Source of the DNA: a virus
Taxonomy: Duplodnaviria; Heunggongvirae; Uroviricota; Caudoviricetes
Reading direction: 5' to 3' (one strand)
Virus record (IMG/VR): IMGVR_UViG_2671180294_000017
Length of the DNA: 7,389 nucleotides
Shown: positions 1 through 7,389 of the stretch, in pieces
Numbering within the stretch: the stretch's first letter is position 1
How the letters are laid out: every line of letters begins with the position of its first letter
Notes under the pieces: model-generated
What the model was told of the DNA's origin: nothing
Databases searched by the model: none
Seen by the model: the letters and a program-made list of their open reading frames with translations, nothing else
Position numbers and translations under genes: made by a program

Positions 1-651
1 TTATGATTCGCACCACCAAACACCNNNNNNNNNNNNNNNNNNNNNNNNNNNNNNNNNNNNNNNNNNNNNNGGCAAATGTCCAGATATGATAAAATCAATA
101 TTTTTATACGAATCAATAAAACTTTGGAAATGACCGTGGAGTAATTTATCATTTAAAGGATAGCTCGCTGGAAAATCCCTTAAAATACTATCAAACTGAT
201 CTCCAAAAATAAGAAGATTGATGTGAAAAGAATTAGGTAAAGTTTCAACTAATGAACGTACCCTCGCAAACGGTGTAAAGTGGAAGTAAGCGTTTAAAAA
301 GTCCACATCTGACTGTCTTTTTTTATCTGAAAATAATGTATTATCGGTTGCACCCTGTATATAAGCCTCATGTTCACTTTTGATTTGATGCAATTTTTCT
401 ACTGTATAAGTGAATGGATCTCTATCAACAAGAATATGATCATTTGCACAAAGCAGGATAAGATTTTCATAAGAATTGTCATTTGCTAACAGGTCATCGC
501 CCCTTGGTCCTTTTGGGCTTTTGGCTATTACATGAGCCATTTGTCCGATGTGAACCTGCTCTTTAAAAAGAGAAGTTCGGCAAATATTACATTGCCCAGC
601 GGATAGTCCATACAATTTTTTTATTGCTGCTGTAGTAATTGCATCACTCAT
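1..651 (-). CDS. HNH (His-Me finger) nuclease-domain protein, 216 aa; N-terminal HNH motif with an unrecognised C-terminal domain of roughly 130 aa
   Basis: ORF track. Translation carries the HNH arrangement near the N-terminus: CNIC, then HIGQMAHVIAKSPKGPRGDD, then NLILLCANDHILVD (Cys pair, catalytic His, Asn, second Cys/His pair). ATG at 649-651 is preceded on the minus strand by AAGGA 8 nt upstream. TAA stop at 1-3. About 15 codons near the C-terminus lie in the masked run 25-70. Confidence 0.8.
   Translation of the reverse strand: MSDAITTAAIKKLYGLSAGQCNICRTSLFKEQVHIGQMAHVIAKSPKGPRGDDLLANDNSYENLILLCANDHILVDRDPFTYTVEKLHQIKSEHEAYIQGATDNTLFSDKKRQSDVDFLNAYFHFTPFARVRSLVETLPNSFHINLLIFGDQFDSILRDFPASYPLNDKLLHGHFQSFIDSYKNIDFIISGHLXXXXXXXXXXXXXXXXGVWWCES
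25..70. other. Masked/undetermined bases (46 N) inside the 3' part of the HNH gene
   Basis: Run of n in the sequence. Confidence 1.
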
Positions 652-790
652 AAATCAAATCCTTAGATTGCTATTTTATTAACTCAAAACACATATTAAA
701 GGAAAAATCTTTCAGCTTCCACCAACCATAATCAATAGCACTTGCAAAAGTTGTCCTAATGGAACTTGGATCACAATAATTCCAAAAGCA

Positions 791-970
791 TCAAGTACTG
801 GTACTATGANNNNNNNNNNNNNNNNNNNNNNNTACTATGATCCAGTTATAGAGAATGATAAGGGTTAGTACAAAACCGAGGGCATTACGCCAGTGGAATG
901 TTACCTTTTCAATCTCTTCTTTATTCGTTTCAATCTGCCCTTCTACATTCGTTTTCTTTACTTCCTGTTC
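791..970 (-). CDS. Possible 3' end of a gene that starts inside the masked block; visible tail is EQEVKKTNVEGQIETNKEEIEKVTFHWRNALGFVLTLIILYNWIIV, acidic then a hydrophobic helix-like segment
   Basis: Hand translation of the minus-strand frame whose codons include 968-970: 46 consecutive sense codons across 833-970 with no stop, long for AT-rich DNA. If the 23-nt mask length is exact, the frame ends at TGA 791-793. No start codon is visible, so the ORF track could not list it. Frame choice across the mask is unverifiable. Confidence 0.25.
   Translation of the reverse strand, partial: EQEVKKTNVEGQIETNKEEIEKVTFHWRNALGFVLTLIILYNWIIVXXXXXXXXHSTST
810..832. other. Masked/undetermined bases (23 N)
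   Basis: Run of n; flanked on both sides by the same octamer tactatga (802-809 and 833-840). Confidence 1.
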
Positions 971-1573
971 NNNNNNNNNNNNNNNNNNNNNNNNNNNNNN
1001 NNNNNNNNNNNNNNNNNNNNNNNNNNNNNNNNNNNNNNNNNNNNNNNNNNNNNNNNNNNNNNNNNNNNNNNNNNNNNNNNNNNNNNNNNNNNNNNNNNNN
1101 NNNNNNNNNNNNNNNNNNNNNNNNNNNNNNNNNNNNNNNNNNNNNNNNNNNNNNNNNNNNNNNNNNNNNNNNNNNNNNNNNNNNNNNNNNNNNNNNNNNN
1201 NNNNNNNNNNNNNNNNNNNNNNNNNNNNNNNNNNNNNNNNNNNNNNNNNNNNNNNNNNNNNNNNNNNNNNNNNNNNNNNNNNNNNNNNNNNNNNNNNNNN
1301 NNNNNNNNNNNNNNNNNNNNNNNNNNNNNNNNNNNNNNNNNNNNNNNNNNNNNNNNNNNNNNNNNNNNNNNNNNNNNNNNNNNNNNNNNNNNNNNNNNNN
1401 NNNNNNNNNNNNNNNNNNNNNNNNNNNNNNNNNNNNNNNNNNNNNNNNNNNNNNNNNNNNNNNNNNNNNNNNNNNNNNNNNNNNNNNNNNNNNNNNNNNN
1501 NNNNNNNNNNNNNNNNNNNNNNNNNNNNNNNNNNNNNNNNNNNNNNNNNNNNNNNNNNNNNNNNNNNNNNNNN
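971..1573. other. Masked/undetermined bases (603 N); content unknown, flanked by coding sequence on both sides
   Basis: Run of n in the sequence. Confidence 1.
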
Positions 1574-2004
1574 TTCTTTGCGGTATCAATTAATCGTTCT
1601 TTACCATTCTTACCCTTCACTACCTTATATCGTTCACTTAAAAGATTCTTTTTCAGTCCTGAAATGTTGCCCTGCTTAGTTAATCTTGTAGATGAAGTAG
1701 GTATAAACTTATCAATTGCCTTTGGCTGTACCAGTACTTGATAAAGGTACTTAGCCTGAATATCTTTAACCATGATGGTCGATGTAACTGAATTTCTCCC
1801 AACCTTTCTATAGAAGAAAAGGATGGAACGTTGAGTAAAGCCCACTGCCCCACGGTCAACGCTATTATTCAAATCACCCTGCATTCTTTGGGATAGTAGC
1901 TTGGAACGTTTAATTATTTCATTCTGGAATTGATTATTTAATCTAACTCCCTGCGTTTGTATATAGTTCCTTATACTACCAATCCCATTTATTCCACTTG
2001 CCAT
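1574..2004 (-). CDS. Visible 5' part (143 codons) of a basic, Lys/Arg-rich hypothetical protein that continues into the masked block; possibly a nucleic-acid-binding protein or the DNA-binding half of a homing endonuclease
   Basis: ORF track entry 958..2004; only 1574..2004 is real sequence. ATG at 2002-2004 with GAGGT about 6 nt upstream. 143 stop-free codons. Translation MASGINGIGSIRNYIQTQGVRLNNQFQNEIIKRSKLLSQRMQ... is strongly basic. The true 3' end is hidden; the track's 958 end merely assumes the frame survives 603 N. Confidence 0.65.
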
Positions 2005-2013
2005 ATATTTACC

Positions 2014-2448
2014 TCAATTCAAGTACTCCAATAGTTCCTGTACTATTCCGAGTAGTCTTTTTTTATCCTTTGCATTTGGTGATCTAATCTTACTCATCAT
2101 TGCCAGATTCAAACATTCCGGTTTAAGCATCTGATGAAGGATCAGTATTGCCTCTACAATCATTACCTCTCGCATAGTTGCGAAGCACCATAGAATCGTT
2201 TTTGAGTACTGTTCACCATTTTCAATTTTGTTTTTAACGACATTGGAACTACTGAGGTACTCACGCCAGCCATTTTCCTTTGAAGTGGGCTTTAGCTTTC
2301 TCGCATCCTTAACCCGCTGATAGATTTGCTTAGCACCGACATAATTAGAACCATCCTCAAACTGAAAGATATAAACGAAACCAGCATATTCACCGGATAA
2401 CATTTCCTCCTCGCTCCAATCATCCGAGTATTTCCATTCACTCATCAT
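2014..2448 (-). CDS. GIY-YIG family nuclease-domain protein, 144 aa (catalytic domain only; homing-endonuclease-like)
   Basis: Translation contains GFVYIF, then after 9 residues YVGAKQIYQRVKDARK (the GIY...YIG pair plus the conserved downstream Arg), and later REVMIVEAILILHQMLKPECLN (the conserved Glu and Asn spacing seen in I-TevI and UvrC-type domains). AGGAA lies 6 nt upstream of the ATG at 2446-2448. TGA stop at 2014-2016. Confidence 0.8.
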   Translation of the reverse strand: MMSEWKYSDDWSEEEMLSGEYAGFVYIFQFEDGSNYVGAKQIYQRVKDARKLKPTSKENGWREYLSSSNVVKNKIENGEQYSKTILWCFATMREVMIVEAILILHQMLKPECLNLAMMSKIRSPNAKDKKRLLGIVQELLEYLN

Positions 2449-2484
2449 AAATATTCCTATAAATTCATTATAGGTATTTAGTAA
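2449..2484. promoter_or_regulatory. 36-bp divergent intergenic region with a 7-bp inverted repeat (cctataa 2456-2462 / ttatagg 2468-2474, 5-nt spacer), a minus-strand TATAAT (2467-2472) and a plus-strand TATAAAT (2458-2464)
   Basis: Read directly from the sequence. It is the only non-coding DNA between the divergently oriented GIY-YIG and lysozyme genes, so promoter and operator elements for both must overlap here or sit inside coding sequence. No -35 partner was identified. Confidence 0.3.
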
Positions 2485-2934
2485 ATGAGCGATTTAAAAA
2501 CACGATTAAAAGAATATGAAGGTACTAAAGAGTATCAGGCAAATTTGAAGTACTTCAGAAATGGGAAATTCTATCCATATGCTGATAGTTTAGGATGTAG
2601 TACTATTGTATATGGTCACTTAATTCAGGCGGGAGAAGATTTTAGTACTGGCATTACTGAAAGCGAAGCAGACAAGTTACTATCTCGCGATTTAGCCAAA
2701 ACAATTATGCAGGTACAGACATTAGGGTTAAATCTTCCCGATGACTGGAATGATTTTATTATTATCATGACCTTCCAGTTAGGTATTGGCGGGGTGAAGA
2801 AATTCCGTAAGATGTTAGCAGCCCTGAAAGCACATGATTACCTTGAAGCAATTAAACAGGCTAAGTGTTCTCTATGGTACAGGCAGACACCAAACCGTGT
2901 GAATTCCATGATTGCAGTACTTAAAAACAAATAA
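2485..2934 (+). CDS. Phage lysozyme (T4 e-type, glycoside hydrolase family 24), 149 aa; probable endolysin
   Basis: Translation aligns by eye with T4 lysozyme landmarks: LKEYEG (catalytic Glu), ADSLGCSTIVYGHLI (Asp/Thr and the GH motif), ITESEADKLLSRDL, MTFQLGIGGV, and SLWYRQTPNRV (compare T4 SRWYNQTPNR). No signal peptide or N-terminal hydrophobic segment. AGGT about 9 nt upstream of the ATG; TAA stop at 2932-2934. Confidence 0.92.
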   Translation: MSDLKTRLKEYEGTKEYQANLKYFRNGKFYPYADSLGCSTIVYGHLIQAGEDFSTGITESEADKLLSRDLAKTIMQVQTLGLNLPDDWNDFIIIMTFQLGIGGVKKFRKMLAALKAHDYLEAIKQAKCSLWYRQTPNRVNSMIAVLKNK

Positions 2935-2940
2935 AGAAAA

Positions 2941-2974
2941 GGCATAGTACGAATGACATACTATGCCTTTTTTT
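2941..2974. terminator. Bidirectional rho-independent terminator between the convergent lysozyme gene and the small membrane protein gene
   Basis: Perfect 9-bp stem ggcatagta (2941-2949) / tactatgcc (2959-2967) with a 9-nt loop, followed by TTTTTTT (2968-2974) on the plus strand. The A-rich stretch aaacaaataaagaaaa (2925-2940) gives a U-tract for the minus-strand transcript. Confidence 0.75.
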
Positions 2975-3245
2975 ATGGTCGTTGTTTCTGCTGAAGAATT
3001 GCAATAATCCTTTCAATCTTAACATCAAGTTCATGGATTTGTGTTTCCAGTTTACTTAGTGTATCTCTCATCTTATCCTGATCATCCTCAATACGGGAAA
3101 TACTACTTTCCAGTACAGCAATGGTAGTTTCAAGAGTAGCAACGCGAGTTAATAGATCATTCGTATCCTTTGTATTATCTCTAAAGATAGTATAAAGGAA
3201 TACGCATCCAGAAATAACAAGAGCTAAAATAGCACCGATATCCAT
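2973..3245 (-). CDS. Small single-pass membrane protein with a C-terminal coiled-coil, 90 aa; function unknown (candidate lysis-associated or superinfection-exclusion protein)
   Basis: ORF track. Residues 3-21 IGAILALVISGCVFLYTIF form one hydrophobic helix-length segment. The remainder, LLTRVATLETTIAVLESSISRIEDDQDKMRDTLSKLETQIHELDVKIERIIAILQ, is charged with heptad-like hydrophobic spacing. AAGGGA lies 7 nt upstream of the ATG at 3243-3245; TAA stop overlaps the terminator T-tract. Confidence 0.7.
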   Translation of the reverse strand: MDIGAILALVISGCVFLYTIFRDNTKDTNDLLTRVATLETTIAVLESSISRIEDDQDKMRDTLSKLETQIHELDVKIERIIAILQQKQRP

Positions 3246-3256
3246 ACTGAAATCCC

Positions 3257-3304
3257 TTTGTTGTTATTGTTATTGTTATTGTTATTGTTATTGTTATTGT
3301 TTTT
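3257..3304. repeat. Hexanucleotide microsatellite: six perfect tandem GTTATT units (3263-3298) with degenerate flanking units; AATAAC on the minus strand
   Basis: Read directly: ttg ttattg x6 tttttg. It fills the gap between the TAA stop of the 218-aa gene (3308-3310) and the ribosome-binding site and ATG of the 90-aa membrane protein gene. Confidence 0.9.
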
Positions 3305-3307
3305 GTA

Positions 3308-3964
3308 TTAATACCCTGTAAATGTCGCCAATGCTATCTGGATACCATTATTCCCCATTGCCTGGCGGTAGGTTTTCTGGTTCTTTGAAACGTACTGTAG
3401 ACTGAATGAAGTACTGGAATTACGCCTGATAACCAGACCAGAGTACCCAATTACTGTACCATCATCTGATATGTTCCCCGGACATTGTGACCAGCAGAAC
3501 CAGGGATCAGCTACTGGAGACGTTACCGTAATGGCAGTACTGAGATCGGTAGCCGCAGGTGCTGTCAAAAATCCCCTGATACGTGGCATTGTTGCCGCTG
3601 ATGCAGCAGACCAGATTAAAGTACCTTCTTCACTGAACACATCAAGAAAACCAGATGTGGGGGTAGCCGTGTGACTACTTGTCATGAACCTGCCCATGCC
3701 AGGCTGGAACATATAGGCACCAGGGAAACACCATGCCCCGTCTTTCTGTATCTGGAACCAGTACTGTGTTGTGTTCCTGTTAGCTACTACTGATGGCATA
3801 ACGAAACCGAGCGATCCACCATTACCGAAGGCACAGGTAAAGCCTGTGTAGTATCCCGTATCAGTTAGATTTCCCATGGCCTTTACTGCACCCGTCATTA
3901 TCGACTTGTTAGTACTATCTATAGTCAGTGCACCCGCTGAATTATATACCTCGAAACCTGCCAT
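3308..3964 (-). CDS. Hypothetical protein, 218 aa, Gly/Thr/Ser/aromatic-rich, no signal peptide; paralogous at its N-terminus to the upstream 98-aa protein; candidate tail-tip accessory or receptor-binding protein
   Basis: ORF track. Start ATG 3962-3964 lies 1 nt after the stop of the upstream gene. N-terminus MAGFEVYNSAGALTIDSTNKSIMTG matches the 98-aa protein's N-terminus, and a similar motif recurs at residues 105-120 (GFLDVFSEEGTLIWSA). TAA stop at 3308-3310. Confidence 0.75.
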   Translation of the reverse strand: MAGFEVYNSAGALTIDSTNKSIMTGAVKAMGNLTDTGYYTGFTCAFGNGGSLGFVMPSVVANRNTTQYWFQIQKDGAWCFPGAYMFQPGMGRFMTSSHTATPTSGFLDVFSEEGTLIWSAASAATMPRIRGFLTAPAATDLSTAITVTSPVADPWFCWSQCPGNISDDGTVIGYSGLVIRRNSSTSFSLQYVSKNQKTYRQAMGNNGIQIALATFTGY

Positions 3965-3965
3965 C

Positions 3966-4262
3966 TTACGCCGTCCACTTATATACGTTAAAAGTGTAGT
4001 TACCAGCTAACGGTGCATATGTTGGCAAATAAACCGCAGTAAATGACCCATTATTACAAAAGGCTGACCACTCATTAAAGGTATCACTGGCGGGGGCATA
4101 GTGTACAAACCAGCCTGTAGTTTTCATATTTGGTACTGATACAGTATAGGTCTGTGCAGAAGTAGCCTTGACAGTATAAGTACCCATAAAACGTATGTTA
4201 TAATCAGTCAGATCTACTACTAATACACCCGCTGCATTCCAACATTGTAATCCCTGTGCCAT
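3966..4262 (-). CDS. Hypothetical protein, 98 aa, no signal peptide; N-terminal domain paralogous to the 218-aa protein
   Basis: ORF track. AGGAG lies 8 nt upstream of the ATG at 4260-4262 (minus strand reads acaggagtaagagctATG). N-terminus MAQGLQCWNAAGVLVVDLTDYNIRFMG. TAA stop at 3966-3968. Confidence 0.7.
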   Translation of the reverse strand: MAQGLQCWNAAGVLVVDLTDYNIRFMGTYTVKATSAQTYTVSVPNMKTTGWFVHYAPASDTFNEWSAFCNNGSFTAVYLPTYAPLAGNYTFNVYKWTA

Positions 4263-4419
4263 AGCTCTTACTCCTGTAAATCCTTTTCTTCATTCCAATT
4301 GTTTCTTTTCCGCTAATACTGAATGGGTTAGTACTGGTACTATTGAAAGTACGTTCATTAGATTTCATTTATGTATCCTTTTGAAATGAGGTTACAGTTA
4401 ATAATCCCTGAATTATTTA

Positions 4420-7389
<2,970 letters not shown>

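What the first reader, a model, noticed from the sequence alone, without database searches (positions are those of the whole stretch)
1574..2448. GIY-YIG catalytic domain and the downstream basic ORF are in the same frame, separated only by a lone TGA
The GIY-YIG ORF ends at TGA 2014-2016 and the next ORF starts at ATG 2002-2004 in the same frame (read-through translation: ...LEYLN * G K Y M A S G...). The GIY-YIG protein has a catalytic domain but essentially no DNA-binding extension, while the downstream ORF is strongly basic; known GIY-YIG homing endonucleases have both in one polypeptide. Every other stop I could inspect in this window is TAA (HNH, lysozyme, 90-aa, 218-aa, 98-aa and J-like genes), which makes the single TGA stand out. 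Possibilities are a homing endonuclease recently split by a nonsense mutation, a deliberately two-part or read-through enzyme, or coincidence: in-frame adjacency has a one-in-three chance, and the TGA sits inside a good ribosome-binding site (tTGAGGT) for the downstream ATG.
Basis: partly seen in the sequence, partly recalled or inferred. Interest (0 to 1): 0.5.

Follow-up and report, generated by a model that had tools for sequence, protein, structure and literature searches.

The report
Two adjacent prophage genes, not split
The small GIY-YIG nuclease gene and the basic gene after it in this Shigella sonnei prophage are two separate, long-conserved genes that share a reading frame here only by chance, so this is an ordinary gene junction and not a broken or read-through homing endonuclease.

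Summary
On the minus strand a 144-aa SegE-type GIY-YIG ORF (2448..2014) ends at TGA, and the next ORF starts 12 nt later in the same frame.

The interpretation as a split or read-through homing endonuclease does not hold.
- The window is a Shigella sonnei prophage, and unmasked copies show a 192-aa downstream protein.
- All listed clusters of both proteins are stand-alone. Those of the downstream protein are 112-197 aa (full-length 181-197 aa), and none is long enough to be a fusion. The nuclease clusters are 142-148 aa.
- A profile search of 1.84 billion representatives found one hit above 227 aa. It is an unread 657-aa protein with 12 repeated partial matches.
- In 12 diverged lineages the junction is 12, 7, 5, 2 or -1 nt. 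Four of the 12 are in frame, which is the chance rate, and a stop is always present.
- A 5-nt indel explains the TGA and the frame seen here.
- All four genes of this operon end in TGA.
- The pair can be uncoupled. Leclercia separates the two genes, an Enterobacter prophage has deleted the nuclease core, and phage DCP80 has an EndoVII-type gene in that place.
- The downstream protein resembles an HK97-gp10-type minor tail protein, not a nuclease DNA-binding module.
- The nuclease models as one compact domain, like T4 EndoII.

Both genes are under purifying selection. Interest is low.

The parts
2014..2448 (-). Gene for a stand-alone 144-aa SegE-class GIY-YIG nuclease, stop codon included.
2014..2016 (-). 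TGA stop codon of the GIY-YIG gene.
   Evidence: Read directly from the sequence. Relatives have TAA or TGA here, or an ATGA overlap. The TGA position arises from a 5-nt indel relative to the E. coli and Enterobacter relatives.
2011..2015 (-). Shine-Dalgarno sequence GAGGT for the downstream gene. It overlaps the stop codon and lies 6 nt before the ATG.
   Evidence: Read from the sequence. The motif GAGGTAAATAYATG is conserved in six lineages.
1574..2004 (-). Visible 5' part (143 codons) of the downstream gene. The full product is a 192-aa basic protein resembling an HK97-gp10-type minor tail protein. The rest of the gene lies in the masked run 971-1573.
2449..2484 (.). 36-nt spacer between the divergent lysozyme and GIY-YIG genes. 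It contains the inverted repeat CCTATA-N7/8-TATAGG.
   Evidence: Sequence. The repeat arms are conserved and the loop varies across three lineages. Its function was not tested.
2485..2934 (+). Phage lysozyme gene, the divergent neighbour that stays with the GIY-YIG gene.
   Evidence: Pfam PF00959. It sits beside the GIY-YIG gene in every locus that has one, including Leclercia, where the 192-aa gene lies elsewhere.
2937..2971 (.). 15-bp-stem hairpin resembling a terminator, between the convergent 90-aa gene and the lysozyme gene. It marks the end of the tail operon.
   Evidence: Terminator scan on L002 7478-7512, mapped onto the window with the alignment.
712..970 (-). Visible 3' part of the 97-aa holin-like gene, the last gene of the giy-192-103-97 operon. 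It is interrupted by the N run at 810-832.
   Evidence: Pfam PF11351 GTA_holin_3TM, E 2.9e-5. Coordinates follow from the alignments.

Best explanation
These are two independent genes of a late operon (giy, 192-aa, 103-aa, 97-aa holin-like) in a family of enterobacterial prophages, here in Shigella sonnei.

The first gene encodes a complete single-domain GIY-YIG nuclease of the SegE class, 144 aa long. The second encodes a 192-aa basic protein that is most likely a virion minor-tail or tail-completion component with an HK97-gp10-like fold.

The short junction, with the downstream Shine-Dalgarno sequence overlapping the upstream stop, is an ordinary arrangement for translational coupling. The shared frame is a coincidence. 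It was produced in this lineage by a 5-nt indel at the very end of the nuclease gene, which moved the stop from TAA to TGA and changed the stop-to-ATG distance from 7 to 12 nt.

Shown: separateness, conservation, variable frame, purifying selection, the fold assignments and the absence of fusions.

Inferred: the nuclease is active. It keeps the Tyr/Tyr/Glu/Asn core, while the canonical Arg position varies and an invariant Lys lies nearby. It acts without a covalently attached DNA-binding domain, as T4 EndoII does. Its role could be that of a long-resident free-standing homing-type endonuclease or of a phage-serving late nuclease.
For: - Identity of the window: the unmasked stretches aligned by blastn are 100% identical to the S. 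sonnei chromosome CP026802 (L005), and the region lies in a prophage next to mipA/gapA.
- The 192-aa protein has 84 homologue clusters. Full-length ones are 181-197 aa, the shorter ones are partial, and none reaches the roughly 340 aa of a fusion.
- A profile search of 1.84 billion representatives gave 59 hits. Full-length ones are 179-227 aa. The only longer hit is a 657-aa protein with 12 repeated partial matches, which was not read.
- All GIY-YIG homologue clusters are 142-148 aa.
- In 12 lineages the distance from the stop to the ATG is 12, 7, -1, 12, 7, 5, 7, 12, -1, 12, -1 and 2 nt. Four of 12 are in frame, and the stop is TGA or TAA.
- A 5-nt indel explains the local frame and the TGA.
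- The downstream genes of the operon also end in TGA.
- The pair is uncoupled in several places. In Leclercia the order is J, 192-aa, 109-aa, then lysozyme, giy, holin. An Enterobacter prophage has a 282-nt internal deletion of giy and an intact 192-aa gene. Phage DCP80 has homologues of the 192-aa and 103-aa genes behind an EndoVII-type gene.
- Divergence is correlated between the 192-aa and 103-aa proteins (r 0.89) but only weakly between giy and the 192-aa protein (r 0.38).
- The profile of the 192-aa family shows no similarity to the C-terminal regions of full-length SegE-like endonucleases (probability 0.1-0.3%). The giy profile matches their N-termini at 98.5%.
- The giy model is compact (pTM 0.86). 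Its best hits are the I-TevI catalytic domain, PD-T4-3, UvrC and T4 EndoII.
- Both genes are under purifying selection. For giy pN is 0.08 against pS 0.62, and dN/dS is 0.07-0.26 across the two genes.
Against: - The two genes are adjacent and tightly spaced in 12 of the 14 lineages examined, so a functional link cannot be excluded from sequence alone.
- The window's own copy of the 3' half of the downstream gene is masked.
- No expression or protein data were available.
Confidence: 0.9

Rival explanations
1. A single two-domain GIY-YIG homing endonuclease was recently split by a nonsense mutation at 2014-2016.
For: The two ORFs share a frame with only 9 nt between the stop and the ATG. Full-length SegE-like endonucleases in T4-like phages do carry C-terminal extensions: 359 aa in RB16 and 271 aa in Bp7.
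Against: - No fused homologue appears among 84 and 24 clusters. Among 59 hits from 1.84 billion representatives, the only protein above 227 aa is an unread 657-aa repeat-containing oddity.
- The two-gene state is old. Synonymous sites are saturated and both ORFs are under purifying selection.
- Eight of 12 lineages have the genes out of frame or overlapping.
- The downstream profile is unrelated to the C-terminal regions of the full-length endonucleases.
Confidence: 0.01
2. Programmed TGA read-through yields a minor nuclease-plus-basic-domain fusion alongside the two separate proteins.
For: TGA is the leakiest stop codon in enterobacteria (established knowledge). The frames coincide here and in Pluralibacter.
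Against: - The in-frame state is not conserved: it occurs in 4 of 12 lineages.
- Two of those four use TAA.
- TGA is the stop of all four genes of this operon.
- No stimulatory structure or sequence context was identified.
- The arrangement arises from a 5-nt indel.
Confidence: 0.02
3. A deliberately two-part enzyme: the 192-aa basic protein is a separate DNA-binding or targeting subunit that works with the GIY-YIG catalytic subunit.
For: The genes are adjacent and tightly spaced for translational coupling in 12 of the 14 lineages. The 192-aa protein has pI 10.8. In phage DCP80 a different small nuclease, of EndoVII type, sits directly upstream of the homologue.
Against: - Leclercia separates the two genes and places the 192-aa gene directly after the tail-tip gene J.
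- An Enterobacter prophage keeps the 192-aa gene after deleting the nuclease core.
- Divergence of the 192-aa protein tracks the 103-aa protein, not the nuclease.
- Its family and fold hits point to minor tail / HK97 gp10 proteins.
Confidence: 0.06

Closest known systems
T4 Seg-type free-standing GIY-YIG homing endonucleases (SegE; Pfam PF19835)
   Same: The N-terminal catalytic domain is homologous (Pfam E 2e-16; hhalign probability 98.5% to RB16p243). Like the seg genes, this one sits between phage genes, and signals for the downstream gene are embedded in its 3' end. That arrangement is described for seg genes in PMC2988022.
   Different: - There is no C-terminal DNA-binding region. These proteins are 142-148 aa, against 205-359 aa for the Seg-type enzymes.
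- The gene holds a fixed position beside the lysozyme gene and is inherited across diverged prophages under purifying selection, rather than being sporadically distributed.
- Homing and site-specific cleavage were not tested.
Phage T4 endonuclease II (DenA), a single-domain GIY-YIG nuclease
   Different: The sequence family is different (13% identity). EndoII's role in degrading host DNA is not shown for this protein, and the genomic context differs.
HK97 gp10 family tail-completion / minor tail proteins (Pfam PF04883; PDB 9mu2 chain P)
   Different: The protein is about 80 residues longer, with a long N-terminal helix and a lysine/arginine-rich hairpin. No sequence-level match reaches a curated threshold. 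The gene lies after the tail-tip and lysis genes, not in the head-tail joining block.
Translationally coupled operon junctions (a stop codon overlapping or abutting the next gene's Shine-Dalgarno sequence and start)
   Same: GAGGT overlaps the stop 6 nt before the ATG. Relatives use ATGA or TAATG overlaps at the same junction.
   Different: Nothing differs. This is the ordinary case.

Membership tests
GIY-YIG nuclease superfamily (SegE class) | GIY ... YIG motif pair about 10 residues apart at the N-terminus | tested here: met
   GFVY(26)...NY(36)VG(38). F24, Y26, Y36 and G38 are invariant in 21 sequences. Pfam PF19835 scores 60.7 bits against a cut-off of 25.
GIY-YIG nuclease superfamily (SegE class) | Conserved catalytic Arg, Glu and Asn (motifs B, D, E; PMC2988022) | tested here: inconclusive
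   E99 and N114 are invariant. The Arg position (R45) varies (R/G/S/K), while K40 is invariant and may substitute for it. Activity was not tested.
GIY-YIG nuclease superfamily (SegE class) | GIY-YIG alpha/beta fold | tested here: met
Free-standing homing endonuclease (Seg-type) | Catalytic domain joined to a C-terminal DNA-binding domain in one polypeptide | tested here: not met
   All relatives are 142-148 aa with only one C-terminal helix. The downstream ORF is not that domain.
Free-standing homing endonuclease (Seg-type) | Sporadic presence or absence between otherwise collinear genomes, and site-specific cleavage of genomes that lack the gene | tested here: inconclusive
   The gene is present at the same place in 13 of the 14 lineages whose upstream context is intact. 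In one it is lost through an internal deletion, not a clean absence. In DCP80 an EndoVII-type gene occupies the place. Cleavage cannot be tested with these tools.
Split or read-through gene | Orthologues exist as one continuous ORF, or the in-frame arrangement and a leaky stop are conserved | tested here: not met
   No fusion-sized homologue was found in three searches; one unread 657-aa hit with 12 repeated partial matches is the only long protein. Four of 12 lineages are in frame, with a mix of TGA and TAA stops.
HK97 gp10-like tail-completion / minor tail protein (192-aa ORF) | Sequence match to PF04883 above the curated threshold | tested here: not met
   Only 2 of 40 members match, at E 0.15. 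PHROG 1924 'minor tail protein' is matched by 12 of 40 members, best E 6e-5.
HK97 gp10-like tail-completion / minor tail protein (192-aa ORF) | gp10-like alpha/beta fold | tested here: inconclusive
HK97 gp10-like tail-completion / minor tail protein (192-aa ORF) | Presence in virions at the head-tail junction | not testable with these tools
   This needs virion proteomics or cryo-EM.

The most novel reading that the evidence does not exclude
The stand-alone 142-148-aa SegE-like GIY-YIG nuclease may not be a selfish homing gene. It may instead be a domesticated, phage-serving late nuclease that belongs to the lysis cassette. It always lies beside the lysozyme gene, is directly coupled to the holin gene in Leclercia, and has dN/dS of about 0.07. 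Possible roles are degrading or nicking host or competitor DNA around the time of lysis, or excluding related phages. In that case it would work as a single-domain enzyme in the manner of T4 EndoII.
Probability: 0.25. Interest if true: 0.4.

Novelty: not a real feature. Interest (0 to 1): 0.1.

Why it matters
The main value is as a negative result. An in-frame stop between a catalytic domain and a basic ORF looks like a split or recoded gene, yet comparison across about a dozen diverged relatives shows an ordinary coupled junction.

It also gives provisional identities to two uncharacterised prophage protein families found across Enterobacteriaceae. One is a single-domain SegE-class GIY-YIG nuclease that travels with the lysis genes. 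The other is a basic protein that resembles an HK97-gp10-type minor tail protein and travels with a 103-aa partner.

The nuclease family may merit a small follow-up, because conserved GIY-YIG nucleases without a DNA-binding domain are rarely studied in temperate phages.

Tried and rejected
- DNA searches of the region against cultured phages found nothing by megablast, and only a short lysozyme match in distant mode.
- Only one of 5,426 complete E. coli genomes has a partial match. The element is essentially specific to S. sonnei at the DNA level.
- Pfam, NCBIfam and PADLOC give nothing significant for the 192-aa and 103-aa proteins.
- The PDB sequence search with the 192-aa profile found nothing even at E 10.
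- The afdb50 fold library was not available.
- The promoter scan found no more sites than in shuffled sequence, so no promoter is claimed.
- The masked stretch 971-1573 could not be recovered exactly. It is 603 N, against 519 nt in the otherwise identical L005, and the two other N runs also differ in length from the reference. Coordinates inside the mask are therefore not given.
- A defence-system reading of the nuclease was considered and dropped. The only PADLOC hit is a generic 'homing endonuclease' model at E 4e-5.
- The literature search found no paper on this gene pair.

Full report
**Observation.** Both ORFs lie on the minus strand. The first runs 2448..2014 (144 aa) with its TGA at 2016..2014. 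The second begins at ATG 2004..2002, and (2448-2004) is a multiple of three. Reading through gives ...GIVQELLEYLN*GKYMASGI. The first ORF is a SegE-type GIY-YIG domain (Pfam PF19835, E 2e-16; PHROG 'homing endonuclease'). The second is strongly basic (pI 10.8). GAGGT (2015..2011) overlaps the stop 6 nt before the ATG.

**Origin and the masked part.**
- An exact-sequence look-up of the 144-aa protein places it in Shigella sonnei chromosomes (CP026802, HE616528 and many drafts), inside a prophage next to mipA/gapA.
- The unmasked stretches of the window aligned by blastn are 100% identical to CP026802 (L005).
- In these copies the downstream gene encodes 192 aa. It is followed by a 103-aa gene, a 97-aa holin-like gene (PF11351) and an HNH-like gene. 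A lysozyme gene is transcribed divergently, 36 nt upstream of the nuclease gene.
- The 348-aa ORF that the ORF listing draws through the N run is an artefact.
- Some S. sonnei copies, including the one identical to the window, carry a 1-nt insertion that truncates the 192-aa protein to 166 aa.
- All four genes of the operon end in TGA, two of them as ATGA overlaps.

**Is it one gene split in two?**
- A search with the 192-aa protein returned 84 clusters. Full-length ones are 181-197 aa, the shorter ones are partial, and none is long enough to be a fusion.
- A search with the 144-aa protein returned 24 clusters of 142-148 aa plus one partial.
- A profile of the 192-aa family searched against 1.84 billion representatives gave 59 hits. 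Full-length ones are 179-227 aa. The only longer hit is a 657-aa protein with 12 repeated partial matches, which was not read.
- I collected the locus from 12 diverged lineages: E. coli, Enterobacter, Pluralibacter, Scandinavium, Buttiauxella, Pseudescherichia, Phytobacter, Serratia and others.
- In those lineages the distance from the first base of the nuclease stop to the downstream ATG is 12, 7, -1, 12, 7, 5, 7, 12, -1, 12, -1 and 2 nt. The stops are TGA or TAA.
- Four of 12 are in frame, which is exactly the one-in-three chance expectation. A stop is always present.
- Alignment of the junction shows how the S. sonnei arrangement arose. A 5-nt indel (TTGAA) at the very end of the gene moved the stop from the TAA in GAGGTAAAT to the TGA in TTGAGG, and changed the distance from 7 to 12 nt.
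- Synonymous sites are saturated while non-synonymous change is low in both genes. For giy pN is 0.08 against pS 0.62, and dN/dS ranges from 0.07 to 0.26. Both have therefore been maintained as functional, separate ORFs for a long time.

**Are the two genes obligate partners?** They are not.
- In Leclercia the 192-aa gene and its 103-aa-type partner directly follow the tail-tip gene J. Lysozyme, the nuclease and the holin form a separate block further on, and the nuclease gene overlaps the holin start.
- In one Enterobacter prophage a 282-nt internal deletion has removed the nuclease core, while the 192-aa gene and its Shine-Dalgarno sequence remain intact.
- In phage DCP80, homologues of the 192-aa and 103-aa genes follow an EndoVII-type gene instead, again close to a related lysozyme gene.
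- Across ten lineages, divergence of the 192-aa protein tracks the 103-aa protein (r 0.89). It tracks the nuclease only weakly (r 0.38). The nuclease tracks lysozyme better (r 0.62) (small sample, indicative only).

**What the two proteins are.**
- The nuclease keeps Y26, Y36, G38, E99 and N114 invariant. The canonical Arg position varies, and K40 is invariant (motif roles from PMC2988022).
- Full-length SegE-like endonucleases of T4-like phages are 271-359 aa. The nuclease profile aligns to the N-terminus of the RB16 one at 98.5% probability. The 192-aa profile has no similarity to the rest of the RB16 or Bp7 protein (0.1-0.3%).
- Twelve of 40 family members hit PHROG 1924 'minor tail protein' (best E 6e-5), and two hit Pfam HK97-gp10_like weakly.
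- Foldseek against viral models lists a 'putative tail component'.
- These signals are individually modest but they agree. None points to a nuclease DNA-binding module.

**Mechanism.** The junction is an ordinary coupled junction, and ribosomes that terminate at the TGA sit on the Shine-Dalgarno sequence of the next gene. The nuclease most likely acts as a stand-alone enzyme. Whether it is a long-resident homing-type gene or serves the phage cannot be decided from sequence. Its constant position beside the lysis genes and the strong purifying selection keep the second option open. The 192-aa protein is most likely a virion component.

**Verdict.** The finding is ordinary, and interest is low.

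Noticed in passing
window 810-832 (N run) with flanks 802-809 and 833-840: The 23-N run inside the holin-like gene is flanked by an 8-bp direct repeat (TCATAGTA on the minus strand). That sequence is present only once in the otherwise identical S. sonnei reference L005. The pattern looks like the target-site duplication of an unresolved or masked insertion such as an IS element.
   Followed up: partly
masked 971-1573; L005 8942-8944 versus L002 8941-8943: Some S. sonnei copies (L005, L006, L007) have a 1-nt T insertion that truncates the 192-aa protein to 166 aa. Others (L002-L004) are intact. The window matches L005 elsewhere, so it may carry the frameshift, but the site is masked.
   Followed up: partly
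window 1-651 (-), running past the window start: The HNH-like protein is 264 aa in unmasked copies. Its N-terminal 100 residues match PADLOC models of CBASS-type HNH effectors and the candidate system PDC-M68A (E down to 4e-23). It may be a defence or exclusion gene at the prophage end. The 216-aa ORF with a TAA stop seen in the window is out of frame beyond the N run.
   Followed up: no
window 2937-2971: A hairpin with a 15-bp perfect stem (AAAAGGCATAGTATG/CGTACTATGCCTTTT) and T/A runs on both sides lies between the convergent 90-aa gene and the lysozyme gene. It is probably a bidirectional terminator.
   Followed up: no
window 2449-2484: The 36-nt spacer between the divergent lysozyme and nuclease genes holds the inverted repeat CCTATA-N7/8-TATAGG. 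The arms are conserved and the loop varies in S. sonnei, E. coli and Enterobacter relatives. It may be an operator or a hairpin. The promoters of both genes would have to lie inside the neighbouring coding regions.
   Followed up: no
window 4420-7236 (-) and beyond; L003 and L005 upstream parts: The tail-tip J-like gene is intact in L002 (1100 aa). IS elements (rve transposases) interrupt it in S. sonnei 53G and CP026802. The window's 938-aa TTG-start ORF is the truncated remainder, so the prophage is decaying in S. sonnei.
   Followed up: partly
window 2973-3245 (-): The 90-aa protein has an N-terminal transmembrane helix followed by a coiled coil (weak DUF2730 match). Related TM-plus-coiled-coil genes sit at the same place in Leclercia (113 aa) and DCP80 (153 aa). 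It may be a lysis accessory of the spanin or holin type.
   Followed up: no
L001 (Escherichia phage DCP80) 4847-7901: The only cultured phage with a homologue of the 192-aa protein has a syntenic block: a TM-coiled-coil gene, an EndoVII-type nuclease, the 183-aa homologue, a 99-aa homologue of the 103-aa gene, and a lysozyme 37% identical to the window's. A different small nuclease family thus occupies the slot held by the GIY-YIG gene in the prophages.
   Followed up: partly
protein P0127: A 657-aa representative matches profile positions 87-130 of the 192-aa family in 12 separate stretches. It could be an odd repeat protein or an assembly artefact, and it was not examined.
   Followed up: no

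Follow-up and report, generated by a model that had tools for sequence, protein, structure and literature searches.

A conserved membrane-tethered coiled-coil protein at the tail-lysis boundary of an Enterobacteriaceae siphovirus prophage, a possible holin-endolysin accessory factor

The window analysed here, a stretch of 7,389 nucleotides, comes from a Shigella sonnei prophage. On its minus strand, a J-like central tail fibre/host-specificity protein (4420..7236; PF09327, 72 bits; phrog_31, 2.8e-61) is followed by a 218-aa DUF8377/phrog_4524 protein that accompanies the tail tip (3308..3964). Next on the same strand lies the target gene of this study (2973..3245), which encodes 90 aa, begins with ATG and ends with a stop codon at 2973-2975. 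The Shine-Dalgarno sequence AAAGGGA (3253..3259, minus strand) was read from the sequence 7 nt 5' of this ATG. Facing the target on the plus strand is a T4-type lysozyme of 149 aa (2485..2934; PF00959, 40.6 bits), which carries neither a signal sequence nor a SAR domain and is presumably the endolysin of the prophage; judged by its counterpart, it is the sole muralytic enzyme annotated in a related E. coli prophage of about 33 kb. The two genes share a bidirectional intrinsic terminator (2937..2971), a hairpin flanked by A and T runs with a dG of -23.7 kcal/mol (z = -7.1; 0 of 200 shuffles as stable). The original prediction, that the target converges with a signal-less lysozyme across a common terminator, is thereby confirmed. 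Beyond the lysozyme, the minus strand encodes a SegE-like GIY-YIG domain protein of 144 aa (2014..2448; PF19835, 60.7 bits), the first gene of a block that ends with a holin and one whose position is conserved in all lysozyme-bearing lineages. It is followed by the visible N-terminal part of a conserved 192-aa protein (1574..2004, minus strand; homologue in locus L037, E = 3e-13), the rest of which is masked by Ns.

Does this prophage have a holin? None had been seen next to the lysozyme at first reading, an apparent absence that arises because N-masked runs, of which the window holds three (25-70, 810-832 and 971-1573), interrupt a 97-aa gene that lies four genes past the lysozyme. Comparison with unmasked loci identifies two minus-strand fragments of this 3TM-type holin candidate, one covering about residues 23-68 (833..970) and one the last 31 residues and the stop codon (712..807). 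The full-length candidate in locus L005 scores 25.0 bits with PF11351 (cut-off 24.8) and matches phrog_3427, 'holin'; NCBI and UniRef label many members of the 97-aa family '3TM-type holin'. The target protein itself has one membrane helix instead of the two or three of a holin, and the sole holin match in its family, Phage_holin_6_1 in one relative, reaches 15.8 bits (cut-off 24.9). No other lysozyme, holin or spanin is annotated in the complete E. coli relative of about 33 kb.

In the target protein, Met-Asp is all that precedes a transmembrane helix (residues 3-21, IGAILALVISGCVFLYTIF; 3183..3239, minus strand) with a Kyte-Doolittle mean of 2.46 over 17 aa. Heptads, the family alignment and AlphaFold2 assign residues 22-90 (2976..3182, minus strand) to a soluble domain that contains 11 K/R and 14 D/E, for a net charge of about -3. 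This domain opens with a conserved R22-D23 junction and continues as an uninterrupted heptad coiled coil from L31 to L84, with a/d hydrophobics at unbroken 3-4 spacing, a polar residue (Q56) within the core, and KIERIIAILQ as the C-terminal motif. The heptad core is conserved in 35 diverse homologues. No Pro was read in the sequence between residues 22 and 89, and AlphaFold2 models residues 3-88 as a single helix (mean pLDDT 91). The layout originally proposed, one N-terminal membrane helix followed by charged, heptad-like sequence, is thus borne out. LVISGC was also considered as the mark of a lipoprotein and rejected: relatives have L, S or A in place of Cys14, which rules out ISGC as a lipobox.

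Close homologues of the target protein number 113. Among 1.84 billion representatives, the family forms 55 clusters at 50% identity, consisting of Enterobacteriaceae prophage proteins that are all 79-103 aa long and share the same layout, with F/Y-R-D following the membrane helix and ERILTILE at the C-terminus. The target ORF is a real conserved gene and not a chance reading frame. Megablast of the whole window gave no match in phage genomes, and tblastn of the target protein against 50,697 phage records returned one chance match (E = 1) and no homologue in phage isolates. Complete E. coli genomes likewise gave no megablast match; a distant-mode search of E. coli genomes yielded relatives, including the annotated prophage of about 33 kb. 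The latter is of siphovirus type and carries a serine recombinase; its annotation includes neither a transposase nor GemA or Mor. One distant match, P0183, lies in an unrelated context (locus L036) and is probably a false positive. Some sources name members of the family 'PspA/IM30 family', 'phage shock protein A' or 'septal ring factor EnvC'. These names reflect coiled-coil noise, and they should stop spreading.

The position of the gene, after the tail genes and before those for lysozyme and holin, is likewise constant. In relatives with 100% to about 23% identity to the window protein, the target lies directly ahead of the lysozyme, in the order target, lysozyme, GIY-YIG protein, proteins of about 192 and about 103 aa, and the holin candidate of about 97 aa. 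In L023, L039 and L040 the target homologue is followed at once by a collinear lysozyme gene. An invertible switch at the lysozyme gene was considered and set aside, as flanking inverted repeats were not found. L017 and L037 lack the DUF8377 gene, and the target comes straight after J there; in L017, where the DUF8377 gene pair is lost, the adjacency of target and lysozyme is retained. In L037 and L038, the stop codon of the homologue is followed after 3 nt by the start of a 55-aa protein that has two hydrophobic segments. In L037 this protein resembles, by eye, the C-terminal half of the 3TM holin, but neither BLASTP nor an HMM (115 holin-family sequences; -0.1 bits) supports that identification, which was abandoned. 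Throughout the lineages examined, the target adjoins either the lysozyme or a small multi-TM protein, with a 3TM-type holin in the same block. The adjacency of target and lysozyme could be mere synteny, because every relative sits in the same prophage backbone.

To which transcription unit does the target belong? It shares one late unit with the J-like gene and is the last gene of the tail operon. The terminator between target and lysozyme is present even where the two genes are collinear, so that transcriptionally the target goes with the tail genes; a functionally equivalent hairpin lies 3' of the target homologue in L020 and L023. In the corresponding gap of L039, an inverted repeat followed by a T-run can be seen by eye. 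No promoter-like site was found upstream of the target in the window, where the best candidate matches 8 of 12 positions and is equalled in 194 of 300 shuffles. Sites in the upstream spacers of L020 and L026 match 10 of 12 positions (equalled in 11 and 19 of 300 shuffles, respectively). The idea of a promoter of its own, as in a moron, was nevertheless rejected, since most lineages do no better than shuffled sequence. The lack of an upstream promoter, together with an operon-end terminator kept in several lineages, is consistent with late expression of the target, which we infer from the lack of a detected promoter of its own.

Upstream of the target, a hexanucleotide VNTR (3261..3306, minus strand) consists of 6-7 copies of CAATAA on the coding strand (TRF: period 6, 7.7 copies, score 85) and lies in a 62-nt spacer that separates the stop codon of the DUF8377 gene (218 aa) from the Shine-Dalgarno sequence. 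The microsatellite noted earlier directly upstream of the gene is therefore real, and its copy number is polymorphic between strains and sister loci (1, 5, 6-7, 8 and 10 copies). The accompanying suggestion that the target is phase-variable finds no support. Phase variation calls for a tract that either sits within the ORF and has a unit length not divisible by 3, or lies between -35 and -10 elements; here the unit is 6 nt, the tract lies outside the ORF and no promoter hexamers surround it. Placed in an intercistronic spacer that lacks a promoter, the VNTR is not a phase switch, and the Shine-Dalgarno sequence is identical across S. sonnei alleles, independent of repeat number. The repeat unit matched no published Shigella MLVA locus in a limited literature search. 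The hexamer tract beside the target is a VNTR for strain typing, not a switch.

On which side of the membrane does the coiled coil lie? No K/R precedes the membrane helix in any of 35 diverse family members, 24 D/E are found there, and the 15 residues past the helix hold 119 K/R over these 35 members (3 in the window protein). By the positive-inside rule, the lack of K/R before the helix predicts an N-out/C-in protein whose soluble coiled coil would be cytoplasmic. This bears directly on the original suggestion of an i-spanin-like protein, that is, an N-in anchor with a periplasmic coiled coil that pairs with an outer-membrane lipoprotein and fuses the membranes at the last step of lysis. The target resembles lambda Rz, T7 gp18.5, P2 LysB and Mu gp23 in its N-terminal membrane helix with a helical, coiled-coil domain, in its endolysin neighbourhood, and in a weak match to phrog_739, 'Rz-like spanin' (E = 2.7e-5, 25.4 bits); its F-R-D-N junction recalls the Y-R-D-N of lambda Rz. 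Most phages of Gram-negative hosts have a spanin, and this prophage offers no other candidate. Yet the four canonical i-spanins all have K/R before the helix, where 35 of 35 relatives of the target have none, so that the predicted topologies are opposite. (Mu gp25, which is discussed below, likewise begins with 'MD' and has no K/R ahead of its helix.) The soluble part is a single helix of 69 residues (about 10 nm), about half as long as known periplasmic domains, with neither a linker nor a conserved Cys, and the family HMM scores lambda Rz, T7 18.5, P2 LysB and Mu gp23 at 2.7-5.7 bits. A partner is missing as well. The search for an embedded or adjacent o-spanin in other frames and in the surroundings, as had been suggested, found no lipoprotein ORF: no lipobox ORF is embedded in, overlaps or adjoins the target gene, alternative-frame ORFs of at least 20 aa there contain no lipobox, and only a terminator lies downstream. 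A lipobox scan of the whole relative prophage recovered only a distant 126-aa lipoprotein. Predicted topology, missing o-spanin, short soluble helix and low HMM scores together disfavour the i-spanin, which we regard as quite improbable.

Two further readings start from the tail genes as neighbours. A superinfection-exclusion or lysogenic-conversion protein, made from the prophage, would act at the inner membrane to keep out the DNA of the same phage or its relatives. Genes for exclusion, cor among them, often follow tail-tip genes directly, as does the target, which is moreover small, membrane-anchored and followed by a terminator in the manner of a moron; the promoter-like sites of L020 and L026 point the same way. 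In the window and most lineages, however, no promoter stands out from shuffled controls, by prediction the soluble domain is in the cytoplasm and hence away from an incoming tail tip, and exclusion and defence families of PADLOC, Pfam, NCBIfam and PHROG match only as coiled-coil noise. The target also belongs to the conserved backbone, whereas variable cargo, with defence-like genes among it, is found past the holin. We therefore consider exclusion unlikely. Alternatively, a virion-associated or ejection protein would form a trimeric coiled coil with a hydrophobic N-terminus at the tail tip and insert into the host membrane during DNA delivery. Such a role would suit a gene that closes the tail operon just behind J and the J accessory genes, and a sequence search of the PDB ranks trimeric coiled coils of fibres or needles highest, namely reovirus sigma-1 and P22 gp26. 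These matches, however, amount to generic heptad similarity, a segment of 18-19 residues this hydrophobic typifies an integral membrane anchor and not a soluble virion protein, PHROG tail annotation is absent, and the target stays with the lysozyme/holin block where tail accessory genes have been lost. A role in the virion thus seems very improbable. Between lysis and exclusion, which had been left undecided, a small membrane protein associated with lysis is best supported, by its adjacency to lysozyme or multi-TM protein and by the holin in the same block; the i-spanin version of that proposal is disfavoured.

Among known lysis proteins, the target invites comparison with the releasin gp25 of phage Mu, a member of DUF2730. 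Like the target (90 aa), Mu gp25 (99 aa) has a short acidic MD N-terminus, one N-terminal membrane helix, basic junction residues, a predicted N-out/C-in topology with a helical, anionic domain in the cytoplasm, an hxxhL(L/E) motif at the C-terminus, comparably far from the membrane helix, and a gene beside the endolysin. As described by Chamblee et al. (2022, PMC9239132), DUF2730 proteins have an N-terminal membrane helix, N-out/C-in, and about 70 aa of helical domain in the cytoplasm; by prediction, from the K/R distribution and the AlphaFold2 helix of residues 3-88, the target has this architecture. A further DUF2730 feature is twin Arg or Arg-Lys at the membrane-cytoplasm junction (Chamblee et al. 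2022, PMC9239132). This twin-Arg junction is missing in the target, which reads R22-D23-N-T-K26; the family reads R-D-x-x-x-D, and some members have RDRK or RDKK. The target also lacks the Pro-containing break in mid-domain (IPGTED, LPTQQQ, APTHQD, LPDSQQ) that our own analysis, rather than a published criterion, found in four DUF2730 types; its heptads and AlphaFold2 helix are unbroken.

The sequence similarity to Mu gp25 is weak and nearly full-length. The target protein matches phrog_736, the Mu gp25 family, at E = 3.1e-4, and hhalign aligns the two families with 73% probability (E = 3e-5) over only 47 columns that cover the helix and the first part of the coiled coil. PF10805 (gathering threshold 24.9 bits) scores Mu gp25 at 50.4 and JBD25 at 36.7 bits; family members P0152 (23.8, residues 3-81), P0157 (17.6) and P0163 (15.9) all fall below the threshold, and precomputed matches carry no grade above 'weak'. 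For the window protein, PF10805 is not among the 25 best Pfam matches, the best being generic coiled-coil families, none of them at its curated threshold. The family HMM gives Mu-type DUF2730 proteins 13-19 bits, decoys with a reversed soluble domain 4-12 bits and unrelated PDB coiled coils up to 30 bits; three non-Mu DUF2730 types score no higher than their reversed decoys. Trimeric coiled coils of the PDB thus score above DUF2730 (reovirus sigma-1 30 bits, P22 gp26 26.6 bits), and a PDB sequence search with the target family was discarded as returning generic coiled coils only. The similarity of the target to Mu gp25, as to PBSX XhlA below, is below threshold. The elements differ as well: Mu gp25 belongs to a transposable Mu-like phage, the target to a non-transposable siphovirus prophage of about 33 kb with a serine recombinase. 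Unlike the SAR endolysin released by Mu gp25, the partner endolysin of the target is soluble, and a holin is present. Since the lysozyme has no SAR domain, SAR-endolysin release, the sole mechanism shown for a releasin, is inapplicable as such. DUF2730 genes are nevertheless found near endolysins that include ones without secretion signals, and the role of DUF2730-like proteins paired with soluble endolysins was explicitly left open by Chamblee et al. (PMC9239132).

XhlA of the Bacillus subtilis element PBSX, which acts with the holin XhlB and the endolysin XlyA, offers a second parallel. Like the target, it is a membrane-anchored coiled coil of about 90 aa whose gene comes after the tail genes and heads the holin-endolysin cassette. 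The anchor is C-terminal in XhlA and N-terminal in the target, and the host of XhlA is Gram-positive. PF10779 (XhlA; cut-off 34.7 bits) gives sub-threshold scores throughout, the window protein reaching 16.4 and the best member, P0152, 29.2 bits; 13 of 34 target-family members match at E <= 1. XhlA has been described as synergistic with the holin, and the endolysin-dependent phenotype of PBSX requires XhlA, XhlB and XlyA (PMC5589764). Lcc6 of Shewanella phage LambdaSo, a single-pass protein of 65 aa and thus shorter than the target protein, is required at the holin step and is needed beyond holin, endolysin and spanin, inside the lysis region (bioRxiv 10.1101/2024.01.23.576932). It is reported to lack DUF2730, and its partners are a pinholin and a SAR endolysin (bioRxiv 10.1101/2024.01.23.576932). 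As a small membrane protein of the lysis region, Lcc6 is described in a role of the kind we propose for the target.

We tentatively propose, at somewhat less than an even chance, that the target is a releasin- or XhlA-like accessory factor of holin and endolysin in a temperate siphovirus prophage of Enterobacteriaceae. It would be made late, as the final gene of the tail operon, and would enter the inner membrane via its N-terminal helix, leaving the two-residue acidic N-terminus in the periplasm (N-out/C-in). On the cytoplasmic face it would display an acidic parallel coiled coil of about 8-10 nm. There it may act together with the 3TM-type holin and, through it, with the soluble T4-type lysozyme, and so determine when or how efficiently holes form and the endolysin escapes. 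Operationally, it would be akin to the membrane-tethered cytoplasmic helpers Mu gp25 ('releasin', DUF2730) and PBSX XhlA. We infer the lysis role and the interaction partner from gene neighbourhood and predicted architecture. Could the family instead represent a new class of holin co-factor, non-homologous to DUF2730 and XhlA? Such a protein would bind the charged cytoplasmic loop of the 3TM holin and be essential for lysis by a soluble endolysin in a lineage of Enterobacteriaceae prophages where no spanin is recognisable, a bolder version to which we assign a low probability.

The recognition of small single-pass proteins as accessory lysis components, beyond the holin-endolysin-spanin scheme, is recent, with Mu releasin, PBSX XhlA and LambdaSo Lcc6 as examples. 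As a releasin- or XhlA-like candidate, the target family can serve as a compact, genetically tractable test case: its prophages in E. coli, Shigella and Enterobacter combine a single soluble lysozyme with a single 3TM-type holin and a single membrane-tethered coiled coil, and no spanin can be recognised in them.

What kind of gene joins the tail genes of this prophage to its lysozyme? The reading frame at 2973-3245 (minus strand), encoding 90 residues, begins with an ATG codon that has the Shine-Dalgarno sequence AAAGGGA 7 nt upstream. Residues 3-21 of its product are strongly hydrophobic; from residue 31 to 84, L, I, V or M recur at an unbroken spacing of 3-4, and the polar Q56 is conserved. 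This heptad pattern is kept in 35 homologues with 22-82% identity to the window protein. AlphaFold2, given a diverse homologue alignment, returned one helix spanning residues 3-88 (mean pLDDT 91), which bears out the original prediction of one N-terminal membrane helix followed by charged heptad-like sequence. The protein has 113 close homologues, its family comprises 55 cluster representatives (E <= 0.001) among 1.84 billion, and nearly all of the roughly 40 homologue sequences retrieved are 79-103 aa long with an identical layout. Together, these observations establish a genuine gene under selection. Public names of family members ('PspA/IM30 family protein', 'phage shock protein A', 'septal ring factor EnvC', 'CwlO-like') all stem from sub-threshold coiled-coil similarity and were rejected; PspA scores 21.2 bits, short of its 33.9-bit cut-off.

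The window forms the right-hand end of a prophage of siphovirus type. An identical 90-aa sequence is recorded in 589 assembly-collection blocks; among the places read is a chromosome of Shigella sonnei (HE616528.1), with the element beside mipA-gapA. Three minus-strand genes precede the coiled-coil gene: one for a central tail fibre resembling J (4420-7236), one encoding 98 residues (3966-4262) and a 218-aa DUF8377 gene (3308-3964). The coiled-coil gene converges with a T4-type lysozyme gene without a signal sequence (2485-2934, plus strand), and the terminator proposed to serve both is real: a hairpin at 2937-2971 with a dG of -23.7 kcal/mol (z = -7.1). Next, again on the minus strand, come a 144-aa SegE-like GIY-YIG protein (2014-2448), genes for proteins of 192 and then 103 residues, a membrane protein of 97 aa legible as fragments at 833-970 and 712-807, and an HNH protein (1-651) that is part of variable cargo. 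N-masked runs at 25-70, 810-832 and 971-1573 hide most of the 192-, 103- and 97-aa genes.

The GIY-YIG protein lacks a DNA-binding domain. It is a conserved backbone gene of the prophage family, always situated between the lysozyme and 192-aa genes, and no sporadic homing endonuclease. A 36-nt spacer (2449-2484) separates its start codon from the divergent one of the lysozyme and holds an imperfect palindrome (CCTATAAAT / ATTATAGG), which could be a shared regulatory site for two lysis transcription units.

No holin-like gene had been recognized beside the lysozyme, but one is present: the 97-aa gene, largely masked in the window. Read from unmasked sister loci (full length at L005:12125-12418; L-numbers denote loci of relatives carrying homologues of the coiled-coil protein), it scores 25.0 bits on PF11351 GTA_holin_3TM (cut-off 24.8) and matches phrog_3427 'holin'; NCBI and UniRef name many members of its family '3TM-type holin'. 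As read from its sequence, its first 50 residues are charged and helical, and this segment is probably cytoplasmic. The masks differ in length from the sister sequence (603 N versus 518 nt, and 23 N at a place whose flanks share 6 nt), so the gene may be either intact or broken in the window genome.

We inspected genomic places of homologues whose identity to the window protein falls from 100% to about 23%. Shigella, E. coli, Enterobacter and metagenomic contigs share one constant order: tail tip, coiled-coil gene, lysozyme, GIY-YIG protein, ~192-aa protein, ~103-aa protein and ~97-aa holin candidate, after which comes variable cargo or the attachment site. The lysozyme gene is inverted in most lineages and collinear in L023 (7259-7711), L039 (8341-8784) and L040 (365-808). 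No inverted repeats flank the window lysozyme gene (2485-2934), so this difference looks like an evolutionary rearrangement rather than a switch. A terminator-like hairpin lies 3' of the coiled-coil gene in several lineages, including one with collinear lysozyme. In L017 the DUF8377 gene pair is missing, the coiled-coil gene directly follows J, and the lysozyme still abuts it. L037 and L038 lack the lysozyme and GIY-YIG genes; there a 55-aa protein with two hydrophobic segments (L037:8283-8450) begins 3 nt past the homologue's stop codon, and a gene homologous to that of the 192-aa protein comes next (E = 3e-13). No lysozyme was found within 8 kb of the 55-aa gene in L037, and its product has no detectable homology to the 3TM holin (-0.1 bits). 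In E. coli, a complete relative of ~33 kb, inserted in yegD and carrying a serine recombinase, has no other annotated lysozyme, holin or spanin. The coiled-coil gene is thus consistently the constant hinge between tail operon and lysis genes, and adjacency alone cannot prove a functional link because one phage backbone is common to all relatives.

Could the protein be an i-spanin, as originally considered? A 25-bit match to phrog_739 'Rz-like spanin' is the sole point in favor. Across 35 family members taken together, the residues preceding the membrane helix include no K/R and 24 D/E, whereas the 15 residues past the helix include 119 K/R; the positive-inside rule therefore predicts a cytoplasmic coiled coil. 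A basic residue precedes the helix in each of lambda Rz, T7 18.5, P2 LysB and Mu gp23, unlike in the family, and the family HMM scores these four reference i-spanins at only 2.7-5.7 bits. The soluble part is one 69-residue helix, too short for the periplasm even with a typical o-spanin, and the search for an o-spanin in alternative frames and adjacent ORFs found none with a lipobox. We consider an i-spanin improbable. In L016 (24540-25876; E. coli NZ_CM151386.1) a 126-aa lipoprotein, the only one in that prophage and too long for an o-spanin, lies just upstream of the small terminase gene and is followed by two paralogous secreted proteins (126 and 128 aa); this lipoprotein may serve in exclusion or conversion.

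A superinfection exclusion protein, the other option raised, is slightly easier to entertain, and a 10/12 promoter-like site in two other lineages would fit it. In the window, however, the upstream region has no such site (the best matches 8/12 positions, equalled by 194/300 shuffles), PADLOC, PHROGs, Pfam and NCBIfam link the protein to no defence or exclusion family, and the gene belongs to the backbone, with variable defence-like cargo situated beyond the holin. We therefore hold exclusion to be unlikely. Part of this cargo is the 264-aa HNH protein at the prophage end (1-651; full gene at L005:12479-13273), a match to PADLOC PDC-M68A and SAVED-HNH/CBASS-type endonuclease effectors (E = 4e-23). 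Other strains carry a KAP NTPase, AbiGi or DUF2188 in this slot, which marks it as a variable defence-cargo site. A virion or ejection protein seems very improbable, and the remaining probability falls to something not yet considered.

The microsatellite noted upstream of the coiled-coil gene exists, as a hexamer repeat at 3261-3306, and is a genuine VNTR: Shigella/E. coli loci that hardly differ elsewhere have 1 (L006/L007), 5 (L004), 6-7 (window and L003), 8 (L005) or 10 (L008) copies of CAATAA on the minus strand. Phase variation, which had been proposed on this basis, does not follow. The tract lies between the preceding stop codon and an unchanged Shine-Dalgarno sequence, outside the ORF, and no promoter spans it; intercistronic 6-nt units can therefore alter neither reading frame nor promoter spacing. 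The tract may be a published S. sonnei MLVA locus.

Which known proteins does the family resemble? Mu gp25, the releasin, is a cytoplasmic protein tethered to the membrane in type I topology (N-out, C-in); the Mu SAR endolysin depends on it for release. DUF2730 genes also adjoin endolysins without secretion signals (PMC9239132). DUF2730 and our family agree in architecture, predicted topology and neighborhood. The window protein matches phrog_736, which holds Mu gp25, at E = 3.1e-4 and shares 24% identity with gp25 in pairwise BLASTP; hhalign of the diverse family against a Mu-gp25 alignment gave 73% probability (E = 3e-5), with a match confined to the membrane helix plus the first part of the coiled coil. 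Against PF10805, whose cut-off is 24.9 bits, Mu gp25 reaches 50.4 bits and family members 23.8, 17.6 and 15.9 in near-full-length alignments; the family thus falls below the curated threshold for DUF2730, and PF10805 is not among the best 25 Pfam matches of the window protein. In control comparisons with the family HMM, Mu-type proteins reached 13-19 bits, against 4-12 bits for decoys whose soluble domain was reversed and ~1 bit for shuffles. For three other DUF2730 types, reversed decoys scored equal to the real sequences, and unrelated trimeric coiled coils in the PDB reached up to 30 bits. A mid-domain proline, present in four inspected DUF2730 types, is absent from our family, as is the twin-Arg junction from the window protein. 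Judged from these comparisons, homology to DUF2730 is possible but unproven.

XhlA, a membrane protein of prophage PBSX, works together with the holin XhlB and the endolysin XlyA (PMC5589764). The XhlA model matches 13/34 family members at E <= 1, the diverse homologue P0152 reaching 29.2 bits where the cut-off is 34.7, and both genes come after tail genes, ahead of holin and endolysin. Because the membrane anchor of XhlA sits at the opposite end of the protein, this likeness is analogy, not family membership.

We tentatively favor a lysis-accessory protein, at somewhat less than even chances. The protein would probably be made late together with the tail proteins, insert N-out/C-in into the inner membrane, and present a parallel coiled coil of ~8-10 nm on its cytoplasmic face. 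There it could modulate the 3TM-type holin, such that the soluble lysozyme arrives at the wall at the right time. Of this picture, the architecture, conservation and neighborhood are shown by the data; topology, expression timing, partner and phenotype are inferred. The uncharacterised family is similar to known membrane-tethered lysis helpers in design and position while below their curated thresholds, and it resides in an apparently spanin-less, non-Mu prophage of Enterobacteriaceae. It thereby offers a clean and testable setting in which to ask how DUF2730-like proteins function alongside soluble endolysins.

What the first reader, a model, noticed from the sequence alone, without database searches (positions are those of the whole stretch)
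3257..3304. Hexanucleotide microsatellite placed exactly between a structural gene and the membrane-protein gene
Six perfect GTTATT units plus degenerate flanking copies sit between the TAA of the 218-aa gene and the ribosome-binding site of the 90-aa membrane protein gene. Tandem repeats of this length are prone to slipped-strand mispairing. A change in unit number would alter the distance between the upstream gene and the downstream start by 6 nt at a time, which could affect translational coupling, leader structure or a protein-binding site. This could make expression of the membrane protein variable within a phage population, a contingency-locus-like arrangement that is unusual in a phage late region. 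Alternatively the tract is a repeated binding site for a regulator.
Basis: partly seen in the sequence, partly recalled or inferred. Interest (0 to 1): 0.6.

Follow-up and report, generated by a model that had tools for sequence, protein, structure and literature searches.

The report
Variable six-base repeat in Shigella prophage
The repeat is a real, fast-changing six-base tandem repeat (1 to 10 perfect units in different isolates) in the untranslated leader of a small membrane-protein gene of a Shigella sonnei prophage, an ordinary kind of bacterial length polymorphism with no on/off switch anatomy and no demonstrated effect on expression.

Summary
Six perfect units (GTTATT on +, AATAAC on the coding minus strand) lie at 3263-3298, with degenerate flanking units. 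They sit in the 62-nt spacer between the TAA of the 218-aa gene and the Shine-Dalgarno sequence of the 90-aa gene.

The window is 100% identical to a Shigella sonnei chromosome, so this is a resident prophage, not a lysate. Across 25 public assemblies the spacer is 38, 44, 50, 56, 62, 68, 74, 80 or 86 nt, always in steps of 6. The 19 copies with 5-10 units differ by 0-1 base in 2 kb of flank.

Relatives in other genera carry only 0-2 units, in a conserved 34-46 nt A-rich leader downstream of a conserved promoter-like ATAAATA box.

The tract lies outside any ORF and outside any promoter spacer. It is predicted to be unstructured, and predicted ribosome-site accessibility is the same for 0-20 units. 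The hexamer is not enriched elsewhere.

The best reading is slippage-driven, near-neutral leader-length polymorphism. A graded effect through A-rich RNA binders (Hfq, S1) is possible but untested. The locus does not appear to belong to the S. sonnei MLVA26 panel. Interest is low to moderate.

The parts
3263..3298 (-). Six perfect AATAAC units (GTTATT on the + strand): the core of the VNTR
   Evidence: Unit number is 1-10 in homologous loci.
3246..3307 (-). Whole 62-nt spacer/leader: TAC AAAAAC (AATAAC)6 AACAAAGGGATTTCAGT
   Evidence: Its length is 38-86 nt in other assemblies, always in steps of 6.
3257..3304 (-). Run of 16 consecutive AAN triplets in the RNA sense, ending at the SD. This is the sequence class bound by the Hfq distal face (ARN repeats).
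   Evidence: The next longest ARN run in the window is 5 triplets. The motif definition comes from PMC4104026. Binding was not tested.
3253..3258 (-). Shine-Dalgarno AAGGGA, with the GGG run 8 nt (the AAGGGA hexamer 7 nt) before the ATG of the 90-aa gene
   Evidence: Read directly from the sequence. Relatives have AAGGA, GAGG or GGGAAG at the same place.
3306..3313 (-). TATTAATA: a degenerate remnant of the conserved promoter-like (T)ATAAATA box. It overlaps the last codon and the stop of the 218-aa gene.
   Evidence: Relatives have TATAAATA or [ACT]ATAAATA 34-46 nt upstream of the ATG. S. sonnei alleles lack 6 nt (TATAAA) relative to the 38- and 44-nt alleles.
2973..3245 (-). 90-aa gene downstream of the repeat: an N-terminal transmembrane helix continuing into one long coiled-coil helix. 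No family assignment.
   Evidence: AlphaFold model is a single helix over residues 3-87, pLDDT 94. Only sub-threshold coiled-coil Pfam hits. Weak PHROG hits including Rz-like spanin. No embedded lipoprotein ORF. 113 homologues in Enterobacteriaceae, all hypothetical or carrying only automated labels.
3308..3964 (-). 218-aa gene upstream of the repeat (DUF8377 / phrog_4524, function unknown). Part of a J-98aa-218aa module also present in phage HK639.
2937..2971 (-). Intrinsic-terminator-like hairpin (15-bp stem plus T run) directly after the 90-aa gene and shared with the convergent lysozyme gene. The 90-aa gene is the last gene of its transcription unit.
   Evidence: I2.
3213..3221 (-). CUUGUUAUU in codons 9-11 of the 90-aa ORF, complementary to AAUAACAA(G) of the repeat. 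This is a possible long-range pairing partner, not supported statistically.
   Evidence: I1, I4, I5.
2447..2453 (+). ATAAATA box 38 nt upstream of the lysozyme ATG (same box family)
4414..4420 (-). ATAAATA box overlapping the last base of the stop codon of the J-like tail gene (same box family)

Best explanation
The tract is a genuine hypermutable hexanucleotide VNTR, (AATAAC)n on the coding strand, produced by slipped-strand mispairing in the S. sonnei lineage of a widespread enterobacterial prophage.

It grew out of a pre-existing A-rich, AAN-periodic leader of about 38 nt. That leader lies between a conserved promoter-like ATAAATA box, at the stop codon of the upstream gene, and the Shine-Dalgarno sequence of a conserved 90-aa membrane-anchored coiled-coil gene.

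Changes in unit number lengthen or shorten this untranslated leader or intercistronic spacer in 6-nt steps. The tract lies outside ORFs and outside any promoter spacer, and it is intrinsically unstructured. It therefore cannot act as an on/off switch. It is most likely a near-neutral length polymorphism, tolerated in a prophage that is partly decaying in S. sonnei, with at most a graded effect on translation of the 90-aa gene.

Shown: the repeat, its polymorphism, its position, and the ancestral states. Inferred: slippage as the mechanism, neutrality, and the promoter nature of the box.
For: - Polymorphism. In 25 distinct assemblies the spacer is 38 (5 assemblies), 44 (1), 50 (2), 56 (4), 62 (6), 68 (1), 74 (2), 80 (3) or 86 nt (1), always in multiples of 6.
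- Hypermutability. The 19 copies with 50-86 nt spacers differ from the window by 0 and 0-1 substitutions in 1 kb on either side, apart from one IS insertion.
- Recurrent change. Two 5'-edge haplotypes, TACAAAAAC(AATAAC)n with n = 6, 8, 9, 10 and TAC(AATAAC)n with n = 5-8, each span several lengths.
- Not an assembly effect. Chromosome-scale assemblies differ: 53G has 5 units, CP026802 has 6, CP179990 has 10. The window equals CP026802 at 100%. HE616528 is S. sonnei 53G. The exact proteins are named S. sonnei on hundreds of contigs.
- Instability in reads. Many S. sonnei short-read contigs stop 1-9 codons before the 218-aa stop, or start 3-15 nt before the 90-aa ATG.
- Ancestral state. Copies whose flanks are about 3-5% diverged (one is Kosakonia) have 1 unit, and one near-identical copy has 2. 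Relatives at 74-87% identity (Scandinavium, Pluralibacter, IMG/VR) and the Enterobacter, Cronobacter and E. coli clades have 34-46 nt A-rich leaders with (AAT)3-5 or a single AATAAC.
- No switch anatomy. No sigma-70 promoter or terminator lies in the spacer. The fold z-score is +0.39. SD/AUG accessibility is 0.50-0.54 for n = 0-20. No Rfam family matches at threshold.
- Decay. IS elements interrupt J (53G, CP179990) or the 90-aa gene (GCA_026013135.1).
Against: - Neutrality is inferred, not measured.
- The leader is A-rich and AAN-periodic in nearly all lineages: runs of 4-6 triplets in 8 of 10. The box-to-ATG distance is tightly conserved, mostly 38-40 nt, in relatives. Leader composition and length may therefore be under selection, and a 12-48 nt expansion could matter.
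- A run of 16-24 AAN triplets next to an SD is exactly the kind of site Hfq binds in vivo in E. coli (PMC4104026).
- The 90-aa ORF is intact and 100% conserved in most S. sonnei copies, so the gene is not obviously dead.
- No read-level data were available to show within-culture switching.
Confidence: 0.68

Rival explanations
1. Expression rheostat. The (AAN)n tract is a variable-length binding platform for A-rich single-strand RNA binders immediately 5' of the SD. Candidates are the Hfq distal face, which takes 6 triplets per hexamer, and ribosomal protein S1. Unit number would then tune translation or stability of the 90-aa mRNA in a graded way and create heritable but reversible heterogeneity between lysogens. 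This resembles the AGAT repeat upstream of Moraxella uspA2.
For: - There are 16 consecutive AAN triplets abutting the SD in the window and 24 in CP179990. Relatives keep 4-6 at the same place.
- Hfq crosslinks to ARN repeats associated with SD sequences in E. coli (PMC4104026).
- SSRs upstream of ORFs can give graded expression, 3.4-fold for uspA2 (PMC7302503).
- The tract is unstructured and therefore available for binding.
- The locus is hypermutable.
- A weak CrcZ-like hit (25 bits) reflects the same motif content.
Against: - No binding or expression data exist.
- A-richness could be mutational bias of AT-rich phage intergenic DNA.
- The CrcZ hit is far below its threshold (95 bits) and was not reproduced.
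- Expansion is confined to one host lineage in which the prophage carries IS insertions.
- No preferred unit number is apparent among 19 copies.
Confidence: 0.2
2. RNA switch arm. AAUAACAA is the 5' arm of a conserved long-range helix with CUUGUUAUU (codons 9-11 of the 90-aa ORF) that encloses the SD and AUG. Multiplying the arm would change how often the ribosome site is enclosed.
For: - RNAalifold predicts this 8-bp helix on 9 diverged relatives, with one pair C-G / U-A / U-G.
- 93% of cells are paired, against 34-72% when the partner is slid.
- The helix appears in the MFE folds of 5 of 7 relatives and of the window.
Against: - Consensus energy is about 0 (-0.08 kcal/mol) and there is only one covarying pair.
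- 43 of 500 shuffles do as well.
- Duplex energies between leader and codons are not better than shuffled leaders in most lineages, with p = 0.007-0.66 and 0.66 for the window.
- Accessibility does not depend on n.
- The 3' arm is constrained by coding (LVIS).
Confidence: 0.05
3. DNA-level array of binding sites for a phage or host regulator, with one site per hexamer.
For: Only the regular tandem arrangement itself.
Against: - Functional relatives have 0-2 units.
- The hexamer is not enriched elsewhere in the window: 4 outside the tract, 10 in all, against 7.0 expected.
- A 6-bp period puts successive sites on different helix faces.
- Unit number is unconstrained at 5-10.
Confidence: 0.03
4. 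Assembly or sequencing artefact: the copy-number differences are errors in short-read assemblies.
For: Some short-read assemblies break at the tract.
Against: - Tracts of 30-66 nt are well inside read length.
- All lengths differ by exact multiples of 6 with perfect units.
- Independent chromosome-scale assemblies differ at 5, 6 and 10 units.
- Identical alleles recur in unrelated assemblies.
Confidence: 0.01

Closest known systems
Hexanucleotide VNTR loci of Shigella sonnei used for MLVA typing (SS9, SS10, SS11; Liang et al. 2007; Chiou et al., PMC3310650)
   Same: Same organism and a 6-bp unit. The copy range is similar: SS10 2-10, SS11 2-9, SS9 2-18. Alleles differ between otherwise clonal isolates, and the mechanism is replication slippage.
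   Different: The forward primers of SS1, 3, 6, 9, 10, 11 and 13 do not occur in the 7.4-kb window at up to 3 mismatches. The other 6-bp loci, SS15 and SS17, span only 2-4 and 0-3 copies. This appears to be an additional, unlisted locus. It lies in a prophage leader rather than being chosen as a neutral marker.
Simple-sequence contingency loci with repeats upstream of the ORF (Moraxella catarrhalis uspA2 AGAT repeat, uspA1 poly-G; PMC7302503)
   Same: A hypermutable SSR between the upstream signals and the start codon of a gene for a membrane or surface protein. It could give graded rather than on/off expression.
   Different: No expression effect is shown here. The unit is 6 nt in an unstructured A-rich leader. 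The host element is a prophage with IS damage. No reversible switching within a clone has been documented.
Hfq distal-face (ARN)n sites near Shine-Dalgarno sequences, and the Hfq-titrating sRNA CrcZ (A-rich CA motifs)
   Same: There are 16-24 uninterrupted AAN triplets abutting the SD. Tree et al. found ARN repeats associated with SDs as in-vivo Hfq sites in E. coli.
   Different: Known sites have 3-6 triplets. None is known to be a copy-number-variable microsatellite. It is not a CrcZ homologue: 25 bits against a gathering score of 95, and the hit was not reproducible. Binding was not tested.
T4-type late promoter TATAAATA
   Same: The box upstream of the leader in relatives is TATAAATA or ATAAATA. 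It sits at a fixed distance of about 38 nt from several start codons on both strands.
   Different: No gp55-like factor was looked for or found. The phage is a temperate siphovirus with a lambda-J-like tail. In S. sonnei the box is TATTAATA. Promoter activity is an inference.

Membership tests
VNTR / microsatellite (tandem repeat with copy-number polymorphism) | Head-to-tail copies of a short unit | tested here: met
   TRF reports period 6, 7.7 copies, 97% matches. Six exact units lie at 3263-3298.
VNTR / microsatellite (tandem repeat with copy-number polymorphism) | Unit number differs between strains while the flanks are conserved | tested here: met
   Nine spacer lengths (38-86 nt, steps of 6) occur in 25 assemblies. 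Flanks differ by 0-1 substitution per kb among the copies with 50-86 nt spacers (5-8 or 6-10 perfect units, depending on the 5'-edge haplotype).
Contingency (phase-variable) locus | Hypermutable simple-sequence repeat | tested here: met
   Assembly breaks at the tract are shown.
Contingency (phase-variable) locus | The repeat is placed so that unit changes switch expression, either in the ORF with a unit not divisible by 3, or between the -35 and -10 promoter elements | tested here: not met
   The tract is intergenic and the unit is 6 nt. No sigma-70 promoter contains it. Predicted SD accessibility is independent of n.
Contingency (phase-variable) locus | Reversible switching within a clonal population, with a phenotypic consequence | not testable with these tools
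   No read-level or expression data are available.
S. sonnei MLVA26 panel locus | The locus is amplified by the published primers or matches the published unit size and range | tested here: not met
   Forward primers of SS1, 3, 6, 9, 10, 11 and 13 (PMC3420240) are absent from the window. The remaining 6-bp loci, SS15 and SS17, have ranges of 2-4 and 0-3. The original primer table (Liang 2007) is not held, so the exclusion is strong but not complete.
Hfq distal-face (ARN)n binding site | At least 3-6 consecutive A-R-N triplets in single-stranded RNA, typically near the SD | tested here: met
   There are 16 AAN triplets at 3304-3257, ending at the SD. The region is unstructured.
Hfq distal-face (ARN)n binding site | Hfq actually binds and affects translation or stability | not testable with these tools
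   This needs CLIP or EMSA and delta-hfq reporters.
CrcZ sRNA (RF01675) | Score at or above the Rfam gathering threshold | tested here: not met
   25.2 bits against 95. The hit was absent in a second scan.

The most novel reading that the evidence does not exclude
The microsatellite is a length-programmable (AAN)n leader. By loading a variable number of Hfq hexamers, or S1, next to the ribosome-binding site, slippage would create heritable, reversible differences between sister lysogens in the level of a conserved membrane-anchored coiled-coil protein. That protein is always paired with a convergent phage lysozyme gene. This would be a prophage-borne translational rheostat affecting lysis or envelope-related functions. 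It would also be the first copy-number-variable Hfq site.
Probability: 0.1. Interest if true: 0.6.

Novelty: new member of a known kind. Interest (0 to 1): 0.3.

Why it matters
Practically, this is an extra, highly discriminating 6-bp VNTR in S. sonnei. Eight alleles occur among 19 near-identical copies. It is apparently outside the classical MLVA26 panel, it can be read directly from genome data, and it is a recurrent cause of contig breaks in short-read assemblies.

Biologically, it shows how a microsatellite can be born from an A-rich phage leader and expand once it passes two units. It also offers a natural allelic series, 1 to 10 units of pure AAN triplets next to a ribosome-binding site. 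That series could be used to test how leader length and Hfq or S1 loading affect translation.

If the tract proves neutral, it is simply an ordinary VNTR.

Tried and rejected
1. DNA searches of the phage collection (megablast and blastn) and of 5,426 complete E. coli genomes found nothing. Context therefore came from exact-protein look-ups and locus scans.
2. Searching the literature for the hexamer in all 12 rotations and strands, alone and together with 'Shigella', found no paper on this locus. Liang 2007 and Chiou 2009 are not held.
3. An in-silico test with MLVA primers was negative.
4. A sigma-70 promoter or terminator inside the spacer: none.
5. A structured RNA element was rejected. The fold z-score is +0.39 and there is no Rfam family at threshold.
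6. A conserved long-range helix between the leader and codons 9-11 showed one covarying pair. It is not better than controls and is kept only as a low-probability rival.
7. A dispersed regulator hexamer: no enrichment.
8. Coding potential of the tract was rejected. TAA falls in the 90-aa frame in every unit. Read-through of the 218-aa frame would only add poly-Asn and then stop, as read.
9. The 90-aa gene as a classical Rz/Rz1 spanin pair: there is no embedded lipoprotein ORF and only weak PHROG or Pfam coiled-coil hits.
10. I first suspected that the J gene is truncated in the window. Translation shows the ORF simply runs off the window end with no internal stop, so I withdrew that claim. IS disruption is documented only in other S. 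sonnei assemblies.
11. The metagenome scan and the second viral scan added only 3 new loci.

Full report
**Observation**

The window contains one tandem array: 3261-3306, period 6, 7.7 copies, 97% matches.
- All genes around it are on the minus strand.
- In the coding sense the region reads TAA (stop of the 218-aa ORF, 3310-3308), TAC, AAAAAC, (AATAAC)x6 at 3298-3263, then AACAAAGGGATTTCAGT, then ATG (3245-3243) of the 90-aa ORF.
- The six exact units are confirmed by pattern search.
- The tract is non-coding. Every unit puts TAA in the frame of the 90-aa ORF, and the 218-aa frame has already ended.

**What the element is in**

- Exact-sequence look-ups of the 90-aa, 218-aa, 98-aa and lysozyme proteins return hundreds of contigs. 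Among them are complete chromosomes (HE616528.1, CP026802.1, CP179990.1).
- HE616528.1 is Shigella sonnei 53G (PMC5447701).
- The proteins are named S. sonnei in the source records.
- The window is 100% identical to CP026802.1 over 5.4 kb.
- The gene order is a lambda-J-like tail gene, a 98-aa gene, the 218-aa gene (DUF8377), the 90-aa gene, then a terminator shared with a convergent T4-type lysozyme gene. A SegE-like GIY-YIG endonuclease gene follows.
- The J-98-218 module also occurs in temperate phage HK639.
- This is a chromosomal prophage. IS elements interrupt J in 53G and CP179990, and interrupt the 90-aa gene in GCA_026013135.1.

**Polymorphism**

I extracted the spacer from every fetched locus. 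In 25 distinct assemblies it has these lengths:

| Spacer (nt) | Assemblies |
|---|---|
| 38 | 5 |
| 44 | 1 |
| 50 | 2 |
| 56 | 4 |
| 62 | 6 |
| 68 | 1 |
| 74 | 2 |
| 80 | 3 |
| 86 | 1 |

- All differences are exact multiples of 6 made of perfect AATAAC units, 1 to 10 of them.
- The 19 copies with 50-86 nt spacers differ from the window by 0 substitutions in the upstream 1 kb and 0-1 in the downstream 1 kb.
- Two 5'-edge haplotypes, AAAAAC-first and AATAAC-first, each occur with four different lengths. Length has therefore changed repeatedly on both backgrounds.
- Chromosome-scale assemblies differ at 5, 6 and 10 units, which rules out an assembly artefact.
- Many short-read S. sonnei assemblies end 1-9 codons before the stop of the 218-aa gene. 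Others begin 3-15 nt before the ATG of the 90-aa gene. The partial proteins are 209-217 aa, or carry an N-terminal (Q)RDFS- or S- extension. The tract is thus a recurrent contig breakpoint. That fits long or heterogeneous tracts, although it is indirect evidence.

**Origin**

- Copies whose flanks are about 3-5% diverged have a 38-nt spacer, TATAAATACAAAAACAATAACAACAAAGAGG..., with one unit.
- One near-identical copy has two units.
- The S. sonnei alleles additionally lack 6 nt (TATAAA) at the 5' edge.
- More distant relatives come from Scandinavium, Pluralibacter and IMG/VR or metagenome contigs at 74-87% identity, and from Enterobacter, Cronobacter and E. coli clades found through the 90-aa protein. 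They keep the 88-90-aa gene and the convergent lysozyme. Their leaders are 34-46 nt, A-rich, and carry (AAT)3-5 or a single AATAAC before an AAGGA- or GGGAAG-type SD.
- The hexamer array is therefore a recent expansion of a proto-repeat in a leader that is SSR-prone everywhere.

**Position relative to signals**

- No sigma-70-like promoter or terminator lies in the spacer. A 15-bp-stem terminator follows the 90-aa gene.
- A conserved box, ATAAATA (often TATAAATA), lies 34-46 nt upstream of the 90-aa ATG in all non-sonnei relatives.
- The same box sits about 38 nt upstream of the lysozyme gene, directly after the J stop, and upstream of the next gene on the other side.
- 27 of 37 occurrences in ten loci lie 34-62 nt upstream of a start codon, and only 2 lie inside a same-strand ORF.
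- From established knowledge, TATAAATA is the T4 late-promoter consensus. I infer that the box is a promoter element, so the repeat lies in the 5' leader of the 90-aa mRNA. This is not shown.
- In S. sonnei the box reads TATTAATA.

**Function tests possible in silico**

- The leader with its flanks is not more stable than shuffles (z = +0.39).
- No Rfam family reaches threshold. A 25-bit CrcZ-like hit, against a gathering score of 95, reflects A-rich motif content and was not reproduced.
- I rebuilt the mRNA with 0-20 units in both polycistronic and leader-only contexts. The mean unpaired probability of SD through AUG+3 stays at 0.46-0.54 across both contexts, and at 0.50-0.54 in the polycistronic one. 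The tract is structurally inert.
- AAUAACAA can pair with CUUGUUAUU in codons 9-11, and RNAalifold draws that helix on nine relatives with one covarying pair. However, 43 of 500 shuffles do as well. Leader-to-coding duplex energies are mostly no better than those of shuffled leaders. I keep this only as a weak rival.
- The hexamer is not enriched elsewhere and relatives have at most two copies. This argues against an array of regulator sites.

**What remains possible**

- In the RNA sense the tract is 16 uninterrupted AAN triplets abutting the SD, and 24 in CP179990. Relatives keep 4-6 there in 8 of 10 lineages.
- ARN repeats associated with SD sequences are the in-vivo Hfq binding motif in E. 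coli (PMC4104026).
- From general knowledge, A/U-rich unstructured leaders also recruit ribosomal protein S1.
- Repeats upstream of ORFs can give graded expression, as with uspA2 AGAT at about 3.4-fold (PMC7302503).
- A graded, factor-mediated effect of unit number is therefore plausible but untested.

**Comparison with known loci**

- S. sonnei is known for hypervariable VNTRs used in MLVA. The 6-bp loci SS9, SS10 and SS11 span 2-18, 2-10 and 2-9 copies (PMC3310650).
- The forward primers of the seven commonly used loci are absent from the window.
- The other 6-bp loci, SS15 and SS17, have much narrower ranges.
- The locus therefore appears not to be in MLVA26. The original primer table could not be read.
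- No paper in the held library mentions the motif together with Shigella.

**Verdict**

The finding is a real, hypermutable hexanucleotide VNTR in the leader of a conserved small membrane-protein gene of an S. sonnei prophage. It is a new member of a well-known kind. The contingency-switch and regulator-array readings are not supported by the anatomy. Near-neutral slippage polymorphism is the best explanation (about 0.68). A graded Hfq/S1-type rheostat is the main, more interesting alternative (about 0.2 overall, and about 0.1 for its full form as a true copy-number-variable Hfq site).

Noticed in passing
window 2447-2453 (+), 4414-4420 (-), degenerate copy 3306-3313 (-); L019-L030 around 3510-3657, 4660, 5455-5498: A conserved ATAAATA / TATAAATA box, identical to the T4 late-promoter consensus, sits at a near-constant distance of about 38 nt upstream of several start codons on both strands in this prophage family. 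The genes concerned are the 90-aa gene, the lysozyme gene, the gene after J and the GIY-YIG-side gene. 27 of 37 occurrences in ten loci lie 34-62 nt upstream of an ATG and only 2 lie in a same-strand ORF. It is probably a phage-specific promoter element. In S. sonnei the copy before the VNTR has been altered by a 6-nt deletion.
   Followed up: partly
S. sonnei public assemblies (proteins P0001, P0117, P0120, P0126-P0131): Many short-read S. sonnei assemblies break on both sides of the VNTR. Partial 218-aa proteins lack 1-9 C-terminal residues on at least 18 contigs. Partial 90-aa proteins start 1-5 codons upstream of the ATG. This suggests long or mixed-length tracts in the sequenced cultures.
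   Followed up: partly
L004/L012 (53G), L008/L014 (CP179990.1), L017/L040 (GCA_026013135.1): IS elements (rve-family transposases) interrupt the J-like tail gene in two S. sonnei chromosomes and the 90-aa gene in a third. The prophage is therefore decaying in at least some lineages.
   Followed up: partly
L059-L062, L067-L069 (Enterobacter, Cronobacter): In these clades the 89-aa membrane/coiled-coil gene follows the J gene directly, with no 98-aa or 218-aa genes, yet it is still followed by the convergent lysozyme gene. The small membrane protein and the lysozyme thus form the conserved pair, which hints at a lysis- or envelope-related role.
   Followed up: no
L027 4658-4691, L025, L019, L023 (leaders of the 90-aa homologue): Other lineages carry trinucleotide microsatellites, (ATA/AAT)3-5, at the same position in the leader. 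Enterobacter copies differ in an A4/A5 run. The leader is repeat-prone across the whole family.
   Followed up: no
window 25-70, 810-832, 971-1573: Three runs of N (masked sequence) lie in the window. The largest replaces about 520-600 nt within the genes downstream of the GIY-YIG endonuclease gene, so ORFs listed there are artefacts of X-translation.
   Followed up: no
window 2900-2973 (+): There is a weak sub-threshold Rfam hit to Salmonella sRNA STnc40 (27 bits against 45, E = 0.047). It covers the 3' end of the lysozyme gene and the shared bidirectional terminator hairpin, and probably reflects only the terminator.
   Followed up: no
window 2014-2448 (-) and 1-651 (-): A SegE-like GIY-YIG homing endonuclease gene and an HNH-like gene (weak hit) lie next to the lysozyme gene. 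The GIY-YIG gene varies in called length (129-144 aa) between S. sonnei assemblies.
   Followed up: no

What the first reader, a model, noticed from the sequence alone, without database searches (positions are those of the whole stretch)
3308..4262. Tightly coupled paralogous gene pair immediately downstream of the tail tip protein
The 98-aa and 218-aa proteins share an alignable N-terminal module (MAQGLQCWNAAGVLVVDLTDYNIRFMG versus MA-GFEVYNSAGALTIDSTNKSIMTG). The same G-F-x-V-aromatic...G-x-L motif recurs inside the larger protein at residues 105-120, so it is built from repeated units. The genes are separated by one nucleotide (stop 3966-3968, start 3962-3964). Neither has a signal peptide, and I do not recognise either as a known family. 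In gpJ-type siphophages this position usually holds receptor-binding, fibre-assembly or exclusion genes, and a shared N-terminal anchor with divergent C-termini is the usual signature of interchangeable receptor-binding modules.
Basis: partly seen in the sequence, partly recalled or inferred. Interest (0 to 1): 0.6.

Follow-up and report, generated by a model that had tools for sequence, protein, structure and literature searches.

The report
Tail-tip adaptor plus receptor-binding protein pair
The two small genes after the phage's tail-tip (J-like) gene most likely encode a ~100-residue adaptor and a ~220-residue receptor-binding protein that sit together on the tail tip and set which bacterium is infected; this is an uncharacterised member of a module already described in other phages.

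Summary
Two real, translationally coupled genes (98 aa at 3966-4262, 218 aa at 3308-3964, minus strand) follow a J-like tail-tip gene. They share a ~15-19-residue N-terminal beta-hairpin motif that is significant at profile level only. The motif recurs at residues 105-120 of the larger protein.

Both belong to existing families. The 218-aa protein is Pfam DUF8377 / phrog_4524 and the 98-aa protein is phrog_7961.

The pair is conserved next to gpJ in YncD-dependent T1-like coliphages (IsaakIselin, JohannLBurckhardt, IME347), in HK639-like temperate phages and in the N4-like Acinetobacter phage Presley. T1 (gp32/gp31), Ralstonia phage Dina and Pseudomonas phage DEV (gp55/gp54) have the same layout. 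In DEV, gp55 is an essential adaptor and gp54 the receptor-binding protein on a J-like trimer.

Verdict: a new member of a known tail-tip adaptor + receptor-binding module. They are two subunits of one complex, not interchangeable alternatives. The receptor (YncD-like?) is unproven. One untested idea is a three-hairpin pseudo-trimeric docking crown.

The parts
4420..7389 (-). J-like tail-tip / central fibre protein. The C-terminal 989 codons plus the stop lie in the window; the ORF is open to the window edge and is 1100 aa in relatives.
   Evidence: phrog_31 'central tail fiber J', plus Pfam Phage_Tail_Tip, Phage-tail_3 and fn3. There is no stop codon up to 7389. J is 1100 aa in loci L005-L007.
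4423..4629 (-). J C-terminal tip module (last ~69 aa, ending ...[17 protein letters not shown]). Proposed docking platform for the two downstream proteins.
   Evidence: It is 55-71% identical to the J C-termini of the phages that carry the pair, while the rest of J is ~30% identical or unalignable. The same ending occurs in DEV gp56, the Presley tail protein, Dina gp45 and My1 pb4.
4263..4419 (-). J-98 spacer. It holds a degenerate post-J stem-loop, a 54-aa overlapping ORF of doubtful reality, and AGGAG (4271-4275) 8 nt upstream of the 98-aa start.
   Evidence: Relatives and T1 have a stable terminator-like stem at this place (-12 to -16 kcal/mol). The window's version is broken (-4.9 kcal/mol).
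3966..4262 (-). 98-aa protein: N-terminal hairpin plus an Ig-like beta-sandwich. Proposed adaptor subunit (DEV gp55-like).
4206..4253 (-). Hairpin motif of the 98-aa protein (residues 4-19, GLQCWNAAGVLVVDLT).
   Evidence: Lowest-entropy part of the family. Aligned to the 218-aa N-terminus. Predicted strands 6-8 and 14-17.
3308..3964 (-). 218-aa protein, DUF8377. Proposed monomeric receptor-binding protein.
3911..3958 (-). First hairpin motif of the 218-aa protein (residues 3-18, GFEVYNSAGALTIDST).
3605..3652 (-). Second, internal hairpin motif of the 218-aa protein (residues 105-120, GFLDVFSEEGTLIWSA).
   Evidence: An HMM of the motif scores this site at 23-28 bits in family members, against at most 1.8 bits for the other ORFs among 344 ORFs of 13 loci.
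2973..3245 (-). 90-aa protein with an N-terminal transmembrane segment and a coiled coil. Last gene of the same transcription unit; its role is uncertain (lysis-related or exclusion).
2937..2971 (-). Strong stem-loop terminator closing the J-98-218-90 unit.
   Evidence: 15-pair stem followed by a T run.

Best explanation
The two genes encode the distal receptor-recognition complex of the tail tip. The J-like protein forms a trimeric central fibre. Its conserved last ~70 residues form a docking platform. One copy of the 98-aa protein (adaptor: N-terminal hairpin plus an Ig-like sandwich) and one copy of the 218-aa DUF8377 protein (the receptor-binding protein, RBP) attach there through their conserved hairpin motifs. 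The more variable, distal surface of the 218-aa protein then binds an outer-membrane protein of an enterobacterial host, most likely a YncD-like TonB-dependent transporter. The one-nucleotide stop/start junction couples translation so that the two subunits are made in step.

Shown here: gene anatomy, purifying selection, family membership, synteny across distant phages, fold similarity to a solved RBP, and co-conservation with the J tip.

Inferred by analogy with DEV gp56-gp55-gp54 and with the BASEL RBP loci: virion location, 3:1:1 stoichiometry, which subunit binds the receptor, and receptor identity.
For: (1) Fold. The confident AlphaFold2 model of the 218-aa protein (pLDDT 87.6) has one outstanding PDB match. 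[quoted passage not shown] That protein is encoded next to gpJ.

(2) Homologues in receptor-typed phages. Full-length homologues (35-37% identity) lie beside gpJ in IsaakIselin (Bas10), JohannLBurckhardt (Bas11) and IME347. These phages depend on YncD (PMC8594841; preprint 10.64898/2026.04.02.716166). The preprint lists a YncD-associated protein family at this locus. Its AlphaFold3 YncD-RBP models have ipTM 0.78-0.83.

(3) Recurrent design: J-like protein, then ~100 aa, then ~220 aa, with overlapping or abutting stop and start.
- HK639, Cronobacter SG01, Ralstonia Dina.
- N4-like Acinetobacter phage Presley. Its two proteins are true homologues by HMM, E 3e-13 and 4e-25.
- T1 gp32/gp31 and DEV gp55/gp54, 99 and 223 aa.

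(4) DEV experiments (PMC12892993).
- gp56, gp55 and gp54 are co-transcribed and each is essential. gp54 is found in virions by mass spectrometry.
- Host-range suppressor mutations map to gp54.

(5) Profile links.
- The window's 98-aa protein hits phrog_7961, phrog_2427 and phrog_4047. DEV gp55 hits phrog_4047, phrog_2427 and phrog_7961.
- T1 gp31 (phrog_425) hits the family of DEV gp54, phrog_3370.

(6) Co-inheritance of the J tip.
- The last ~70 residues of J are 55-71% identical to J of pair-carrying phages, against ~30% for the rest of J.
- The five high-ranking J-tip loci I opened (SG01, HK639, My1, Dina, Presley) each have an adaptor/RBP-type gene directly downstream.

(7) Conservation. 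The hairpin segments are the most conserved parts of both families. In DUF8377, conserved columns are enriched in them (p 9e-4).

(8) A metagenomic 313-aa protein (P0179) has an adaptor-like N-terminal domain (phrog_7961 over residues 1-94) continued by ~215 further residues. It sits right after a fibre protein ending ...IKVYDSGGTLRV. This suggests a natural fusion.
Against: - Nothing was measured for this phage: no virion proteomics, no receptor data and no co-fold.
- Sequence homology of the 218-aa protein to DEV gp54 and to the Oekolampad RBP family (DUF6453) is not detectable (hhalign probability 1-2%). That link rests on fold, synteny, size and a short motif.
- I could not tell which gene the preprint calls the YncD RBP (its 'CDS_0024'). 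If its numbering equals GenBank's, that would be the neighbouring 110-aa secreted protein rather than DUF8377.
- Identity to YncD-typed homologues is only 35-37%, and family members occur in Klebsiella, Cronobacter, Enterobacter and Acinetobacter phages. The receptor may therefore differ.
- DEV gp55 was only uncertainly detected in virions.
- In T1-like phages such as IsaakIselin the pair lies on the strand opposite to J, so co-transcription with J is not a general rule.
Confidence: 0.75

Rival explanations
1. First reader's reading. The two proteins are alternative, interchangeable receptor-binding modules. Each docks on J through the same N-terminal anchor, giving the phage two receptor specificities or a swappable cassette.
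For: The shared N-terminal motif is real. Both models are beta-sandwich proteins that resemble parts of the Oekolampad RBP. In the DEV AlphaFold3 model gp55 may touch LptD loops 9/11, and a loop-9 deletion gives thermosensitive plating. A receptor contribution from the small subunit is therefore not excluded.
Against: The small and large families always occur together and in the same order. Both DEV counterparts are essential and do not substitute for one another. Suppressor mutations fall only in the large subunit. The 98-aa family is uniform in length, 90-108 aa, with no array of divergent C-terminal domains.
Confidence: 0.1
2. The 98-aa protein is a non-structural assembly chaperone, like tail-fibre assembly proteins. 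It folds or loads the 218-aa RBP onto J and then leaves.
For: It is small, translationally coupled and encoded upstream of the RBP. DEV gp55 was only uncertainly detected in DEV virions.
Against: [quoted passage not shown] The AlphaFold3 model places gp55 stably at the tip (ipTM 0.8). The 98-aa protein carries the same conserved docking-type hairpin as the RBP. An adaptor-like domain is fused in cis in P0179. There are no hits to known chaperone families.
Confidence: 0.1
3. The pair are host-cell membrane or superinfection-exclusion 'moron' proteins, as database labels for relatives suggest ('outer membrane protein', 'membrane associated protein').
For: Labels on relatives: T1 gp32 and phrog_557 are called 'outer membrane protein'. 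T1 gp31 and phrog_425 are called 'membrane associated protein'. phrog_1265 is called 'membrane protein, moron'. RBP loci often carry exclusion genes such as Cor and Rtp45.
Against: Neither protein has a signal peptide, lipobox or transmembrane segment. Real exclusion genes at these loci do have them. Oekolampad bas18_0026 has an LSGC lipobox, and IsaakIselin bas10_0024 has a signal peptide. phrog_1265 contains the experimentally solved Oekolampad RBP, so that label is wrong. DEV gp54 is a virion protein.
Confidence: 0.03

Closest known systems
Pseudomonas phage DEV receptor-binding fibre: gp56 (J-like trimer), gp55 (adaptor, 99 aa), gp54 (RBP, 223 aa) (PMC12892993)
   Same: Same gene order and sizes, with coupled or overlapping stop and start. 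The fibre C-terminus is of the same type (...TIKVFDQAGKLRVHIG against ...[16 protein letters not shown]). Both small proteins begin with the same hairpin motif (MSYGFRFYDANGNVTVD against MAQGLQCWNAAGVLVVD) and are linked by PHROG profile cross-hits. Both large proteins carry an N-terminal hairpin and an internal one near residues 100-115.
   Different: DEV is a podovirus (Schitoviridae) with a 429-aa fibre, and its receptor is Pseudomonas LptD. No sequence homology is detectable between gp54 (phrog_3370) and the window's DUF8377 protein. The window's phage has a siphovirus-type tail gene set (tail tube, tape measure, 1100-aa J).
BASEL 'bona fide RBP locus' next to gpJ, YncD type (IsaakIselin Bas10, JohannLBurckhardt Bas11, IME347; HK639/Eeyore predicted) (PMC8594841; 10.64898/2026.04.02.716166)
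   Same: True homologues of both proteins: 33-45% identity for the large one and 26-42% for the small one over nearly full length. They lie beside gpJ. The J tip is 53-63% identical.
   Different: In the T1-like phages the cassette is inverted relative to J and includes a third gene, a 110-aa secreted protein that is a candidate exclusion factor. That gene is absent from the window. The window's phage belongs to a different, undescribed lineage with no megablast match. Its receptor is untested.
Oekolampad RBP, DUF6453 / phrog_1265, PDB 9RPT (PMC12685063)
   Same: Best and only strong structural match. It is encoded next to gpJ and is a monomeric all-beta protein. It begins with a similar hairpin (MGAGILIDYNDGRPRMEIT). 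Its conserved columns cluster in three hairpin-bearing segments.
   Different: It is a single 321-aa chain with no separate ~100-aa partner. Its neighbour is a lipoprotein exclusion factor. It binds LptD. The sequence families are unrelated by hhalign. The Oekolampad J terminus differs.
Phage T1 gp32 (101 aa) / gp31 (229 aa), and by GenBank note N15 gp22/gp23 and the HK022 homologues
   Same: J, terminator, ~100 aa, then ~229 aa with overlapping start, then an exclusion gene (cor). The hairpin motifs lie at the same places: MAYGISTWDANGV, MSYGAFIDVNGNPF and the internal GMAIWDASGKLVL.
   Different: Different PHROG families (557 and 425). The receptor is FhuA. No direct sequence homology to the window's proteins was found.
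T5 pb5 on the pb4 central fibre
   Same: The concept is the same: a monomeric RBP on a trimeric fibre tip that binds a TonB-dependent transporter (my own knowledge of T5; also mentioned).
   Different: pb5 is a much larger, unrelated protein encoded elsewhere in the genome, with no small adaptor. However, the T5-like phage My1 has a pb4 ending ...IDIYDENNRLRVRIGKL followed directly by a DUF6453-type protein.

Membership tests
Tail-tip adaptor + RBP module next to a J-like fibre gene (DEV gp55/gp54 type; BASEL RBP locus) | Encoded immediately next to the gpJ-like gene | tested here: met
   The J stop is at 4420-4422 and the 98-aa start at 4262, on the same strand. Relatives L005-L008, L015 and L016 have the same arrangement.
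Tail-tip adaptor + RBP module next to a J-like fibre gene (DEV gp55/gp54 type; BASEL RBP locus) | A ~100-aa protein followed by a ~220-aa protein with an overlapping or abutting stop and start | tested here: met
   98 aa and 218 aa with TAA-N-ATG. Compare DEV 99/223 aa, Presley 106/224, Dina 103/218 and T1 101/229.
Tail-tip adaptor + RBP module next to a J-like fibre gene (DEV gp55/gp54 type; BASEL RBP locus) | The small subunit is homologous to the gp55-type adaptor | tested here: met
   Reciprocal PHROG hits among phrog_7961, 2427 and 4047. The window protein scores 9e-16, 1e-9 and 4e-3. DEV gp55 scores 8e-4, 3.5e-5 and 2e-42. Presley gp59 hits all three. This is remote, profile-level homology only. 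Direct hhalign against the single DEV gp55 sequence covers 28 N-terminal residues at E 0.007.
Tail-tip adaptor + RBP module next to a J-like fibre gene (DEV gp55/gp54 type; BASEL RBP locus) | The large subunit has the fold of a proven RBP of this locus type | tested here: met
Tail-tip adaptor + RBP module next to a J-like fibre gene (DEV gp55/gp54 type; BASEL RBP locus) | The fibre protein carries the matching C-terminal tip | tested here: met
   The last ~70 aa are 55-71% identical to J of pair carriers, and DEV gp56 has the same ending.
Tail-tip adaptor + RBP module next to a J-like fibre gene (DEV gp55/gp54 type; BASEL RBP locus) | Both proteins are virion components bound to the fibre tip; the large one binds the receptor | not testable with these tools
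   This needs virion mass spectrometry, cryo-EM, binding assays or multimer prediction.
Pfam PF28254 (DUF8377) | Match to the family model over the whole protein | tested here: met
   The model is absent from the local Pfam copy, so there was no hit. PF28254 is precomputed on all 77 homologues, including 97%- and 86%-identical ones, and is named DUF8377. phrog_4524 matches residues 1-217 at 1.6e-54.
YncD-specific RBP family of the 2026 preprint | [quoted passage not shown] | tested here: inconclusive
   Numerically met against the DUF8377 proteins of Bas10 (35.6%, 100%), Bas11 (36.5%, 100%) and IME347 (37.0%, 100%). It is unresolved whether DUF8377 is the protein the preprint designates.
YncD-specific RBP family of the 2026 preprint | Infection depends on YncD | not testable with these tools
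   No host or phage isolate is available.
Pfam PF20051 (DUF6453; LptD-binding RBP of Oekolampad/Rtp) | Sequence match to the family | tested here: not met
   hhalign of DUF8377 against DUF6453 gives probability 1.2%. The PDB sequence search found nothing. The resemblance is one of fold only.
Superinfection-exclusion proteins of RBP loci (Cor, Llp, Rtp45) | Signal peptide or lipobox; small exported protein | tested here: not met
   The N-termini MAQGLQCWNAAG... and MAGFEVYNSAG... have no hydrophobic h-region and no lipobox Cys. Contrast bas18_0026 and bas10_0024.

The most novel reading that the evidence does not exclude

The idea. Three copies of the hairpin form a pseudo-threefold crown that stacks on the three identical terminal hairpins of the J trimer (...[15 protein letters not shown]). 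One hairpin comes from the 98-aa adaptor and two from the 218-aa RBP (residues 3-18 and 105-120). The crown would resolve the 3-to-1 symmetry mismatch. Single-chain RBPs of ~315-320 aa (DUF6453, such as the Oekolampad RBP) would carry all three hairpins in one chain. The two-gene form would then be a split version of the same three-repeat protein (98 + 218 = 316 aa), or the single chain a fusion. If so, DUF8377, DUF6453, T1 gp31 and DEV gp54 would be one ancient RBP superfamily rather than 'unrelated families'. RBP cassettes could then move between siphoviruses and N4-like podoviruses together with ~70 residues of fibre tip.

Support so far.
- The three segments of the Oekolampad RBP that are invisible in the J-free cryo-EM complex are 1-25, 113-142 and 206-234. 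By eye, each contains one such motif.
- These three segments hold 28 of the 43 invariant or near-invariant columns of the family (p 7e-9).
- Their positions match the hairpins of the concatenated pair (4, 101, 203).
- The DUF8377 N-terminal profile finds its best DUF6453 match at 215-238 (E 8e-4).
- All three hairpin profiles pick the terminal hairpin of J (E ~0.004 each).
- My1 combines the window-type J ending with a single-chain DUF6453 protein.

Weak points. All motif matches are short and individually marginal. A combined hairpin HMM does not detect the sites in DUF6453, My1 or DEV gp54. DUF6453 has at least one further similar hairpin at 165-178. No multimer model could be run.
Probability: 0.35. 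Interest if true: 0.65.

Novelty: new member of a known kind. Interest (0 to 1): 0.45.

Why it matters
These two genes are probably what sets the terminal host receptor of this enterobacterial phage or prophage lineage. The lineage has no close relative in the phage collection or in complete E. coli genomes.

Placing DUF8377 and the ~100-aa family in the adaptor + RBP module gives function-level annotation to two 'unknown function' families. Both are common in Enterobacterales prophages. Several misleading database labels ('membrane protein', 'outer membrane protein', 'moron') could also be corrected.

The fold link between DUF8377 and the solved LptD binder, and the co-travelling ~70-residue J tip, suggest a practical rule for engineering. 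To retarget a phage, one would move the J tip, the adaptor and the RBP together. If the three-hairpin crown idea holds, it would explain how many unrelated-looking monomeric RBPs mount on trimeric fibres in both siphoviruses and podoviruses.

Tried and rejected
- Megablast of 2900-4500 against the phage collection and against 5,426 complete E. coli genomes found nothing. No close reference genome is available.
- The local Pfam-A and NCBIfam gave no meaningful hit for either protein. DUF1513 and DUF1541 hits were below threshold. The real Pfam family came only from precomputed annotations.
- A sequence search of the PDB with the DUF8377 profile gave only noise (E > 1).
- Pairwise BLASTP of the two proteins was not significant. 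Only profiles show the shared motif.
- hhalign of DUF8377 or of the 98-aa family against DUF6453 was not significant overall. I therefore do not claim sequence homology.
- A combined hairpin HMM failed to detect the proposed hairpins in the Oekolampad RBP, My1_129 and DEV gp54, and barely scores the T1 gp31 internal site (1.0 bit). A first regular expression for the motif was useless.
- Hypervariable C-termini and diversifying selection were not found.
- Hits of the 98-aa profile in giant proteins turned out to be generic fn3/Big repeats. P0140 is a frameshifted J fragment.
- I tried to learn which gene the 2026 preprint calls the YncD RBP from its CDS numbering. The answer is ambiguous.
- The J Virol 2023 FhuA paper treats J itself as the RBP, and the T1 cryo-EM paper did not resolve the distal J end. 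Neither informs on the pair.
I therefore could not check whether the two hairpins of the 218-aa model lie side by side.
- I did not verify that the Foldseek hits in Pseudomonas phages (AM.P2, phCDa) are gp54 orthologues.
Full report
WHAT IS THERE

On the minus strand the window carries one transcription unit.
- A J-like tail-tip gene runs from 4420 to beyond the window edge. It has no stop up to 7389 and is 1100 aa in relatives.
- A 157-nt spacer follows.
- Then come a 98-aa gene (3966-4262) and a 218-aa gene (3308-3964).
- A 62-nt spacer contains a hexamer repeat.
- A 90-aa gene encodes a protein with a transmembrane segment and a coiled coil (2973-3245).
- A 15-bp-stem terminator (2937-2971) is shared with a convergent lysozyme gene.

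The stop of the 98-aa gene (TAA, 3966-3968) and the start of the 218-aa gene (ATG, 3962-3964) are one base apart. AGGAG lies 8 nt before the 98-aa start, and nothing comparable precedes the 218-aa start. Translational coupling is therefore likely (inference). Both ORFs are under purifying selection against relatives at 95%, ~80% and ~60% identity, with dN/dS 0 to 0.12 where measurable. They are real genes.

CHECK OF THE OBSERVATION

The two proteins are not significantly similar in a pairwise comparison (E 5.4). Their family profiles, however, align at exactly the N-terminal 19 columns (E 1.5e-5). N-terminal sub-profiles alone give 14 columns at E 9e-9.

The N-terminal profile of the large protein finds its best internal match at residues 107-117 (E 9e-4). 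That segment is among the most conserved of the family. Like the N-terminus, it is predicted to be a beta-hairpin.

A hidden Markov model of the 16-residue motif scores 14-30 bits on family members and 3-13 bits on non-training adaptor/RBP proteins of other phages. Every other ORF among 344 ORFs from 13 loci scores at most 1.8 bits. The motif is therefore real and specific. The large one is Pfam DUF8377 (PF28254) and phrog_4524, and the small one is phrog_7961.

RELATIVES AND CONTEXT

The window is ~95% identical to several 15-17 kb assembly contigs with the same gene order: tail tube, tape measure, distal tail proteins, J, 98, 218, 90, lysozyme and a GIY-YIG endonuclease. More distant relatives are prophages in enterobacterial chromosomes. 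One example lies next to genes with YliH, GSDH, GST and PBP5-type domains.

DUF8377 proteins occur in many Enterobacterales genomes. In the phage collection, 58 records carry a DUF8377 homologue and 37 a homologue of the small protein, side by side in the loci I opened. These include:
- T1-like Drexlerviridae: IsaakIselin, JohannLBurckhardt, IME347, NBD2, Henu7, and Klebsiella and Cronobacter phages;
- HK639-like temperate coliphages;
- the N4-like Acinetobacter phage Presley.

IsaakIselin, JohannLBurckhardt and IME347 are experimentally YncD-dependent. The BASEL paper and a 2026 preprint tie receptor specificity of these phages to the variable locus next to gpJ. The preprint's AlphaFold3 YncD-RBP models have ipTM 0.78-0.83.

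STRUCTURE

THE DIRECT PRECEDENT

Pseudomonas phage DEV (an N4-like podovirus) has an operon gp56-gp55-gp54 with overlapping stops and starts. gp56 is a gpJ-like trimeric short fibre. gp55 (99 aa) and gp54 (223 aa) are both essential. gp54 is a virion protein and carries the mutations that restore growth on an lptD mutant. [quoted passage not shown] The authors call gp55 an adaptor and gp54 the RBP, and they propose that the three genes form a horizontally mobile module.

The window's pair has the same sizes, order and coupling. The small proteins are linked by reciprocal PHROG profile hits. The fibre C-termini are of the same type. Presley, of the same podovirus family as DEV, has unambiguous homologues of both window proteins.

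The same design is present in phage T1 itself: J, terminator, gp32 of 101 aa, gp31 of 229 aa, then cor. T1 gp31 is profile-linked to the gp54 family. Ralstonia phage Dina also has it. The T5-like phage My1 has the same fibre ending followed by a single-chain DUF6453 protein.

THE J TIP TRAVELS WITH THE PAIR

The window's J is only ~30% identical, or unalignable, to other J proteins over most of its length. Its last ~70 residues, however, are 55-71% identical to J of the phages that carry the pair. The high-ranking records without a DUF8377 hit whose loci I opened (My1, Dina) carry the analogous genes directly downstream; DU_PP_V and the other Ralstonia records were not opened.

In the more distant prophage L016 the C-terminal block is the best conserved part of J: 80% against 47-63% in the middle. 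The large and small proteins there are 61% and 41% identical. Within both families the hairpins are the most conserved segments and the stretches between them the most variable. This is the pattern expected if the J tip and the hairpins form a conserved interface while the rest adapts to receptors.

MOST LIKELY MECHANISM

The J trimer ends in a conserved tip. One adaptor (98 aa) and one RBP (218 aa) dock there through their hairpins. The distal face of the RBP binds an outer-membrane protein.

By the preprint's own rule (more than 30% identity, more than 99% coverage) the DUF8377 protein would fall in the YncD class. Identity is only 35-37%, though, and I could not confirm which gene of the locus the preprint designates. 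I therefore give YncD or a YncD-like TonB-dependent transporter about one chance in three.

What is shown and what is inferred are separated in the 'best explanation' field. The idea of two interchangeable modules with hypervariable C-termini is not.

A MORE SPECULATIVE READING

The motif is also visible at the very end of J ([15 protein letters not shown]). All three hairpin profiles pick that site, each at E ~0.004.

In the Oekolampad RBP, the three segments invisible in the J-free cryo-EM complex are 1-25, 113-142 and 206-234. By eye, each contains one motif-like hairpin. Together they hold 28 of the family's 43 most conserved columns (p 7e-9). Their spacing matches the three hairpins of the concatenated 98 + 218 aa pair.

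This suggests a three-hairpin pseudo-trimeric crown that caps the J trimer, made from one chain in DUF6453 and from two chains here. A 313-aa metagenomic protein with an adaptor-like N-terminal domain fits a fused form. The individual matches are short and marginal, and some tests failed. This is a hypothesis for multimer modelling, not a finding.

NOVELTY AND SCORE

The thing itself is a new, uncharacterised member of a module already described (BASEL 2021; Oekolampad RBP 2025; DEV 2026). A specialist would not be surprised by the assignment. Three side results are useful and, as far as the papers I read show, not stated there:
- DUF8377 shares the Oekolampad RBP fold;
- the adaptor + RBP pair with a co-travelling J tip spans T1-like, lambdoid, Dina-like and N4-like phages;
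- a common hairpin motif marks the probable docking elements.

Interest is 0.45.

Noticed in passing
window 3261-3306: A hexanucleotide microsatellite, (TTGTTA) x 7.7 on the plus strand and (CAATAA)n on the coding strand. It lies in the spacer between the 218-aa stop and the 90-aa start. Relatives at 95% identity (L005-L008) have only ~1-2 units, so the array has expanded in this genome. Any effect on expression of the 90-aa gene is unknown.
   Followed up: partly
window 4372-4422 (minus strand), just after the J stop: Relatives L005, L015 and L016 and phage T1 have a stable GC-rich stem plus a U tract immediately after the J stop (-12 to -16 kcal/mol). The stems differ in sequence. This looks like a partial terminator that could lower expression of the pair relative to J. 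In the window two substitutions break the stem (-4.9 kcal/mol, z -0.4).
   Followed up: partly
window 4204-4368 (minus strand): A 54-aa ORF with a good ribosome-binding site sits between J and the 98-aa gene and overlaps the latter by 59 nt. It is conserved at DNA level in L005-L008. The prophage relative L016 has an unrelated 57-aa gene in this slot, and L015 has none. This looks like a variable insertion slot, and whether the ORF is real is uncertain.
   Followed up: partly
window 2973-3245 (minus strand) and 2937-2971: A 90-aa protein with an N-terminal transmembrane segment and a coiled coil closes the tail-tip operon, just before a strong terminator shared with the convergent lysozyme gene. 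It has weak hits to Rz-like spanin families and DUF2730, and it is conserved in all relatives (72% and 37% identity in L015 and L016). It could be lysis-related, or it could stand in for the exclusion gene found at this position in other phages.
   Followed up: partly
L001 6729-7061 (IsaakIselin bas10_0024) and L002 6649-6888 (HK639, opposite strand, unannotated): A 110-aa protein with a signal peptide follows the DUF8377 gene in IsaakIselin. It has an unannotated homologue (E 3e-12) on the opposite strand just after HK639 gene 25, the position that cor holds in T1. It is a candidate superinfection-exclusion factor for YncD-type phages. No homologue was found in the window, SG01 or L016.
   Followed up: partly
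window 4574-4773 (within J): A local divergence hot spot lies in J just upstream of the conserved tip. It is 82% identical to L005-L007 against 94-99% around it, in a run of ITxAKI-like repeats. This may be a recombination or adaptation site.
   Followed up: no
window 2014-2448 (minus), 1-651 (minus), 958-2004 (minus); N runs at 25-70, 810-832, 971-1573: The flank holds a SegE-type GIY-YIG homing endonuclease and a 216-aa ORF that I read by eye as HNH-like. A 348-aa ORF is interrupted by a 603-base masked N run. G+C is ~30-45% across the window.
   Followed up: no
L020 (T1) 14608-15602; PHROG families 557, 425, 1265: Database labels such as 'outer membrane protein', 'membrane associated protein' and 'membrane protein / moron' are attached to the tail-tip adaptor and RBP families of T1, N15-like phages and Oekolampad. 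They appear to be mis-annotations.
   Followed up: partly
L003 (Escherichia phage DCP80, PQ671644.1): This is the closest full-length J relative in the phage collection (30% identity over 96% of the query). It belongs to a 141-kb phage filed under Straboviridae/Tevenvirinae, which looks inconsistent with a J-like central fibre. I did not check whether it has an adaptor/RBP pair.
   Followed up: no
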